From Promethearchaeota archaeon (GTDB lineage Archaea; Asgardarchaeota; Lokiarchaeia; Sigyniarchaeales; SOKP01), in assembly GCA_030599585.1 (NCBI GenBank), contig JAUVNS010000001.1, positions 320,001 through 384,000 on the forward strand: a DNA stretch of 64,000 nt, in the 5' to 3' direction. Every line of letters starts with the position of its first letter. Position 1 is the stretch's first letter. Below are positions 1 through 64,000 of this stretch, in pieces. Both the position numbers and the translations under genes were made by a program. The notes below the pieces were generated by a model. It was not told where the DNA came from. It saw nothing but the letters and a program-made list of their open reading frames with translations, and made no database searches.

Positions 1-1184
1 TTTGTTCCGTCAGTTGCAGATAAGCCTTCTGGATCTTCCACAGAAACATTAACATCTCCGATAAAATCATCAGTCCATAAATTTGATACTCTCCAACCGG
101 AATCGCCGAAACTCCATGAATAGTTTAGAAGTGGAGAATCTGGAAAAGAATCAGACGAGTCTACTTCGAAAACAAAAGTTTCACCTTCGTTAATGGTGAT
201 AAATTCTTCTATAAGATCGATCGTAGGAGCCTCATTAATCACATAGACGGTTTTATGAATTACATCAATGGTACCATCGTCATCTCTAACTGTTAAACTC
301 ACATCATATTCCCCTGATTGAATATATTGGTGTACTATTCCAAGTCCCCATCCTGTTTGCCCATCTCCAAAGTCCCAATAGTATTGTAAACTTCCGAGAT
401 CAGATTCTGTATCGTTGCTATAAGAAGCGTTGAAATAAAGTGGACACGATTCAAAAATAAAAGCTTCGTCTTCTGTTATCTCTATGATAAAAGGACAATC
501 ACATTTTAACGGTTCAATTATAAAGTTTGCTTTAGGCGCAACATTGTTAATATCTATAAATTTAGTTGTTGAATTGAACGCATTTTGGTCGTCAAATACC
601 GTTAAAGTAACGGGATAAGTTCCTGCCTCTATCCATTTCTTGCTAACATTTTCAGTTGTTAGATATGTTCCATCTCCAAAGTCCCAATTATATTTGACAC
701 TTTCTAAATCAATTTCAGACTCAAGTAATTCGTAAGTTGAGAGATTTACTATCTCATCTTCATAAGCGAAGGATACCATTTTGATATCAAATATGGGGGG
801 TGCATTCATGATTTCCACTTCACAGGTCTTAACATCTGTCAGTCCTGCGAAGCTCACAGCAGTTAAAGATATTAAATATTTACCCTCATATTGAAATGAA
901 TGAGTTATATCTATTTCGGCTGGACCTAATTCTTGATAGGGTGTCCCATCATGAAAATCGACATAAAATGCTACAATATCTGCTTGCCATACACTATCTG
1001 CTTCGAATTCAAATAGAACAGGTTCGTTAACATCTGCTATAAGTTTGTTTGATTTAAATACCACGATCATTGGAGTTAACGGACTTGCTGCTATCATCGC
1101 TACATTTGCTAAAATTATTGTTAAAAGTACTCCGAATGCTTTAATTAATAATTTTTCTCGTTTTTTAATATTAAATTTAAGAAT
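1..1184 (-). CDS. PKD-repeat cell-surface protein (runs off the left edge; absent from the ORF track)
   Basis: Hand translation gives KKREKLLIKAFGVLLTIILANVAMIAAS (signal/anchor), then PKD motifs YNWDFGDG..GTYPVTLTVFDD and YYWDFGDG..GEYDVSLTVRDDDG. Upstream stop at about 1215-1220. Likely start is ATT at 1184 after GAGGCG; the first ATG is at 1097. Confidence 0.85.
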   Translation of the reverse strand, partial: MLKFNIKKREKLLIKAFGVLLTIILANVAMIAASPLTPMIVVFKSNKLIADVNEPVLFEFEADSVWQADIVAFYVDFHDGTPYQELGPAEIDITHSFQYEGKYLISLTAVSFAGLTDVKTCEVEIMNAPPIFDIKMVSFAYEDEIVNLSTYELLESEIDLESVKYNWDFGDGTYLTTENVSKKWIEAGTYPVTLTVFDDQNAFNSTTKFIDINNVAPKANFIIEPLKCDCPFIIEITEDEAFIFESCPLYFNASYSNDTESDLGSLQYYWDFGDGQTGWGLGIVHQYIQSGEYDVSLTVRDDDGTIDVIHKTVYVINEAPTIDLIEEFITINEGETFVFEVDSSDSFPDSPLLNYSWSFGDSGWRVSNLWTDDFIGDVNVSVEDPEGLSATDGT

Positions 1185-1488
1185 AAATTTCGCCTCTATT
1201 TTTTTTGTTAAATTTTATTACTCCTTTTTTTCATGTGAAAAAAGGAACAAAGAATGTTATGTTAAACTGTTATATAAATATTACATTTTTGTGAAATTTT
1301 TGAGAATTATATAAAAAACGCAAATGAGATTTTCGACTAATACTAGATTTCTGAAAACATTGCTAAATAAGATATAAAAACTCTTTTTATGTCTGACACA
1401 TTAAGAGAATAGTATTACTTTTCTTAAGGATAGAAGCTGGTCTGAAGAAAATTCTTCTTTAATGCAAATAAACCAATCATTGAGGTGA

Positions 1489-2910
1489 ATTACTTTCTTT
1501 ATTAAAGAACCTTCAAAAAAAATACCTATACTGGCAAAGACAGATGTTTTGGTTGTTGGTGGAGGACCTGCGGGCCTTGCTGCAGCTATTGCTTCAGCTA
1601 GAGAGGGTGTCAATACATTACTTGTGGAACGCTATGGATGTTTTGGCGGTGTAATAACCCAAACGATGATAGGGACTCTTGGTTGGTATCGCTATGTAAA
1701 AACTATAGATGCCGGAGGAATCATTAAAGAATTTGAACTTAAGGCAAAGGAAATGGGTGGAACTATTAATACATTTAATAAAAAAATAAAAACGACAGAG
1801 ATAGGCAAATTTCTTGAAAAAAAGGGTATATTGGTAGATGGAGTCCCGACCTATGAAATCTTAGATACTGAAATTTTTAAAGTTTTAGCTGATAATATAA
1901 TACAGGAAGCTGGCGTAACTCCACTATTACATTGTCAAGCGGTTGACACTCTCATGGATGGGAATACGATTAGAGGAATCATTGTGGAAAGTAAATCTGG
2001 AAGGCAGGCGATCATGGCTAAACGAGTAATCGATGCGACGGGGGATGCGGACATTGCCTATCACGCTGGAGCTCCTTATAGAAAAGACCCCAAGAATAAA
2101 TTGATGGGAGTAACGGTGAATTTTGGATGTAGTGGTGTTGATATTCATAAATTTATTACATATCTAATAGAAAAAATACAGAAAAAACCCAAATTTCTTC
2201 CATATTTTCAACAGTCTGGAGAATTATCTTTTATGGATGATTTTACTTGTTTTTTAGAACCAATAAATAGAGCCAATAAAGGAGATATTGTTCCTGAAAG
2301 TATACCGATAAGAAAGATATGGAACCAATATGTAGAATTAGGAATTATCAATTCTTTTAATGGTATCCACATAAGTGACATAGACTGTACAGATGTATTC
2401 GATCTCACTAAAGCTGAGATGGAAGGAAGAAAGCGAATAATCAAATTAATTAACTCTTTGAGAAGGCGAACTCCTGGATTTGAAAAAGTAAGGCTAAAAA
2501 ATATAGGATCGTCATTAGGTACGCGGGAATCACGTAAAATAATTGGCGATTACAACATCACTGAATACGACGTTAAAAATCAAGCCCGTTTCAAGGATTC
2601 TATAGGAGTTTGCCCAGAATTCCTCGATGCATATGGTACAGTAATCATGCCTACTACAGGTAGATTCTTCCAAATACCATATGGAATCGTCCTTCCAAAG
2701 AAAGTCGAAAACCTTCTTGTAGCTGGTCGATGCGTAGCGGGAGATAAAATGTCTCACGCTGCCACCCGCCAGATGGTTTGTTGTATTGCCACAGGACAAG
2801 GTGCTGGTGTGGCTGCTGCAGTATCGATTAAAGAAAATACAATTTGTAGAGAAGTAGATATTTCGTTAGTCCAGACAGCCCTTGAAAATCAAGGAGTAAG
2901 AATAAGATGA
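1489..2910 (+). CDS. FAD-dependent oxidoreductase (FAD_oxidored-type)
   Basis: DVLVVGGGPAG, LLVERYGCFGG, IDATGDAD, RESR and NLLVAGR motifs. The frame is open upstream of TTG 1549 to 1489 (ITFFIKEPSKKIPI), directly after GAGGTG; the exact start is uncertain. Confidence 0.85.
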   Translation: MTFFIKEPSKKIPILAKTDVLVVGGGPAGLAAAIASAREGVNTLLVERYGCFGGVITQTMIGTLGWYRYVKTIDAGGIIKEFELKAKEMGGTINTFNKKIKTTEIGKFLEKKGILVDGVPTYEILDTEIFKVLADNIIQEAGVTPLLHCQAVDTLMDGNTIRGIIVESKSGRQAIMAKRVIDATGDADIAYHAGAPYRKDPKNKLMGVTVNFGCSGVDIHKFITYLIEKIQKKPKFLPYFQQSGELSFMDDFTCFLEPINRANKGDIVPESIPIRKIWNQYVELGIINSFNGIHISDIDCTDVFDLTKAEMEGRKRIIKLINSLRRRTPGFEKVRLKNIGSSLGTRESRKIIGDYNITEYDVKNQARFKDSIGVCPEFLDAYGTVIMPTTGRFFQIPYGIVLPKKVENLLVAGRCVAGDKMSHAATRQMVCCIATGQGAGVAAAVSIKENTICREVDISLVQTALENQGVRIR

Positions 2911-3001
2911 AATTATAGCGTCAATTTGAAACTTTCTTTAAGATAAAATAGAAGATTTCTTCAAAATAAATTTTATATAGGTCGGAATTATCTTTCATAT
3001 T

Positions 3002-3739
3002 ATGAACGATTTCAAAGACAATTTTGGGGATGAATTCCAACAGAAATCTAAATATGTTAGGAATAAAATACCCCGACACGCTTTAGATTGGTCAAGAAAG
3101 CCGGAAACTTTTAAGACTTATCCTGATGCTGATAAAAAAATCGATCTACCTGACCCGAAATTTGATGAAACAATCCAATTCTGGAATGTAATCAAAAATA
3201 GGCATTCGACTAGAAAATTCACCAGAGAACCTCTATCCCTGATGGATTTTAGTTTACTTTTGTTTGGTATGTCGGGATTAAATAGAATATTTCCACAATT
3301 TTCGTTTAGGACAGTGCCCTCAGCGGGAGGTTTGTTTCCAATTGAAATTTATCCAGTTGTTAACAGTGTAAAGAATATACATGAAGGATTGTATCACTAT
3401 GATATTCAGAACCATTCAATAGAGTTATTAAAAGAAGGAAACTTTCGAGGAAAAGTAGCAGAAGGGTGTCTTGATCAGAAAATGGCATATAACTCCGCTG
3501 TTAACTTCATTTGGACAGCTGTAATTGAGCGGTCTCAATGGAAATATCTTCAAAGATGTTATAGATATATTTATTTAGATGCGGGGCATATTGGACAGAA
3601 TTTTTATCTGGTTACAGAAGCACTCAATCTTGGTGCTTGTACGATAGGAGCAATATATGACGATGAATTAAATCATTTTCTGGGAATCGATGGGAGAAAT
3701 GAAACTACGATATATGTTGGCGTAGTAGGTAAAATATAA
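3002..3739 (+). CDS. SagB/ThcOx-family nitroreductase-like dehydrogenase
   Basis: RHSTRKF, RTVPSAGGLFPIEIY, GLYHY, LDAGHIGQN and GACTIGA motifs. Confidence 0.9.
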   Translation: MNDFKDNFGDEFQQKSKYVRNKIPRHALDWSRKPETFKTYPDADKKIDLPDPKFDETIQFWNVIKNRHSTRKFTREPLSLMDFSLLLFGMSGLNRIFPQFSFRTVPSAGGLFPIEIYPVVNSVKNIHEGLYHYDIQNHSIELLKEGNFRGKVAEGCLDQKMAYNSAVNFIWTAVIERSQWKYLQRCYRYIYLDAGHIGQNFYLVTEALNLGACTIGAIYDDELNHFLGIDGRNETTIYVGVVGKI

Positions 3740-3756
3740 AAAAAAAAGGTTAGGAT

Positions 3757-5553
3757 TTATTTCTTCCTTCCTCGAACTAAACTTAGAATTATAACTGCTG
3801 CAAGAGCTCCTAAACCTATGGCTAATCCGAAGATCAATCCAAGGATAAAGGGATCTAGTCCCGGGCTGGGCGTTATAGGCGCAGTACAGATATTATTCTC
3901 GAAAAGATTATTAACGCTGCCTGTTTCGTTGTAACAATCTAAATTATTAAGAAAAGTATTGCCAAGTATTTTGTTATTATTACTTGTATCTAAATAAGTC
4001 CCATTATTATTGTTATTGGCAGTATTCGAAAATATTACATTATCATCGCTTAAATCAAGATGGATTCCATTCATTTCGTTGTTATTGGCAGTATTCAATG
4101 TAATAAAATTTGTATCACTATTTTCTAAGAAAATACCATGCTCCATATTATCTGAAGCGGTGTTTTGATATATAATATTGTCATTACTATTACTCTCAAG
4201 CATAATACCACTCAAATTGTTAAGCGACGCCATATTTCCAGATAGAAAATTCCGTTCAGAACCTTGATAAATTAATATTCCGTTTTCCCCATTATATTGT
4301 GCGTCATTGCCATCAATTAAACTATCATCAGTGTCAAATAATCTTATTCCATTTAGACTATTTTCATAAGCTTTATTATTACTACAAGTTAAATTTACAC
4401 CGTTATTCATCCTAATTCCGTGTCGTGTATTGTTTAAAGCAATATTATCCAAGATTACGGAATCATCGCAATTGAAAAGCCAAATTCCTTCTTCTCCGTT
4501 ATGATTAGCAGTATTTTCCTTGAGTGTATTGTTGTGACTATCAGTTCGTAGCTCAATTCCACTAAGAGCATTATTATTTGCGGTATTTTCGGATAATGTG
4601 TTATAAATGCTAGAGTCAAAAATGTATATACCACGATTATTGTTATTAGCATGATTTAATGATAGTGTGAATCTACCACTTTGTTCCAACAAAATTCCAT
4701 CATCAGTATTGTCGTTAATATCATTATTTAAAATGCTACCATCCCAACTTTCAAATACATAAATACCGTTAGCACTATTAGGTCCAATCGTATTTCCTTC
4801 GATTATAGTATTATTTGAATTCTCGTTATAAATTCCGTTAGAATTGTTAAAGATAATATTATCGGTTAATGTAATATCGATACAATCATCAAGAAATATA
4901 CCTGCAGCAGCACTTTCAGATATTGTATTATCTGTAAAAGTAACGTCTTCACAATTATCTAATTGGACACCGTAATTTACAGAGGAGCCATCAACGAGAT
5001 TTAAATTAAAATCTAAATCATGCGAGTTTACTATAATTAAACCTGATCCACATAATGACACATTATTGTTTACGAAAGATATCTGACTACAATTATCAAC
5101 ATAAATGCCCCCCCAAATGAAGACTATTTGATTGTCTTCAACTAATCCATTCGTTGTATTTACCAAACGAATTCCTGCTACTAATCCAGAAGTTATGAAC
5201 TCACAATTAATAACTCTGAAGTGTTTTCTCGAGTTAGCAATCGTTAAAGGCCAACCACTTGTGAGATTGAACAAATCACCACTTATGATATATGGATCCC
5301 CAGAAGTCCCAGAGCCAGTACAAATACCTTCAGCTGAAGCGTTTGCCCAGTCTTTCGTAGGGTCGGTATCGTCAATCTCTATCGTGCTATTATAAGTTGC
5401 TGAGGTATTTAACCCATCAAGAAAAGTTACTTGGTTTGATGCTGTTGAAATTGGCAAATTAGTAAAAAAAAGCCCAATATTCATCGCTAATATTGTTATT
5501 AAAACAGATAAGAATACAATAGTTCTTGTGTTTTTTGATTTCATTTCTTTCAC
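3757..5553 (-). CDS. Membrane-anchored right-handed beta-helix (NosD/CASH-like) surface protein
   Basis: Signal peptide, GSGTSGDPYII, many N..GI.L..S.NN.I..N.A..N repeats, C-terminal PG plus TM helix plus RGRKK. Confidence 0.85.
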   Translation of the reverse strand: MKEMKSKNTRTIVFLSVLITILAMNIGLFFTNLPISTASNQVTFLDGLNTSATYNSTIEIDDTDPTKDWANASAEGICTGSGTSGDPYIISGDLFNLTSGWPLTIANSRKHFRVINCEFITSGLVAGIRLVNTTNGLVEDNQIVFIWGGIYVDNCSQISFVNNNVSLCGSGLIIVNSHDLDFNLNLVDGSSVNYGVQLDNCEDVTFTDNTISESAAAGIFLDDCIDITLTDNIIFNNSNGIYNENSNNTIIEGNTIGPNSANGIYVFESWDGSILNNDINDNTDDGILLEQSGRFTLSLNHANNNNRGIYIFDSSIYNTLSENTANNNALSGIELRTDSHNNTLKENTANHNGEEGIWLFNCDDSVILDNIALNNTRHGIRMNNGVNLTCSNNKAYENSLNGIRLFDTDDSLIDGNDAQYNGENGILIYQGSERNFLSGNMASLNNLSGIMLESNSNDNIIYQNTASDNMEHGIFLENSDTNFITLNTANNNEMNGIHLDLSDDNVIFSNTANNNNNGTYLDTSNNNKILGNTFLNNLDCYNETGSVNNLFENNICTAPITPSPGLDPFILGLIFGLAIGLGALAAVIILSLVRGRKK

Positions 5554-5855
5554 TCTCTAATTTCTTGTTATATTTGGTGTTAATATGGTAATATGATGAT
5601 TTCAGTATTTAAATCTATGTAACTTTAACGAAATGTGTTTTTACTATATTTTTGATTAAAAACAATGAATCAATCAGAAAGTCGACAAAAAAAAAATTAA
5701 GCATCAATCCACATTGTTAAGTATTAATTTTGATAAAGATGATGTATATCCAGTATATAGTTAATATTATATTTTAGGAAGATATCTTTCAGATCATAAA
5801 TTAAAATTAATAGAATTTTCATTACTTATTTCATTATAGATGGAGTTTATTTCTA

Positions 5856-7223
5856 ATGTCTGAACCCGTGACTAATTCAAAAATCATGATTAAACTAGAT
5901 AAGTATTTCCATAAAATTTTTAGTCCAAGTCATTTTGCCTACACTATATTTTTTTTTATTGAAGTCCTTATCTTAATTGTATTTTATTTTTTAGGTAGCA
6001 CTACTTTCGGCAATATTGGGTTATTTTTAGCTACTGTTTTCTCACTTTCATTCATTTTTTTAATGTTTATAGGAGTTTCTTCCAAACTGGAGTCGTATCT
6101 TTTTTCGAAAAGCTTAGATCAACATAAAACAGTGATTTTTGTAGCGACTTTAGGTGCTAGTTTCGTCATTGTTTTATTATATTTCCTATTTGGTGGCTCC
6201 AATCAAATCCCAATACAATTTATAGGATGGGATTACATTCTTCCAGGTTTTTATATTCTAGTTTATTTTGGATGGAACCTAGCTCAAATCTTTTTTTTAA
6301 AAACGAGCTTTGAAGATATTGCGTTTAAAGCAAATGACAAAATATTGACAGATTCAAATTCTAATAGGAACAAATATTTCAGCATCATTTTTTTAATTTT
6401 GGCAATTTCTATTTCTATTTTGACTCAAGTAGGGACATTCTTCGCATTCCTTCCATTTTTTGAACCTCAAACTCCTACAGATTCTTCACTAATATGGTTT
6501 AACGGTTGGAATATTGCCATGTATATTGTTATATTTTTTATCTCCTATCGATTAGTGTTTCTCAATATTAAAAGCATAAAAAATAATACTCCAAACATTT
6601 TCTCTTCAATTTTTTTTGTTCTGGTGTATTTAATTATCTGGTATCGTTCCTTTAGTTTCATAAATTCCTTTAGGAGCGTTTCCTCTGCTTTAGTAGCAGG
6701 TATCGATGCATTTCGGGCATTAATTGATATTGGATTAATGATAATTACGGCTATTCTCGTTATTAAAGGTTTAGGAAGTAAGACTTTTAAATTTCGTATT
6801 TTTAATCCTAACAATTTAGCGTTTTTCCTTTTTGCCTTTACTTTAATTTATATAGAAGGCCAGATTGTCATGATCACGGGAGCTGGCTCTATTTCTGGCA
6901 CCTACACTAATCGAAGTCAAGTTAATTTAGTAAATAATTTTGCGGTATTACTGATAACGATAATTTTTTATTGGTTCTATTCTGAATACACTTTAAAGAA
7001 GAATGGATTGATTTTAAAACAAAATTTTAACCAAAAAGAGGTAATCGAGATAGTAACTGATTTCAAGTCTCATCTAATTAACAGTGGTGCTTTAGACTCA
7101 GAAAAAATAAATGATTGGGAATTCCAAAATTTTCTCAAAAACAAAAAGTTAATTGATGAAGAAGAAAGGGTATCTGAAAGCAATAGACTTGAAGAACCAA
7201 CTAACAATCAGACTGAAATTTAG
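5856..7223 (+). CDS. Multi-pass membrane protein of unknown function
   Basis: 455 aa with about 10 hydrophobic segments and a soluble C-terminal tail. Confidence 0.75.
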   Translation: MSEPVTNSKIMIKLDKYFHKIFSPSHFAYTIFFFIEVLILIVFYFLGSTTFGNIGLFLATVFSLSFIFLMFIGVSSKLESYLFSKSLDQHKTVIFVATLGASFVIVLLYFLFGGSNQIPIQFIGWDYILPGFYILVYFGWNLAQIFFLKTSFEDIAFKANDKILTDSNSNRNKYFSIIFLILAISISILTQVGTFFAFLPFFEPQTPTDSSLIWFNGWNIAMYIVIFFISYRLVFLNIKSIKNNTPNIFSSIFFVLVYLIIWYRSFSFINSFRSVSSALVAGIDAFRALIDIGLMIITAILVIKGLGSKTFKFRIFNPNNLAFFLFAFTLIYIEGQIVMITGAGSISGTYTNRSQVNLVNNFAVLLITIIFYWFYSEYTLKKNGLILKQNFNQKEVIEIVTDFKSHLINSGALDSEKINDWEFQNFLKNKKLIDEEERVSESNRLEEPTNNQTEI

Positions 7224-7229
7224 TATCAC

Positions 7230-8462
7230 TTAATTACTAGTAATTTCGTAATCTCTAAGGATTACATCAAGAGATTCATCTGAATATATTATCTCATTGA
7301 AAATTTTTATTAATAATTTTATAATCGCTCTTGGATTACCTTCAGCTCTATTAAATACATACTTTAAAATGTGCTTATTTAACGGATAATACGGATTTTG
7401 GAACGCCTTGGAAAACTCAGTATGATCAATGCTTTCGTAAAACTTGCTCATTGTACTACTGTATAACTCGTAAACATCTTCTTCTTTGAATTCACAGAGA
7501 TAATATGGTTCCTTTAGAGAGGATAATAGTTCGGGGGGTTTTTCACTATATTTTTTCCTGATTTCTACTAAAGATTCCTTCGATTTCAAGGTAATAATAA
7601 TGCGCAAACCCTCAATATTTTGAAGCTGGACTATTTTATTAAATATTTTATCAGCAGCGATATCGTTTGGAGACACTTCGGTTCCATATAACCAGCTAGG
7701 ATCGAAAACCTCTTCGGCTTGTGCAGATTGTGGGTTCATAATTGAAATTATCTTTCCAAAATCGTCTATAAATAAAATTGTCCCCGATTTGGAGTTCTCA
7801 ACTAGAAGTCGGAGCATTAAGTAAGCGTTTTTCCCTTTGCGAAGATCGTGAGTGAGATTTAGAGTGGATAATTCCTTAACATCCATTAGTTCGCCGAGTA
7901 GCCATCTCTCTGCTTCGATTTTTTTATAAGGATCTAATTGATGGATTGTTATTCCATTTATCACGTCCTTTAGAGTTTCAGGTTCTACTTCTTTGTATTT
8001 ATTTGATAGCTGTTCGAAAGCGTGTTTTTGCACTTTTTCGATATCTGCAACATGAAAAAATCCAAATTTTCTCTCTAATGCTCCCCATTTGTCACACAAT
8101 TGATTTACGATATATCTCAAGGGTTCCATTTCAAGATTTTCTATAAATTCGGAATAAATATTAGAAAAAAGCTTTTTATAAACGTATTCAAGCGAGATAT
8201 AAATCGTATTGTAATAATAAAGATTGTTTCTTAAAGCCCAAAAAAGATGAGTTTTCCCAGATCCAATGTCCCCAATAATAGGAAGGATGAAGTTAGTCTC
8301 ATTTTTTACTAGTTCTTTAATTTTGTTAATTAAATCTATTCTCGAATTAACTAAATCTAAATCCTCCTTAATCTCGCCGGTACTAACAAATTTCTTAAAA
8401 GGATTATTTCCCCATTTAATAATGTTGAGCAATAATTCTTTTCTATTTTCGTATACTATCAT
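7230..8462 (-). CDS. P-loop AAA+ ATPase (DUF2791/BrxD-like)
   Basis: Walker A GDIGSGKT, Walker B ILFIDD, RWLLGE and GNPRAI motifs. Confidence 0.7.
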   Translation of the reverse strand: MIVYENRKELLLNIIKWGNNPFKKFVSTGEIKEDLDLVNSRIDLINKIKELVKNETNFILPIIGDIGSGKTHLFWALRNNLYYYNTIYISLEYVYKKLFSNIYSEFIENLEMEPLRYIVNQLCDKWGALERKFGFFHVADIEKVQKHAFEQLSNKYKEVEPETLKDVINGITIHQLDPYKKIEAERWLLGELMDVKELSTLNLTHDLRKGKNAYLMLRLLVENSKSGTILFIDDFGKIISIMNPQSAQAEEVFDPSWLYGTEVSPNDIAADKIFNKIVQLQNIEGLRIIITLKSKESLVEIRKKYSEKPPELLSSLKEPYYLCEFKEEDVYELYSSTMSKFYESIDHTEFSKAFQNPYYPLNKHILKYVFNRAEGNPRAIIKLLIKIFNEIIYSDESLDVILRDYEITSN

Positions 8463-8474
8463 GTTTAAAAAACC

Positions 8475-9113
8475 TTATAGCTTTAGTTCTTCAATTCCGA
8501 GAATAATAATATATTTTAATTCGGTTAAAGATTTTTTAACATTCATGTACGGCTCAAAGGAAACAAGAAGATTCTCATTCTCATCGCGTCCTACGATCAA
8601 ACAATCGTAGAATACCGGATCAATTCTCTCATCAATTACTACTCTATCAGCTAAGATGACTCCATTCCCTACTAATGATACAGGGTTTCTGAGCATTTCC
8701 TCCCTAAAAAATTCCAGATGATTAATTCCATATTCATAGTCGTCTAAATACAGGGCAGCAGTGTTTAACTTGTTTAAAGTGTAAGGATAGGCGTCAGAGA
8801 ACTGGCCTTCATCGTAAACTTGCATGAGATCTTCTGATATTAGAATTGAATATTCAATCGACTCAAAATCCTCGTACCACTGTACCTCTATCTTTCGAGA
8901 AAATGCTAATTTTTTACCGTAAATTAATTCGAACCCAACTCTTAGGCCATTATTAATGAAAATGCCTTCTGAATCAGATATTTTTAGGTTGTCTGAGAAA
9001 ATAATGGAATCGTTCTCATCCTTGCATCGAGTAATTATTGATCCTTGGAACTCTCCTTCCAAATTTATGCCTTTTACAGAATCGTATAGGATAATGTTTT
9101 CGGTATTACTCAT
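8475..9113 (-). CDS. Hypothetical acidic protein, probably co-transcribed with the ATPase
   Basis: 212-aa ORF ending 12 bp before the ATPase start. Confidence 0.7.
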   Translation of the reverse strand: MSNTENIILYDSVKGINLEGEFQGSIITRCKDENDSIIFSDNLKISDSEGIFINNGLRVGFELIYGKKLAFSRKIEVQWYEDFESIEYSILISEDLMQVYDEGQFSDAYPYTLNKLNTAALYLDDYEYGINHLEFFREEMLRNPVSLVGNGVILADRVVIDERIDPVFYDCLIVGRDENENLLVSFEPYMNVKKSLTELKYIIILGIEELKL

Positions 9114-9199
9114 AATTAGTGTTGAATCAAGTTAGCTTTTCCTTAATACGAAAGATAGGATTGTATATATAAGTATAAGTATAATACTATATAATTAGT

Positions 9200-10444
9200 A
9201 TGGGTTCAATTAGTCTATCCAATAAAATATGTGAACTGTCTAAGGAAGATTTGCTTCAGAGGGCAAACGAATTCATTTTTTCTTCGGGATTGAATGACGG
9301 TGCTTCGAAACTGTGTAAAGCCAACATGAAATATGGTTTAGCACAATTCCATCTTATTCAAGAAAAATATGGTTTTAAACCTAAAGCAACCTTTATTTCA
9401 TCCCCTGATGAAACAATTTCAAGAAATAATTTCCGTTGGAATTCTGGATTGGGATATGGTGGAAGATTAAATTGGGGAGAAGGGGACGATAAATTAATAT
9501 TTTTAAATATTAAGCCTAATTGTTGCGGATTATTAGTCGGAGGATTAGAAGAGTTACCTGATCCTTACGATATCATAAAAAAAATAGACACTGTAAAGAG
9601 TACCGAATTATATTACGATGATGCTTTAATTAATTGGGATTATGGTGTTTCTAATCACTTCATTAATTGTTTTGAAACAAAAAATCTATCTGATACCAAC
9701 TTTCCTCCTTATATGTTCATGATACATGGCTCTGCTCCTGAATTTCGCGACGACAGGCATGGAATTGGTTTGTACATTGACACTTCGAAGTCATTAAAAG
9801 AACGAGCTATTGAGGAACAAACGGTATTTGGGAAACAATATATATTATTAGACTCTGATGCGGAAGAATATCTTGAATTTAATAAAAAGGCACTTAATTT
9901 TTCGAATAAGAAGAGAGAAATGATAGCTCGCAAGATTTTTAATCCAGATTACAAAGTAGTATGTAACACACCACACCAATTCTTAAAAGACTTCAATAAT
10001 ATGTATTTAGGAAGTAATTGTACTGACATAAAAAGCAACAGCCTTCACACTAACATTTTCCCTACGGCATTACGCGCCGATTTAGCGTGTTATCTTTGGA
10101 GAGGTAAAAAAAGTTATTCGAGAACTACACTAAGAAACAATGATTTCTTCACAAGAGCTGAAGATTTAGAGCTTCTTGACTTACTGAGCAACGCTGATAT
10201 ACTACCACACGGTGGGGGTTACATGTTACCTGATATAAGAAGAGTACAAAAAGTTTTGGAATACAAGTATCAAAGATATTTTGTGTGCGAACTAGAAAAA
10301 GATACAGAAAAATTAAAAATCGTGAAAAATGTTAAAGAGTTACAATTCATATATAGAGGACGGGATGTTATACTCAAGTCCATTCAGTTTGAACTCGGTG
10401 AAATCATTGCCCGATTAAACCCTATCTTTTCTCTTAAACTATAA
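9200..10444 (+). CDS. Divergent RtcB-family RNA ligase-like protein
   Basis: RtcB-type motifs in the expected order: SPD..GLGYGG, PNCCG, GVSNHF, MIHGS, TPHQ, LPHGGG. Confidence 0.7.
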   Translation: MGSISLSNKICELSKEDLLQRANEFIFSSGLNDGASKLCKANMKYGLAQFHLIQEKYGFKPKATFISSPDETISRNNFRWNSGLGYGGRLNWGEGDDKLIFLNIKPNCCGLLVGGLEELPDPYDIIKKIDTVKSTELYYDDALINWDYGVSNHFINCFETKNLSDTNFPPYMFMIHGSAPEFRDDRHGIGLYIDTSKSLKERAIEEQTVFGKQYILLDSDAEEYLEFNKKALNFSNKKREMIARKIFNPDYKVVCNTPHQFLKDFNNMYLGSNCTDIKSNSLHTNIFPTALRADLACYLWRGKKSYSRTTLRNNDFFTRAEDLELLDLLSNADILPHGGGYMLPDIRRVQKVLEYKYQRYFVCELEKDTEKLKIVKNVKELQFIYRGRDVILKSIQFELGEIIARLNPIFSLKL

Positions 10445-10445
10445 T

Positions 10446-12494
10446 TTATTCTATTTTAGCTCCAGCGGGAATATCTCTATCTGGTGTTAAGATAGACACC
10501 ATCTTCCCATCTACAGCAGCAAGAAGCATCCCTTCGCTTAAAATTCCTCTTAATTTCCTCGGTTCTAAATTCGCTAAAATAGCAATACTTTTACCTTCTA
10601 ACTCTTCGATTTTGTATTGTTCCGCTAAACCTGCAACTAAGGTTCTCTTTTCTTCCCCTAAGGAAATAGATAGTTTATATAATTTGTCAGCTTTAGGGAC
10701 CTTTTCAACCTTATCAATTACAGCAATTCTAATATCGAGTTTCTTAAAATCTTCGTATGACACCATCTCTTTCTCACCTTTTTTTCCACTCTTCTTTCTT
10801 AATTCTTCAAGACCTTTTTTTAAATCATCAATCTCAAGTTTTTTAAATAACGGCTTTGGTTTTTTAATTTTCAAGCCTTCTCTAACAGCATTTTCATCTA
10901 TACTATCCCAAGCTAAGTCCTTAGAATTTGATACATTCAGATAAGAAAGTATCTTTTCAGATGTTCCGGGAATAAATGGACTTAATAACACACCAAATGC
11001 GTAAACAGCTTGAGCACATATATTAAATACGTGTCCAGCGGCATCCTTATTCTGCTTAATCAAATGCCAAGGGGCTTTGTTATTGAGGTAGACATTACCT
11101 TCCTTACCAAAATTAACTATATCTCTTAACGCTTTTCTCAATTTAAAATTCTGTATACTTTCACCTATCTCTTCGCTGATCGAATTTATGCGATCTATAA
11201 ATTGTATATCAACTTCATCGTTTTCTAATTTTTTTGGAATTTTTCCTTCAAATTGTTTGTCGATGAAAGTTAGCGTTCTATGGATAAAGTTGCCAATGTT
11301 ATCGTTTAAAGTTTTAATATTGTTTTCAAATTCTGACCATAAAAATGAAGTGTCGCTCGTTTCTGGGCGATTGTATACTAAAGTAAAGCGCCAATAATCT
11401 AAAGGAGCTAATTTTAAAGCTTCATCGATCCAAATACCATTTCCTCGCGATTTAGAGAATTTATCATTCTCGTACATTAAAAATTCTGTAGAGGAAACAT
11501 TGTATGGTAATACAAACTGTTTATCGTTACTCCTACCTTCGTTATATGCTAATAAGAGTATTGGAAAAATAATAAGGTGAAAAATTATATTATCTTTTCC
11601 AATGAAAAAAACCGTTTTGGTGTCGGGATCGTTCCAAAAATACTCGTACTTTTTAGAATCTTTAACAATTGTCTCAGCCCACTCTTTAACAGCAGAAATA
11701 TACCCCAATACAGCCTCAAACCAAACATATATCGTTTTGTCTTCAGCACCTTTAAATGGTGCAGGGATTCCCCACTCTAAATCTCGAGTTATTGAGCGCT
11801 CTGGAATTCCCTTTGCGATACTATTTAAACACATCTTCTTGGCATTCTGTGGTATAATAGTATTGTTTTTTATCATCTCTCCTAATTTATCTTGTAATTT
11901 TGGTATATCTAAATACCAATGTTTAGTTTTACGGACTACTGGCGTATTGGTACAAATAGCACAACGGGAAGTTTTTAACTCTAATGGAGTTAGCAATTTC
12001 TGACACTTATCGCATTGATCTCCTCTCGCGTTCTCATCGCCACAGTGGGGACATACTCCTTCAACAAATCTATCAGGAAGAAACATTTTATCGTTTTCAC
12101 AATAGAGCGACTCGATTTCTCTTTCAAATACATATCCATTTTTTTGAACTTCCATATAGAATTTCCTTGTAAAATCAATGTGCGTTGGATTGTACGTAAC
12201 AGTATAATTATCGTACGATATTTTCCATTTCTCGTACAAATCTTTTATTAAAGCGTGATTTTTTTTAGCTAATTCTTCAGCTGGTATGTTCAACTTTTTA
12301 GCTGCGACTGCAACGGGAGTACCGTGTGTATCGGATCCTGATACAAAAACGACTTCGTCTCCTTTTAACCTACAATACCTTGCAAATACATCAGATGATA
12401 ACGTACTTCCAATCATATTTCCCAAATGAGGCATGTAAGTCGCGTAAGGCCATGCTGAAGTAATTACCCATTTTTTTTTTTTAGTTTTGGACAT
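10446..12494 (-). CDS. metG: Methionine--tRNA ligase with C-terminal tRNA-binding (EMAPII/Trbp111-like) domain
   Basis: HLGN (HIGH), zinc knuckles CPHC and CDKC, YVWFEA, GKDNI, KFSKS (KMSKS), C-terminal NLEPRKLRGILSEGMLL. Confidence 0.97.
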   Translation of the reverse strand: MSKTKKKKWVITSAWPYATYMPHLGNMIGSTLSSDVFARYCRLKGDEVVFVSGSDTHGTPVAVAAKKLNIPAEELAKKNHALIKDLYEKWKISYDNYTVTYNPTHIDFTRKFYMEVQKNGYVFEREIESLYCENDKMFLPDRFVEGVCPHCGDENARGDQCDKCQKLLTPLELKTSRCAICTNTPVVRKTKHWYLDIPKLQDKLGEMIKNNTIIPQNAKKMCLNSIAKGIPERSITRDLEWGIPAPFKGAEDKTIYVWFEAVLGYISAVKEWAETIVKDSKKYEYFWNDPDTKTVFFIGKDNIIFHLIIFPILLLAYNEGRSNDKQFVLPYNVSSTEFLMYENDKFSKSRGNGIWIDEALKLAPLDYWRFTLVYNRPETSDTSFLWSEFENNIKTLNDNIGNFIHRTLTFIDKQFEGKIPKKLENDEVDIQFIDRINSISEEIGESIQNFKLRKALRDIVNFGKEGNVYLNNKAPWHLIKQNKDAAGHVFNICAQAVYAFGVLLSPFIPGTSEKILSYLNVSNSKDLAWDSIDENAVREGLKIKKPKPLFKKLEIDDLKKGLEELRKKSGKKGEKEMVSYEDFKKLDIRIAVIDKVEKVPKADKLYKLSISLGEEKRTLVAGLAEQYKIEELEGKSIAILANLEPRKLRGILSEGMLLAAVDGKMVSILTPDRDIPAGAKIE

Positions 12495-12623
12495 AACAGA
12501 ACTCTAAATTGTATATTACCAGTTTAATTATAACTAACAATTACATTGTTACTACTTATAATGGTTGTGTAAGTAATTTACTTTCTTATTTCAACTTAAT
12601 ACGAGAAAGGTGAAGAGTAATAC

Positions 12624-13793
12624 TTATAGAATTTGCGCTCCACAAGCTCTACACGCTTTAATTTCAGAATGCATTTTCTTTAAACATGGTTCGTGATAAT
12701 AAGCTGCGCATTTTTGGCATTGATATACCTTGTAATCACCTAAAAAAATACTGTGGCAATAAGTACAAGACGAATTGATATCTTCAACATCATATTCTGG
12801 AATTAAAGCCATTTGTGTAGTATTTATACCACTTTCATCAATTAATTTGATTTTTGGTTCTTGTTCAGTTTTCTCTTCTATTAACTTTGCTGCTGCTGGC
12901 GGCAGTTCCAACAAAAAGAAGCAAAACGGACATCTGAACACGTGCTCTTTATATTCAGTTTTCTTTGCCCACATAGCTGCACACGAAAGGTGCATTGGGC
13001 GTTCACAAGAAGGACAGTATCGACCTTCGCTAAAAAAATCAGAACCCGTTATTGGTGCTTTTACAGAGTGGCAGATTTGACATTTTTCTTGACCTCTCTC
13101 TCTACTACCCATCATTAGCCTTATATCCAAAACGCTAGGTCTTCTCAATTGTAGCGCTATATCACTTATTAAAGGCGCCAAGTCGCTTTTTTTATCTTGC
13201 GAATAATAATCTGTTGAGAGTTTAAGTTCTTTTTTTGATGCAAATGACATTCCAGCATTCAATAACGCTTTTGAATTGTTAAAGAATCCAAATTGCCCTC
13301 CCGTAAGTCTTACAATTTTCTTTAGGATGCTTTGAGAGTAATCTTGGGTTTTCCCTAATTGGCAAGCGTCGATATATATTCCTAGACCTTTAGCAATATC
13401 AATTGTTTTTTGAATTTTTTCTTTGTATTCTACTTTATTGTCTGATATAATAAAAATTCTACTGGTTTTACCTCCTAATTTGCGCATTTCACCAACTAGA
13501 AATTGGATTGCGAAAGCTAATCCTTCGTCTAACAAACCATTACCAGAAACTTTGATTTTTCCTAACGATTTAACCAATTGTTCTTCATCGTAACTAAATG
13601 AACTAAGTTTCTTGATCGTAGCACCAAAAGAAAGAATTGCTATTCTATCTTTAGGATCGATTATAAATTTCTCGTGAATAAAGTTTTTTGCTGTTTCCAG
13701 TGAAACTAATATACGATTAGGTTTAAAATCCTTCCTAACCATAGATCTCGAAGAATCTATAAGAATTACACAATCTTCTATTAAATCTTGCAT
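12624..13793 (-). CDS. vWA domain plus two C4HC3 RING-like zinc fingers; Ssl1/p44 (TFIIH)-like
   Basis: IDSSRSM (MIDAS)..KDFKPNR; fingers CQIC..CPSC.RPMHLSC..CPFC and CTYC..CQKC..YHEPC..CRAC. Confidence 0.75.
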   Translation of the reverse strand: MQDLIEDCVILIDSSRSMVRKDFKPNRILVSLETAKNFIHEKFIIDPKDRIAILSFGATIKKLSSFSYDEEQLVKSLGKIKVSGNGLLDEGLAFAIQFLVGEMRKLGGKTSRIFIISDNKVEYKEKIQKTIDIAKGLGIYIDACQLGKTQDYSQSILKKIVRLTGGQFGFFNNSKALLNAGMSFASKKELKLSTDYYSQDKKSDLAPLISDIALQLRRPSVLDIRLMMGSRERGQEKCQICHSVKAPITGSDFFSEGRYCPSCERPMHLSCAAMWAKKTEYKEHVFRCPFCFFLLELPPAAAKLIEEKTEQEPKIKLIDESGINTTQMALIPEYDVEDINSSCTYCHSIFLGDYKVYQCQKCAAYYHEPCLKKMHSEIKACRACGAQIL

Positions 13794-13810
13794 TTTTAAT
13801 TCAAATTAAA

Positions 13811-15169
13811 TCATTTTTTACTTAGAAATTTGTAGGCGAAAATCGCATAAACCTTTATTGCTCTAATAAAATCTAGAATTTCAATATTTTCATCGATTGC
13901 GTGAGCGGTTCTTGCTTTACCAGGTCCGAATAAGATAGTTTGCGGACAGTATCCGTCGTTACGCAAATAATGCGCATCAGCAGAAGCAGGTAAAAGAAGA
14001 TAGAATGGTTTCTTCTCGTAGATAGTTTCAACAAGCTCAAAAAAATCATTCAATTCGTTTGATTCTTCCCAATTTTCCCAATAAGAGCCTTCAGAAGCCG
14101 TTACTATTTCAACCTCAACAAAAATTTCCCCAGGAGGATTATTTGTATCATCCTTGACTAAATATCCTACTACATCCCTAATTAGTTTTTTTAAAGCCTC
14201 TATGATGGGATCAACTTGTTGTCCCGGTAAGAGTCTTACATCTAATAAAGCCTCGCAAGTATCGGGAATTACATTCACTTTAATTCCACCCTTTATCATG
14301 GTAAGCGCTTTTGAATAACTAACAAGCGATTGGAATAAGCTTTCTATTTCAGGTTGTTCGTTTAAGATTCTGTTGAAAATATCTTCACTCGGGAAAGTAG
14401 ATGCTAATAAATTCTTGAGTTTTTTCAATTTAATCGGTGGATCGCTTTTAAGGATATATTCATCGATTTTATCTAGGCTCTCAATTATTTCGGTCATCAT
14501 ATAAATTGCGTTTTTACTCATTGCTGGCATTGAAGAATGACCTGAAATCCCATGTGTCGTTATTTTTATGATGAGATGCCCCTTTTCCCCTACAAGAATT
14601 GCTTTTGGAAGCGGATTTAGACCTGTTGATTCACCTATCACAGCAAAATCACACTTTATAGACTTTAAGGGATTATCAACGCACCAACCTGTTCCAAACT
14701 TTCCTCCAGTTTCTTCATCTGCAACAGCATTTAAAATTAAATTTCCAGGAAGATCGAATTTTAACTCTTTTAAAACTTTTAGAGCAATAACCATAGCTGC
14801 TAATCCGCTCTTCATATCAGAACTTCCTCTACCATATATAATTTTCTTACGTTTAACTAACGCTGAAAAGGGAGGATATTTCCAATCTGTTTCGGATCCT
14901 GGAGGAACAACATCCATGTGTCCGTTATATAACAGATTTTTTCCTTTAAAATTTTTGTTCAAATATGCTATTAAATTTGCTCGATTATTTCCAAAGGGAA
15001 AAATTTCAGTCTTAATCCCTATATCTTTCAAAAATTCTTCGATTATTAAAGCTACATTCTTTTCATTCCCAGGTGGGTTAACAGAATCGCTTTGAATAAG
15101 CGTTCTTAAAAATTCAACGTAAATTTCTTTGTTTTGCTCAATTTTGGTGATAATAGATTCTACACTCAT
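13811..15169 (-). CDS. M20-family metallopeptidase/deacylase (ArgE/DapE-like)
   Basis: NGHMDVVP, YGRGSSDMKSG, DEETGG, GHSSMP and AHAIDE motifs. Confidence 0.9.
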   Translation of the reverse strand: MSVESIITKIEQNKEIYVEFLRTLIQSDSVNPPGNEKNVALIIEEFLKDIGIKTEIFPFGNNRANLIAYLNKNFKGKNLLYNGHMDVVPPGSETDWKYPPFSALVKRKKIIYGRGSSDMKSGLAAMVIALKVLKELKFDLPGNLILNAVADEETGGKFGTGWCVDNPLKSIKCDFAVIGESTGLNPLPKAILVGEKGHLIIKITTHGISGHSSMPAMSKNAIYMMTEIIESLDKIDEYILKSDPPIKLKKLKNLLASTFPSEDIFNRILNEQPEIESLFQSLVSYSKALTMIKGGIKVNVIPDTCEALLDVRLLPGQQVDPIIEALKKLIRDVVGYLVKDDTNNPPGEIFVEVEIVTASEGSYWENWEESNELNDFFELVETIYEKKPFYLLLPASADAHYLRNDGYCPQTILFGPGKARTAHAIDENIEILDFIRAIKVYAIFAYKFLSKK

Positions 15170-15322
15170 TCAATCTTTCTACCTTATATGTAATTTAATT
15201 CTCTGATCGTACTAATTATCTTAATATTTCAACATAAAGTAATCTATCGAATAAATTTAATATAAATTAGCAAATTTTAATATTCTTAGATTATTTAATC
15301 ACTAAATTATTGACAATTACGG

Positions 15323-18300
15323 TTGGTTAATTTGATTTTACGACGAACAAAGAAGGTTAAAAGAATTTTATTTGCGAGCATATTCATCTTTTCAATGATA
15401 TTAGTAAATACGCTGATGTTGAGTGACTTTAATGTAGATTTGAACAATAACCAACAATATGAGTGGTCAATTGACGAAAATGATGTTTTAACCTCCGATA
15501 TCGACCCATATCTGACAGATTATATCATATCAGGTACAGGAGATAATCAAGAAGTAAGAATTTACGCTTTAAATAATTCCTTTTCAAACGATAACAATCA
15601 AAATTCCTTTGATATTCCATCTCTGTCAACTACCGAATCAACTTATTTGACATATGGAAATTTTAATTTCACATTTCAGAACAATTTCACGACAGATTAT
15701 GTTATTGAAGATACAAACGCCTTTGAAGCGGATGACTTTATTGAATTCGTATATAACGAGGCTACCTCTTCTATGAAGATTAATACTGGTGAAAACCTTA
15801 CTTTAATTAATTTTGGTAATCTGGTGGACGGAGACCCATCTAATATAGAGTTGAATTCGTCTAAAGGTGTATTAAATTTCACAATAGCATCAAACTTCGC
15901 AGGTACGACTGATAATGTTGCTGGAGATGTTGTCAATTTCGATAGATCGACCATACTAGGGTTGATTTCGCAATTTTCAGGTAGTATTGATAAAGATGTA
16001 AATTTAACACTAAAAATGTATGATGTATCAAGCTCATCTTGGAAAAGCGTAGCTGATCCCTTCTTTATAAATTGGAGCTTAGGCACTCAATTATTTGAGA
16101 ACACATTTATCAATGAAAATCTCAATTATATTAATGCGTCAGATATAAACCAAATCCAATTTTACTTTGATCGGTCTGATACAACAGAGTTTATTTTTAC
16201 TTTAGAAGAATTCGAATTAGTTTCTACTTATAGTTTTGATATACCAATAACCAGTAGTAATCAAGTTGCTTTGGAGTTTGATTTAAAAGGGGAAAGTTCA
16301 AGCGTAAACGGATTCTATGCCTGGATAAGAACTCTGAACCTCACCCAAGCTTTAAATGCAGAATTAAACATAACTCTTTATGAAGCAAATGCAACTATTG
16401 CTAGAACACAATCAAATTTAAAAGCAGTAAATTTAGAACCTAACATTGCCAAACTAATTGATTCGAAGATTATTGATTATCACGGTGATTCTTTATCATA
16501 CTTCGATTTCAATCTTGCAAACACACAAAACTTAGAGCTCAACAACTATTTTATAGTTATTAAATCAAACCAGTCAGAACAAGTTTTTAGCTTGGTTACA
16601 ATACCCCAGCAAACCTATGGAGATACTGATTCGTGGGTAGATCATCAATTAAGAACAAGTAATAACAACGGAACAACATGGAATGTGGCTACGAACATAG
16701 TACCCTCCATACCAACACCCTACACTTCTGAAACACTGGACGCAGCGGCTTTTAAATTGAATGTCACGAGAGCATATATGCCTTCAGATTTTACGAATCC
16801 TTCCGACAGCCAAGATACATTGAAGATTCAAGACATTCCTATTCTTAACCAAATCAATAATAGTGCTCCTTACGATACAAGTTCGTCCTTAACATGGGGT
16901 TTAGGGCAATGGGATTATAATTTTACTACTCCAATTACAAACAATTCTTTAAATAATTTCCAGATAGACTTAACATGGAATAATAGCGTAATTCAAGATT
17001 TTAAATTTAATGCTACCTATTCGGTAAAGGCATTTTGGATAGAACAAGCTAATAACGCATATCAAGTGTCATATGATACAACTCCGATATGGGAGTTAAA
17101 CTATACTTTGAACACAGGTTATAAAAACTTCGATAACTGGAATTTACTTGAATTTTGGTATTTATTCCCGAGCGATTATACTGCAAAAAACTTAACAAAT
17201 CCAAATTCCACCGAGATTTACGAGGACGTTGTAAACAAGACGGGTGGAGAAAGAATACTAACCGATCGACCTTCATACGAATTCGTTTCAGTTTCAACCG
17301 ATATAATTAATGGTATAAGCGGAACTTACTCACTCAACCTTACTAGTAGCAACCTCATACATGAAATGAATAGTTACATTAACTACAATGACATTCTTTG
17401 GAAGACTAACGGTTTTATGTACGGAGATAACATATCAGTAAGACTTGATATAAGCGATCCTTATCTTAATCCTCCTATTAGTGGTAACGCTAATGTAGTT
17501 CTTTTTTATCCAAATAATTCAACAAAGGTACCCGGGGCTGAGCTGAATTCAGGATCAGGAATAATTAACGGGAATTCTCTAATTTATGATTTTAATAATC
17601 AATCAATTTACGATGTGACAAACGCTATACCTGTTCATGGTAATTATTACTTAGGATTCTTCTGGGAAAATGGCTCTGCAATAGGATGTCAAAAACTTAA
17701 GCTTTATATTGATAAGTACGATGTTGAGATGAATAATTTAATCTTCGAACCAACATTAAACCAGAATATTCTTGATGGAATTATCGATAAAGTGTATGAA
17801 GAATATTCAATATTAATTAGTACTGTAAATGTCACGGATGACAAATACTACCCATCGTTTTATGCTGTAAATAAAACAGACATCAATCAAGAATTTATCC
17901 ATACTATTGGCGATGAAGACATCCCAATTTTAATTGAAACTTTTCTTCAAAACGAGACAATTTTAAATCCTAATGAAAACATACGAATTACCACAAGAAT
18001 TCAAAACAAACACGATTTTGTTGATATTAAGCTAAGACTAAACGTACAACTCGTGTCTTTAGCTAATCAAGAATGGATAATCGCTGAACAGACGACAGAC
18101 CTCAAAACTTTAAAGCCAAGCATCGATCCTAATGGCGATGATACTCAAGATTTTTCTGTTGATATCACTATGCCAACTCTTCTTGGAGATGGAATTTGGC
18201 ATGGAGTAAATGCTCCAATAAGAAAAGGTGGAGCAAAAACACTAGTCACAGTTTTTATCGAATACGGTGGCGAAAGTTACGAGATCGATACTTATGAAAG

Positions 18301-19522
18301 CAGTGAATACTCGTTGATTATCAACAGTACAGATGATGTGTTTGAAGGTTACATCATTGCTTTAAAATCCGACAATGATATTACAGGAGCTTCAATTTTG
18401 AAGCCTTTTGAAAGAGATGAATGCCAATATCTCCCCAATCAAACTACAATTATAATAAATATCTACGATCGAAATTATGTAAGTAGCTACAATCAATTTA
18501 TTGATTCCTTTTCTCTGAAAATTAATAGCGATTTTACAGAAATTCAAACACACCCTCAAACGCCGATTTACGGTCAATTATTTAATTTAAGTTCTGTACT
18601 CAAAACGGAGTTAGGAGTTGTAATTTCAAATAAGAATGTTACTTGTCAATTTTATGATAGCGGAATATGGGAAAACTTATCAACTCAAATTTCGGATATA
18701 GACGGCATTACAAATTTTGAAATTGATACATTAAGCCTACCAAGCGACGATCAATTTAAATTTCGCTTAACATGGCAAGGAGATCAATATACTTTAGAAA
18801 ATTCTCGTAACATTACTGTTTTAATGTATCGAGCGTTAAACGCTCTATCCTTAGAGCTTCGATCGAATGTAGATCAGATTTTTAGAAACGCTCAACCTAC
18901 CATCCAAATAACATTAAGTAATATAGGAGACTCGGAACTCAGAATACTCGTTCCTAATATTTCTATTGGGATAAATCCCTTATTAAACTATAGTTTAGTT
19001 GAGATTGATTATTTAGCGTTAGGACAATTTAAACCCGGAGATATTACAGTCATTTTGGTGAAAATTGATGTTCCAGCAATCGATCAAATGAATATATCTG
19101 TCTCAATTAGCGTAAAAAATGAAATTACTGATGAGGAACTTACTTTTCAAGTTTCGAAACTGTTTGAGATATATGATGTGCAACTTGTTGATTATTTCTT
19201 AAACCTATTTACCCTTATCATGATATCACTTTTTATTTTAGTCTGGGTAATCATGTACTTTTATGTGAAAAAGACTATAAAGAGAATCGAAACTCCTTAT
19301 GAGGAACCTGAAAAACGAAAACAGCGAAAAGGAAGATATGTATCAGTAAGTGAAATACCGAAAGAAAAAATTCCAGAAACAAAACCAATAGATTATACAG
19401 AAAAAAAATCTAAGAAACGAAAGAAGAAGAAAAAACAGAAAAAACCAGAAGCCGAGAAAAAGGATAAATCTCCTAGTACAGATTTAGATTCGTTATTAGA
19501 AGAAAAAGGTCTAAAAGATTAA
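15323..19522 (+). CDS. Large membrane-anchored cell-surface glycoprotein
   Basis: 1399 aa; signal peptide, beta-rich ectodomain with many N-x-S/T sequons, C-terminal TM and Lys-rich tail. Confidence 0.8.
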   Translation: MVNLILRRTKKVKRILFASIFIFSMILVNTLMLSDFNVDLNNNQQYEWSIDENDVLTSDIDPYLTDYIISGTGDNQEVRIYALNNSFSNDNNQNSFDIPSLSTTESTYLTYGNFNFTFQNNFTTDYVIEDTNAFEADDFIEFVYNEATSSMKINTGENLTLINFGNLVDGDPSNIELNSSKGVLNFTIASNFAGTTDNVAGDVVNFDRSTILGLISQFSGSIDKDVNLTLKMYDVSSSSWKSVADPFFINWSLGTQLFENTFINENLNYINASDINQIQFYFDRSDTTEFIFTLEEFELVSTYSFDIPITSSNQVALEFDLKGESSSVNGFYAWIRTLNLTQALNAELNITLYEANATIARTQSNLKAVNLEPNIAKLIDSKIIDYHGDSLSYFDFNLANTQNLELNNYFIVIKSNQSEQVFSLVTIPQQTYGDTDSWVDHQLRTSNNNGTTWNVATNIVPSIPTPYTSETLDAAAFKLNVTRAYMPSDFTNPSDSQDTLKIQDIPILNQINNSAPYDTSSSLTWGLGQWDYNFTTPITNNSLNNFQIDLTWNNSVIQDFKFNATYSVKAFWIEQANNAYQVSYDTTPIWELNYTLNTGYKNFDNWNLLEFWYLFPSDYTAKNLTNPNSTEIYEDVVNKTGGERILTDRPSYEFVSVSTDIINGISGTYSLNLTSSNLIHEMNSYINYNDILWKTNGFMYGDNISVRLDISDPYLNPPISGNANVVLFYPNNSTKVPGAELNSGSGIINGNSLIYDFNNQSIYDVTNAIPVHGNYYLGFFWENGSAIGCQKLKLYIDKYDVEMNNLIFEPTLNQNILDGIIDKVYEEYSILISTVNVTDDKYYPSFYAVNKTDINQEFIHTIGDEDIPILIETFLQNETILNPNENIRITTRIQNKHDFVDIKLRLNVQLVSLANQEWIIAEQTTDLKTLKPSIDPNGDDTQDFSVDITMPTLLGDGIWHGVNAPIRKGGAKTLVTVFIEYGGESYEIDTYESSEYSLIINSTDDVFEGYIIALKSDNDITGASILKPFERDECQYLPNQTTIIINIYDRNYVSSYNQFIDSFSLKINSDFTEIQTHPQTPIYGQLFNLSSVLKTELGVVISNKNVTCQFYDSGIWENLSTQISDIDGITNFEIDTLSLPSDDQFKFRLTWQGDQYTLENSRNITVLMYRALNALSLELRSNVDQIFRNAQPTIQITLSNIGDSELRILVPNISIGINPLLNYSLVEIDYLALGQFKPGDITVILVKIDVPAIDQMNISVSISVKNEITDEELTFQVSKLFEIYDVQLVDYFLNLFTLIMISLFILVWVIMYFYVKKTIKRIETPYEEPEKRKQRKGRYVSVSEIPKEKIPETKPIDYTEKKSKKRKKKKKQKKPEAEKKDKSPSTDLDSLLEEKGLKD

Positions 19523-19578
19523 GTATTGAAAATGTTATCTTCCCATATTTTCTTTTTTTAAAAAAAGAGGAAATAAAT

Positions 19579-19932
19579 TTAAGCGTTTGAAATTGAAATT
19601 AGGTTTCTTTTAAGAAGAGATAAAGACGCTTTCCCATCTAAACCTGCTAAAGCGATTAAAATCCCATTATCAGAGCTAACAATTACTGCGTATCCGTCTT
19701 CTAATTCTATAGTTGCTGTTTTAATGCCTCCCTTACCTGTGGTTTCCCCCAAAGCATTGACATTTTTTATAAGTGTAGCACATGCTTTTGCGATTCCATT
19801 GTGATCCATATCCGTAATAGTTTGTCCTACGATTACTTTTCCCTCCAGATCAGAAGCTATTAAACCCTCTGTTTCAGGCACGACATCAAACAATTCTGCT
19901 AATTTTTTTTCAATAACTTCCTTATCTACCAT
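19579..19932 (-). CDS. Roadblock/LC7 domain protein
   Basis: 117 aa; VPETEGLIASDLEGKVI..ATIELEDGYAVIV..LIALA pattern of the Roadblock/MglB fold. Confidence 0.8.
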   Translation of the reverse strand: MVDKEVIEKKLAELFDVVPETEGLIASDLEGKVIVGQTITDMDHNGIAKACATLIKNVNALGETTGKGGIKTATIELEDGYAVIVSSDNGILIALAGLDGKASLSLLKRNLISISNA

Positions 19933-20142
19933 AGTTTCACGACTCTTTATTTTGTTAGTAATAAGTTTGATTTCTGAATTAGCTTTTCTAATTCTTGTAG
20001 TTTGATACTTAAATATATATATAGATTAAACTAATTTAAATTTATTTTCCTTTGAGTATCTCAAGCTTTTTTTTCTGACATATCGCTTATTTATTTGCAA
20101 ATAATTAAATGAATTAAAAGAAGATGATGGTTTTTTAAATGT

Positions 20143-22053
20143 TTAAGCTTCTCTCGGTCCTAAAAACAGATCTACGATTGAAAGCCATTTTTTTTTGGTA
20201 AGGGGATCGTCTATGCTTTCATTTACCATATCTTTCCCTTTATTGAGATTTTCAACTCCTAACTCGAGATTTCCAAGTGTTGTATAGCAAATACCTAATT
20301 TGATGTAAGTTTGGTAAATATACCAATCGTGACTGCCTAAAACCATAGCCTTTACGAATTTTTTAGCCGCTTCCTTATATTCTTCGAAATACATTAAAAT
20401 TTCACCGTAAGTATCATAATAAATTCCTGTCTCAGGTTCAATTTCTACGAGTTTCTGAATTATTTTTATAGCTTCTTCTTTTCTATCTAAAAATTGTAGC
20501 CAATACGCTTTATAATTAAGAAGATCGTGATCTTTTGGATATTTTTGAAGTAAATAGTTAATTATCTCTAACCCGCTTTCAATTTTCTTCATTTTTTTAA
20601 GGACAGAAGCTTTTTTAATTTTGATGTCCTTTTCATTTTCTGGGAAAACTTCTAGAAGATCATCTAATAATAATAAGGATTCGCTGTATTGGTTGAAGTA
20701 AATCAAAATTCTAATTTTTGAGTAGTGTAAATTAATGTTCATTGGATCTGATTCAAGTTCTTTTTCAATTTCTTTAACCTTTTCTTTGTATTGAAGCTCT
20801 AATTTATCAGAACCTTTAATTAGAAGTATATTTGACATATCTTGCCAAATTATTCCTTCTAATTTGTCATAAGACTCCTTTAATTCCTTTTTAGACTCAA
20901 CTTTATACGCTAAATATTTAATATATTCTGGTAGAAACTCTCTTAATGACGCGTTTAATTCTTTAGTAAATAAGAATTCATTACTCCTGTTTACGATATC
21001 ATTTACAATGGATTTCATATCTATAATAGGCATAGTTGGCGTTGGTTTTGAAAAAAGTTTATTCAAATAAGAATTTTTAGCGATTTTATTCTCGGTAATT
21101 ATTCTAAGCATTTTTTCTAGTGTTCTGTCTGATTGAAAGTAGTATTGTTCACCTGAAGGTTGCCTTAACTTAAAAAATCTTAATGGATATATTTTACCCC
21201 CTGAAATCTCATCAATATAATAATCAAGTGTAGTTTTTTTTATTTTATAAAATTTTGAGAAATCTTCAGAGGAAATAAAGTTTGGATAATGATCCGGATG
21301 ATTAATTGAAAGAAATAGTAATATCTTATGAAAAATCTCCACATCTTTTAATAGCGGCTTAACTTTTTCATAATCTAATCTTAGTATATTGTTAAGAAAC
21401 CTAAATTGTATATCCTCATCTTTGATATTATATTTTTCAAAAAATTGAAGGGTTTTTTTTGTGATATCTTCGATCCTTTTACCCTCCTCCTCTAAGATAG
21501 TTTGTCGATCTAAATTGTAATTCTGAAGCATCCTTGAATATTCTGATTTACCTGCTCGCGTAATTACATATTTTCCATCCTCTTTTATTATAAAAGCTTT
21601 TTCGACTAATAGACTCAAATTCTTTGACAATGAAGATTGGTTTATGGATAAAGGATCTTCAAGGAAGTCAGACCTTTTGCAAAAATTATTGTTGTAAACC
21701 ATCCAAAGAATCCAATGAGCGTAAATTCTTCCACTTTTTAATATTATTTTAGGAGGATAATTTAGGTTACGCAACAACTTCTTAGCACTTGAAAGCTCAT
21801 AGAATTCTTTTTTTCCCTTTGATGTAATTCTGTAATGCCCTCTAGTATATTTTTCTACATAACCCTTGCGTTTTAGCGCTTCTAAATGTCTAGATAAAGT
21901 ACCTGGAGGAATTTCAAGTGGTTCTTGACAAAAATCTGCCCATTTACATATCTCATTATTATTCAACATCCAGAGAATTATATGGTCATAATTCGGTTTA
22001 TTCCATTTAGAGGGGCTATGGATCTTATCTGGAGGATAATTAATGCTTCCCAT
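20143..22053 (-). CDS. Tandem winged-helix plus TPR putative transcription regulator
   Basis: Two internal repeats (NYPP..Y.H.ILWM..NN..C...DF...PL.I...LS..L..L...Y.IT..GK) followed by C-terminal TPRs (YYDTYGEILM, YIKLGICY). Confidence 0.8.
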   Translation of the reverse strand: MGSINYPPDKIHSPSKWNKPNYDHIILWMLNNNEICKWADFCQEPLEIPPGTLSRHLEALKRKGYVEKYTRGHYRITSKGKKEFYELSSAKKLLRNLNYPPKIILKSGRIYAHWILWMVYNNNFCKRSDFLEDPLSINQSSLSKNLSLLVEKAFIIKEDGKYVITRAGKSEYSRMLQNYNLDRQTILEEEGKRIEDITKKTLQFFEKYNIKDEDIQFRFLNNILRLDYEKVKPLLKDVEIFHKILLFLSINHPDHYPNFISSEDFSKFYKIKKTTLDYYIDEISGGKIYPLRFFKLRQPSGEQYYFQSDRTLEKMLRIITENKIAKNSYLNKLFSKPTPTMPIIDMKSIVNDIVNRSNEFLFTKELNASLREFLPEYIKYLAYKVESKKELKESYDKLEGIIWQDMSNILLIKGSDKLELQYKEKVKEIEKELESDPMNINLHYSKIRILIYFNQYSESLLLLDDLLEVFPENEKDIKIKKASVLKKMKKIESGLEIINYLLQKYPKDHDLLNYKAYWLQFLDRKEEAIKIIQKLVEIEPETGIYYDTYGEILMYFEEYKEAAKKFVKAMVLGSHDWYIYQTYIKLGICYTTLGNLELGVENLNKGKDMVNESIDDPLTKKKWLSIVDLFLGPREA

Positions 22054-22131
22054 AATTTGAGAGAAATAAATCTTGTTTTTCTGAATTATAGATCAGAATC
22101 TATTCTATTTATATTTATTTCATGAAACTTT

Positions 22132-22222
22132 CATAAAAACTCGAAACTATCGCGAAACTATCGATAACTCAATTATAAATGCAACAATGTCTCAACATTT
22201 AATTAATCATCATAAAGATGAT
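22132..22222 (+). promoter_or_regulatory. Duplicated promoter, copy 1: (CGAAACTATCG)x2, TATA box, ATCATC-N5-GATGAT
   Basis: Perfect 11-bp tandem repeat 22142-22163, TTATAAAT 22173-22180, inverted repeat 22206-22222. 56 of 63 nt identical to 24823-24885. Confidence 0.75.
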
Positions 22223-22260
22223 AAAAACGAAATTTAACAAAAAAGAGTTGATCTAAAAAA

Positions 22261-22656
22261 ATGACTGAAATTAAAAAAATTACTAAGATTGCCTTGCTTT
22301 GGTACGGTGTAGCAGGTATACTTTTTGCGTTTTTTTACTTGGTACTTACCGATTTATATGTAGCTATGACACAATGGCCATTTAACGACCCTGTTATGTT
22401 TTGGAGTTTAGGAGGGACCTTGTTAGTTATTGGGATAGCTTCACTAATGGCATTTTTTAAAAAAGAATGGGAGGAAATAAAGCTATTTTTCCTGTTTTCG
22501 ATGATGTGGTTACTATATTTTATAATCATGAATATCATTACTATAGTACTATTAAGTTTACCCGAGATGGCCCTAATGAGTCAGATAACTAATATAATGC
22601 TCTTAACATTCAATATAGTCCTAGGTACAATCTGCTGGATAAAACAAAAAAGTTAA
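22261..22656 (+). CDS. Small four-TM membrane protein
   Basis: 131 aa with four hydrophobic helices, downstream of promoter copy 1. Confidence 0.75.
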   Translation: MTEIKKITKIALLWYGVAGILFAFFYLVLTDLYVAMTQWPFNDPVMFWSLGGTLLVIGIASLMAFFKKEWEEIKLFFLFSMMWLLYFIIMNIITIVLLSLPEMALMSQITNIMLLTFNIVLGTICWIKQKS

Positions 22657-22797
22657 ATCAATAGAAATATCAAAATCTTAAATTTTTTTTTCTTTTTTAG
22701 TATGTAATTAACTAGTTCTTATAGTTCATCAAACACTAGATTTAAAATTACGATTAGCTTAACTTATCTTAAGGTTATATCCAAATTTGTCATAATT

Positions 22798-24747
22798 ATG
22801 TCTAATCCAAAACTAAACAAATTAACAAGAGCAGAAGAACTTTTTGATGATGGTAAGCTTGACGAAGCTCTTGAACTCTTAAATGATAAAAGCCAATTTG
22901 AAGGGCTCAATTTTGAAAAAAAAAACCATTTTCAATCTCTTAAAGGCTTAATATTACTATATCAGAATAAAAACCTTGAACTTATTGAGTTAGGAGAACT
23001 CATGTTTAAAGAGGGCCAAGCTCTTAAAGAAAATCTCCATAGCTCTGACGGATTATTTTTTAATGCCATGGGATTAGATCTAGAAAAAAGATTTGAGGAA
23101 GCGTTTAATAGGATTGGACAAGCTGAGACTTTATTAGGACTCATTTCTAATGTACCAAAAAAAGTGATAAATCGAAGAGGATTTCGCTTAAATGTACTAA
23201 AAACAATGATTTATATACATATGGGTAAGATAGACATAGCAGAGAAGTGTTTAAAAGAACTCTTACACTCCCAAGATGACCCTAATATTTCATGGGAGCT
23301 AATTTGGGCATACACAAATATGGCATATATTAAATTGATAATGAGAGGAAGGTCTGATCTTGCTTTGGAATACGCTGAGAAAGCGATGAGTCTTGCGAAG
23401 AAAATAAAATTTAACCACTACTGGTTAGGTTATTGTCACATTGGTATGGGGTCTTTACACATGCAAAGATGCGAGTATGAAATGAGTTTTGAGCATCATA
23501 TGAAGAGTTTAGCGTATTTTAAACGGATAAATAACATTTGGTTTATTGCGCATTTATATAACAACCTGGGTAATTTACATTGCATTAAAGGAGAATGTGA
23601 CATCGCTTTGAAATATTTGGAGGAAGCTTTAATACTTTGGGAGCCATATTCGCTAATGAAGGATGCTTGTCTTGATTCTATGATATGGGTATCTCTTGAA
23701 AATGGAGATATTGAACGTGCTCAAAGATATTTTCAACAATTGGAAAATTTGTACAATGAAAATAAAAGTTCTCCTCTCAAAGTGCTTTACAAATTCAATA
23801 AAGCTAGAATATTAAAAAGAAGTTCTCGAATCCGAGATAAAGCTAAAGCTGAAGAATTATTGAAACAGGTCATCGAAAATGAATATCATTTTTTTGAAAT
23901 AAAAATTGCTGCCCATGTCAATCTTTGCGACTTACTACTAGCGGAGTTTCGTGTAAATAATAATAGTGAGGTCCTTGAAGAAGTAAATAGATATATTGAC
24001 AATTTATTATCCATTGCTGAAGCGTCTGGCTCGTACAATATTTTTTGTAATACTTTCATTCTTCAAGCAAAATTAGCCTTAATAAACTTTGATATGAAAG
24101 CAGCTCGTCGATTTTTAACCCAAGCTCAAAAAATTGCAGAATCTCACGGAATTAAGCGATTAGCAATGAAAGTTTCTCAAGAACACGATGAATTAATTAA
24201 ACAATCGAAACTGTGGGAGAATTTAAACGAATCAGAATTGCCTTTATCTGAACGCTGGAAGCTCGCAGGTTTGAATGAACAAATAGAGAATATGGTCAGA
24301 AAACGAATGATTGCAGTTCCTGAGCTTTCTAATGAGGAGCCCGTGCTACTTTTAATTGTATCCGAAGGAGGTGTTCCTTTTTTTTCACATTCTTTTGTAG
24401 AAGATAAATCGTTTAGATCTCACCTCTTTGGGGGTTTTCTAAGCACAATCGATTATTTTATTAAAGAAACATTTTCTGAAGGATTAGACAGAGCAGTTTT
24501 CGGTGAACATACTCTTCTTATGAAATCTGTTCCGCCTTTCTTTATTTCCTATATTTTTAAAGGCGATTCTTATTATGCTCTTCAAAAAGTAGATTATTTC
24601 AAAGATCATTTACAAAAAGAAGAAGATATTTGGCAAAATTTGCTTAAAAATTTTCAAAAAAACACTGCTGTTCAGTTAAAAGATTACCCCTTACTTGAAT
24701 CTCTAATAACAGAGACATTTATCGCCAAAAGGATTGTATTTGGATAA
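22798..24747 (+). CDS. TPR protein with C-terminal longin-like domain
   Basis: TPR motifs (LYNNLGNLH..KGE..ALKYLEEAL); C-terminal LLLIVSEGGVPFFSHSF..HLFGGFLSTIDYF..TLLM..FISYIF. Confidence 0.75.
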   Translation: MSNPKLNKLTRAEELFDDGKLDEALELLNDKSQFEGLNFEKKNHFQSLKGLILLYQNKNLELIELGELMFKEGQALKENLHSSDGLFFNAMGLDLEKRFEEAFNRIGQAETLLGLISNVPKKVINRRGFRLNVLKTMIYIHMGKIDIAEKCLKELLHSQDDPNISWELIWAYTNMAYIKLIMRGRSDLALEYAEKAMSLAKKIKFNHYWLGYCHIGMGSLHMQRCEYEMSFEHHMKSLAYFKRINNIWFIAHLYNNLGNLHCIKGECDIALKYLEEALILWEPYSLMKDACLDSMIWVSLENGDIERAQRYFQQLENLYNENKSSPLKVLYKFNKARILKRSSRIRDKAKAEELLKQVIENEYHFFEIKIAAHVNLCDLLLAEFRVNNNSEVLEEVNRYIDNLLSIAEASGSYNIFCNTFILQAKLALINFDMKAARRFLTQAQKIAESHGIKRLAMKVSQEHDELIKQSKLWENLNESELPLSERWKLAGLNEQIENMVRKRMIAVPELSNEEPVLLLIVSEGGVPFFSHSFVEDKSFRSHLFGGFLSTIDYFIKETFSEGLDRAVFGEHTLLMKSVPPFFISYIFKGDSYYALQKVDYFKDHLQKEEDIWQNLLKNFQKNTAVQLKDYPLLESLITETFIAKRIVFG

Positions 24748-24822
24748 TTTTAACTTTGAGTTTTCTGCTTTTAAATTGATGTTGGAAAATTTAATTTAAC
24801 TCTATACATTTTTCAAAAATTC

Positions 24823-24910
24823 CATAAAAAATCGAAACTATCGTAAAACTATCGATTGCTCAATTATAAATGCAACTATATCTCATCAATCTCTGATCAT
24901 CATAGATGAT
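24823..24910 (+). promoter_or_regulatory. Duplicated promoter, copy 2: CGAAACTATCG-TAAAACTATCG, TATA box, ATCATC-N3-GATGAT
   Basis: Tandem repeat 24833-24854, TTATAAAT 24864-24871, inverted repeat 24896-24910; repeat-to-TATA spacing identical to copy 1. Confidence 0.75.
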
Positions 24911-24950
24911 AAATTTAAAGATAAACCTAAACAAAGAGGTATAATAAAAA

Positions 24951-25583
24951 ATGAAAAAAACAAAAATTTTTCTACTAGCGACTTTGGGAATATGCATGTT
25001 AACCTTTATACCAGCAGCCCTAGGAGCGGCAGAGAATAGACCAATTTCGGCCTTTACTGCCACTAACCCTAATGTAGCAGCATGGTCGGATCCTGAGTCT
25101 GGGTTGACCGTTTTTCCTCATGGATTTTATTTGTTTGGTTTGGATGGCTTAGAAAGCATCGCAGAATGTGATCATCATGGTTCTGTACTCGTGAAAGACT
25201 TGAAAGATGGACGTATTTTGTATAAAGTGAATTTACATGTAGAGGGTGCATCAATGTTTGTTGCCAATGCCACCACAGTGATATTTGCAGGAGAAATGGA
25301 CTATAGTTTCCAAGTAACCATGATTGTTTATGAAGGAGAACTCAGCGATCCTATTCCATATCTTCTTGCCATATGGTTCCCAGCAGCACTAGGAATAGAG
25401 CCTATAGGCGAAGGTACGTTTTCACATATAACGGGGAGTGGTACTGGGACATTTGTTGATGATTATGCAGCAATTAGACTAGGTTTTGCTCCTGGAGCCA
25501 TTGCGAAGCTAAAGATCAATCAAGTTGGTATTTTAAGGTCAGAGCGAGAAATGTGGCCCGTAGAATTAATATTTATACACTAA
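24951..25583 (+). CDS. Secreted protein of unknown function
   Basis: Signal peptide MKKTKIFLLATLGICMLTFIPAALGA, beta-rich mature region, GAGGT RBS. Confidence 0.8.
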   Translation: MKKTKIFLLATLGICMLTFIPAALGAAENRPISAFTATNPNVAAWSDPESGLTVFPHGFYLFGLDGLESIAECDHHGSVLVKDLKDGRILYKVNLHVEGASMFVANATTVIFAGEMDYSFQVTMIVYEGELSDPIPYLLAIWFPAALGIEPIGEGTFSHITGSGTGTFVDDYAAIRLGFAPGAIAKLKINQVGILRSEREMWPVELIFIH

Positions 25584-25638
25584 AAAAGCCAAATACAAGT
25601 ACCATAATAAATATAAAGAAAAAATTTGTCTTAATTAA

Positions 25639-25706
25639 AAATATAGAAAAGGGAGGAACTAGAGATAGGGAGGGAATTCCTCCATTCTATATTTCTTTTT
25701 TTTTTT
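25639..25706 (+). terminator. Stem-loop plus T-tract downstream of the secreted-protein gene
   Basis: AAATATAGAA (25639-48) pairs with TTCTATATTT (25685-94), and GGAGGAA (25652-58) pairs with TTCCTCC (25677-83); a long T run follows. Confidence 0.55.
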
Positions 25707-25921
25707 AACTTATAATAGCTTTCGTAAAAATAATCATTTATTAATGGAAAACAGAGTGATCATGATGTTTGGCACATATTTAAAAAATTCCATCAACTGA
25801 AGAAAGACTTTAACATCTAAGAATTGCTGTTAAAATATTCATTTTGCTAAACTTTTATAATATACAATATCTAATTCTACATTATAGTAAAAATATAATA
25901 CGAGAAGCACTAAATTATTTA

Positions 25922-26476
25922 ATGACGAATCCTCAAGAATTTGGATTTAAGATTTCCATAATAGGAGATGGAGGGGTAGGAAAGACATCCTTAATTAAAA
26001 AATTCACTAAAGGCACTTTCGAAAAAGATTACAACCAGACTATCGGTGCCCAATTTACAATATATGATATGGAAATTGATGGGGATTTAATTAATTTAAT
26101 ATTCTGGGATATTGCTGGACAAGATGATTTTAAATTTTTGCATCCTTTATTTTACAGGGAAAGTAGGGGGTGTATAATTGTTTTTAGCCTTGAAGAAAAT
26201 GATTTAGGTGAAGAAAGTTTTAACCATATAGAAAATTGGCATAACGAACTCAAGAAGTATTGTAGCGATATTCCCGTGGTTCTATTTGCTAATAAAGTTG
26301 ATCTAATAGAGGAAGCCAATTTAATCAAAACGAACATTCAAGAGGTTATAAAGGAAAGAAATTTTCTCGGATATTTCCTAACATCAGCAAAAATGGGAAA
26401 AGGAGTTCATGAGGCTTTCAAAGCGATCATTGAAAAACTATATTATAAGTATAAAGATTTATCTTCCGAATTATAA
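25922..26476 (+). CDS. Rab/Ras-like small GTPase
   Basis: G1 GDGGVGKTS, G2 TIGAQF, G3 WDIAGQ, G4 NKVD, G5 TSAK; no C-terminal prenylation Cys. ATG 25922 preferred over TTG 25844. Confidence 0.92.
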   Translation: MTNPQEFGFKISIIGDGGVGKTSLIKKFTKGTFEKDYNQTIGAQFTIYDMEIDGDLINLIFWDIAGQDDFKFLHPLFYRESRGCIIVFSLEENDLGEESFNHIENWHNELKKYCSDIPVVLFANKVDLIEEANLIKTNIQEVIKERNFLGYFLTSAKMGKGVHEAFKAIIEKLYYKYKDLSSEL

Positions 26477-26625
26477 AACAATGAAACAATATATCAATGT
26501 TTTAATGGACAATTCTTTTTCTCCGTAATTTTTTATTTTTAAGTCCCTTTTTTTTGAGTTAAAAAATAAATTTTTAAGCATTTGTTTTATATTATTATTA
26601 AATATTATTATTTGAGAAGATTATT

Positions 26626-26910
26626 TTGATCAATCGACAAGAAGTCAAGAACATCATACGTCGCTTCGAAGAACGCGAGGGAATAAGGGGTGTGATCATC
26701 TGCGATTCAAGTGGTTTACCGATAGATTCTAACATGGATATCGAAATAAGTGAAGAGATATCCGCTTACGTTACATCCTTAATTGGAAAGGGAAAACAAG
26801 TCGTGGAAGCTTTAAAGGAAGGAGGTTTGAAGTTTATACGCCTGGAGACAAATAAAGGAGAGACTATGATTGCTCTTGAAGAATCGCTTATTTTAATTAT
26901 CCTTAAGTAG
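26626..26910 (+). CDS. Roadblock/LC7 domain protein (dynein light chain roadblock-like)
   Basis: GIRGVIICDSSGLPIDSNM..LKFIRLETNKGETMIA..LILIILK. Confidence 0.88.
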   Translation: MINRQEVKNIIRRFEEREGIRGVIICDSSGLPIDSNMDIEISEEISAYVTSLIGKGKQVVEALKEGGLKFIRLETNKGETMIALEESLILIILK

Positions 26911-26976
26911 CCCATCTTTTATTTTCTTGATCTTATCTGAGTAAACAACTTGTTCTTACATATATTTTTTTAAAAA

Positions 26977-27609
26977 TTAAAGAAAAAATTTCCTAAACAT
27001 ATTATTTGTTCTTTCTTCTCCTACAGTTGATAAACCCATATGCCCAGGGCATACGATAAAGCTATCGTTTATTTTCTTATTATGCATAATCTTCTTTCTT
27101 ATACTTTCAAATAATAAATTCTGATTCCCACCTGGAAAATCTGATCTTCCAATACTTCCTCTAAAGAGTAAATCCCCCGTGAACACTATACCGCTAATTT
27201 CGTTTCCTCTGAACTTATTAACATCGGAAGTGTAAAAGCACAAAGATCCTGGACTATGACCTGGTGTTTCTAAAGTAAGGAGGTTTATCTTTCCGATTTT
27301 AATTACATCTCCCTCAACTAACCACCGGTTAGCTTCTTTTTGTTTGAATGTTCCAGAATCGTATTCTTTCTTATTATACATCAGGGGTATTTGAAAGTGG
27401 CGCATTATTTTGCCTACTTTTGTTGTGTGATCGAAATGACCGTGCGTTAACAAAACTGCAATTGGTTTTCCGTTCAATTCGTCAATACTCCTAATTATAG
27501 CTTCGGCGTTTCCTCCTGGATCTATTACAACAATTTCTTTGGTCTTGTCTGATCCAAAAATATAGCAATTAGTACCCAATTGTCCTACGATAAGCTTTTT
27601 GAAAATCAT
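26977..27609 (-). CDS. MBL-fold metallo-hydrolase (glyoxalase II-like)
   Basis: THGHFDH, TPGHSPGS, FTGDLLF and PGH motifs; AGGAG RBS before ATG 27609. Confidence 0.9.
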   Translation of the reverse strand: MIFKKLIVGQLGTNCYIFGSDKTKEIVVIDPGGNAEAIIRSIDELNGKPIAVLLTHGHFDHTTKVGKIMRHFQIPLMYNKKEYDSGTFKQKEANRWLVEGDVIKIGKINLLTLETPGHSPGSLCFYTSDVNKFRGNEISGIVFTGDLLFRGSIGRSDFPGGNQNLLFESIRKKIMHNKKINDSFIVCPGHMGLSTVGEERTNNMFRKFFL

Positions 27610-27718
27610 TTTTTCGTAACTCCTTCTAATCATCTAAATATATCATCTTTTTAATAAAAAAAGAAAGAAAGATTAAAAATAACTGCTGAGAATATGAGAT
27701 TTTAGCACAAAGTGAAGT

Positions 27719-28006
27719 CTATTTATTGTTTATTAGATTATTAATTTCTACTAATCTATTATACACATCTAAACCTTTAGGCGTTAATTTTACATATTTC
27801 TTTTTGTTGTTCTGCTCAATCGCAATCAATCCCCTATCAATTAAATCCTCTTTAACTCGGAAATACGAATTGTAGTAGCTAAACTTGTTCAATTCGTTAT
27901 AAAAGGAGTGTTTATCGATTTTATGCCCTTTAGAATTCATTAGGACTTCTAATGTATCTCTAAAACCTTTCTTCTTTAAAAAGCTTATCAAATCATCAAT
28001 TGTCAT
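27719..28006 (-). CDS. Small winged-helix DNA-binding protein
   Basis: LIDRGLI..KKYVKLTPKG wing motif. Confidence 0.7.
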   Translation of the reverse strand: MTIDDLISFLKKKGFRDTLEVLMNSKGHKIDKHSFYNELNKFSYYNSYFRVKEDLIDRGLIAIEQNNKKKYVKLTPKGLDVYNRLVEINNLINNK

Positions 28007-28271
28007 TCTATCCCTTACCTTATTTAAATGGTATCAACTAAATTTACTTAAATGTAATAAAATAAAACTTTCAAAATTAAAAAACATTTTGAAAATAATT
28101 ATTAAGCCAATAATGAAATAAACAAATAATTTAAATTATGGGCTCAAATTCCCTAAAAACAAAATAATCCTTAAAGTTAAACGCTCATCAAAATAAACTG
28201 GAGTAAATTAGGTCACAATTCTCATATTAATTTATCAAAATTTATTACTTGGAAATAATTTTTAAACTTGA

Positions 28272-28997
28272 ATGGACTTTAGAAGATATTTTGAATTCGC
28301 AAAAGGTAACACACCAGTTATCCTATCTTGTCCTCATGGAGGATACAAAAAGCCAAAGAGAATACCAGATAAAACAGTCGGACCTCGAATTGCTGACAAG
28401 AATACGTACTTCATCGCAAAGTTGATTATAAGTTCATTAAAAGTTAGAAATATCCGAATTTTCTATATTCTTAACAAAATCCACAGAAGTAAAGTAGATT
28501 TAAATCGACCTTCGCAATCGGAAAGTTCCTACAATCGATCTTCTATTGAAGCCAAGACGATTTTTCATTCTTATCAAGAAATTTTGAACGATTTCGCTCA
28601 AGAGTGCGTATCAAACTACGGAAGAGCGTTAATAATAGATTTTCATGGATATACAAAGCCTTATAGAGAATATCCAGATGTAATTTTTGGTCACATCTTC
28701 GGGAAAACCCTCGACTTATTAGAAGATTTAAACAAGCAAGATTGTAAGAAATATTGGGGTTGTTCACAGTTACAAAACGAATTCTCTAAGCATTTCAAAA
28801 TGGACGATGGTCTGGCTTTAACGGAACATAATTTATCTTACTCTGGGGGATATATAACTCAACAATTTTTTAAAAAAAGCCAAATAAACGCCCTTCAAAT
28901 AGAGGTCGCAAAAAGCATTCGCTTGGACTTAAAACTTACAAAAACTCTTGTAAACGCATTCACAAAAGCCATTATCGAATCTATTAGTGAAACATGA
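28272..28997 (+). CDS. N-formylglutamate amidohydrolase-like protein
   Basis: ILSCPHGG, RSKVDLNR, IDFHG, YSGGYIT and ALQIE motifs. Confidence 0.8.
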   Translation: MDFRRYFEFAKGNTPVILSCPHGGYKKPKRIPDKTVGPRIADKNTYFIAKLIISSLKVRNIRIFYILNKIHRSKVDLNRPSQSESSYNRSSIEAKTIFHSYQEILNDFAQECVSNYGRALIIDFHGYTKPYREYPDVIFGHIFGKTLDLLEDLNKQDCKKYWGCSQLQNEFSKHFKMDDGLALTEHNLSYSGGYITQQFFKKSQINALQIEVAKSIRLDLKLTKTLVNAFTKAIIESISET

Positions 28998-29013
28998 ATT
29001 GAATTATTTTTAG

Positions 29014-29232
29014 TTATGCGTCACTAAAAATTTGATTTAGAAGCGTAAAGAAGAAAAATACCGCAAATAGTAGTAAAATAGCTGGAATAAAACCTAAAAT
29101 CTGAAGTGCAACCAAACTACTAATTATTGGAACAGGGTTAACGTAAAGAATGAAATAAACAAAAATAAACGATAGTAGAAAAAAAATTGTAAATGCTATA
29201 TCTTTACAGATATACTTTTTTTTCTCGTCCAT
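29014..29232 (-). CDS. Small two-TM membrane protein
   Basis: 72 aa with two hydrophobic helices. Confidence 0.55.
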   Translation of the reverse strand: MDEKKKYICKDIAFTIFFLLSFIFVYFILYVNPVPIISSLVALQILGFIPAILLLFAVFFFFTLLNQIFSDA

Positions 29233-29288
29233 GGTAAATATGTAACTGATTAACCTATAAAAATGTTCTTATAATAATAATACAGCGC

Positions 29289-29498
29289 TCAGCCTTTCCG
29301 AATTACATAATGTAAAGCGGAAAAGAAAAAAAACCCCATAAAAAAAATAAGCGTTACCATGACTACAATAGTAATCTGATATTCCACCCAATTGTTAAAC
29401 TCAGCGATTACTAGAAAAGTAATAGCACAGATAACAGAGATTAAAAATACAATAAAAAGAAGTGTATATTTTAAAAAATCTTTTTTCCGTTCATGCAT
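29289..29498 (-). CDS. Small two-TM membrane protein
   Basis: 69 aa, same layout as the 29014 ORF. Confidence 0.55.
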   Translation of the reverse strand: MHERKKDFLKYTLLFIVFLISVICAITFLVIAEFNNWVEYQITIVVMVTLIFFMGFFFFSALHYVIRKG

Positions 29499-29582
29499 TG
29501 TTAAAATTGTAAATGAACATCCATCTTTAAGAATTGTGTCTATATTAATAGACTAAAATAGATGAATGCCAGATTAATTTTC

Positions 29583-29921
29583 TCAACTCATCATCTCGAG
29601 GACAACTATCAATATGCCATAAAGGATGTAAGGGATAAATGGAAGTATCAAAGCAATAAAGACTAAACCTATTGGTCCAATAAACCCTATACTAAGTGGA
29701 ATCCACCACCACGAAAGCCCTCCTCCAACCATAAGATAAACGGATACAATTAACCCTAAAATTGCACCTGCTATCAATAACCCTTTCATAGGCCCCTTAT
29801 GTAATAAATACGCATAGTATTTACCCATAAAAGAATTTTTACTCTCTATTAATGCTTTTCTATCCGAAATCTCCTCTTTTTCTTCAAGCACATATAATTG
29901 TTCTTCAATCACATTAACCAC
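29583..29921 (-). CDS. Small membrane protein
   Basis: Charged N-terminus and hydrophobic C-terminal half; the real start may be GTG 29912 after AGGTGG. Confidence 0.6.
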   Translation of the reverse strand: MVNVIEEQLYVLEEKEEISDRKALIESKNSFMGKYYAYLLHKGPMKGLLIAGAILGLIVSVYLMVGGGLSWWWIPLSIGFIGPIGLVFIALILPFIPYILYGILIVVLEMMS

Positions 29922-30298
29922 CTTTTATTTTTCATTAATTTATTTTTATTTTGAGTTTTTAATTAAATAAAATAAGGTTGAAAGTATATTACTAGTTTAT
30001 TGTCTAAAACTTTAACTGAACTTTTGGACTCTTATTAAGTCTCATTTTTTGTCGGTTTAAGCTCACTTTCTCTGAAATCTGTTCAGATTAAACACAATTT
30101 AAATTGAAAATATGAATCGAGTTCAGTCTAAAATCTAAAATCTAAACAATATTCAATTGAAATAAATATTTATGTTCATTTAATGTGAAAAAAATGAAAA
30201 AAATGAAAATTATCGTAATGTTTATAACTATTTTTTCATAATATAATAGTAATAGGGAATTTTTTCCCACATCAAAGTAAAAGGTGATGTGATAAAAA

Positions 30299-30514
30299 GT
30301 GATAAAATGTGAAAAATGCGGTATGCTTCATGCGTTATACCACGATTGTAATCAAATTACAATAGGTCATGGAGTAGTATTTGAGGACGACCGAAAATGT
30401 TACGATTGGAACTGTTTTATAACAGACGCTCCAAGAATATACAAAATTGAAGAGAGAATTTTAGATAGTATTCTTAACAATCCAAAGGAAAATCCGTTAT
30501 TAATTTACGAGTAA
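30299..30514 (+). CDS. Small Cys/His-rich hypothetical protein (possible zinc ribbon)
   Basis: CEKCG..H...H.C, with AGGTGA upstream. Confidence 0.5.
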   Translation: MIKCEKCGMLHALYHDCNQITIGHGVVFEDDRKCYDWNCFITDAPRIYKIEERILDSILNNPKENPLLIYE

Positions 30515-30623
30515 TTTTTATTAACTTATTTCTATTTTTAAATCGTATATCAGGAAATTTCTAACTTTATAAATTAAAAAAGATAATTTCTTAAGCTACT
30601 ATTTCATCTTAAAACCATTCATT

Positions 30624-31526
30624 ATGGTTAAAGAAGTATTTGAGTCAGACATTGTAATCATTGGGCATGTAGCGAAAGATATCATAGAAATCGACGGAGT
30701 GAGCAAATCGGTACTAGGAGGTGCCGTGTATTACGGCGGGTTAGCTGGTAGTCGAATGGGATTAAGAATAGCGATCATTACGCGGTTGAAGGCCGAAGAT
30801 TTCCCAATTTTGGATTCGTTTGAGAAAAATGGTATCAAATACTTTGCGTATCCGGCTAAAGAAACTTCAGGAATTAAAAACATATACTCTTCGGAAAATA
30901 TGGAATATAGAACTTACGAACCTTTAGGTTTTGCGGGTGCGTTTAAAAAGGAAGAAATCCCAGTTATTACTACAAAATTTTTTGTTATAGGTTCGATAAT
31001 TGCTGGCGAAATCGATTTAGAGCTGTTAGAATACTTGAATAAAAAATATAACGGCAGATTGGGGCTTGACATTCAAGGATTTCTTAGAGGTGTAAAGGAT
31101 AATAAAATGCAGTATTTCAACTTAACAGAAAAAGAGAAAGTTGAAATAATATCTAAAGTGGATTACTTAAAAGTTGACGAAACGGAAGCGAAAGTGCTAA
31201 CAAATCTCTCTTCTTTACAAGATGCAGGAAAGCAACTCATTAATTTAGGACCGAAGGAAGTTCTTATCACGCACCAAAGAGGAATCAACTTAGTTTCAAG
31301 AGAAGGATCATACTTCTTTCCTTGGAAAAATAAAGGTAGTGTAGGGAGGACAGGTAGAGGAGATACTGCCTTTATAAGTTATTTAGGATCGCGAATAACG
31401 AGAAGTCCAGAAGAATCCTTACGATTTTCTGCAGCGTTAACATCGCTTAAAATGGAATCAATGGAACCATTTTCATTACCTTTAAGTGCGGTTGAAAAAT
31501 TGATAAGGGAGGAATATGTTCAATGA
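30624..31526 (+). CDS. PfkB-family carbohydrate kinase
   Basis: IGHVAKD, GGAVYYG, DIQG and GRTGRGDT (anion-hole variant). Confidence 0.88.
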   Translation: MVKEVFESDIVIIGHVAKDIIEIDGVSKSVLGGAVYYGGLAGSRMGLRIAIITRLKAEDFPILDSFEKNGIKYFAYPAKETSGIKNIYSSENMEYRTYEPLGFAGAFKKEEIPVITTKFFVIGSIIAGEIDLELLEYLNKKYNGRLGLDIQGFLRGVKDNKMQYFNLTEKEKVEIISKVDYLKVDETEAKVLTNLSSLQDAGKQLINLGPKEVLITHQRGINLVSREGSYFFPWKNKGSVGRTGRGDTAFISYLGSRITRSPEESLRFSAALTSLKMESMEPFSLPLSAVEKLIREEYVQ

Positions 31527-32281
31527 GAGTCGGTGGAATTATAGATATATCAACAAAGGACATTCCTAATAGGTCAACAATGGTTATTTTCACGGTTGGG
31601 TGCAATTTGAGTTGCGAATTTTGCCACAATAAATATCTACTACATAAAGCCGTAGGGAGAGACATCGATATTCCCGAATTAATGGGACAAATTAAAAGTA
31701 ACATGTTAGTTAGTAGTGTGAGCATTTCTGGAGGAGAACCTACGCTTCAAAAGGATTTGCTTGATCTATGTACAGAAATAAAGAATGTTGGAAAATATAT
31801 CAGTATTGACACAAATGGAACAAATCCGAAATCGATTGTGGAATTACTGCCATATATCAACAGAATTGCTTTAGATATGAAAGGTCCACTCAACAATAAG
31901 AGACTAACCAAAATTACAGGAAATCAAATTAATTCCAACCTGATTGTTGAGACGTTTAGAGCTGTAAACAATCGTAAGGATATTGATTTTGAAATAAGAA
32001 CGACTTACGTGGGAAATTTGATGAAATCGAACGATATCGACAAGATTATTTCATTCCTAAGAAAAAATCATTTCCGGGGGAGTTTTGTTCTTCAACAATA
32101 TCAATACTCCGAAGGCGTTGGTGAAGAAAATAAACTTAAATTTCAAAAACCAGATCATTTTACATTACTCAATATCCTAAAGCCTTATAGAAATATGGAT
32201 TTACCCTTCGAAATCTATTTGAGAGACGACATAGTAGGATATAGTAGGATAGATAAATTATACGAGTATCTTGATGCCTAA
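31523..32281 (+). CDS. Glycyl-radical activating radical SAM enzyme (anaerobic RNR activase-like)
   Basis: FTVGCNLSCEFCHN, SGGEPTL, DTNG, ALDMKGP, EIRTT; overlaps the pfkB stop by 4 bp. Confidence 0.85.
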   Translation: MRVGGIIDISTKDIPNRSTMVIFTVGCNLSCEFCHNKYLLHKAVGRDIDIPELMGQIKSNMLVSSVSISGGEPTLQKDLLDLCTEIKNVGKYISIDTNGTNPKSIVELLPYINRIALDMKGPLNNKRLTKITGNQINSNLIVETFRAVNNRKDIDFEIRTTYVGNLMKSNDIDKIISFLRKNHFRGSFVLQQYQYSEGVGEENKLKFQKPDHFTLLNILKPYRNMDLPFEIYLRDDIVGYSRIDKLYEYLDA

Positions 32282-32292
32282 AGGTGAAAAGA

Positions 32293-32460
32293 ATGAGCAA
32301 AGATAATGAAGAATCCAATAAAGAAAATGACAAGATGAAAGACGACCCTAAAGACGAATTAGATAACCAATGGGAAATGCAAGACCAAATTCATAAAACA
32401 TGTAAAATGAAAGGAGACAGTGAAGAAAGGCAAAAAAAGTGGAAAGAAAAATATGGTTAA
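32293..32460 (+). CDS. 55-aa charged small protein (absent from the ORF track)
   Basis: AGGTGA RBS, then MSKDNEESNKENDKMKDDPKDELDNQWEMQDQIHKTCKMKGDSEERQKKWKEKYG. Confidence 0.6.
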   Translation: MSKDNEESNKENDKMKDDPKDELDNQWEMQDQIHKTCKMKGDSEERQKKWKEKYG

Positions 32461-32478
32461 TTTTTAAGTACCTTTGAT

Positions 32479-33813
32479 TTATTTACTGGCTTTTGTTTCG
32501 ATTTTTGATTTCATTGTATAAAAAACGACTACTCCACATAAGATAATAATTATTTGGATAATAACAATCAACAAATCAAAAGTAAAAAGTAGTCCGAAAC
32601 AAACAATACAACCTAATAGTGCAACTATTGGAAACCAACCAATATTGGGTTTTTGCTTAAAAGGTCGATCAAGCTCGGGTTTTTTCTTACGTAAAACTAT
32701 TAGGCTTAAATTCACGAGGAAAAAAGTAATTAACACTCCAAACACAGTGGCGTTGGCGACAATAGATATGTCCCCCAAAAACAATGGAATTATTGTTAAA
32801 ATCAAGGTTGCTAAAACTGCTAGGACGGGTGTTCTATGCTTAGGTGATATTTTACTCAATCCTTCTGGTAACGCTTTATCTCTTGCCATTCCGTACATCA
32901 TTCTTGAGGTAACAATCATCATTATCATAACGGTGTTAGCTGTAGCAAAGAGGGCTATAAAAGACATAATGATTCCACCTGTAGGACCTAAAACAGCTGA
33001 AACAACGCTGTTTAAAGGAGCTGAAGAAGAAGCGATATCTTCATATGGTAAAATACTCACAACTGATATGGCAGTTAAACAATATAAAACAGTTGTGATG
33101 ATGATCGAATAAATTATAGCTCGAGGAAGATTCCTAGCAGGTTCTTTAACTTCTTCAGATATATTCGCGATATCTTCAAATCCAATATACGCAAAAAATA
33201 TTAAAGCAACCGCAGAAAAAACGCCACCGAAAGAGCCTCCTAAAGGGAGCACAAAATAGTTGACTGTACCTAAAAACGGGAAACCTATTATAATAATTAA
33301 AATGAGCCCGGATGCTTCAATTAATGTAAATATGATATTTGTCCATGTAGATGCCCTTATTCCAATGAAGTTGATAAGACTTAGAATTACTATAAGTAAA
33401 ACAGCGAAAATTATAACAAGAATAATCGAGGGAATCCCGATTAAATTGGCTAAGTACCATGCAAAACCTAAAGCAACCGTAGCTGCAGAAAGTATCCCTG
33501 AAAATATTATTATCCATCCAAGAAGAAACGATAAAATTCGGATTTTGAAGGCTTCCTCTGTATACACAAACTCAGCAGCACTTTTAGGGAACATAGCAGA
33601 AAGTTCAGCATACGATAAACCAGTTAATGCTCCAGTAACTGAAGCTATTAGAAAAGCTAACCACGAAAAGTTTCCCGTAATTCCTACTACTTCTCCAATT
33701 AAAGCATATATTCCTGCTCCTAGGACATTTCCGATTCCATAGACAGTAACACCGAATAACGATATCCTTCTTTTAAGTTCAGGTCTTTTCTTAACTTCTT
33801 CCAATAAATTCAC
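32479..33813 (-). CDS. APC-family amino acid permease
   Basis: GNVLGAGIY, SYAELSAMFP, FFAYIGFE and SRMMYGMARD motifs. Confidence 0.92.
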   Translation of the reverse strand: MNLLEEVKKRPELKRRISLFGVTVYGIGNVLGAGIYALIGEVVGITGNFSWLAFLIASVTGALTGLSYAELSAMFPKSAAEFVYTEEAFKIRILSFLLGWIIIFSGILSAATVALGFAWYLANLIGIPSIILVIIFAVLLIVILSLINFIGIRASTWTNIIFTLIEASGLILIIIIGFPFLGTVNYFVLPLGGSFGGVFSAVALIFFAYIGFEDIANISEEVKEPARNLPRAIIYSIIITTVLYCLTAISVVSILPYEDIASSSAPLNSVVSAVLGPTGGIIMSFIALFATANTVMIMMIVTSRMMYGMARDKALPEGLSKISPKHRTPVLAVLATLILTIIPLFLGDISIVANATVFGVLITFFLVNLSLIVLRKKKPELDRPFKQKPNIGWFPIVALLGCIVCFGLLFTFDLLIVIIQIIIILCGVVVFYTMKSKIETKASK

Positions 33814-33903
33814 CTATCTAAATATAAATAATTCTATACTTCGCCTAATAAAAAGTTACATTTGAAACCTTGAAATCGTTTTAATCCAGAAATAGATGTT
33901 GTT

Positions 33904-34419
33904 CTATTTTAACTTTTCCGGTCTAATTATACATGCTTGTTGACGATGATGATGAGGCTTAGCGTGTTGTAACCTAATTTCTCTCCTTTTTTTAGCTTCC
34001 TCAGAGCGTCTTTTTTCACTTTCAGTCTCAGAAATCAGCCCGGGTACTTCAGTTGGTTTATCATCCTTACCCAGAGCTACAAATGTAAGGTAGGCGGACC
34101 CAATATGGGTGTGAGTGCCAGTTTTTAGGCATTCTGCCTCTACTCTTACTCCAATTTCCATCGAAGTTTTTGAAACATAATTCATTGACGCTTTAATAAA
34201 AACTAAGTTCCCAATGTAAGCAGGTGAAATAAAATCGAAACGATCTACCGATGCAGTAACTACATTAGTGTGCGTATGTCTCGCTGCCACAATAGCTCCC
34301 GCTTGATCAACAAGTTTTAGAAGATTACCCCCATGGACATTGCCCGAGGGATTTGCGTGCTCTGGCATCATTACTTGCGCAATCTCAACCTTTGATTGCG
34401 AAACTGTTTTAGCTTCCAA
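33904..34419 (-). CDS. Acyl-CoA thioesterase (hotdog fold)
   Basis: HANPSGNVHGG, VVTASVD, TSMEIGV and TFVAL motifs. Confidence 0.92.
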   Translation of the reverse strand: MEAKTVSQSKVEIAQVMMPEHANPSGNVHGGNLLKLVDQAGAIVAARHTHTNVVTASVDRFDFISPAYIGNLVFIKASMNYVSKTSMEIGVRVEAECLKTGTHTHIGSAYLTFVALGKDDKPTEVPGLISETESEKRRSEEAKKRREIRLQHAKPHHHRQQACIIRPEKLK

Positions 34420-34589
34420 TTTAATCTACCACTAGTTGTCTAATCTGTTTTTAAGATACAAATGATAAAACTAATGATAAAGGTAACTCTTTTAATTTAA
34501 AATATATGCTAAAAGATATGCTACGAGCATCTCTTCTATATAGAGAAATTTATATACAATTATTTATTCTATATAAGTAAGTCAAATTA

Positions 34590-34603
34590 TGAATAATCAT
34601 TCT
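34590..34603. promoter_or_regulatory. Palindromic operator, site 1 (TGAATAATCATTCT), before osmC-like gene
   Basis: Matches WGAATRMTYATTCW, downstream of a TATA-like box. Confidence 0.6.
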
Positions 34604-34628
34604 TAATTTAAAAAAATATAGACAAAAA

Positions 34629-35138
34629 GTGAAAAAAATGCCAAGCTTTAAAGAAACATATGAAGCAATAAAAGAAGATTGGAGCAAAGGGGAAAAGAAT
34701 TTCAACATTGAGTGCGAGATGTTATCGGAAGGTATGCAAGTTAAATGTACAATGGGAGCAAAGCCTTTTGAAATGATAATCGACGCGCCTCTAGGCTTAG
34801 ATGGAACAAATGAAGGACCATCTCCACTACTCGTTATTTTAGCCTCAATAGGCGCATGTATAGTTGCAGTTACGAAATTTTGGGCTAAGATTATGGACAT
34901 AAATATCACAGAATTGAAAGTATTTTCTCGTGGTCATATTAATCTAGGAGCTATATTTGGTCTCGACGATAGTAAACTTGCGGGTTACGATAAACTCGAA
35001 CCTGTTGTCAGGATTAAAGCAGACGCCCCCAAAGAAAAAATAGAGGAATTGATGGAAAAAGTATTTTCTCATTGTCCAGTCATAACGAATTTGGGTGGAG
35101 CTTCACCTATTACTCCAAAACTCCAAATAAGAGAATAA
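34629..35138 (+). CDS. OsmC/Ohr-family protein
   Basis: DAP..LDGTNEGPSP, GAC and HCPV motifs; ATG 34638 is an alternative start. Confidence 0.88.
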   Translation: MKKMPSFKETYEAIKEDWSKGEKNFNIECEMLSEGMQVKCTMGAKPFEMIIDAPLGLDGTNEGPSPLLVILASIGACIVAVTKFWAKIMDINITELKVFSRGHINLGAIFGLDDSKLAGYDKLEPVVRIKADAPKEKIEELMEKVFSHCPVITNLGGASPITPKLQIRE

Positions 35139-35199
35139 GTTATATACTATTCTTTGTTTTTTTTAATTTTTTGTTTTCTCTTTTTAAGACTGAATTTCT

Positions 35200-36054
35200 T
35201 TAGCGTAGAGGGTATTTAGGATCTCTCTTTCCAAAAAACGCAGCAGAGGCTTCGTTCACATCTTTGGAACTGAAAGTAAGCACGATACTAGAGTTTTCCA
35301 ATTGACAAATTGTCTCTAAACTTGGAGAATCAAGAGTTAAATTTAACGATTGTTTAGTCATTCGCAAACCTAACGGACTCTTCCTTAGCATCTCGTCTGC
35401 TAACTCCAACCCAGATTCTAACAGATCTTTTGACCCAACAGATTTTAAAGCTAATCCAATTTTAACCGATTCTTCAGCCCCGACTTGCCTTCCGGTGTAC
35501 ATTATCTCAGAAGCTCTCGATAATCCTATTAAGCGAGGAAGAAAATAACTTCCGCCTACATCAGCTCCCGTTAACCCAATATTAATTGAAGCGTTAATAA
35601 ACTTAACATCAGCACCTACAATTCGTATATCTGAAGCCATAGCAAAGCCAAATCCACCTCCTGCAGCTGCACCGTGAACTAAAGCGATAATTGGTTGGCT
35701 TATCTTGCGCATCTTTATAAAGATCGAACTAATTCGCCACTGATGGTACATTTTTTTTTTAATCGGTTCTGAAACATTTAGAAAATAATATTTTTCGTAT
35801 CCTTCAGGTTTCTTTTTAGTGTTTAAGATCAATGCCTCCTGTAAATCAGTTCCCGCACAGAATGCCCTTCCCTCAGCTCTTAAAATTACCACACGACAAT
35901 CTAAATTTACCATTAGATGATCGAATACCTCGTGTAATTCCTTTTCCATTTGGAAGTTAATAGCATTCAATTTTTCCGGACGATTTAAGGAAAGAATTCC
36001 AATTCCATTTTCCTTTAATTCAAATTTAATAGTCTCAAAATTCACTTTTATCAC
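35200..36054 (-). CDS. Enoyl-CoA hydratase/isomerase
   Basis: LNRPEKLNA, FCAGTDL, GGGFGFAMASDIR and PRLIG motifs. Confidence 0.92.
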   Translation of the reverse strand: MIKVNFETIKFELKENGIGILSLNRPEKLNAINFQMEKELHEVFDHLMVNLDCRVVILRAEGRAFCAGTDLQEALILNTKKKPEGYEKYYFLNVSEPIKKKMYHQWRISSIFIKMRKISQPIIALVHGAAAGGGFGFAMASDIRIVGADVKFINASINIGLTGADVGGSYFLPRLIGLSRASEIMYTGRQVGAEESVKIGLALKSVGSKDLLESGLELADEMLRKSPLGLRMTKQSLNLTLDSPSLETICQLENSSIVLTFSSKDVNEASAAFFGKRDPKYPLR

Positions 36055-36129
36055 TTTTTTTAATAATGTAATAAAACCACTTTTGAATTTATAATTTAGG
36101 ACTGTGCTTAAGCTCGGGATTTAACAATT

Positions 36130-36909
36130 TCAAAGTAATAAAGAACTTAAGGTCTTTTTAGCTAGAGTAAATAAAGTATGCAGATGTTCCTCAGTTAAAT
36201 GAAAGTGAAGCTCCCAATTTTCTTCAGTCAAATAATCGCTAATAGTAAAAATTGCCCCTGCTTCGATGTTTAAACACTTTGCAATCACAAATATAGCAGA
36301 AGCTTCCATTTCAACCGTCAATACGCCTTCATCGCGGTAATGTTTTAATTCAGCTAAAGATTCACGATAAGGTGCGTCAGTCGTCCAACTTGTTCCCGTG
36401 TGATAATTTAGGTTCATATCTTTAGCTATTTCGATCAATTTATCAGTCAAGCCACTAGAGGGATGTGAGTACTTCTCGCTTAATGCGTAATGATGCGAAG
36501 TTCCCTCGTCTCTAATTGCTCTCGTGCAGATAATGGTACTACCTAATTGAAGATTTCTTTGTAGAGATCCAGCAGTCCCTATTGAAACAAATGATTTAAT
36601 ACCAAAAGCGTTGAGTTCTTCCAAGAGAATCCCAACAATTGGAGCTCCGATTCCAAAAGTTCCACAAAGTGCAATTTTTTTGTTAGAATCGTTTAAAAGA
36701 TAAAAATCCTTTCCAAAAACATTGTCAACTTTAGTAAGAGAATAATTTTCTACGATGTAATTTAGGATTGTCGGGGAATAACAAATGATTACTCCTTTTG
36801 GAGGCTCGATATCCGGATATACCCCAAGTTCTTTCTTATACTTCCAGAAATCTACAGCTTGAACAACAGCTCTCTCACGATGTTTATTTGGAAAATTTGG
36901 AAATGTCAT
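36130..36909 (-). CDS. Nucleoside phosphorylase (uridine phosphorylase/PNP family)
   Basis: GIGAP, IGTAG, RDEGTS, WTTDAPYRE, VEMEAS and ISD motifs. Confidence 0.9.
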   Translation of the reverse strand: MTFPNFPNKHRERAVVQAVDFWKYKKELGVYPDIEPPKGVIICYSPTILNYIVENYSLTKVDNVFGKDFYLLNDSNKKIALCGTFGIGAPIVGILLEELNAFGIKSFVSIGTAGSLQRNLQLGSTIICTRAIRDEGTSHHYALSEKYSHPSSGLTDKLIEIAKDMNLNYHTGTSWTTDAPYRESLAELKHYRDEGVLTVEMEASAIFVIAKCLNIEAGAIFTISDYLTEENWELHFHLTEEHLHTLFTLAKKTLSSLLL

Positions 36910-36977
36910 ATTTGTTTTAACGATCTAAAGAATTTGAAACTTTTTGAAAAGGCTAGCTCGTACAAAAATTAGATAGG

Positions 36978-37775
36978 TTATTTCTGAGAGAGATTATGAC
37001 GAATATTTATTTTTACATTTGACTTTAAACTTTTCAAGATCTCCGGGATAATTTTAAAATCGTTCCAACTCAAATCGACACTTTCAAGGTTTGTAAGATC
37101 GCTTAGTGTATCTGGCAAATCAGTTAAATTATTACAACTAAGGTCCAAATTTTTTAAATTCTTCAATAATTCAATGGAGGAAGGAATTTGATATTTTAGG
37201 GATATACTTAATTCTGATATGTGCTGGTCTTGAATTTTAAACATTACATCGTCATCATAGATCAGTTTACTGTTTGAACTCCAATTAAAACTATTATAAT
37301 TCTCAATACTAAATTCTATATCCAGTAAGAAAGGGACTTCCTCGGAAACTACATCAAGCTTTTCACCTATCTTCTCTAATCTATGAAGATAAATTGCATA
37401 TAGGTTCTTGTATCGATCGATTTTTGGATCATTTAACATTTCTCCAAGGACTTTAAGTAATCTAGATGACTTATCGTTTAATAGAGCCCATTCCAAGCAT
37501 TTTTCTCCAATATGTAAATAATTTTCTAAAATATTTTTAGCGGAAATTATCCTAATCTCTTCAGATTCGTCAGAAATTATACAATTTTCTAATGTTTTAA
37601 AAACAATCTGATCTTGAGTTTTCAGTCTATAGAGAATTTTTAAACTTTCCAATCTGGCGCTAGGCGTATCAGATTTTTCTATGATCGAAATTAGAAACTC
37701 AATACCTTCTATCCTGTTGATTTTATCCTGGAGTATTTTCTGATAGATGGTATTTGGGTTTAGTGTAACTTTCAT
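36978..37775 (-). CDS. HEAT-like plus leucine-rich-repeat protein
   Basis: Helical N-terminal half; C-terminal LKNLDLSCNNLTDLPDTL repeats. Confidence 0.8.
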   Translation of the reverse strand: MKVTLNPNTIYQKILQDKINRIEGIEFLISIIEKSDTPSARLESLKILYRLKTQDQIVFKTLENCIISDESEEIRIISAKNILENYLHIGEKCLEWALLNDKSSRLLKVLGEMLNDPKIDRYKNLYAIYLHRLEKIGEKLDVVSEEVPFLLDIEFSIENYNSFNWSSNSKLIYDDDVMFKIQDQHISELSISLKYQIPSSIELLKNLKNLDLSCNNLTDLPDTLSDLTNLESVDLSWNDFKIIPEILKSLKSNVKINIRHNLSQK

Positions 37776-37889
37776 TTCGAACGATTAGAGAATAATTGTT
37801 ATTAAGCTATTTTACTTATTTTTTAAAGTTTTAAAATACTTATTAGATTGTTGATTTAAATTAATTACAATTTTAAATTTTAAATTTCA

Positions 37890-40298
37890 GTGAAGAATTT
37901 GACTGTTAAAACTCCTTCCGAACGGATTAGTACTCTCAAAAATAACATGCTATCAAGCAAGTATGAATTATGTATCGAACGCATGAGATTTTTCACTGAG
38001 ATTTACAAACAATATCCGGACGATCCCGAAATTATTAAGAGAGCGAAAGCTATAGCACATACTCTAAAAAATATGACCCTTTTTATTAGAGACGAGGAAT
38101 TACTGGTTGGAAACGAAACCAGTAAAAATTTGGGCGAAAAAATCAATCTCGATCTTCAGCGGTACGATAACAGCTTAGAGAAGAGATCAACCTATAAGAA
38201 GCTAAGAAGAAGAAAACTTCAACCCTTTTTTATCGACGAGCCGGATATTGATGAGTTACTCGAAATAATTCCTTATTGGAAAGGAAAATCGCTATTAGAA
38301 GGTCGCATTTTTAAAAAATTACGGGAAGAAAAACTAGCCACAGGAGAGGGGAAAATCACTTCCTTAGCTCCAAATGTTTCCATCCAAATTGGACCCACAG
38401 AAGGACATGTATGCGCTGGCTACGAGAAACTCTTAAAACTAGGTTATAAGGGAATTGTTGAGGAAGCTGAACTATTCCAATCCCGCTTAGATAAAGAGAA
38501 TAAAGAATTTCAAGAAAAATATAACTTTTACGAAGCTGTTAAAATTTATTACAGAGCGGCAATAGAGTTTTCGCAAAGGTTTTCAGCACTTTCTCTCGAA
38601 AAGGCAGAAACTCAAAACAACGAAAAACGGAAAAAAGAGCTTGAAATCATAGGAGAAATGATGAAAAAATTTACCGAAACTACCCCAGAAACTTTTTACG
38701 AGGCAGTTCAACTCATCAATTTTACTCAAAATATCATAAATATTACTTACCAGCGAAGTGTTGTAGCCCTTGGTCGTTTAGATCAAATTCTCTGGCCTTA
38801 CTATGTTCAAGATCTTAAAAACGGGAAAATTGATAGAGAGGACGCGTTAGAATTAATAGAAGAACTCAATTTAAAATTAACTTGGAATGTTACAATATTA
38901 CCTACAGACTTTACTTTAGTAGCTAACGCTCTTGGTCAAAACACACAAACAATTACTATTGCTGGCATGGATTCAAATGGTAAAGACGCAACAAATGAGT
39001 TATCTTACCTTTTTCTTGAAGCGTATAAGAAAGTAAAGGTTTTCACTACTGATCTTTCAGTTAGAATTCATAAGAAAACTCCAAGAGAATTCTTTGAAAA
39101 CGCGATTAAAGTTTTTAAACACACTTCAGGTATCGCATTTTATAACGATGAAATTATCGTTCCAGCGCTTCAAAAGACAGGTTATTCTCCAGAAGATGCC
39201 CGAAATTACGTTATAATCGGATGTGTGGAGCCCACCGGTCAAGGTAACAGTTTTTCAGCAACTGCTAGGATGTTCATAAATCTACCTGGAGTATTGGAAT
39301 TAACTTTAAATAATGGTTATAGTAATTTCTCAAAAAATATAGATGGTTTACAGACAGGTAATCCAGGAAAGTTTACCACTTACGATCAATTTTACGATGC
39401 TTTTACACGCCAGCTTAAATTTAACATTGAAAAATCTGTGAAAATTGCTGAAGTAGGAGATAAAATAGTGATGAACTATTTTCAACACCCGATTGTGTCT
39501 GCTACGCTTGATGGATGCTTGGAAAGTGGGAAGGATTACGTATGTGGTGGGGCAAAATATAATTATTCGTCGATTACTGCTTATGGGTTTGCTACTTTAG
39601 TTGATTCTATGTATACCATTAAAAAAGTCGTTTACGACGAAAAGTTAATGACTTTACCAGATCTTATAGATATTCTCAATTCAAACTTTGAAGATAATGA
39701 AGTTTTTCGGCAAAAATTAATTAATAATTACGAAAAGTGGGGAAACGATGGTGCTGAGATTGATTCCTTTGCTATTGAATTATGGGATTTATTTACCCAA
39801 GAGGTAAGGAAGAATAAACCTTTAAGGGGAGGACAATATAATGCGGGAGCTTATTCAATGGGTATCCACGTAATGGAAGGTGTTATAACTCGACCAACAG
39901 CTGATGGTAGAAAAGCAGGAAGACCCATCTCAAATAGTTTATCTCCAGTGAATAGGGTTGAAAAGAATGGAATCACCGCAATATTGAATTCAATCGCAAA
40001 ATTAAACTACGACTACGCTATGAACGGAGTAGCTGTTAATGTGCGATTACATCCCCAAAATTTAGAAAGTCAAGAAAACATCGAAAAGTTTTATCACTTG
40101 TTAAAAACCTATTTTGATAATGGTGGTATGCAGATTCAACCAAATGTGGTGTCAACTGAAACTTTAAAAGACGCACAGATTCATCCTGAAAATTACACAG
40201 ATTTAATTGTAAAAGTTGGAGGGTATAACGCAACTTTTGTTGATTTAGGAATTCCGATTCAAAACGACATAATAGATAGATTAGAAAATAAATTTTAG
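37890..40298 (+). CDS. Glycyl radical enzyme, PFL2/dehydratase-eliminase class
   Basis: ELLVG, GRLDQ, Cys loop GCVEP, Gly loop LIVKVGGY. Confidence 0.92.
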   Translation: MKNLTVKTPSERISTLKNNMLSSKYELCIERMRFFTEIYKQYPDDPEIIKRAKAIAHTLKNMTLFIRDEELLVGNETSKNLGEKINLDLQRYDNSLEKRSTYKKLRRRKLQPFFIDEPDIDELLEIIPYWKGKSLLEGRIFKKLREEKLATGEGKITSLAPNVSIQIGPTEGHVCAGYEKLLKLGYKGIVEEAELFQSRLDKENKEFQEKYNFYEAVKIYYRAAIEFSQRFSALSLEKAETQNNEKRKKELEIIGEMMKKFTETTPETFYEAVQLINFTQNIINITYQRSVVALGRLDQILWPYYVQDLKNGKIDREDALELIEELNLKLTWNVTILPTDFTLVANALGQNTQTITIAGMDSNGKDATNELSYLFLEAYKKVKVFTTDLSVRIHKKTPREFFENAIKVFKHTSGIAFYNDEIIVPALQKTGYSPEDARNYVIIGCVEPTGQGNSFSATARMFINLPGVLELTLNNGYSNFSKNIDGLQTGNPGKFTTYDQFYDAFTRQLKFNIEKSVKIAEVGDKIVMNYFQHPIVSATLDGCLESGKDYVCGGAKYNYSSITAYGFATLVDSMYTIKKVVYDEKLMTLPDLIDILNSNFEDNEVFRQKLINNYEKWGNDGAEIDSFAIELWDLFTQEVRKNKPLRGGQYNAGAYSMGIHVMEGVITRPTADGRKAGRPISNSLSPVNRVEKNGITAILNSIAKLNYDYAMNGVAVNVRLHPQNLESQENIEKFYHLLKTYFDNGGMQIQPNVVSTETLKDAQIHPENYTDLIVKVGGYNATFVDLGIPIQNDIIDRLENKF

Positions 40299-40325
40299 AT
40301 TTACAACAACTTTAACCTTAACCGC

Positions 40326-40760
40326 ATGAAAATGGAAAAGTTATTTCCTATAAGTATAAATCCGCAATTTTGCGTCCGGTGTGAAAAGTGTTCTTATTCG
40401 TGTTCAACAAAAGCAATATTTTTTCGAGATTCACTTCGATACGTCGATTATAATAAATGCAAAGGATGCTTAAAATGTGTAAGTGTTTGCGAACACAACG
40501 CTATAGAAGTAATCTCGTTAGAAGAGGGACGTTTAATTGATTTTAAAATTGATGAAGAGAGATGTACCGTTTGTAAAAAATGTTTAGAGTCAAATTTCTG
40601 CTTTCAAAATTTATTTAACCTTTGCGTTGAGTCAGATACAAACAAAGAATACATCGAATTTAATAATAAATTAATGAATAAGTGTTTTAATTGTTTGAAG
40701 TGTTTTAAAGATTGTCCAAACAACGCTATAATCCCAAATATACGTGTTAATGGAACATAA
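40326..40760 (+). CDS. Polyferredoxin (up to four [4Fe-4S] clusters)
   Basis: Four CxxCxxC..C motifs. Confidence 0.85.
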   Translation: MKMEKLFPISINPQFCVRCEKCSYSCSTKAIFFRDSLRYVDYNKCKGCLKCVSVCEHNAIEVISLEEGRLIDFKIDEERCTVCKKCLESNFCFQNLFNLCVESDTNKEYIEFNNKLMNKCFNCLKCFKDCPNNAIIPNIRVNGT

Positions 40761-40786
40761 ATCTTATTTAACGAATTTAGTTTACA

Positions 40787-41278
40787 CTACCACTTCGTTT
40801 TAGAACCTAATTTAATGTCTAAGATTGGGGTTCCATTAATCGCATCGAGATTTTTAACAAATAAAGTGGTGCCTTCAATTTTAACTAATTTCACATTGGT
40901 AATCCCTATGCGAGATAATCGATTAGGCGTCCGAGAAGCGAAAATACCTACCTCTTTTCCATCTATCCCTCGAGAAAAAATAGATCGAATTTTGTGCTGT
41001 TTATGAAAATAATATACTACAGTAATCCATTCGTCTTCTTCTAATTTGTAAAGAAATTTTCGTTGAGATTCAAAAAGGTGGATTTTAGAGACATTATTTC
41101 TACTCCCTTTCAACCCAAATCCTTCTCCTTTTTCTAATAGATTTTCTACAAAACCGATTGGAAATATCTTAAACGGCTTATTGTTCTGATATAAGCAAGA
41201 ATGACACATAAATTGGTCATTAAATTTATCAAGTTCGTCTAATCCTTTTTCCTTTTTACATTTCGTGCAAACTGGCAT
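40787..41278 (-). CDS. TrmO/TsaA-like SAM-binding protein with N-terminal zinc finger
   Basis: PIGFV, GIFASRTPNR, LDAINGTPILDIK; N-terminal CTKC..CHSC. Confidence 0.8.
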   Translation of the reverse strand: MPVCTKCKKEKGLDELDKFNDQFMCHSCLYQNNKPFKIFPIGFVENLLEKGEGFGLKGSRNNVSKIHLFESQRKFLYKLEEDEWITVVYYFHKQHKIRSIFSRGIDGKEVGIFASRTPNRLSRIGITNVKLVKIEGTTLFVKNLDAINGTPILDIKLGSKTKW

Positions 41279-41299
41279 AGCTACCCATCAGGTTATTGG

Positions 41300-42232
41300 T
41301 TAATTTATTAATTTCCAAAAAGTCTGGTTATTGTAAATTACTTTTTTAATCCTATTTTGCGATGCTAGAGTATTCAATTCAAGTAAAACATCTTGCTCAT
41401 TAAACTTTTTTGAACTAAATGTTTCAATAATTTGTTCTTGTCTCATTGGATGTCTTTCAAGCAAAATTTTTAATTCCATTTCAAAATTAGAACTAAAAAC
41501 GCTAAATATTCCCTGCTCAGGAAAATTTATATTATTATATTCTCCAAAAACATCGTTTAAAATCGGAATAATGTTTTTATCGGGAATTTGTACCCAACTT
41601 TCAGCAGGAGGTCTTATTGGAACGTTAATGTCAATTCTATCGGGTTTAATTAGATCTAATTTATTTTTTATTTTTACTAGTTCCTCTTTAGAATCGTTAA
41701 TTCCCTTCATCAGCATTATTTCTATCCAGAATTTACCGTTATATTCTTTCCTAAAATCAATGTATCCTTGAATCATTTTTTCATACTCTATGGAGGGATG
41801 TGGACGATTTATTTTAACGAATAACTTTTCATCTCCCGCATCCAAACTAGGCAAAACAACGTCAACACTCACTAACTCTTTTCTAACTTCTGGAGAGTAT
41901 AATAAAGCTCCGTTTGTAATTACGCAGATTGGTTTGCTTGAGAATTCTTTTGCCTTTAAAATCAGTTTTCCTAAACTTTTGTATAACGTAGGTTCGCCGC
42001 TACCTACAAATGTTATGTAATCAAAATTTTCTTTGTTTTGCTTAATAGCTTCTTCCATTTCTTTATAAATTTCTTCTTTGAGATAAAATTCTCTTCTCTC
42101 ATTTGTGAAATTAGTCGTTTTTCCCAATTGACAATATATACACTGAAAATTGCACGTTTTTGAAGGAATCGGGTCGATCCCTAAAGAACTTCCTAATCGT
42201 CTACTAGGAACTGGTCCATATACATATTTCAT
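41300..42232 (-). CDS. Radical SAM protein (COG0731-like)
   Basis: YGPVPSRRLGSSLG, CNFQCIYC, GSGEPTL and INRP motifs. Confidence 0.88.
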   Translation of the reverse strand: MKYVYGPVPSRRLGSSLGIDPIPSKTCNFQCIYCQLGKTTNFTNERREFYLKEEIYKEMEEAIKQNKENFDYITFVGSGEPTLYKSLGKLILKAKEFSSKPICVITNGALLYSPEVRKELVSVDVVLPSLDAGDEKLFVKINRPHPSIEYEKMIQGYIDFRKEYNGKFWIEIMLMKGINDSKEELVKIKNKLDLIKPDRIDINVPIRPPAESWVQIPDKNIIPILNDVFGEYNNINFPEQGIFSVFSSNFEMELKILLERHPMRQEQIIETFSSKKFNEQDVLLELNTLASQNRIKKVIYNNQTFWKLIN

Positions 42233-42302
42233 TTTCTTTTTTTATGAAAAAATACGATTCGTAAGCAGAATCCAGAATTTTTTAATTATATCTCTTTAGT
42301 TA

Positions 42303-42746
42303 TTATGAACTCACTAATCCTTTATAATCCGCTATCGCTAGTTGCAAAGTTCTATATGCTAATTCCGCACAATGTTTGTGATCTTCAGGTAAACCGTTTA
42401 ACGCTGCGTCAATGTCTTCTGCCTTTATTTTTTCAGCGTCATCTAACGATTTATTCTCTATGAGAAGAGTTGTTTGACACCCTGTTGCCACTGAAGCTCC
42501 ACACCCGTCAGTAAGGAAATTGGCTTTTTCAATAATATTATTTTTTATTTTTAGAAAGAATGACATCGTATCCCCACATGGACCCTCGTAAGATTTAGAA
42601 ACGGTAATCTCATCTTCAGAGGGTTTACCCCAGTTTTTAGGATCGTGATATAATTCAACTATGCGTTCGTTATAATCTCTAATTTCTTCTTCATATATGA
42701 TCTTTTGAAGATTTTCTACATACAAGTCAAATTTATCTTTAGGCAT
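42303..42746 (-). CDS. IscU/NifU-N Fe-S scaffold protein
   Basis: GPCGD, DGCG and HCAELA (three scaffold Cys). Confidence 0.88.
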   Translation of the reverse strand: MPKDKFDLYVENLQKIIYEEEIRDYNERIVELYHDPKNWGKPSEDEITVSKSYEGPCGDTMSFFLKIKNNIIEKANFLTDGCGASVATGCQTTLLIENKSLDDAEKIKAEDIDAALNGLPEDHKHCAELAYRTLQLAIADYKGLVSS

Positions 42747-42826
42747 TTAAAATGAACTACTCTTATTAATTATAATTCGGTTAACTAGAACAATTAATGG
42801 GTCAAATGATTTTCGATTCATTTCGA

Positions 42827-43240
42827 TTAATGCTGTTGGTGATGATGCTCGTGATCGTTATTATCGTCTGCGTCAGTGTGGATTTTTTCTACTCCATAAC
42901 CTTTACCTCCACCAGGAGAACAAATGTTTTCTCCACCTTCTAAAGTCCCATCTAAAATCTTGGCAATAACATCGTCAATCTGGCCAGTAACACCCCTTAT
43001 AACTTCAATACCGTATTGATTAAAGAAATCAACGGCTCTATGACCAATTCCCCCCGCGATCATACAGGTGGCACCATTTTCGTTAATAAATTTTGGTATA
43101 CTCCCAATTTCGTGTCCTGGATTAGGTAACACTTTTTTTTCAACTACTTTGTTATCTTCAATTGAAACAAAAGTAAACTCTGGAGCCCGACCAAAATGTT
43201 GCGAAACACTTCCCATTTCTGTACATATAGCTACTTTCAA
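42827..43240 (-). CDS. NifB/NifX-family metal-cluster-binding protein
   Basis: SQHFGRAPEF, NPGH, GGIG; His-rich tail. Confidence 0.88.
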   Translation of the reverse strand: MKVAICTEMGSVSQHFGRAPEFTFVSIEDNKVVEKKVLPNPGHEIGSIPKFINENGATCMIAGGIGHRAVDFFNQYGIEVIRGVTGQIDDVIAKILDGTLEGGENICSPGGGKGYGVEKIHTDADDNNDHEHHHQQH

Positions 43241-43275
43241 CTTTTAAATCACTTTTTTTTTATTATGTTTTTTTA

Positions 43276-43289
43276 AGAATAATCATTCA
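43276..43289. promoter_or_regulatory. Palindromic operator, site 2 (AGAATAATCATTCA)
   Basis: Upstream of the minus-strand NifX-IscU-radical SAM-TsaA run. Confidence 0.65.
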
Positions 43290-43464
43290 AAATAAATCAT
43301 TCAAATTATTTAAAATTTTCTAGAATATCAGACTAGAGGACGCCGTCACCAAAACTTTGTCTACCTCATTTAGATCCTTGATAGGAGTGATGTACTGAGT
43401 TCATTTCCACTAAATGAAACCCAAAAAGAGATATTAAACTTAAAAATTAGAACTATGTCAAAAA

Positions 43465-44430
43465 TTACCAGTGGTTTGAAAACAAGGACCAAAAAATATT
43501 TCCTTCGCAACCGATACAATCCCGGCACTTCTCTTTAATTTCTTTTTCAATAGGGTTTTCGTTAATAAAAACTCCAACGCCTTGGATATTCTTCAAATCT
43601 AACACATGGTCAAGGCGATTATTAGTAAGCCAAAAATATTCTAATTTTTTAGGACCTTTGATAGGATGAATGCGCTGAATTTTGTTTCCATCTAAAAATA
43701 ACTCCGTCAGAAAGCGTAAGTTCTCAAGCCCCTTAATTTCAGTGATATCGTTGAAACTTAAGTATAATCCCTTCAACTTATTAAGGGTGTCCAAGCCTTG
43801 AATTTCAGAAATCTGGTTATGCCCGAGAGACAAGCCTGTAAGATCGGTAAGCGGTTCGAGTTGCTCAATTTTAACGATTTTATTACTACTTAAAATTAAG
43901 TCGTCTAAGATTTCAAGTCCAATAAGCCCTTCAATTCTCTCAATTGAATTGAATTTAAGATTCAAATTTTTCAATGTTTTTAACCGTTCTAAGCCTTCAA
44001 TTTTACGGATTCGATTATGGTGTAAAGAAAGTCTTTCGAGGTTAACGAGCGTATCAAGTCCTTTAATTTCATCAATTTTGTTACGCGAAATATCCAGAAA
44101 TCTCAACTGTCCCAAATTCTCTAACCCTGTTATCCCAGCGATTCTGTTCCGATCTAACCGCAAATATTCCAAATTCGTTAAGGATTCTAAGCCTTGAATT
44201 TCGCTAATATCGTTTTTTTGTAAGGAGAGTATTCGAAGATTTGTCAAATGCTCTAAACCTTCGATGCGAGAAATATGGTTTTCGATAAGATCTAATCGCG
44301 ATAAACCAGTGATATCTTGAAGTCCCTCAAGCTCGCTGATGTCGGAAACGCCCAAATTATTCACCCTAAGATATTCGTCTTCTACAAAATGCTTCTTCCC
44401 TTTAAAAATAACGTACTCTTTGTCCGACAT
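43465..44430 (-). CDS. Sds22-like leucine-rich-repeat protein
   Basis: About 11 repeats of L.L..N.I..I.GLE.L..L. Confidence 0.9.
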   Translation of the reverse strand: MSDKEYVIFKGKKHFVEDEYLRVNNLGVSDISELEGLQDITGLSRLDLIENHISRIEGLEHLTNLRILSLQKNDISEIQGLESLTNLEYLRLDRNRIAGITGLENLGQLRFLDISRNKIDEIKGLDTLVNLERLSLHHNRIRKIEGLERLKTLKNLNLKFNSIERIEGLIGLEILDDLILSSNKIVKIEQLEPLTDLTGLSLGHNQISEIQGLDTLNKLKGLYLSFNDITEIKGLENLRFLTELFLDGNKIQRIHPIKGPKKLEYFWLTNNRLDHVLDLKNIQGVGVFINENPIEKEIKEKCRDCIGCEGNIFWSLFSNHW

Positions 44431-44730
44431 CGCTAAAATACAAATGGTAATTCTCGTTTATAAACGTTTAGACCATACAGTAAACCTAAACTTTAAAAAA
44501 ATCTATAAAAAATAATTTTGACTGAGTTCAAAAACTTTAGTTACAGCTAATTTAACACAATCAAACTCATAAAATATTGAAGCTCATTGCTTTCTCAAGA
44601 TAATTTTTCACTAATCGTTTATTCTTTAAGAAATATGAAGAGTAATATAAATCAGTCATTTATAATTAAAATATAATTTAGTTTCGTAATACTTAAATAT
44701 ACTGATTAATATTTGTTACATAGAGAATAG

Positions 44731-44744
44731 TGAATGATTATTCA
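44731..44744. promoter_or_regulatory. Palindromic operator, site 3 (TGAATGATTATTCA)
   Basis: Upstream of the DUF5320 and DtxR-like genes. Confidence 0.65.
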
Positions 44745-44806
44745 TTATTAATTATTCACATTCATATAAAAAAACAAACAAAATAAAATGAGATGATAAC
44801 AAAATA

Positions 44807-45184
44807 ATGCCTGGTGGAGATAGAACTGGCCCTAGAGGTCTTGGAGCAAGAACGGGAAGAGTTTTAGGATATTGTGCGGGATATGACGCTCCAGGGTATG
44901 CTTACGGCCCCGGATTTGGTTATGGACGAGGTGGAGGTCGAGGGATGGCTTGGGGTTCCGGACGAGGTAGAGGATACGGTCGAGGGTGGGGCTATAGAGA
45001 GCCGATTTATCCTCCAATTGTAGCTACTGCCCCGGTTTACACTTCAAGAATCCCCTTAGAACCAGTAGATAGATTAACAATGCTAAAACAGGAAAAGACT
45101 TACTTAGAGTCTGAAGTTAAAGGGATCAGTAGTGCTCTTGAAGATATAACCAAACGCATTGAAGAACTAGAACAAAAAGAATAA
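44807..45184 (+). CDS. DUF5320-family Gly/Arg-rich protein
   Basis: MPGGDRTGP.G.G.RTGR..GYCAGY, GRG repeats and a C-terminal coiled coil. Confidence 0.85.
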   Translation: MPGGDRTGPRGLGARTGRVLGYCAGYDAPGYAYGPGFGYGRGGGRGMAWGSGRGRGYGRGWGYREPIYPPIVATAPVYTSRIPLEPVDRLTMLKQEKTYLESEVKGISSALEDITKRIEELEQKE

Positions 45185-45241
45185 TTTTTTTTTCATTTTT
45201 TTATAACTAAAAATTAAATATTAAGAAGTTAAGACCATTTA

Positions 45242-45649
45242 ATGCCGAGTACGATGTCGCAAATAAAAGATACCCACGAAGATTATCTTAAAGCAATTTA
45301 TAAGGTATCAAAAAAAAACAGAGGCGGGTGGGTCTCAAATTCAGAAATTTCTAACTTTCTTAAAGTTAAGCCCGCTTCAGTATCAAGTATGTTATATAAA
45401 TTAAAAGAGAATAATTACATACATTGGTATCCAAGGAAATCAGTAAGATTAACTGCTAAGGGCAAAAAAATTGCGTTAATAACGATTAATAAATATAACC
45501 AATTGAAGCTTTTCTTTGAAGATGTTTTAGGAGTGGACAATGCATTTAAACTCGACGAACTCTGCTGCAAAATTGAGCATACGATAACGCCAGAAATATC
45601 AGATGCTTTAGAAAGCCTTTCTCTTAAAGTAATTCAAGAAAATATTTAA
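45242..45649 (+). CDS. DtxR/MntR-family metal-dependent regulator
   Basis: EDYLKAIY, VKPASVSSML, LTAKG and CKIEH motifs. Confidence 0.88.
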   Translation: MPSTMSQIKDTHEDYLKAIYKVSKKNRGGWVSNSEISNFLKVKPASVSSMLYKLKENNYIHWYPRKSVRLTAKGKKIALITINKYNQLKLFFEDVLGVDNAFKLDELCCKIEHTITPEISDALESLSLKVIQENI

Positions 45650-45694
45650 AAAATAAACTCAAAATTTAAATCATTTCATAAGCACATAGAAATC

Positions 45695-45847
45695 ATGCCA
45701 AAGGTAAATATAAAAGTAAACGGTGAAAAAGTTCCTTTAAACGATTTTATGGAAGAAATGTTGAAGAACCTACTGGTGGGGTATTTAAAAGCAGCAAAAG
45801 GTATCCCTGAGGAAATAAAATCGATTAATGTTGAAATTGAACTGTAA
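45695..45847 (+). CDS. 50-aa protein resembling the C-terminal module of archaeal MobB (absent from the ORF track)
   Basis: MPKVNIKVNGEKVPLNDFMEEMLKNLLVGYLKAAKGIPEEIKSINVEIEL. Confidence 0.65.
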   Translation: MPKVNIKVNGEKVPLNDFMEEMLKNLLVGYLKAAKGIPEEIKSINVEIEL

Positions 45848-45971
45848 TTCTATTTTCTTTATTTTTAAAATTTAGAATCTAAAACGCAAAAATCAAGTAT
45901 ATTTCTAATTGAATCTATCTTTATCATAGATTTTAATAAATTAAAAAAAAAAAAAATTAAATAATATTATA

Positions 45972-47288
45972 TTATAATTCTTGGATTTTTTTTTGTCGTG
46001 CTAACTTTTCTTCTTCCGTAAGTTCTACTTCGCCTCTTTTTACTAACGAAATCATAACAAAGGCTAAAATGAAGAATATGGCACCATTAAGAAGTAAGAA
46101 TTGTATTCCCATTAAATCAGTGAGACCGCCTACGACCATCGGACCTAATATAGCAGCAAAGTAACTGAAAAAGTAATATAGCCCTGTGTATGTCCCAATT
46201 TTCTTTTCACTAGGAGCTAATTCCCATACAATTACGATAGAATTAGTGTTAATCATTGCCCATCCGATTCCAAGGAAAGCAAGTGGAATTGCCATTATGG
46301 CTAACGAAGCTTGAACAAGCCCCATGAAGAATCCAACAATCAACATAACCGTCCAAAGTATTACGCCGATTTTAATTGTTTTTCTTCTCCCAATTTTGCC
46401 AGGAAGGTACGAAAGAGGATAAATTGATATCAAAAGAGGAACAGTAACTATAAAAGGTAAGAATCCCGCGAGACCTTGGCTGTATCCTAGCACCTGCACT
46501 CCATAAATAGAAATTAGCGCAACAATTCCCTGATATCCGATGAACCAGCAGAAAATTGCGAATAACATAAATAAAGTGCTCCTATCTTCCTCGGAGGCTA
46601 TGTCCTTAATACTCTCGATCAATCCAGGAGCAGTCTTTTCTGCTTTGACTTTTTCTCCTTCATTTCCTTCCATCTCTAATATTAACTGATAGCTGTATGA
46701 GTCTTTTTCTTTTATTCGCCATAATAGTACCAGTAGAGCAACTACCATTATTATTGAAATAATAAGAAATAATATTTGTAGGCTAACGATTCCAAGTAAT
46801 ATACTGAATCCATATCCGATTGCTACTCCAAAGCCCCCCATAAGATTTATAATTGCGTTTCCTTTGCTTCTATTAACTGGTCTTACGAAATCTGGCATCA
46901 GTGAAACAGCTTGGGCTCTATAAAAGCCCATACTTAATCCAAAAAAGAACATATAGATTAACAGCATTATGATCGAAGTTGATGAAGGAATCAAAAAGAA
47001 AAACAGCGCACCTAAAGGAATACCTATAATCAAATATGGCATTCTTCTTCCGAATTTAGTACGTGTATTGTCGGAGATTGAACCCATTATAGGTTGAATT
47101 ATTACTCCAATCATGTTATCTAATGCCATAAGTAAGCCAATTACGAATAAAGAAGAGAAATAATCACTTAATAGCAAAGGAACTTGTGCGTTATACAGTG
47201 ACCATGCAATCTCTGACGAAAAAAAAGCTAAACCGATCGTAAAAGTCTGTCCAACTCTAAATTTTGATGTTTCTGACATTTTTTTCAC
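45972..47288 (-). CDS. MFS transporter (SLC45/maltose-sucrose-like)
   Basis: QPIMGSISDNTRTKFGRRMPY, GTYTGLYY; 12 TM. Confidence 0.9.
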   Translation of the reverse strand: MKKMSETSKFRVGQTFTIGLAFFSSEIAWSLYNAQVPLLLSDYFSSLFVIGLLMALDNMIGVIIQPIMGSISDNTRTKFGRRMPYLIIGIPLGALFFFLIPSSTSIIMLLIYMFFFGLSMGFYRAQAVSLMPDFVRPVNRSKGNAIINLMGGFGVAIGYGFSILLGIVSLQILFLIISIIMVVALLVLLWRIKEKDSYSYQLILEMEGNEGEKVKAEKTAPGLIESIKDIASEEDRSTLFMLFAIFCWFIGYQGIVALISIYGVQVLGYSQGLAGFLPFIVTVPLLISIYPLSYLPGKIGRRKTIKIGVILWTVMLIVGFFMGLVQASLAIMAIPLAFLGIGWAMINTNSIVIVWELAPSEKKIGTYTGLYYFFSYFAAILGPMVVGGLTDLMGIQFLLLNGAIFFILAFVMISLVKRGEVELTEEEKLARQKKIQEL

Positions 47289-47427
47289 ATTTTTTTTTTA
47301 AGTAGATTTTAATGATAATATACAATAATTTTCTTTTGATATATAAAATTCTTTTTTTTTAATTATAATTAAAAGGATTTATAATTTTTCTACATTTTTT
47401 CTTATCATAATAAAAGGATGTATAGAA

Positions 47428-48312
47428 ATGCACTTAGAACCCGAATGTATACCGTGTCTTATTAATCAAGTATTGAGAGCCTTTCAATTGTTGGAACCTG
47501 ATACACCCCGTGAGATAATTATAGATACTCAGAAGAAGTTAATGAATTATCTCGTGGATTTTGATATCGAAAAAAGAGCATCTCCGATAATCGGTAAAGT
47601 AGCATACACCCTTGTTGCTGAAGCTTTAGGTGTAAAAGATCCCTACGCCTCAATAAAGAAAAAATACAATCAATTAGCTTTACAATTCTACAATGAGGCT
47701 AGAAATATAGTTACTAAGGCTGAAGATCCTTTATTTGAAGCAATTGTAGTTGCTGCTCTTGGAAATACGATAGATTTTGGCACCAGTCATAAGATCGACT
47801 TCATTAACGATATTAAAAACTTTACACCAGACAAGTTAGCAATAAACGACTACGACGCATTTAAACAGTCACTTCTGGATACTGACCACTTACTTATTTT
47901 ATTAGATAATGCCGGGGAGATTGTATTTGATAAGTTATTAGTAGAAACTCTCCTCAAAACTTTTCCAGAGCTAAAAATTACTTGTTCGGTTCGATCAGCC
48001 CCAATTATCAACGATGCAACCTTGGACGACGCAATATTCGTTGGTTTAACTGATCTAGTGCAAGTCATAGAAGCAAGTGGCACACCGGGTATTTATCTTC
48101 CAACAACTACAGATGAGTTCAAGAAGCAGTTCTTTTTAAAGGGTGGCGTTATTTTATCAAAAGGTCAAGGTAATTTTGAAAGTTTACACGGTATGGAAAT
48201 ACCAGATAAAGAAGTATATTATTTGCTAAAGGCGAAGTGTTCTTTGATGGAAAGACTATTCTCCGTTAAACAAGGAAACATTATTTTTAAGAGAAAAACT
48301 GAGAATTTTTAA
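47428..48312 (+). CDS. DUF89/ARMT1 damage-control phosphatase
   Basis: ECIPC, GNTIDFG, DNAGEIVFD, INDAT, KGQGNFE and KAKC motifs. Confidence 0.92.
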   Translation: MHLEPECIPCLINQVLRAFQLLEPDTPREIIIDTQKKLMNYLVDFDIEKRASPIIGKVAYTLVAEALGVKDPYASIKKKYNQLALQFYNEARNIVTKAEDPLFEAIVVAALGNTIDFGTSHKIDFINDIKNFTPDKLAINDYDAFKQSLLDTDHLLILLDNAGEIVFDKLLVETLLKTFPELKITCSVRSAPIINDATLDDAIFVGLTDLVQVIEASGTPGIYLPTTTDEFKKQFFLKGGVILSKGQGNFESLHGMEIPDKEVYYLLKAKCSLMERLFSVKQGNIIFKRKTENF

Positions 48313-48361
48313 AGTTGTAAAAAGAGAAAAAGGTTGCGAATTAGAATTTAGATTAGTTCTT

Positions 48362-48853
48362 TTAGTTTCTCGTCTGTGCGATTGCTTCAGTGAAAAATCC
48401 AAAGTCTCGGATTTCTTTTTTAGAACTTCCACCATTAACTCGGTTGAAGTACTCAACAATTTGGTCGTATAAGATTTTTTTAAACGATTCAAACTGAGAA
48501 ACATCGGTACAATCGCTGATTTCGTTTTTGTAGAGGTGATAAAACATATCTAGTGCTTTTTCTGCTTCATCCCTTATATCTTCTTTGACAAAATCTTTAT
48601 CCATTATCGCAATTAAAACTAGGTCAAATTTATTTACAATTATCATCTGAATGGATAATCCTTTAATTGTGATTTCTTCGATCTTTCCCAGACTCTCCGA
48701 TCCAAATAGGGATAACGCACCTACAAACGATGAGAGCAACATAGGATTAATTTCAGAATCCAAAATGAGATCTAATAAATATATACCAGTTTCTTTGCAA
48801 ATTACAATCCCTTTTAAAAGCCTTGAAACATCTGATTTTTGAATTGAGTTAAT
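48362..48853 (-). CDS. Longin/roadblock-like domain protein
   Basis: The frame is open 30 codons above TTG 48763 and supplies GIVICKETGIYLLD (first strands of the fold), then LLSSFVGALSLFG..LVLIAI. Likely start is ATT 48853 after AGGT. Confidence 0.7.
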   Translation of the reverse strand: MNSIQKSDVSRLLKGIVICKETGIYLLDLILDSEINPMLLSSFVGALSLFGSESLGKIEEITIKGLSIQMIIVNKFDLVLIAIMDKDFVKEDIRDEAEKALDMFYHLYKNEISDCTDVSQFESFKKILYDQIVEYFNRVNGGSSKKEIRDFGFFTEAIAQTRN

Positions 48854-49094
48854 TTTAGATTACCTTTACTCTGTTATTATGAAGATTTTCTAATTCTCCA
48901 ATTGAGTATTAAAATCATATAATTAAATGCTTAAAATCTTTTATAATTTATCAGACGATATATCATGGTGATATATACTCCCAGAGTTCATAGGACTTTA
49001 AGGACTTTTATCTTTTTGTCGGTTATAGCACATTAATAATTTATCTCTCTAAACAAATACTTGATATTTTATAATCGATAACTTTATTTTCTTA

Positions 49095-49108
49095 TGAATA
49101 CTCATTCA
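49095..49108. promoter_or_regulatory. Palindromic operator, site 4 (TGAATACTCATTCA)
   Basis: Between a TTTTATAA box and the NifX-like gene at 49142. Confidence 0.6.
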
Positions 49109-49141
49109 ATCAAAATAATATTTAAATTAAAGCTGATATAA

Positions 49142-49531
49142 ATGAATCAAGTTATAGGAATTCCTTCCGATGGACCAGAACTATCAGATGCAATATCAGA
49201 ACATTTTGGTCATTGTCGTTATTATGTAGGAATCGAAATTGACGAAGAAAAAAATGTGAAGAAGTTGTTTTCTTTACAAAATAATGGGCATCAGGGTTGT
49301 ATGGAACCAGTGAACGACATGAAGCAAAGAAGCGTAACAGACATGATCGTAGGAGGCATAGGTGGACGACCGTATGCAGGGTTCACTCACTATGGAATTG
49401 GGTTATTTAAAGGAGTAAAGGGAACTCTATCTGATAATATCCAACTATTTTTACAAGGTAATTTACAATCGCTAAATGAGCCCCAATGTGCAGGTAGCGG
49501 TAATGGTCACTCAGATCATAACTGCCAATAA
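49142..49531 (+). CDS. NifB/NifX-family protein
   Basis: SEHFGHCRYY, HQGC and GGIGGRP motifs. Confidence 0.88.
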   Translation: MNQVIGIPSDGPELSDAISEHFGHCRYYVGIEIDEEKNVKKLFSLQNNGHQGCMEPVNDMKQRSVTDMIVGGIGGRPYAGFTHYGIGLFKGVKGTLSDNIQLFLQGNLQSLNEPQCAGSGNGHSDHNCQ

Positions 49532-49558
49532 AAATTAAAATAAAAAATTATAAAAAAA

Positions 49559-50431
49559 TTATTTTTCTAATTCTTCTCTTATTTTAGATACAGCTGCTTT
49601 AAAAGCCTTAGTGCTTGCGCTCTCAGGATATTTTAATATAAATGGTAATCCCTTATCTCCTTGTTGACTAACTTCGACTTCAAAAGGAATTTGTCCTAAA
49701 AAGGTTATATTAAAATCTTTGGAGGCCTTTTCTGCGCCACCAGGAGGATAAAGATCAATATATTCGCTACAATGAGGGCATTTAAAACCAGACATATTTT
49801 CAATTATCCCAAGGACATGTCTTTTCATTGTTTTTGCCATTACAATTGTCTTTCGAGCGTCCATAAGCGCAACTTCTTGCGGTGTGGATACAACAACTAC
49901 ATTTTCGTCTGGAATTAGTTGCAGTATATCAAGAGTTTCATCAGATGTGCCAGGAGGTAAATCACAGATTAAGTAATCAAGGTCTCCCCATATTGCTTCT
50001 CCTAAAAATTGTCTTACTGCTGACATTTTCATTGGACCTCGCCAAATTACTGGAGTATCGCTATCTTGTATCAGAAAGGCCATACTAACGACTTTCGTTT
50101 TTAAAGGACCTTCAACGGGATAGAACTTCTTTGCGTCGGGGTCAACTCGAGGTCTAACATTAGGGTCAATACCTAACATCTTAGTTACATTAGGCCCCGT
50201 TATGTCTACATCCAATATCCCTACGCGTAAACCCACACTTGCTAAACTCATTGCAAGGTTTACTGCTACAGTTGTTTTACCAACGCCTCCCTTCCCTGAT
50301 ATGACCACGATCTTATGTTTTATTTTAGCCATATTTTCATTAATATTCAGCGTTTGCTGGTCCAGTACCTCTTCCTTTCCTTTGTTTACCATTTCTTTTA
50401 AATCTATATCGGGTATTTTATCTTCTCCCAT
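49559..50431 (-). CDS. Mrp/NBP35 (ApbC) Fe-S carrier ATPase
   Basis: SGKGGVGKTT, WRGPMK, DLPPGTSD and ENMS..CPHC motifs. Confidence 0.93.
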   Translation of the reverse strand: MGEDKIPDIDLKEMVNKGKEEVLDQQTLNINENMAKIKHKIVVISGKGGVGKTTVAVNLAMSLASVGLRVGILDVDITGPNVTKMLGIDPNVRPRVDPDAKKFYPVEGPLKTKVVSMAFLIQDSDTPVIWRGPMKMSAVRQFLGEAIWGDLDYLICDLPPGTSDETLDILQLIPDENVVVVSTPQEVALMDARKTIVMAKTMKRHVLGIIENMSGFKCPHCSEYIDLYPPGGAEKASKDFNITFLGQIPFEVEVSQQGDKGLPFILKYPESASTKAFKAAVSKIREELEK

Positions 50432-50608
50432 AATTCATTCACTTTTTCAATTGATTTTAACTATTAATTTCTTTAATTTATGCTTATGATTTTAGATATA
50501 CAATTATTCCCTTTAATTTATCGTTAATATTTTGAAAAGGCTTACGTGCTTTCAATTATATTTCAGTTCAATTTATCAAGATTTAATTATAAAATCTAAA
50601 TCATTTTA

Positions 50609-50622
50609 TGAATAATTATTCT
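50609..50622. promoter_or_regulatory. Palindromic operator, site 5 (TGAATAATTATTCT)
   Basis: In the divergent mrp / nifX intergenic region. Confidence 0.6.
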
Positions 50623-50800
50623 TTATTAAATAATTTTTCCCTCATAATATTTAAGGAATTGGCATAGAAATTTATTTGGAATCTGAGGTTGAATATATAG
50701 TTGAATATATAATAATTTTTTAAATTTTTAGTTAATTATTCAAGTTAGTTAAGTATAAATCAAATTATGTTTAAGAATAGTATATAGAGGTTACACTAAA

Positions 50801-51187
50801 ATGGAAATAATAGCAATACCGACTTTTAGGGATGGGGGATTAAATGAAAAAGTCCACCCCAAATTTGGAATGTGCGAGAGTTTTACTTTCATTACATTAG
50901 ATAATAATGAAATTACGCAAGTTAAAGTAATTGAAAATTCTGCGGCTGAAGAAACTCGAAGTAGAGGAACTTTGGCAGCTAAAATTGTTAGAAATAATGG
51001 CGCCGAAAAGTTGATTGTTAAGAAGTTGGGGCCAAATGCTTCCAGGGCACTAAACTCAGTAAAGGTTAAAACATACCAATCTCCTGATGGAAGCATACTC
51101 GTAAAAGATTTAGTAGCTCTTTACTCAAAGGGAAAATTAAAAATAACTCCGGCAGAAGATCTTATATTTGATAAAGATTTAGCGTAA
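50801..51187 (+). CDS. NifB/NifX-family protein
   Basis: FGMCESFTF, IEN and LGPNA motifs. Confidence 0.85.
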   Translation: MEIIAIPTFRDGGLNEKVHPKFGMCESFTFITLDNNEITQVKVIENSAAEETRSRGTLAAKIVRNNGAEKLIVKKLGPNASRALNSVKVKTYQSPDGSILVKDLVALYSKGKLKITPAEDLIFDKDLA

Positions 51188-51335
51188 ACTCTAATCCTTT
51201 GTGGAATTTTTATAGAGTGCTCCTTTTTTTTAAATCAGAAACTAATAAATTGCATTTTTAAGAAAACAAGTTGGTAATCCTTCTGAGTTTTACGAAGAAT
51301 GTTTATAAGTTATTTGTTCTTCGTGATAATTATTT

Positions 51336-51349
51336 AGAATAATTATTCA
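51336..51349. promoter_or_regulatory. Palindromic operator, site 6 (AGAATAATTATTCA)
   Basis: Downstream of TTTATAAG, upstream of the nifX-ATPase-ATPase operon. Confidence 0.65.
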
Positions 51350-51409
51350 TAAAACTTAAATTCTAATAAAATTTAGTTTACTCATACTTTAAATGGTGAT
51401 ATATAAAAA

Positions 51410-51850
51410 ATGGTAATAATAGGTATTCCTACTTTTGGAAATCAAGGCTTGAAAGAGGTTATGAATCAACGTTTTGGAAGGTGCAGCAGCTTCACATTTG
51501 TTACAATTGAGAATAACGAAATAGTAGAAGTTAAATCAGTTGCGAATGATGCGCAGGGTGCAATGGGTGGTGCGGGAATTGCAGCAGCTCAGGTCATTGG
51601 TAATAACGGAGCCACAGAGGTCATTGTAGGAAATTTAGGTCCTAACGCAATGAATTCTTTAAGCGCTTTAAATTTTAAAGTTTATCAATCACCGGGTGGA
51701 AGTTTAACCGTGAAAGAATTGATAGATTTACGTTTAAGTGATAAATTGTCAGTTCTTACATCTTCAAATGTTGGAGCTCACGCAGGTATGGGCGGTGGAC
51801 GAGGCGCAGGCATGGGTGGCGGTGGCGGTAGAGGTAGAGGTAGACAATAA
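51410..51850 (+). CDS. NifB/NifX-family protein with Gly/Arg tail
   Basis: RFGRC, GGAGI.AAQ, GNLGPNA, GMGGGRG tail. Confidence 0.88.
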   Translation: MVIIGIPTFGNQGLKEVMNQRFGRCSSFTFVTIENNEIVEVKSVANDAQGAMGGAGIAAAQVIGNNGATEVIVGNLGPNAMNSLSALNFKVYQSPGGSLTVKELIDLRLSDKLSVLTSSNVGAHAGMGGGRGAGMGGGGGRGRGRQ

Positions 51851-51906
51851 TTTTAATTAAGTAAAAACAATTTAAACACCTTAGTTAATAAGAAGCAAGA
51901 TTAAAA

Positions 51907-52824
51907 ATGGTCAAACCTAAAATTATTTGTGTTACAGGTGGCAAGGGCGGGACGGGGAAAACATTAGTAGCCGTGAATTTGGCAATAATGTTTAAAAACA
52001 GAGGATATAAAGTACTTCTTATCGACGGAGATGTTGAGAACCCTAATACTTTTTTATTATTAAGCGCAAAACTTAAAAACAAATCGGAAGTCCTTTATTT
52101 CCTACCTAAAATAATAGAAGATAAATGTAATAAGTGTGGGCTGTGCGCAGAAAATTGTGGAACACACGCACTATTATATATAAAAGATTCCTATCCAATT
52201 CCTATATCAGCTGTTTGCTCAGGATGCAAATTATGCTATAAAATTTGTCCAACTAACGCCATTGAACCGGACTTAAAAGTTATTGGATGGACTTATACAG
52301 CTTCCGCATTTAATATAGATCTTTTTTTAGGCGAATTAAAGCCATCCGAAGCGCGCTCAGCCGTGATTGTAAATAAACTGATGGAGAATTTAGAAGAGGT
52401 TATAGAAAAAGAGCCAGAAAAATACGACATCGTTATATTGGATACAGCGCCTGGAGCTCATTGCGACGTAGAAGAATTAATTAATGGAGCAGATTTTGTC
52501 ATACCAGTTACAGAGCCCACGAGGTTCGGAAAGCTCGATTTATTGAGAATTATAGAATTGATTAATTTATTGAAAAAAGAATACAAGGCTATTGTGAATC
52601 GATCATCGCTGCTTGGGTATAAGGAGAAATTTTTAAAAGAATTAGAAGAAAAGGGTGTAGAAGTTTTAGGTGACATTCCTTTAGACGAAGAAATAGTGAG
52701 TTCGTATTGTCAAGGGATTCCTTTAATGGAAGAAACAAGCAAATTTGATAGGGATGGAGCTGGCTACAAATCGTTCAAGCAAATTTTTGAGAATCTAATG
52801 GAGTGGGGTGAATTTTCAAATTGA
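51907..52824 (+). CDS. MinD-like P-loop ATPase with ferredoxin insert (COG1149-like)
   Basis: GGKGGTGKT, DGDVENPN, two CxxCxxC motifs, DTAPG..C, VTEPT. Confidence 0.9.
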   Translation: MVKPKIICVTGGKGGTGKTLVAVNLAIMFKNRGYKVLLIDGDVENPNTFLLLSAKLKNKSEVLYFLPKIIEDKCNKCGLCAENCGTHALLYIKDSYPIPISAVCSGCKLCYKICPTNAIEPDLKVIGWTYTASAFNIDLFLGELKPSEARSAVIVNKLMENLEEVIEKEPEKYDIVILDTAPGAHCDVEELINGADFVIPVTEPTRFGKLDLLRIIELINLLKKEYKAIVNRSSLLGYKEKFLKELEEKGVEVLGDIPLDEEIVSSYCQGIPLMEETSKFDRDGAGYKSFKQIFENLMEWGEFSN

Positions 52825-53744
52825 ATAGAAAGAAGATTGCCGTTATCTCTGGAAAAGGAGGAGTAGGAAAAACCTCCCTCGTAGCTTCGTTAGCTAGTTT
52901 AGCTCACAAAGATCATGACGTTAATCTAATAGTATTAGATTGCGATGTTGATGCCCCTAATTTAGCCCTAATATTACCAGCTAAGGCTAAGGAAGATGTA
53001 GAAACCCAAGATATGTATACTACAAAAAAAGCCACATTCTTAGGGGATAAATGCACACAATGCAAGCAATGTTATGACGAGCATTTTTGTGAGTTTAACG
53101 CGTTAAATTGGGACGAGAATAATAATATTCCTAGTATCGATTATTTAGCGTGTGAAGGGTGTGGGGCCTGTAAAGTTTTATGCCCTGAAAATGCTTTTGA
53201 AATTAATCCAGTTAAAAGCGGAGAAATAATATCTTATGAAACCAGTAGCGAATTACCTTTAATTTATGGAATAACTAAATTGGGAAGCACCACTTCTGGG
53301 TTATTGGTTTCAGAGGTTAAGGAACACGCCAATCATCTCGAAAAATATGAAGATGCAAACCTGATTCTAATTGACGGTCCACCAGGAATAGGATGCCCCG
53401 TAATTGCTACAGTTTCTGGTTTAGACTATGTAGTTGCAATAACAGAGCCAACACCTTCAGGAATACACGATTTAAAACGAGCACTTGAAATGGTTACCCA
53501 GTTTAACATTCCTTTCGGGATTGTCATAAATAAAGCAGATTTAAAAAGCGCGTCCCAAAAACAATTAAACAGCTACATTAAAAAATCGAGTCATGAAATT
53601 TTAGGCAAAATTAACTTCGATCTGTCTATCCCGGAAGCAATGTCCTACGCAAAACCTGTTGTAGATTACGCACCCGAATCAGACGCTAGTCAAGCAATTA
53701 ACAGAATATACACAAAACTAAAACACATTCTCTCAAAATTATAA
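52821..53744 (+). CDS. MinD-like P-loop ATPase with ferredoxin insert (COG1149-like), second paralog
   Basis: SGKGGVGKT, DCDVDAPN, CEGCGACKVLCP, DGPPGIGCP, TEPT. Confidence 0.9.
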   Translation: MNRKKIAVISGKGGVGKTSLVASLASLAHKDHDVNLIVLDCDVDAPNLALILPAKAKEDVETQDMYTTKKATFLGDKCTQCKQCYDEHFCEFNALNWDENNNIPSIDYLACEGCGACKVLCPENAFEINPVKSGEIISYETSSELPLIYGITKLGSTTSGLLVSEVKEHANHLEKYEDANLILIDGPPGIGCPVIATVSGLDYVVAITEPTPSGIHDLKRALEMVTQFNIPFGIVINKADLKSASQKQLNSYIKKSSHEILGKINFDLSIPEAMSYAKPVVDYAPESDASQAINRIYTKLKHILSKL

Positions 53745-53788
53745 TAAAACTAAAAAAAAAAAGATGGATTTAAATTAAAATTATTTTT

Positions 53789-55219
53789 TTATGCGAATCC
53801 AAGTTCTTGGAGCTTTTTCTTATTTTCCATCCATATTTGTGGTGTAATTGGGTAAAATTTCCAATATATTAAAAGACAGAAGATTAAGATTATTGCAGGG
53901 ATAAGACTCATATGCAGACGGATTCCTATTTGCGCAGCAGGAGATTGTGTTGATGCACCTTCAACAAAACCAGTAATCACATGCACAATTGTAAATATAG
54001 CAATTTGAGCAGCTCGAGCGAAACGAGACAAGAACGCTGAAATGCCTACAGTTGTACCCCTATTTGGTGATTTAGTTAATAATACTCTCTCATCAAGAAC
54101 ATCTGAGAAGTATATTGTCATTAAAGTCCAAAAGTTTCCCATAGTAAAACCCAAAATGAACTGATATATCATAGAATCCCATATACCAACGTAAAATGTG
54201 GTTAAAAAACCTCCTACAATTAGACAAACCCCACCTATTAATGCCGTTTTCTTATTATTTTTAACTTTTTTTGCGACCCATATCCAAAAGGGAACTGATA
54301 CAAGAGCACCATTTAAAAACAGTGCGAATAAAAGTATCATGTTAACTTCAACGCCAAAGGGTGGTCCAGGTAATACAAAGTTGACAGCATAAGGTATGGA
54401 AGCTGTTAAAGACCCCGTCACCAATTGAAATCCAAAAAACAAAATAATATAGTAGACAAAGCTTTTCTGTTTTAAGGTTGATTTTAAGGCAGCTACAAAG
54501 CTTTGAGGCTTCTCTTTACTGATGTAATATCTCTCAATCATTTCTTTATTCTCACGCATTCCAGGGAGCATTATTAGAGAAATCGGAACTATTGTGAAAA
54601 CAATAAGCATTATCATTGGTAAATAAGCTGCTTGATTGTCTATTCCGCCAAAAAGACCAAGGATTATTGGAGGGACTATATTTGCAACGGGCAAAGCTAA
54701 CATGGAAAGGGGAGTTCCCCAACCTCTAGCTTTTCTACGGGCTTTATCAGTCCGAAATTTATCAACAAAAAGTCCTTCTACATTAACAAAACAGATCGTG
54801 TAAAGAGAATCGAATAAAACAGTTGTAAATACAATCCACCAAAAAAAGGGCATTGGATCTGTCGCGGGATTACCAGCGGGAGGCATAAATACGAGAGCAA
54901 GGACAAAATTTGCGGGGATTATACCAATTACTATCCAAATGAATCGTTTTCCAATCTTTCGTGTATATTTCGTTATTCGATCTGTAAGGTGACCAAGTAG
55001 AGGGTCATTTATTGCATCCCAGACTGTGAAGATGAGCATTGCCAAAAACACATATATGATATTTAAGCCAACAACACTCTCGTAAAAGAACATTAGATAT
55101 GCATTAAACACTCCATATGCTAACATACTCCAGAAACCAGCTGATCCGTAAGAAATCGTATTAAGTAATGAGGGTTCTTTATATTCGGTAATAGATGTTT
55201 CTTCTTTTGTTTCATTCAT
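53789..55219 (-). CDS. GPH/MFS_2 (MelB-like) sugar transporter
   Basis: WDAINDPLLGHLTDR..GKR; 12 TM; C-terminal YPIT. Confidence 0.88.
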   Translation of the reverse strand: MNETKEETSITEYKEPSLLNTISYGSAGFWSMLAYGVFNAYLMFFYESVVGLNIIYVFLAMLIFTVWDAINDPLLGHLTDRITKYTRKIGKRFIWIVIGIIPANFVLALVFMPPAGNPATDPMPFFWWIVFTTVLFDSLYTICFVNVEGLFVDKFRTDKARRKARGWGTPLSMLALPVANIVPPIILGLFGGIDNQAAYLPMIMLIVFTIVPISLIMLPGMRENKEMIERYYISKEKPQSFVAALKSTLKQKSFVYYIILFFGFQLVTGSLTASIPYAVNFVLPGPPFGVEVNMILLFALFLNGALVSVPFWIWVAKKVKNNKKTALIGGVCLIVGGFLTTFYVGIWDSMIYQFILGFTMGNFWTLMTIYFSDVLDERVLLTKSPNRGTTVGISAFLSRFARAAQIAIFTIVHVITGFVEGASTQSPAAQIGIRLHMSLIPAIILIFCLLIYWKFYPITPQIWMENKKKLQELGFA

Positions 55220-55403
55220 TCATGAATCACTTTTTTTTAATCATTTTTTTTTTAAATTATAAATTCAGAACAAACTATAATTTACCAACCTTTTATATAA
55301 AGATTCCTTATCGAGAAAAATTTGATGAGATTAAATTGTGCTATTTTTAAATAAAAAAGAATGAATTAGTGTTATTTTTAAGGAAAAAAAAAATAATTCG
55401 ATT

Positions 55404-56246
55404 TTAATAAATTTTAGGCTTTGCTGGCGGATTTCCTAACATTTCTGAGGTCAATTGTTGGAAATTATCGAAATGTCCTGGTAAGGTTTTTTGAACAAAA
55501 AAGGCTTCAGCTGCTTTTATATCCATTTTATTTCCGATTGCTGTCGCCATTGAACGATAAAGTCTATTTGCGTATTTTGTAAGTTTTCTAAGTTCATCTG
55601 GAGATACATTGGCAGGATCGATTTTGGGGGCGAATAATTTTGCTAGAAGTTCAAGAGTGGCTTCAAATTTTAAAGCTGCTTCTATTTTTTTTTCTAAAGT
55701 TGAGCTAATATCAACAAAATAATTAGGTTTATGACCGAGTAGCCCCATAAACCAAACTTCTGAACATTCATAGGGTTCTACGCCCTTTTTAATTTGATCA
55801 GTATAAAGGAGCGGAAACGCTGCAAATGCTGCTGCTTCGGCTGCCATTCGTCCTACTATTAAATGATCGGGATGAACTTCATAAGCAACCCATGGATCAA
55901 ATGTTACTACTCGATCTGCTTTTAACTTTCTAACAAAATAAACGAGCTTTTCTCGTAATTCGGGACCATTAATAAATCCCGCATCGGGGTAATCAAGAAT
56001 TATAGTTTCTTTTACTCCAATTATTTCGTTCGCGGCTTTTAATTCTTTTTCCCGAGTAGCGGCAACTTGTTCCTTTGTTAAATCTCGCCTTAATGTTCCC
56101 ACTTCGCCGCTAGTACAACATAACGCATATATATTGTGTCCCTCTTCTGCCCATCTTGCTAGCGTCCCGGCACAAAATATAGAAAGATCGTCTGGGTGGG
56201 CAAATATCGCAACAATATTCAAATTTTTAGATTCTATTTTAATCAC
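55404..56246 (-). CDS. PIG-L/LmbE-family N-deacetylase
   Basis: AHPDD, T.GE.G, R..E and HPDH motifs. Confidence 0.9.
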   Translation of the reverse strand: MIKIESKNLNIVAIFAHPDDLSIFCAGTLARWAEEGHNIYALCCTSGEVGTLRRDLTKEQVAATREKELKAANEIIGVKETIILDYPDAGFINGPELREKLVYFVRKLKADRVVTFDPWVAYEVHPDHLIVGRMAAEAAAFAAFPLLYTDQIKKGVEPYECSEVWFMGLLGHKPNYFVDISSTLEKKIEAALKFEATLELLAKLFAPKIDPANVSPDELRKLTKYANRLYRSMATAIGNKMDIKAAEAFFVQKTLPGHFDNFQQLTSEMLGNPPAKPKIY

Positions 56247-56281
56247 CTATGGTTATTATAATTTAAAAACCTCTTATAAGG

Positions 56282-57709
56282 TTATTTTGAAAGATTTCTT
56301 TTCGCATCTTCAATTATTTTCTCAAGATCGTTTCTAACATCGTCATCTAAAGGTGTTGGCTCGTGGTTTGCAAGGAGCTCTTCTTTGCGATTACGACATC
56401 GTTTTTCCATGTCAGTAGAATCCGCTTTTAGCCAAATATCGTAATTTTCCCTATCTAAAAGAGTGGGAAACCACAGTTCTTTCCTAATGTTTTTTGCTGT
56501 ATGACGTTTGTTTAGAAAAGATCCTTTGGGTCCAACCTCATTAATGAGATCGGTAGCAAAAGTTTCGTCATCGAAGTTTAATAATCTATTAGTGCTTTCT
56601 AAATACGAAATGATTTCTGATTGCATGATCAGAATATCTAACGAAGTTCCCTGGTCCGCTCCACAGATTCCCATGTGCCCAAATATGTCTGCTCCGGAAG
56701 AAATCCCTAACGAAAGAGTAATCCCACTCTCAAGTCCGGCTTGAGCGTCTGGTCTTTTAGAATCTGTCAGTCCAGCATTAATATAGACTGGTAGTCCATA
56801 ATATTTACCTATCTGACTCATTGCAACGGAAAATATCGCTTGTTCAGGACCTCCAAAAATAATTTGGGTGTCCCTCATATCAAACGCATGACATATTCCA
56901 CCATAACAAACGGGCATTCCTTCGCGAATAAGTTGAGTAATGCAAATTGCCGCCAAAATTTCGGCGTTTTCTTGAGCTAAAGTCCCAGCAACAGTAGCTG
57001 GTGCGGAAATCCCCATTTGAGCCATTGGACCGATGTGCACAGGTAAATTGAGTCGAGCAGTCTCAAAAAGTAGATCTATCCCGTTAAAGGGAAAACTTAA
57101 GGGACTAATGGGTTCAAAGAGGGGGTAGAATAAAGGATATTTCTGAGCACTTTTGACATCCCCTCTAAGAACTACAAGAAGATCGATGAGATATTTTGCT
57201 GACTGTCTGTCAGTAAACCAAAATGTGATAGGTTTATTAGTGTTTTTTATCATTTCAAAAGCTACTTGTATACTACGCCACTTCAGAGGAATTTCAAGCG
57301 GATCTGACATGGCACCGGGGATTGTTATTTGTTCTAAGGCATCACCAAGCCTAGTAGCTTCTGTAACATCGTTAAGAGTTGTATGTCTTCTTTGATCGCC
57401 TACATTATCTATCCAAAACGCTTGACCCGCCGAAGAATTATAATTGCGCTTTCCTACTCCAAATTCTGCTTTTTTAGAAAGATCGCGACCATACATCGTG
57501 AAGGTTTTTCCGGCTTTCGAAATAAGTTCCATAACTAAACTGGGAGGAATTTTCACTAGATTCATTTTATGGTCCACAATTGCGCCACAACCTTCAAATT
57601 TTGTTAAAATTTCTTCGTGGGGCACATTCACGCCAGTATTTTCAAGGATCTCCAGAGTTTTCAGATGGACTTTTTCAATTTGGTGATCTTCTAGTATTTT
57701 AACTTGCAT
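56282..57709 (-). CDS. MttB-superfamily corrinoid methyltransferase (non-pyrrolysine)
   Basis: PISPL, APATVAGTLAQENAEILA, TDSKRPDAQAG, EVGPKGSFL..HT; no in-frame amber codon. Confidence 0.9.
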   Translation of the reverse strand: MQVKILEDHQIEKVHLKTLEILENTGVNVPHEEILTKFEGCGAIVDHKMNLVKIPPSLVMELISKAGKTFTMYGRDLSKKAEFGVGKRNYNSSAGQAFWIDNVGDQRRHTTLNDVTEATRLGDALEQITIPGAMSDPLEIPLKWRSIQVAFEMIKNTNKPITFWFTDRQSAKYLIDLLVVLRGDVKSAQKYPLFYPLFEPISPLSFPFNGIDLLFETARLNLPVHIGPMAQMGISAPATVAGTLAQENAEILAAICITQLIREGMPVCYGGICHAFDMRDTQIIFGGPEQAIFSVAMSQIGKYYGLPVYINAGLTDSKRPDAQAGLESGITLSLGISSGADIFGHMGICGADQGTSLDILIMQSEIISYLESTNRLLNFDDETFATDLINEVGPKGSFLNKRHTAKNIRKELWFPTLLDRENYDIWLKADSTDMEKRCRNRKEELLANHEPTPLDDDVRNDLEKIIEDAKRNLSK

Positions 57710-57889
57710 CTATACTCACTATTAATATTATTTTGAAAGGATAAAACAAGTTTCAGTTAATATTAACACTATTTGTTTTCAACTTTAAATACTTTTAATG
57801 TTTGAAAATAAGTAATTTTAAATGATGTTCATCAAAATGTAAGATAACGTACATTTACTATTAAAGAAATTAAGGATATAGCACTGATT

Positions 57890-59173
57890 ATGACGCCTAA
57901 AATTGGAGTAATCCTCCTTGGTTTTGGGGAACCACCGGAGTACAACGAACACACATATTACTCGTTCCGTAATCTCGGAAAGAGCCTTATCGATATGGGT
58001 ATTATTCCTAAGATTGTCTTGAAATCAAAAAGAGGGACCATTCTAATGGAACGAAATAATATCTTTTCTGAGGAACCCCATCCAGAACCAGATCTGATAG
58101 ACGCATGGCTGAAACCACATACTGAATTTACTGAGTTTGTTCCATCACGTGAAAAGCTCTTTAGACTCATTACGGCTCCACGAAAAGCTCATTATCTTCT
58201 CAAGGGAATGGAACCCGGTCGGAATGAGCCCGATTTCTATCAATTTTATGGTTTTGCGATCTGCCGAAAATGGCTTATAATGGACAATCACTCTCCATTT
58301 TATGAACACACCCAACCCCAGAAAATTGAGGTTAAACAACGGTTGGAAAAAAAGTATGGTGATCAATTCTTAATTAGATTTGCCTATGGTAACGATCCAT
58401 TTCCCGAGAAAAAAATACAATCCCCTCATCTTGTAGTTAAGGAATTAATCAATGATGGATGCGAACTAATAGCTGTAGCTGAACATTTTCATGTAATCTC
58501 AGATTCAATGTCTAAACATTATTGTCGTCAATCGGTATTAGATGGAATTCATCAAACTGGAAGTCAGATCCCTGTAGTATTCGCGGATCAGATCGGTGAC
58601 CATAAAGAATTGATTCGGGGTATTGTCCTCAAAGTTAAAGAAGAACTTTCGGCAGTGAAGCAAGGTATTGATGTAGCAATTTTCCTTTCTAACCATGGAT
58701 TCCCTATCACCAAGGTTGGTCATTACGATGCGGGATCCGATTGTTATCACAAAAATAATAAAAAGGTTTTTGAGAGTACTGAAGAAGCAATCCAAAAAAA
58801 TATTGAATGGTCTGGCAGACTCAAAGTAATACAAGTTTTTGCTGAATACACTGAGGAGAAATATAATCCCGATGGAATCAAAACCTCACCTTTAGATGCA
58901 ATTAGGCATGTAGCTGCTGATGGTTTTCAGCAGGTAATTGATATTCCATACGAGTGGCCCGGAGACACCGTAGATACATTAATCAATCTCCGTTATGCCT
59001 ATGGGATCGATCCACCATATTGGGACGAAAATTTTGAGACTCGATTTGAGAGCAACGGTATTCCAATCAAGATATGCTCAGCACTTTTTCACACTGAGTG
59101 CCGTATCAAAGCTTATTTTGAAAGAGCTTGCGAAGCCGTGGATCAATGTATAATGCTACTAAAAGAAAGATAA
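57890..59173 (+). CDS. Divergent class II chelatase (ferrochelatase-like)
   Basis: IGVILLGFGEP, IFLSNHGFP and P...GDTVDTL match HemH-type motifs. Confidence 0.65.
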   Translation: MTPKIGVILLGFGEPPEYNEHTYYSFRNLGKSLIDMGIIPKIVLKSKRGTILMERNNIFSEEPHPEPDLIDAWLKPHTEFTEFVPSREKLFRLITAPRKAHYLLKGMEPGRNEPDFYQFYGFAICRKWLIMDNHSPFYEHTQPQKIEVKQRLEKKYGDQFLIRFAYGNDPFPEKKIQSPHLVVKELINDGCELIAVAEHFHVISDSMSKHYCRQSVLDGIHQTGSQIPVVFADQIGDHKELIRGIVLKVKEELSAVKQGIDVAIFLSNHGFPITKVGHYDAGSDCYHKNNKKVFESTEEAIQKNIEWSGRLKVIQVFAEYTEEKYNPDGIKTSPLDAIRHVAADGFQQVIDIPYEWPGDTVDTLINLRYAYGIDPPYWDENFETRFESNGIPIKICSALFHTECRIKAYFERACEAVDQCIMLLKER

Positions 59174-59368
59174 AATTTCATGTTATACTTTTAACCTTTA
59201 TAATTAACTGATCTAAATTTCCGCCAATATGTTGAGATGAGTAGTAGGAGCGGATTAATTTATATTCAATAATCTAAAGAAATTAATAAGTATCTAAATA
59301 TTATTCACTCGTGAGACTCTATATTAATTATACTTTTAAGGTGAATTAATTTACCAGTTCAAAACTTT

Positions 59369-59836
59369 ATGGAATTGTATAAATTTCTACCAAAAACCAA
59401 CTGCAAAAAATGCGGAAAGCCTACATGTATGGCGTTTAGTTTGGATTTATTGATGGGTAAAGTTAAAATCGACGATTGTCCTCCGCTTTTAGAATCAAAG
59501 TATAAAAAACAATACGATACACTAAAGGAAATTCTTGGTTCAGAAGAAGGGCAACAAAAGGAGCTAAAAATAAATATAGATGAGGATCTCTGCGATGGTT
59601 GTGGAATCTGTGTCACTGTTTGTCCCGTAAATGCAAGATACTGTCCATCAAGTTTAAGTGGTAAAGCTCCAGAATATCCTCCTGAAGAGCACCAGCTCTT
59701 TCAAGTAGTTGGAGGAAAATGTGAATTGTTAAAAATTGAACATTGTAGAAGGTTAGAATCGGGGGGAAGAGAAAGGGAGTGTCGAGTCTGTGAAACCTAT
59801 TGCCCTCGCGAAGCTGTTAAGATTGAATATGTTTAA
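59369..59836 (+). CDS. Fe-S protein (FeS domain plus 2x[4Fe-4S]) heading the fwd-like operon
   Basis: LPKTNCKKCGKPTCMAF..CP, CDGCGICVTVCP, CRVCETYCP. The frame may start at 59351. Confidence 0.85.
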   Translation: MELYKFLPKTNCKKCGKPTCMAFSLDLLMGKVKIDDCPPLLESKYKKQYDTLKEILGSEEGQQKELKINIDEDLCDGCGICVTVCPVNARYCPSSLSGKAPEYPPEEHQLFQVVGGKCELLKIEHCRRLESGGRERECRVCETYCPREAVKIEYV

Positions 59837-59871
59837 TTAGTGATTTACTAAAATTTATTGAGGAATTTGTT

Positions 59872-61179
59872 ATGAAAAGGTTTACGTGTTCAGGTTGTTC
59901 GCTCCTATGCAATGATATCATCGTTCAAAGCGATGGAATATTTATTAGTGAAGTAATAGGGGCTTGTTTAAAGGGAAAAGAAAGGTTTGATCAAGTGAGT
60001 GCTAAAAACAGGATTACTAGCCCATTGATTAGAAAGAATGGCGAATTGATTGAGGTATCTTGGGATGAAGCAATGAATTCAGTTGCAGAAATCTTAAAAA
60101 AATCTAATAAACCTCTTCTTTATGGATTTTCAAATGTAACGTGCGAAGCTCAAGAAGCAGGTATAAAATTAGCAAGAGAAATCAATGGATTCATAGACTC
60201 AAATGCTTCAATTTGTCAAGGGAAGTTCTTAAAGAAAGCAAAAAGCCTAGGGATAAATTTTACGACCATTACCGAAGTTATTAACAAAGGAGATTTGATA
60301 ATTCTATGGGGAGCTAATCCCGCAGAGACAATTCCTAGATTGCTAAATAAACTTCTCTTCTCCCGAGGTAAATTTCGTATGACGGGAAGAGAAATTAAAA
60401 CTCTAGTAATAATCGATCCTGTAAAGACAGCATCTTTCAGAGTTATGGGCGTCCGAGACCTCGCATTGATGATTGAACCAAATAAAGACATTGAACTTAT
60501 ACGAATGCTAAAAGAAGAGTGTTGTTCTGCAGATAGCATACCTTCGGAAGGAGTAGCAGGAATAGATAAAAGCGATCTTAAACGCTTATTACTCCATCTT
60601 ACTGGTGCAGAGAATGGAGTGATTATTGTAGGTCAAGGAGTTATTCAGCCTTATCCTGAATATGATTTAGTAGAAGAACTATTAAATTTATTACAACTGA
60701 TAAACGAAAGACAAGAAAAAGGACGAATCTCTTTAATGTTATTGGGAGGACATTTTAACATGGCGGGCTTCGACCATGTAGCGCTTTCTGCTTATGGAGT
60801 TTCGGGTCATTTAGAATTTGGAGGTAATCAACTGATAAAGACAAAAGATGGCTTCGTCTCAAAAATTGAAAAGAATGACTTCGATTGTTCCATCATTGTT
60901 GGAACAGACCCCATTTCTCATTTACCTTATGATTTAAGCTCAAAAATGGCAAAAAAGGCACTAATCCTTATAGATAACCATAACACAGCTACTTCACAAA
61001 TAGCAGAGGTAGTATTACCAACAACAATAACGGGAATTGAAAGCGGCGGATTAGCTTATCGTTTAGATCAAGTACCCATTGAATTAAATAAAATAATAAA
61101 TCCACCTAATAACCTTCCATCAGACGAGGAATTACTTAATCAATTGATTGGATTATTAAATCAAGGGGGGTCGGAATAA
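59872..61179 (+). CDS. fwdB: Formylmethanofuran dehydrogenase subunit B-like (divergent)
   Basis: CSGCSLLCND..C, PLLYG, DSNASICQG, WGANP, GHFNMAG, G.AYRLD. Confidence 0.8.
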   Translation: MKRFTCSGCSLLCNDIIVQSDGIFISEVIGACLKGKERFDQVSAKNRITSPLIRKNGELIEVSWDEAMNSVAEILKKSNKPLLYGFSNVTCEAQEAGIKLAREINGFIDSNASICQGKFLKKAKSLGINFTTITEVINKGDLIILWGANPAETIPRLLNKLLFSRGKFRMTGREIKTLVIIDPVKTASFRVMGVRDLALMIEPNKDIELIRMLKEECCSADSIPSEGVAGIDKSDLKRLLLHLTGAENGVIIVGQGVIQPYPEYDLVEELLNLLQLINERQEKGRISLMLLGGHFNMAGFDHVALSAYGVSGHLEFGGNQLIKTKDGFVSKIEKNDFDCSIIVGTDPISHLPYDLSSKMAKKALILIDNHNTATSQIAEVVLPTTITGIESGGLAYRLDQVPIELNKIINPPNNLPSDEELLNQLIGLLNQGGSE

Positions 61180-61180
61180 C

Positions 61181-61558
61181 TTGGAATTTATATTAAATTC
61201 GATTAGAAGAATTGATAACGATCAAGTAAAAGAATACACTTTTGGGACTGAGCAATCATTAGAAGAGAAATTAGCTATTTGTTTTATTAATCCTAAAGAT
61301 TTTGAAAAATTAAACTTAGTGTCAAGTCTGCATTTAAAAATATCAAATAAAGAGAAGCATGTTATAGTAAAGGTTGAGAAGGATGATGATGTTCCAGATG
61401 GAACGGTTTTAATGCCCGTTTCTATATGGTCAAATCGGTTATCGGTAGTTCAAAATAATGAAATTCTCTATAAAAACATCGTTGTGGATATGGAAGCTAC
61501 ACGCGAGCCAATAATGAAATTTAAAGAAATTATTCAAGAACTTGTGGTGAAAAAATAA
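61181..61558 (+). CDS. fwdD: Formylmethanofuran dehydrogenase subunit D-like
   Basis: CFINPKD, VP.GTVLMP..WSN, YKN; lies between the B and A genes. Confidence 0.75.
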   Translation: MEFILNSIRRIDNDQVKEYTFGTEQSLEEKLAICFINPKDFEKLNLVSSLHLKISNKEKHVIVKVEKDDDVPDGTVLMPVSIWSNRLSVVQNNEILYKNIVVDMEATREPIMKFKEIIQELVVKK

Positions 61559-61559
61559 G

Positions 61560-63224
61560 ATGACAAACCTTCTTGTAAAAAACGGTTTTGTTTTTGATCC
61601 CTTTAATAACATAGAAGGCGAGAAAAAGGACATTTTAATTGAAGATGGCAAAGTCGTAGATAAATTCGCAAGTAGTAGCGATATTAGGGAAATAGATGCT
61701 AAAGGGAAAACAGTTGTTCCAGCGGCGGTAGAGATTCACGCACATGTAGCCTCCCAGCAACTTAATTGGGCTCGATTACTTGGTTCTAACAACCAAGATT
61801 TTCAGGATCAATGGAACGGCTTGACTTTAAATACTATCGCTAAAGATTATGTTTCTAACGGATATACTTTTATCCTTGAAGCTAACGTTTTCCCATCGCT
61901 AACAAAACAGACAATTTTTGATTTAAAACGATTACCCGTACTAGATAAGGCGTTCTTATTAAACACCAGCAATTTATGGACTCTAGAACTTGAGTTCCAG
62001 AAAGAGATGGTCGAAGAAGGTGCTGCTTTATTATCAGATCTATTAGAGAAAGTTAAAGGTTTTGGTTTGAAAGCCTACAATCCTTTCGAAGCAGAGTATT
62101 GGAATTGGAAAGTGGTTAGAAAAAACCTAACCGATAAAGGAAGACTATTCAATTTCGCTCCTATGGATGTGTATGAAAAACTACCGAGATTTGTTGAGCA
62201 CTTAGGGTTACCTCATTCTATTCACGCTCATATTGAAGGATGCGAATCCCAATATTCTAAAGAAAATTTATTTGCTACTTTAAATAAGGTGAAATTGCTT
62301 GGATTAAAACCCAATCCAAAAAATGATTTTGAAATAAAGCGATCTCAAATATTTCATCTTGCACATGCTTCAAGTTATAACATTGACGGGAATAACTCTG
62401 AGTTGATTAAATTTTACAGCGAAAATCATGACTTTGACATGGATTTGGGATTTGTAGGTTTTAACACAATAAATCCATTAATTACCTCTGATAGGCATCT
62501 TATAAACAAGCTAAATAATTCAACAAACCCATACAAAATAATTAGATATTCTGTAGAAACTGAAGGAGACTCGTTTGCAACTCTCAGAAATTTCAGTAAA
62601 AAGAAGAAAGAAGATTGCGTAATGTGGGCGAACGCTATTGATTTAGCATTAAACATATCTCCATGGCAACTACAGTTTTCAGTAAATTATCCAAACTACG
62701 CCGATATAACAAATCTTCCTGAAATCGCAAGTTGGTTAATAAGTAATGAAGCTCGCAAACATTTTATGAAAGATATTGACGCTAGCTTTTTAAACGATAA
62801 TACTCTTATCAGCAATGATGAAGTATTACCATTTAATGATTTTATTATTTTAACTCGGTCGAGTCCTGCTAAGTCTCTCGGTATTGGGAGCATTAAAGGG
62901 AACTTAAGTTTAGGAGCTGACGGCGACCTCAACATTCTAAACTTGAATTTAAACGAAACTGACATTTCAAGAGACTATGAAAAATTCAAATCTGCCCTTA
63001 GTAATATTGAATACGTAATTAAAGCAGGTCAAATAATAAAAAACCACGAAAAAATCAATCTGGGCGGGTCAGGAAAAATCCTATGGGCTTCCGGTAAGCC
63101 TGAAAAAGAAGACACTACATCAATCTTAGCAAAGAAAGAAGATTTTTACCGAAAATATTATTCTAATTTCTATGATTCTTACTCCACAACTATCAATAAA
63201 AAAATATTGAGAAAAATAGCTTAA
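61560..63224 (+). CDS. fwdA: Formylmethanofuran dehydrogenase subunit A-like amidohydrolase (divergent)
   Basis: KNGFVFDP, EIHAH, KAYNP, LGLPHSIHAH, TRSSPAKSLG, KGNLSLGADGD. Confidence 0.8.
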   Translation: MTNLLVKNGFVFDPFNNIEGEKKDILIEDGKVVDKFASSSDIREIDAKGKTVVPAAVEIHAHVASQQLNWARLLGSNNQDFQDQWNGLTLNTIAKDYVSNGYTFILEANVFPSLTKQTIFDLKRLPVLDKAFLLNTSNLWTLELEFQKEMVEEGAALLSDLLEKVKGFGLKAYNPFEAEYWNWKVVRKNLTDKGRLFNFAPMDVYEKLPRFVEHLGLPHSIHAHIEGCESQYSKENLFATLNKVKLLGLKPNPKNDFEIKRSQIFHLAHASSYNIDGNNSELIKFYSENHDFDMDLGFVGFNTINPLITSDRHLINKLNNSTNPYKIIRYSVETEGDSFATLRNFSKKKKEDCVMWANAIDLALNISPWQLQFSVNYPNYADITNLPEIASWLISNEARKHFMKDIDASFLNDNTLISNDEVLPFNDFIILTRSSPAKSLGIGSIKGNLSLGADGDLNILNLNLNETDISRDYEKFKSALSNIEYVIKAGQIIKNHEKINLGGSGKILWASGKPEKEDTTSILAKKEDFYRKYYSNFYDSYSTTINKKILRKIA

Positions 63225-63235
63225 AACAATCTAAT

Positions 63236-64000
63236 CTAACCATCTTTCTTATTATTAACAAAATCTAAAAACGCCTTGACAACCATATGAAATTTAGGGT
63301 CTGATGTCACTGTTAAGTGATCTTGACCTTGGATTTGAAAGTGACACGCATCTGGTACTATTTGAGCCACTAAGGTCTTATCTCCGAGGAGAACTTCACT
63401 AGAACCTACGACAGTCATTACAGGTACATTAATCTTCTTAAGAGATCCTCTTATTTGGGCGGGTGTCATAGTTTCGGGATAATATTTAAGATCGCCAGCC
63501 TGTACAGCAGCCAAAGCAAGTAAATCATTATCTCTTGATTCTGCGATCATACGGAACGCACGAGCCATAGGTTTTTTAACTTGATCGATACTTTCTGCTC
63601 TGAACGCTTCCACAATCTGTTGAGCAGTTTTATGATCCTTTGCTATTTCTTTCTCATTTAATGTTAAAACAAATCCCCCAAGAATAGCAGATATGATAAT
63701 CTCTGGATTAGTCAGCAATAAGTGATATGTTATATAAGCTCCCATTGAGTAACCAAATAAATTAGCTTTTTCAATAGAGAGGTGTTTCATAAGTTTTTTG
63801 ATGTCATCACTCATTTTTTGCCCATAAGAAGAATCGTCGTGAGGTTTATCACTTCTTCCATGACCTCGGCAATCTAGAAGAATTAACTGATAACTGTCTT
63901 TTAGAGTCTTTACCCAATTTGTTTCCTTCCAACTAATTTCAAGATTTCCAGTAAATCCATGAATCATTACTACTGGGGGGCCTTCTCCTTCAATTTCGTA
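63236..64000 (-). CDS. Alpha/beta hydrolase (5' end off the right edge)
   Basis: YEIEGEGPPVVMIHGF, DCRGHGRS, GYSMG nucleophile elbow, catalytic His in QDH. Confidence 0.88.
   Translation of the reverse strand, partial: YEIEGEGPPVVMIHGFTGNLEISWKETNWVKTLKDSYQLILLDCRGHGRSDKPHDDSSYGQKMSDDIKKLMKHLSIEKANLFGYSMGAYITYHLLLTNPEIIISAILGGFVLTLNEKEIAKDHKTAQQIVEAFRAESIDQVKKPMARAFRMIAESRDNDLLALAAVQAGDLKYYPETMTPAQIRGSLKKINVPVMTVVGSSEVLLGDKTLVAQIVPDACHFQIQGQDHLTVTSDPKFHMVVKAFLDFVNNKKDG

Follow-up and report, generated by a model that had tools for sequence, protein, structure and literature searches.

The gene studied here lies on the minus strand of the window, by which we mean the whole 64,000-nucleotide stretch that was analysed, and its features are collected in Table 1. 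ORF listing and translation of the window showed a single, real open reading frame of 389 amino acids; its extent is exactly that proposed in the initial annotation. The product has an N-terminal vWA domain followed by two C4HC3 cross-brace zinc fingers. Both strings quoted in that annotation are present, the vWA string (IDSSRSMVRKDFKPNR...NFIHEKFIIDP) at residues 12-47 and the finger string (CTYC..YQCQKC..YHEPC..ACRAC) at residues 343-384, and the architecture that it claimed, a vWA domain with two RING-type fingers, holds by Pfam, AlphaFold models and ligand conservation. In the models, residues 5-186 adopt a vWA fold and both fingers form RING-like modules.

The two fingers share the pattern C-x2-C-x(12-18)-C-x2-C-x4-H-x2-C-x(10-16)-C-x2-C, with C238, C241, C260, C263, H268, C271, C288 and C291 as the first eight zinc ligands and C343, C346, C359, C362, H367, C370, C381 and C384 as the second. 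Conservation was counted in a 31-sequence family alignment (A2), in which identity reaches down to 27-33%. No variation occurs there at D13 or at 15 of the 16 zinc ligands, and the remaining ligand, C370, is Cys in 30/31; thus, the finger pattern is not due to chance. In the C-terminal structure model, the helical linker folds into two helices (199-212 and 221-229). The inter-finger linker has low pLDDT at model residues about 111-130 (protein residues 306-325), followed by a strand at 328-331 that packs onto finger 2.

Table 1. Features of the vWA-RING-RING gene (nucleotide positions are those of the window)
Feature	Residues	Position	Strand	Remarks
vWA-RING-RING CDS, clade A of the family	389 aa + stop	12624..13793	(-)	
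vWA domain	about 5-186	13236..13781	(-)	Pfam VWA_2, VWA, Ssl1; AF2 alternating beta/alpha fold
MIDAS-type motif	D13-S-S15-R-S17	13743..13757	(-)	DxSxS kept
Second MIDAS Asp	D118	13440-13442	(-)	D in 28/31
Conserved helical linker	187-234	13092..13235	(-)	FASKK...; APLISEIALxLRRP; invariant within close orthologues
Finger 1, C4HC3 cross-brace RING	238-294	12912..13082	(-)	E2-contact triad I240/W275/P289; ligands 8/8 at 31/31
Variable inter-finger linker	295-342	12768..12911	(-)	Poor conservation; ends in short beta strand
Finger 2, C4HC3 RING, p44 (C1-like)- and Arkadia-type-like	343-389	12627..12767	(-)	Ligands invariant or nearly so

A search at E<=1e-3 produced 392 homologues, and the best 120 of these are mostly 350-425 amino acids long with near-full query coverage. 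Of the genomes sampled, 76 of 78 from the window's class contained the family, against 0 of 223 from other Asgard classes. Most genomes of the class hold two old paralogues, clade A, which includes the present gene, and clade B, in this genome at C24:137732-138892; the two separate with 100/99 support in the tree. The Pfam Ssl1 model is matched over its cut-off in 75 of 301 genomes of the phylum, all within the family's own class and, one short fragment excepted, in family frames of roughly 390-430 amino acids, and in 0 of 14 control genomes. Paralogue B scores 43.4 bits on this model, and the best match to the clade B vWA is a bacterial BatA-type protein (4rck, 64 bits). The gene is a conserved vWA plus double-RING protein of one Asgard class, the Lokiarchaeia. 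Locally it stands in the order ATPase, 212-aa gene, RtcB-like, MetRS, vWA-RING, M20, 1399-aa protein and Roadblock. This order, from ATPase to Roadblock, is lost in the sister family L010 (tblastn); because it is conserved only within the family-level taxon, the neighbourhood (MetRS, M20 peptidase) says nothing on function.

Within the vWA domain, the gene product matches Pfam VWA_2 (3.4e-13), VWA (6.4e-10) and Ssl1 (7e-9; 36.2 bits against a curated cut-off of 27 for PF04056). Besides D118, the residues of the metal-ion-dependent adhesion site (MIDAS) are well kept in the family alignment (D13, 31/31; S15, 25 Ser and 5 Thr; S17, 30/31), and G86, at the place of the usual MIDAS Thr, is variable. 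When a clade A vWA profile was compared with solved structures, Rpn10 scored 63 bits, p44 57 bits and bacterial BatA/BatB 22-24 bits; with the A2 vWA profile, Rpn10 was again the top match, at 72 bits. On the clade A profile, the top prokaryotic vWA-only proteins reach 65-88 bits, equalling or exceeding Rpn10 and p44, and the best 150 matches of a representative search consist of Asgard family members and prokaryotic vWA proteins alone. Fold comparison by VIA gave Ssl1 Z 24.0 (rmsd 2.3 over 182 residues), Rpn10 Z 23.8 and bacterial vWA Z 23.0, values that fail to separate p44, Rpn10 and bacterial vWA domains. The motif D.S..M...D..P.R, which had been put forward as an Ssl1 hallmark, turned out to occur in generic prokaryotic vWA proteins as well (e.g. 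P0203, P0225 and P0212), and D.S..M..D..PNR was rejected as diagnostic of Ssl1 on the same grounds. BatA/BatB-type proteins (PDB 4rck, 3ibs, 4jdu) and small vWA-only proteins share with the present protein a D.S.SM...D..P.R start and a TGG.Y end, but they are membrane-anchored or stand-alone, lack RING fingers and reach 17-26 bits on Ssl1, below the cut-off. A Sec23/24-like identity was also rejected: zf-Sec23_Sec24 matches only at E 0.85, and ArnB, the 'archaeal Sec23/24 core', lies below p44 and Rpn10 in VIA (Z 21.9).

Another reading is that the protein is a proteasome or ubiquitin receptor like Rpn10 (PSMD4/S5a), with its vWA docked on the archaeal proteasome-activating machinery and its fingers binding ubiquitin-like tags. 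Rpn10 is the single best vWA profile match among solved structures, its fold score is equal to that of p44, and the genome has JAB/Rpn11-like and Ub-like genes. However, Rpn10 carries C-terminal UIM helices, no zinc fingers and a degenerate MIDAS (DNSE.), whereas the present protein keeps DxSxS and has two zinc fingers in place of ubiquitin-interacting motifs, no UIM Pfam match being found at E<=10. The fingers are RINGs rather than known ubiquitin-binding zinc fingers, the ESM neighbours are p44 and not Rpn10, and we know of no 19S lid in these archaea. We therefore give a receptor of this kind very little credence.

Canonical RINGs hold the E2 via three hydrophobic positions, the I/W/P-type triad: one that follows ligand 1, a Trp in the central helix and a Pro behind ligand 7. 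Finger 1 has these hydrophobic E2-contact residues, conserved at 30/31 (I240), 31/31 (W275) and 29/31 (P289), and its Trp sits four residues past ligand 6, as in RINGs. Its top VIA fold matches are the C4HC3 RINGs of FANCL (Z 7.0, rmsd 1.6 over 62) and Listerin (Z 5.9). The set of contacts is only partial in finger 2, which has Y/F345, M374 and R/K382, with Arg/Lys in place of Pro. The best VIA matches of finger 2 are the p44 RING 5nus_B (Z 7.6, rmsd 2.6 over 63), human p44 (7.5), ZNRF1 (7.0) and RNF12 (6.8); p44 is nominally the best but is tied with Arkadia-type E3 RINGs, and Z scores of 6-7.6 are a range common for small domains. HRD1 is also among the VIA matches of the fingers, and RNF38 among their fold matches. 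In a finger-only profile search, the best matches of finger 2 were RING-H2 E3s, led by Arkadia (2.9e-6) and RNF165 (1.3e-5), with RLIM in the same range of about 1e-5 to 1e-6, and including RNF38; p44 of Chaetomium reached 0.016. Foldseek on the finger region alone retrieved RNF165 with probability 1.00 and TM 0.65, with no match at E<=1e-3. Across the 31 family members, Pfam assigned zf-RING_2 to 19 (best 6e-8), with zf-ANAPC11 reaching 1.8e-7. Compared with the Arkadia/RNF165/RNF38/RLIM, FANCL and Listerin RINGs, ligands 3-5 are here C-x2-C-x4-H and not C-x-H-x2-H, finger 2 has Arg/Lys at the E2-contact Pro site, and the linchpin Arg/Lys after the last Cys is absent from both fingers (F/Y292 and G385).

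The same finger data contain signals of another kind. In their spacing, C-x2-C..C-x2-C-x4-H-x2-C..C-x2-C, the fingers correspond to PHD and C1 domains. The C1_1 and PHD models of Pfam match 21/31 and 18/31 members, and the finger-only profile search also yields PKC-theta C1 (2e-4), Vav C1 and PHF1 PHD (4e-4). Together with the missing linchpin, these observations would suit a non-enzymatic adaptor or reader, in which PHD/C1/FYVE-like modules bind peptide tails, lipids or nucleic acid and the vWA docks, with no transfer of ubiquitin. We consider this rather unlikely, as E3 RINGs, rather than PHD or C1 domains, give the top sequence and fold matches, the I/W/P triad is kept, the Trp has the RING-like position, and the C1-type N-terminal His is missing. 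For a PHD finger as a histone-tail reader the signs are mixed: the spacing and the Pfam PHD matches fit, the residue two before ligand 7, where PHD domains have an aromatic, is F/L/T/I with no conserved Trp, and the best fold matches are RINGs.

The organism has a ubiquitin system of its own. A single operon on contig C28 carries genes for a Ub-like protein, a ThiF-type E1, a UQ_con E2 (C28:99420-99887) and a JAB deubiquitinase, and another E2 gene lies on contig C34 (C34:250463-250891); the vWA-RING gene does not adjoin the operon. Three features looked for in a RING E3 are present: eight-ligand binuclear cross-braces with a RING fold (by ligands, fold and profile matches), the hydrophobic E2-contact residues of finger 1, and cognate E1, E2 and ubiquitin genes in the same organism. 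With middling confidence, we predict the product to be a cytosolic, Lokiarchaeia-specific adaptor resembling a RING-type E3 ubiquitin ligase. Of the two options in the initial annotation, the second, which places a vWA-RING E3 in the Asgard ubiquitin system, has the better support, through the E2 triad, the E3 RING matches and the operon. Several observations count against an E3: the PHD/C1-like ligand spacing, which is not that of classical RING-HC or RING-H2 fingers; the lack of a linchpin in either finger and of a conserved MIDAS Thr; and the lack of Foldseek finger matches at E<=1e-3 and of linkage to the ubiquitin operon, with VIA Z scores that are common for small domains.

In such an E3-type adaptor, the vWA face, where DxSxS and the Asp are kept, may capture a partner or substrate, and finger 1 would recruit E2~Ub supplied by the ubiquitin machinery of the organism itself. 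Finger 2 has no Pro at the triad position and looks like the p44 RING, a partner-binding module; it could serve as a second protein-protein module, perhaps binding the vWA of the co-retained paralogue B in the way that the p44 RING sits on the p34 vWA. The contact that the p44 RING makes with the p34 vWA has been described as E2-like, E3 activity has been reported for Ssl1, and Arkadia-type, FANCL and Listerin E3s have been named as nearest to the p44 RING (PMC5737387). Plant RGLG1-5 and the WAV3/SOR1 family are eukaryotic vWA-RING E3 ligases in which the vWA binds substrate or partner and the RING recruits the E2 (PMC7155146, PMC5924906, PMC11047095). RGLG has the same order of vWA and C-terminal RING, and the same functional logic, as the present protein; however, RGLG combines a copine-type vWA with a single RING-HC, and WAV3 has an N-terminal RING-H2. 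Neither appears among the matches listed in our sequence and fold searches, which indicate no specific relationship.

The nearest known proteins are p44/Ssl1 and Rpn10, as the initial annotation had proposed, by Pfam Ssl1, Foldseek, VIA of finger 2, ESM features and vWA profiles. Full-length p44/Ssl1 chains are the top Foldseek hits, at 1.7e-16 versus about 1e-13 for the p44 vWA alone, and, among ESM-feature clusters, those of GTF2H2 lie closest after the family itself (0.91-0.88, ten hits). The outcome that the annotation named as fatal to a p44 likeness, a generic vWA grouping together with fingers unlike the Ssl1 RING, was not what we found for clade A, since the Ssl1 score over cut-off, Foldseek, VIA of finger 2 and ESM favour p44. 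The claimed parallel between the last finger and the Ssl1 RING stands as a fold match, tied with E3 RINGs, but not as a match to the C4C4 RING model C1_4 (PF07975), which was matched neither in the protein at E<=10 nor, in a genome-wide search, on the gene at E<=1. The interpretation in that annotation survives in part: the architecture and nearest known proteins were read correctly, and an Asgard ancestor of a TFIIH core subunit is unsupported by the comparisons made here. Of archaeal proteins, this one most resembles p44/Ssl1 and Rpn10, and it is not a demonstrated member of either family.

Comparison with p44 (GTF2H2/Ssl1; PF04056 plus PF07975) brings out both sides. Like p44, the protein has a cytosolic/nuclear-type vWA with no signal peptide, and its domains run collinearly from vWA through a zinc module to a C-terminal cross-brace RING. 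Finger 2 spaces its ligands 2-12-2-4-2-10-2, nearly the 2-11-2-4-2-10-2 that Kellenberger et al. reportedly gave for the p44 RING in 2005. Finger 2 is, however, C4HC3 where the p44 RING is C4C4, and DxSxS is intact in the present protein. In p44, a central single-zinc extended zinc finger (eZnF) interlocks with p34, and an N-terminal extension ahead of the vWA contacts XPB (PMC6422496). The middle module of the present protein is instead a binuclear RING of eight invariant ligands with a FANCL/Listerin-like fold; its GGRYCPNC and the GGYFCPQC of p44 form a weak collinear local match of only 3.5 bits. There is no N-terminal extension, vWA beta-1 starting at residue 6 here and likewise in orthologues. 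The genome, reported as 100% complete, has XPD-like DEAD_2 helicases (C9:338439 and C40:320804) but neither of the two other core subunits sought: Tfb2 (p52) had no match at E<=0.1, and a separate Tfb4 (p34) was not found, the sole match being a sub-cut-off one (22.1 bits) on paralogue B itself.

The protein may conceivably be ancestral to p44. A true archaeal relative of TFIIH p44 (and p34) would be a non-catalytic vWA-zinc scaffold, its vWA binding and regulating an XPD-type helicase and its RING binding the vWA of the paralogue. Several results are consistent with this: no other family in the 301 phylum and 14 control genomes exceeds the Pfam Ssl1 cut-off, p44 leads the Foldseek, finger 2 VIA and ESM lists, the domain order and the weak GGRYCPNC match are collinear, XPD-like helicases are present, and two co-retained paralogues could mirror p44 and p34. 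We judge it improbable all the same. C1_4 is unmatched, p44 falls far behind the E3 RINGs in the finger-only profile search (0.016 versus 3e-6), and the eZnF, the N-terminal extension, Tfb2 and any Tfb4 beyond the paralogue B match are missing. The family is confined to one class, unseen in the 223 genomes of other Asgard classes, among them the groups generally regarded as closest to eukaryotes. For the clade B vWA the BatA type is the closest, the best prokaryotic vWA proteins score at least as high as Rpn10 and p44 on the clade A profile, and the VIA Z values of the vWA give no separation. A bolder form of this idea, also a long shot, treats clades A and B as archaeal survivors related to the stock behind eukaryotic p44 and p34, and perhaps the Rpn10 vWA. 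The structural heart of the TFIIH core would then have begun as a pair of vWA-RING proteins of the ubiquitin-ligase type, the RING-to-vWA contacts later becoming fixed as a scaffold, and the p44 eZnF would be a finger 1 with a decayed site 2.

To our knowledge, TFIIH core subunits other than the XPB/XPD helicases have no accepted prokaryotic relatives. A strongly and class-wide conserved Asgard protein with a p44-RING-like last finger and a vWA that seems no farther from p44 and Rpn10 than from prokaryotic vWA domains is a concrete, clonable candidate that bears on two questions, namely substrate-docking E3s in Asgard ubiquitin systems and the archaeal root of the p44/p34 pair. No description of an Asgard vWA-RING or Ssl1-like protein was found in the literature searched; even if the p44 likeness reflects convergence, this would be the first vWA-RING-RING E3-type adaptor described in archaea. 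A weak lead within the genome is the membrane-anchored RING-like protein of the ubiquitin operon, to which hhalign aligned the fingers at E 8e-4 with a probability of 24%.

The 389-amino acid protein begins almost directly at its first vWA strand, lacks a signal peptide or hydrophobic segment, and has the vWA domain and two cysteine-rich fingers that the initial annotation described. Pfam places VWA_2 (3.4e-13), VWA (6.4e-10), and Ssl1 (PF04056; 7e-9, 36.2 bits against a curated cut-off of 27) on the vWA part, and both ligand sets were located (see table). In a 31-sequence family alignment, Asp13 never varies, nor do 15 of the 16 zinc ligands, and Cys370 is present in 30 sequences; Arg258, Trp275, Arg287, and Leu294 are likewise unvarying. 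The C-terminal half draws only weak Pfam matches, to C1_1, Prok-RING_1, and PHD. A non-enzymatic PHD/C1-like reader, which matches of this type would suggest, is an unlikely reading.

Positions of the features discussed; C24, C28, and C31 are other contigs of the same genome and L022, L024, and L025 are loci extracted from it
Feature	Location	Strand	Remark
vWA-RING-RING ORF, 389 aa	window 12624-13793	minus	ORF calling and translation
Finger 1 ligands	C238-x2-C241-x18-C260-x2-C263-x4-H268-x2-C271-x16-C288-x2-C291		translated ORF
Finger 2 ligands	C343-x2-C346-x12-C359-x2-C362-x4-H367-x2-C370-x10-C381-x2-C384		translated ORF
414-aa ORF	window 9200-10444	plus	no Pfam match at E<=1e-3
M20/M25/M40 peptidase	window 13811-15169	minus	ends 17 nt upstream of vWA-RING start
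1399-aa Asn/Ser/Thr-rich protein	window 15323-19522	plus	no Pfam match
Paralogue B and GTPase pair	C24:137732-138892 and C24:139090-140298	minus, plus	L025:7718-8917(-), 9091-10299(+)
Ubiquitin operon	C28, L022:5430-9616	minus	
Tandem pair of distantly related proteins (462 and 456 aa)	C31, L024:3964-5352 and 5482-6852	minus	

A word-indexed search returned 392 relatives, the best 120 of which are at least 62% identical and mostly 350-425 amino acids long; those with a name are all annotated as "VWA domain-containing protein", in MAGs of Promethearchaeota or Lokiarchaeota. An exhaustive HMMER search of 1.84 billion representative proteins gave 254 matches at E<=1e-3, of which the best 150 comprise full-length relatives down to ca. 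28% identity and, below these, generic prokaryotic vWA proteins, with no recognizable eukaryotic p44. Maximum-likelihood analysis divides the family into two clades (100/99 support), with the window gene in clade A; the clade B copy in the same genome (399 aa, 32% identical) has the same architecture. We then sampled 301 genomes of the phylum using the whole protein (E<=1e-20), the finger half (E<=1e-4), and Pfam Ssl1. Including the window's own genome, each protein query was positive in 77 genomes and the Ssl1 model in 76, most with two copies. Excluding it, the protein queries were positive in 68/68 genomes of the same family, 7/7 of the sister family, and 1/2 from the rest of the class, and all three queries were negative in the ca. 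223 sampled genomes of other classes. Ssl1 matches above cut-off fell within frames of this family, with none elsewhere in the sampled phylum or in 14 control genomes. The window protein is a vWA-RING-RING protein that, in this sampling, is specific to Lokiarchaeia.

Against all PDB sequences, the top ranks of the clade A profile are exclusively eukaryotic intracellular vWA proteins (Rpn10/S5a 63 bits, human p44 57, yeast Ssl1 37, BABAM1 32), with bacterial BatA-like 4rck at 24 and BatB at 22; for clade B the order is reversed (4rck 64, Rpn10 49, BatB 36, p44 33), and its vWA domain still looks BatA-like. An Rpn10-like receptor, for which the clade A ranking might be cited, is highly improbable. 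The nearest non-family prokaryotic vWA-only proteins, among them a Patescibacteria MAG protein, reach 65-88 bits on the clade A profile, at least equal to Rpn10, and give 17-26 bits, below cut-off, on the Ssl1 model. Comparison of the predicted fold does not discriminate among vWA types (Z: Ssl1 24.0, Rpn10 23.8, actinobacterial vWA 23.0, ArnB 21.9, p34 21.8, BatB 21.4). Thus, in distance from the clade A domain, Rpn10 and p44 are about level with the best prokaryotic vWA domains.

Residues 196-389, modelled separately by AlphaFold, gave a confident structure (mean pLDDT 84.8), for which Foldseek returned RNF165, RNF38, and FANCL, as well as p44, the last of these across both modules; the best E-value was 6e-3. 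The initial annotation had likened the last finger to the p44 RING. With VIA-align (48,161 chains), the Chaetomium p44 RING is nominally its best match (Z 7.6, rmsd 2.6 over 63 residues), with human p44 next (7.5); in this model-based comparison both tie with ZNRF1 (7.0), RNF12 (6.8), yeast Ssl1 (6.8), and HRD1 (6.6). The C1_4 model does not match the protein. A finger-only profile from 20 loci ranks Arkadia (2.9e-6), RNF165 (1.3e-5), RLIM (1.7e-5), and RNF38 (1e-4), with the Chaetomium p44 C-terminus reached only at E 0.016. According to Radu et al. (PMC5737387), the E3s RNF38 and Ark2C are themselves structurally closest to the p44 RING, whose contact with the p34 vWA is E2-like. Therefore, finger 2, the p44 RING, and Arkadia-type RINGs form one neighbourhood, within which the data give no order. 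For finger 1, VIA-align put the FANCL RING first (Z 7.0, rmsd 1.6 over 62 residues), then Listerin (5.9).

By several measures p44/Ssl1 is the closest known protein. When the whole-protein model was the query (mean pLDDT only 64), Foldseek put full-length p44/Ssl1 chains first (1.7e-16), ahead of the p44 vWA alone (ca. 1e-13), Rpn10 (1.6e-12), p34 (1.3e-11), and BatB (1e-10). ESM-Atlas features matched archaeal clusters of the protein's own kind, then ten eukaryotic GTF2H2/Ssl1 clusters (0.91-0.88) and Tfb4 (0.81), scores that the tool's own calibration treats as leads only. The genome encodes XPD-like helicases, which are present in most archaea. Nevertheless, the protein has a binuclear RING in the middle, unlike p44, whose eZnF holds a single zinc and interlocks with p34 (PMC6422496); the N-terminal extension is absent; Tfb2 was not found in the genome, and the Tfb4 model gave only a sub-threshold match, on paralogue B; and the family was found in a single class only. 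Four defining p44 features were tested and found lacking, so we do not file the protein as a p44 member. A p44-type scaffold is improbable.

The best-supported mechanism, to which we give about an even chance, is an E3-type adaptor, in which the vWA domain would dock a partner, finger 1 would recruit an E2, and finger 2 would serve as another interface, which may face the paralogue. Finger 1 keeps canonical E2-contact positions in both clades (Ile240 30/31, Trp275 31/31, Pro289 29/31); in finger 2, Arg/Lys stands where the E2-contact Pro would be, and neither finger has the linchpin Arg in the 31-sequence alignment. The E3 alternative of the initial annotation also gains from the ubiquitin operon of this genome, which encodes a ubiquitin-like protein (109 aa), a ThiF-type E1 (409 aa), a UQ_con E2 (174 aa), and a JAB/MPN deubiquitinase (273 aa), although the window gene is unlinked to it; a second E2 gene lies on contig C34. 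A further product of the operon, a multi-pass membrane protein of 372 amino acids, has a linker rich in Ser/Thr/Arg and, at its C-terminus, a RING-like module (C-x2-C..C-x2-C-x4-H..C-x2-C) missing one ligand (C4-H-x-C2); this protein may be a membrane-anchored E3. To our knowledge, the clade A versus B contrast, the restriction of above-cut-off Ssl1 matches to this family in the sampled phylum, the finger-only ranking, and the comparison with the best prokaryotic vWA proteins are new.

The paralogue B gene lies beside, and in divergent orientation to, that of a 402-amino acid Gtr1/RagA-Arf-like GTPase (Gtr1_RagA 3e-19, Arf 6e-19), a pairing kept in 7/7 same-family genomes tested, from six genera, and in a closed 4.4-Mb sister-family genome (identities 37% and 34%). 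This conservation suggests a functional link between that vWA-RING protein and the Rag-like GTPase. The window gene is flanked by MetRS and the M20 peptidase, an arrangement conserved among close relatives only; most genera of the family have the peptidase gene next to it, and one genus (L008, L015) does not. Given their shared strand and 17-nt gap, the peptidase and vWA-RING genes are probably co-transcribed here.

Each C31 tandem protein has a vWA-like domain that has lost DxSxS, a single Cys-rich finger with the FRCxxC..LLK motif of the family at its end, an acidic linker, and a zinc ribbon at the C-terminus. Proteins resembling them, such as P0189 and P0205, make up another branch, which is Asgard-only. 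In every same-family genome tested, the 414-amino acid ORF keeps its synteny with MetRS (55-78% identity). The 1399-amino acid protein has a signal-anchor-like segment at its N-terminus, a TM helix at the C-terminal end, and a tail rich in Lys; its identity across the family-level taxon is 33-61%.

Follow-up and report, generated by a model that had tools for sequence, protein, structure and literature searches.

A conserved promoter-plus-leader module associated with a tandem winged-helix/TPR regulator clade in a lokiarchaeial genus

The window, the whole 64-kb stretch of DNA that was analyzed, contains a minus-strand gene for a 636-aa putative regulator, separated by a 207-bp spacer from an oppositely oriented cluster encoding a four-TM protein, a TPR protein, a secreted protein, and a Ras/Rab-like small GTPase (Table 1). 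The initial annotation of this DNA had placed one of two similar elements in this spacer, as the divergent promoter region of a protein with two winged helices and TPRs, and the gene arrangement confirmed that position. The two envelope genes downstream of the elements had been regarded as unrelated, and the 131-aa protein, with four hydrophobic spans, and the 210-aa protein indeed have no mutual match. In Pfam searches at E values up to 5, the former gave only a sub-threshold match to 7TMR-DISM, and nothing was found for the latter, which has a signal-peptide-like N terminus and matched only unnamed clusters (≤0.85) in the protein Atlas. The C-terminal ~170 aa of the 649-aa TPR protein likewise matched no Pfam family at E values up to 5. 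The gene for this protein is kept in the cluster in other genomes, and the GTPase gene ends the cluster in most related loci.

Table 1. Features of the regulator locus and its two module copies (positions in the window)
Feature	Position	Strand	Details
Regulator gene	20143..22053	-	636 aa; wHTH1 ~14-93, wHTH2 ~101-181, TPRs 415-631
Putative TATA box of the regulator's own promoter	22105..22113	-	TATAAATAG on the minus strand; promoter function predicted
Distal unit U0	22124..22134	+	GAAACTTTCAT; genus consensus AGAACTTCCAT; conserved columns in a 47-sequence alignment
Tandem 11-bp direct repeats U1 and U2	22142..22163	+	CGAAACTATCG at 22142-22152 and 22153-22163; type I, as at other clade I loci
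BRE-like spacer and TATA box	22164..22180	+	9 nt ATAACTCAA, then TTATAAAT at 22173-22180; putative BRE/TATA role, from archaeal promoter rules
Leader stem-loop	22206..22222	+	ATCATC-ATAAA-GATGAT; ~+5 to +22 from the predicted start site (~22202)
SD-like box	22245..22253	+	GAGTTGATC; 8 nt before the ATG; putative function
Target gene 1	22261..22656	+	131-aa four-TM protein, family F1; no Pfam match above threshold
TPR_MalT-type protein	22798..24747	+	649 aa; Pfam TPR_MalT E 1e-14; without its own module copy
Second copy, upstream part	24815..24871	+	U0 24815-24825; U1 CGAAACTATCG 24833-24843; U2 TAAAACTATCG 24844-24854; 9-nt spacer; TATA box TTATAAAT 24864-24871; R1 score of the copy 93.9 bits
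Second copy, stem-loop	24896..24910	+	ATCATC-ATA-GATGAT; 3-nt loop
Target gene 2	24951..25583	+	210-aa secreted protein, family F2; motif RPI..(W/F)...WxDPxSGL
Ras/Rab-like small GTPase	25844..26476	+	Probable ATG at 25922, 184 aa; Pfam Ras E 1e-42

Alignment bore out the 63-nt element common to the two sites, with 56 of 63 positions identical between 22132-22194 and 24823-24885 (BLAST E 7e-13). The proposed layout, a direct repeat followed after 9 nt by a TATA box, was present at the sequence level in both copies, and the 9-mer AAACTATCG has four exact occurrences in the window, all of them inside the two sites. The similarity extends beyond the 63 nt, taking in the upstream unit U0 and the leader inverted repeat, ATCATC-N3/5-GATGAT, and the module as a whole measures ~150 nt and comprises U0, U1/U2, the BRE-like spacer, TTATAAAT, the stem-loop, and the SD-like box. 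Among 47 aligned copies, the U1/U2 columns are among those with the highest information in the module, AATTATAAAT is nearly invariant, and the 9-nt distance from the end of U2 to the TATA box is seen in the two copies of the window and in almost all others. In addition, AAAGAGTTGA is conserved in most module copies, and the block TCTATTTATA is kept in divergent copies across genomes. U0 starts 19 nt ahead of the G of U1 (18 nt ahead of the annotated first base of U1, 22142), and the putative TATA box of the regulator gene lies 10 nt from U0 and ~52 nt ahead of the regulator ATG. Since U1 and U2 follow each other with an 11-bp period, they would lie on the same face of the helix. A BRE/TATA consensus was sought from the upstream regions of the 17 tRNAs found in the genome, which gave no alignable signal, and an Rfam scan of 21900-25100 at E values up to 1 returned no known RNA family.

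The tandem winged-helix repeats and C-terminal TPRs ascribed to the regulator were both recovered. Residues 1 to 95 and 96 to 190 are 40% identical (E 4e-14), and Pfam identified HTH_45 (32.3 bits; cutoff, 25.5), HTH_34 (30.3; cutoff, 27), HTH_5 (23.6; cutoff, 22), HVO_A0261_N, and TPR families. HVO_A0261_N (PF25213; threshold, 35 bits) scored 33.1 bits with the full-length protein and 37.4 bits with the first 200 aa alone, in a match that covers only aa 131 to 173. In the AF2 model (pLDDT 81), aa 14 to 93 and 101 to 181 match MarR/PadR/BldR structures over ~70 to 78 residues (Z 9 to 10.4; rmsd, 1.6 to 2.0 Å; VIA-align), and aa 415 to 631 form helical repeats; aa 415 to 616 gave profile matches to TPR proteins (7rqf, E 7e-12; MamA; APC7). 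By profile and fold, the regulator thus belongs to the MarR/PadR/ArsR-like winged-helix superfamily; sequence-specific DNA binding is predicted from the conserved repeats next to its gene and their covariation with the regulator clade. Between these parts, where no Pfam family was found in aa 192 to 418 at E values up to 5, the model has a possible third winged-helix-like domain (aa ~213 to 307) and long helices (aa 311 to 412). Foldseek returned only TPR proteins for the full model and nothing at E ≤ 0.001 for the N-terminal model; weaker multi-winged-helix matches (RPC62, SarS, and TFIIIC), with E values above 0.001, were set aside as evidence. The model places the winged helices relative to each other with low confidence (pTM 0.38 to 0.43), and no head-to-tail geometry was concluded from it.

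A third copy of the module occurs on another contig of the same genome (G000:C17:20562-20669), and a covariance model recovered 57 copies in 24 of the 42 genomes of the genus, with 0 matches in reversed-pattern controls. The expected co-occurrence of element and regulator was found across these genomes: of 37 regulators with at least 54% identity to the window protein, 32 had a divergent module, at 59 to 75 nt from the regulator start codon in 30 of the 32, and none of 32 more distant paralogs (<54% identical) had one. The element is therefore tied to the regulator family as a conserved cis-regulatory module at a nearly fixed distance from the regulator gene. Forty-three of the 57 copies are no more than 3.7 kb away from a regulator at least 54% identical, and the rest are mostly at contig ends or are weak matches. 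Such a regulator accompanies the module in 22 of its 24 genomes; in a 23rd (G053), the regulator is cut by a contig edge, and in G055, none was detected. The 18 genomes without the module also lack a clade I/II-type regulator, with the exception of G010, which is contig truncated. In G002, where the search detected no regulator of clade I, there is an internal element of type I at 86 nt from the end of a contig. The module is held at ~80% column identity among loci whose flanking regulators and proteins are 57 to 84% identical, in related genomes that are non-independent samples.

The repeats fall into two types that go with regulator clades: type I (GRAACTATCG) with clade I and type II (GGAATTTYC/GGAATTRYCG) with clade II. 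U0 has the same sequence in elements of both clades. Between the clades, U1 and U2 differ in concert while the wHTH2 recognition helix is almost invariant, which argues against a one-domain-per-repeat model. The initial annotation had matched two winged helices to two repeats; this mapping fits poorly with the three units observed, with the joint change of U1 and U2 beside a nearly fixed wHTH2 helix, and with a natural chimera (G042), in which a clade II wHTH1 is joined to a clade I wHTH2 and the repeats are of type II. The specificity for the repeats thus appears to be carried by wHTH1. Because the regulator and the divergent promoter are physically linked, the clade covariation and the chimera could also reflect shared descent or a single recombination tract, and because there are three units for two confident winged helices, more than one stoichiometry is possible. 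Distant paralog clades also have two 11-bp repeats ~9 nt before a TATA box, with other unit sequences, although these motifs, identified by eye in clade alignments, are less certain; a generic scan of paralog upstream regions for 11-bp self-similarity was too noisy in AT-rich DNA for a statistic. In metagenomes of Loki/Promethearchaeota, the family numbers more than 1,100 members, and individual genomes encode several paralogs, each apparently with its own repeat variant, so that wHTH-TPR proteins may be a major lokiarchaeial regulator family.

The leader stem-loop was recovered by RNAfold and was the minimum-free-energy (MFE) structure in four of five predicted leaders tested. Over 52 copies, 94% of the stem cells are paired, four of the six pairs show double changes, and the loop is variable, a pattern of covariation that supports the stem-loop. 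Transcripts would then begin with a conserved 5- to 6-bp stem-loop, which may serve as a second control or stability element. A possible but somewhat unlikely alternative is that the inverted repeat is a DNA palindrome at the start site for a second, dimeric repressor. The stem is strongly conserved in its sequence (TCATC/GATGA) as well as in its pairing, double-sided changes would be expected for a symmetric protein site too, and archaeal repressors typically bind immediately 3' of the start site. Against the palindrome, the spacer is free in sequence and ranges from 3 to ~7 nt, eight cells hold G·U pairs on the sense strand, which would be A·C mismatches in a symmetric DNA reading, and the MFE folds cited above contain the hairpin.

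Overall, the module is probably a regulated promoter-plus-leader through which the tandem-wHTH/TPR clade controls a few cell envelope genes, with binding and its sign predicted from sequence. The genes behind the module encode at least four nonhomologous families of membrane or secreted proteins, along with singletons; F1 orthologues stand behind it in nine other loci and F2 homologues in five. In the best reading, the regulator binds the repeats, and it most likely activates from them in response to a presumed signal. The N-terminal winged helices would contact U0/U1/U2, with wHTH1 giving specificity, and from U2, directly upstream of the BRE position, the protein could help TFB/TBP to load. 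The predicted site lies upstream of BRE/TATA without overlap, which by the archaeal rule of thumb points to activation. The regulator's own TATA box, on the opposite strand, is 10 nt away from U0, which may thus also provide autoregulation. Signal input or partner binding probably falls to the TPR half.

Dependence on an activator is not evident from the sequence, because its TATA box and BRE-like hexamer seem functional by themselves. The same protein might therefore act on the same sites mainly as a repressor or autorepressor, hindering TFB/TBP or RNA polymerase beside the BRE and, at U0, beside its own TATA box, with strong promoters released by a TPR-sensed signal. We consider this rather unlikely. 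The TATA box is near consensus, the spacer hexamer GCTCAA fits five of the six positions of the archaeal BRE rule RNWAAW, a divergent layout with a site this close to the regulator's own TATA box is typical of autoregulation, and relatives of the MarR/PadR type are mostly repressors. However, U0, U1, and U2 are all located upstream of BRE/TATA, clear of both the TATA box and the start site, and in the characterized archaeal systems SurR, TrmBL1, EarA (PMC5512572), and Ptr2, such a placement is associated with activation.

It is quite improbable that the repeats are read by a factor encoded elsewhere, with the wHTH-TPR gene as a regulon member or traveling neighbor. Adjacency by itself is no proof of cognate pairing, and the clusters hold further conserved genes (TPR proteins and the Rab-like GTPase), but no other DNA-binding gene is conserved in them, module and regulator match almost one to one in phyletic distribution, repeat type tracks regulator clade, and paralog clades hold their own repeat variants at the same position. 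Even conservation over the element had been named as the mark of a simple local duplication: conservation does extend beyond the repeats, over ~150 nt, but the duplication did not follow from it, because the whole module is kept across genomes with divergent flanking proteins. Internal copies retain remnants of the regulator-side promoter, so that the copies evidently arose by duplication of the whole intergenic region. A neutral relic of recent local duplication or promoter gene conversion, to which those remnants and the within-genome identity spread over ~100 nt would point, was rejected as extremely improbable, because the module is kept in 24 genomes whose protein identities exclude near-identical strains, the units, TATA box, and stem are held while the loop and spacer columns are free to vary, compensatory changes occur in the stem, and the copies front nonhomologous genes. 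A mobile element was likewise rejected, as copies occur nowhere outside regulator clusters, have no terminal repeats, and occupy fixed promoter positions.

A further proposal, which we regard as speculative and improbable, is a self-contained Asgard circuit in which three wHTHs read U0/U1/U2 and the TPRs sense either the controlled envelope products or state, in the manner of RRNPP regulators, or the nucleotide state of a Rab-like GTPase/TPR-longin-like pair; if true, it would couple a eukaryote-like small-GTPase module directly to transcription. The regulator-module system had been thought undescribed, and our literature searches agreed, likewise finding no earlier description. Nor did they reveal a specific transcription factor from any Asgard archaeon whose binding site has been defined by experiment; to our knowledge there is none, and we know of no experimentally mapped gene control in the Loki-type Asgard group. 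The locus offers a testable regulator-target pair, consisting of a DNA-binding N-terminal fragment (~200 to 310 residues) predicted to be soluble and a 40-bp site, and the type I and type II site variants and the domain chimera are natural aids to testing. Furthermore, a published analysis found that Asgard GTPase genes mostly do not share operons with their putative regulators and suggested transcription factor-based control for them (PMC10933270); the regulon clusters, with their Rab-like GTPases and TPR proteins, are a place to test such control.

Several known systems share parts of this arrangement. RRNPP regulators of Firmicutes (PlcR, NprR, Rgg, and PrgX) are one-component proteins in which a DNA-binding domain at the N terminus is joined to a TPR sensor at the C terminus, and they resemble the Loki regulator in this layout and in being encoded beside genes for exported products. 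They differ in having one XRE-type HTH, whereas the Loki regulator has a duplicated winged helix and matches only winged-helix families in Pfam, and in having a short pro-peptide gene as neighbor, whereas the neighbors compared behind the module are genes for membrane or secreted proteins of 131 to 250 aa in four families, with no sign of a peptide signal. SarS/SarU of Staphylococcus (PDB 1p4x, a weak Foldseek match for the N-terminal model, E 5e-3) also carry two homologous MarR-like winged-helix domains in one polypeptide; SarS differs in being bacterial, in lacking a TPR part, in having domains that mimic a symmetric dimer, and in being related to the Loki protein in fold only. The winged helices of PhoB/OmpR at pho boxes and of SARP/AfsR recognize 11-bp-period direct repeats adjoining the core promoter and activate transcription from that position, and the Loki repeats have the same period and lie next to a core promoter element. 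AfsR is similar as well in combining a winged-helix DNA-binding part with C-terminal TPRs. In these systems, unlike at the Loki locus, the promoters are bacterial sigma-70 promoters and the two reading domains come from two protomers rather than one chain. The SARP/AfsR proteins have an OmpR-type winged helix (Trans_reg_C) and then BTAD, to which AfsR adds NB-ARC; none of the three was matched in the regulator (Pfam, E up to 5). Among archaeal activators, Ptr2, TFB-RF1, and SurR/TrmBL1 have sites directly upstream of BRE/TATA at activated promoters. The same is true of EarA at the fla promoter of Methanococcus maripaludis (PMC5512572). The Loki system, known from sequence alone, shares with these the repeated short sites just upstream of BRE/TATA and a one-component regulator, and its presumed mechanism, help with TBP/TFB recruitment, is the same. 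It differs from EarA-type activators in its protein, a 636-aa chain with two or three tandem winged helices and TPRs, in the placement of its site within a larger portable module with a fixed leader hairpin, and in having one copy that is always divergent to the regulator gene.

The two upstream elements that the initial annotation had matched at 56 of 63 nt were recovered at the same identity by alignment (BLAST E 7e-13), and the 11-bp tandem repeat 9 nt before a TATA box was present in both copy 1, in the divergent spacer between the regulator and four-transmembrane (four-TM) genes, and copy 2, before the secreted-protein gene. The exact 9-mer AAACTATCG occurred four times in the window, always inside these two copies; with one mismatch, there were 34 matches versus 21 expected. 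The shared similarity exceeded the span first noted, taking in a leader inverted repeat, ATCATC-N3/5-GATGAT, and a further unit upstream. The whole promoter-plus-leader segment of about 150 nt is here called the module, with a distal unit, U0, and the 11-bp repeats, U1 and U2. A third copy in the window's genome was found on a different contig, before a short secreted-protein open reading frame (ORF) close to the contig end. This ORF of 96 aa has a signal peptide, shares homology with the N-terminal region of 200-234-aa secreted proteins (family F3, below), and stops early; with the contig ending 266 nt beyond it, truncation of the gene, a pseudogene, or an assembly edge could explain this.

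Positions of the features discussed (window numbering unless a genome, contig, or residue range is given; G000 is the window's own genome)
Feature	Position	Strand	Remark
Roadblock/LC7 protein gene	19579-19932	-
Regulator gene	20143-22053	-	636 aa
Winged helix 1 (wHTH1)	about aa 14-93		AlphaFold
Winged helix 2 (wHTH2)	about aa 101-181		AlphaFold
Third unit	aa 213-307		AlphaFold
TPRs	aa 415-631		AlphaFold
Copy 1 repeats	22142-22163		CGAAACTATCG twice
Copy 1 TATA	22173-22180		TTATAAAT, 9 nt past repeats
Four-TM protein gene	22261-22656		131 aa
TPR_MalT-type protein gene	22798-24747	+	649 aa
Copy 2 repeats	24833-24854		CGAAACTATCG then TAAAACTATCG; again 9 nt to TTATAAAT
Secreted-protein gene	24951-25583		210 aa, signal peptide
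Ras/Rab-like GTPase gene	25844-26476	+
Third module copy	G000:C17:20562-20669
Third copy with 96-aa ORF	G000:C17:20562-21007		locus L028:1479-1924
Upstream of 1,011-aa paralog	G000:C22:129600-129918		locus L047
Upstream of 825-aa paralog	G000:C21:259550-259874		locus L046
Chimeric regulator	G042:C78:25231-27126		locus L075
Type I copy near contig end	G002:C82:30772-30879		locus L036
Paired weak matches	G011:C24:25045-29642
Paired weak matches	G013:C40:39643-43075

The two tandem winged helices and TPRs originally ascribed to the regulator were borne out by an internal duplication (residues 1-95 and 96-190, 40% identity, E 4e-14), by the superposition of wHTH1 and wHTH2 each on DNA-binding winged helices of the MarR/PadR/BldR type (Z 9-10.4, rmsd about 1.9 A), and by profile matches of the TPR part to TPR proteins. 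In the AlphaFold models (26-28-row alignment; pLDDT 80-81, low pTM), the winged helices are joined by a linker of about 20 residues of low model confidence, and wHTH2 is followed by a helix, a helix-helix-helix-hairpin unit, and long helices; the helix-helix-helix-hairpin unit gave one winged-helix match only (Z 8.9) and is tentatively a third winged helix. More than 1,100 homologues were found at E <= 1e-10, all from Lokiarchaeia/Promethearchaeota metagenomes and all either unnamed or labelled TPR proteins. The names of the homologues, together with the Ras-family GTPase and Roadblock genes beside the regulon, assign the window to Lokiarchaeia/Promethearchaeota. A maximum-likelihood tree of 34 regulators resolved several clades: clade I, which includes the window's regulator; clade II, a second paralog often in the same cluster as clade I; clade III, sister to clade II; and more distant clades.

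The divergent spacers of orthologous loci in the genus contained the module sequence as well. A strict pattern search of 42 genus genomes gave 16 matches in 11 genomes and none in reversed controls, and a covariance model based on 20 copies gave 57 matches in 24 genomes. The co-occurrence of motif and regulator that the initial annotation had proposed to look for emerged when these matches were combined with a regulator search of the same 42 genomes: 32 of the 37 regulators with at least 54% identity had a divergent module, as did none of the 32 paralogs below 54%, counts that reflect a pattern and not a probability, since related genomes are not independent. The gap between module and regulator start codon was 59-75 nt in 30 of the 32 divergent cases, and 43 of the 57 module copies lay within 3.7 kb of a regulator with at least 54% identity. 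The exceptions among the 37 were one regulator cut by a contig start (genome G010) and four at 55-58% identity, which the tree placed in other clades. A further 14 module copies had no regulator on the same contig; eight were weak, and six were strong and lay either at the ends of contigs or on short ones. One of the six strong copies, in G053, comes from a genome whose regulator is present and truncated by a contig edge. Twenty-two of the 24 module-bearing genomes had a regulator with at least 54% identity, G053 was the 23rd, and in G055 the regulator search detected no regulator of the clade I/II type. Among the module-free genomes of the 42, none had a clade I/II regulator save the truncated one in G010. 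On two contigs without a clade I/II regulator (G011:C24 and G013:C40), the module model picked up weak matches in pairs, 3-4.5 kb apart, with E values of 2e-4 to 5e-3; these possibly represent diverged modules that belong to a different paralog cluster.

Alignment of 47 module copies showed conserved blocks with free columns between them. U0 (consensus AGAACTTCCAT) is followed by 8 free nucleotides, then by U1 and U2 with their 11-bp period (consensus CGGAACTATCA / TGGAACTATCG), the block GAAGCTCAA, the TATA block TTATAAAT, the block ATCTCAA, a stem, TCATC/GATGA, whose free loop spans 3-7 nt, and an A-rich stretch and AAAGAGTTGA ahead of the ATG. Divergent copies had an extra block, TCTATTTATA, 10 nt from U0, which is likely the regulator's TATA box on the opposite strand. 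Internal copies retained remnants of this block, indicating that the entire spacer was duplicated to give the copies; these have since been maintained. The simple local duplication weighed in the initial annotation is rejected as an explanation, the conserved blocks being kept across genomes between free columns.

The proteins encoded behind copies 1 and 2 showed no relationship by comparison, as had been claimed. Across loci, the module fronted singletons and four families without detectable mutual similarity, namely, the four-TM proteins (F1) and secreted proteins of 210-250 aa (F2), about 200-234 aa (F3), and 167-189 aa (F4); judged by these sequences, it appears to behave as a regulon and not as a gene duplication. 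Some clusters, G011:C48 among them, contained four module copies between two regulator paralogs. Module clusters also held TPR_MalT-type proteins and a Rab-like GTPase. The 649-aa TPR_MalT-type protein encoded between copies 1 and 2, the last ~170 residues of which matched no Pfam family, or 563-aa TPR paralogs recurred in every related cluster. The regulon is flanked by the Roadblock/LC7 and Ras/Rab-like GTPase genes, and the GTPase gene is the last of the cluster in most related genomes, usually after the final module-driven secreted-protein gene.

The leader stem was the minimum-energy structure (RNAfold) in four of five predicted leaders tested. In 52 aligned copies, 94% of cells paired, four of the six pairs had changes on both sides (11 cells), and eight cells were G.U; the observed values were reached by none of 500 shuffles. 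Because the alignment had been fitted to the model, these figures are biased towards the structure. The strong conservation of the stem sequence itself would suit a protein-bound DNA palindrome, which is kept as a rival, but the loop varies in length and the G.U cells lie on the sense strand, and for these reasons an RNA hairpin is favoured.

Repeat sequence tracked regulator clade. U1 and U2 had the form GRAACTATCG (type I) in clade I divergent promoters and GGAATTTYC and GGAATTRYCG (type II) in clade II promoters, with U0 being AACTTCCA in both; internal copies were type I or near type II. Clade III repeats, GGGACTTCCAT-AATACTATTGA, lay 7 nt before the TATA box and fronted a paralog of the four-TM protein, and the distant clades had other pairs, e.g., AAGACTCCACA-TGGACTTCATC before CTATATATGC (G000:C21). 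The repeat or palindrome motifs upstream of the two longer paralogs also differed, one being CGAAGTT-CGAAGTT-CG-TTCGAACTTC and the other CGAAACTT-N5-AAGTTCG, which suggests further DNA specificities within the family. In G002, for which the only regulator detected was of clade II, a type I copy lies 86 nt from a contig end and retains the regulator-side TATA remnant, so that a clade I regulator may be unassembled. Among paralog clades, identity was 40-60% in wHTH1 versus 62-73% in wHTH2, whose recognition helix, INQSSLSKNL, was almost invariant. Furthermore, the G042 regulator is a natural chimera with a breakpoint near residue 95-100: residues 1-95 (wHTH1) shared 84% identity with clade II and 61% with clade I, the protein resembled clade I from the wHTH2 boundary onward (residues 96-195 shared 97% identity with clade I and 72% with clade II), and the divergent promoter had type II repeats. 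This pairing of a clade II-like wHTH1 with type II repeats points to wHTH1 as the specificity determinant; since the promoter adjoins the gene's 5' end, however, a single recombination tract across both would give the same picture.

Most economically, the regulator would bind U0-U1-U2; U0 may in addition let it control its own divergent promoter. Activation is favoured because sites that end immediately before the BRE, as this one does, accompany activation in characterised archaeal systems, including Ptr2, TFB-RF1, SurR, and TrmBL1. For EarA, too, such a site goes with activation (PMC5512572). The geometry first suggested, with the two winged helices of one chain on the two 11-bp repeats, is plausible and not established, because three units exist, U1 and U2 change together, and the clade I wHTH2 of the chimera coexists with a type II U2; alternatively, wHTH1 of each of two protomers might sit on U1 or on U2, or the three units might be read by three winged-helix domains. 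Two rivals to activation by the regulator are retained, namely, that it is a repressor and that a different factor reads the repeats.

A literature search for the regulator family or the element found no description, in agreement with the initial annotation. Membership of the regulator in the SARP or RRNPP family was rejected, the defining DNA-binding and accessory domains having been looked for in Pfam searches and not found. Functionally, the Loki module resembles archaeal upstream-site activator promoters, as well as the bacterial PhoB and SARP/AfsR systems, in which winged-helix regulators read 11-bp-phased direct repeats beside the core promoter; SARP/AfsR also have TPRs, as does the Loki regulator. 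The system is classed with one-component regulators that have upstream repeats, a known kind, and what is new is the uncharacterised tandem-winged-helix/TPR architecture together with the portable promoter-plus-hairpin module.
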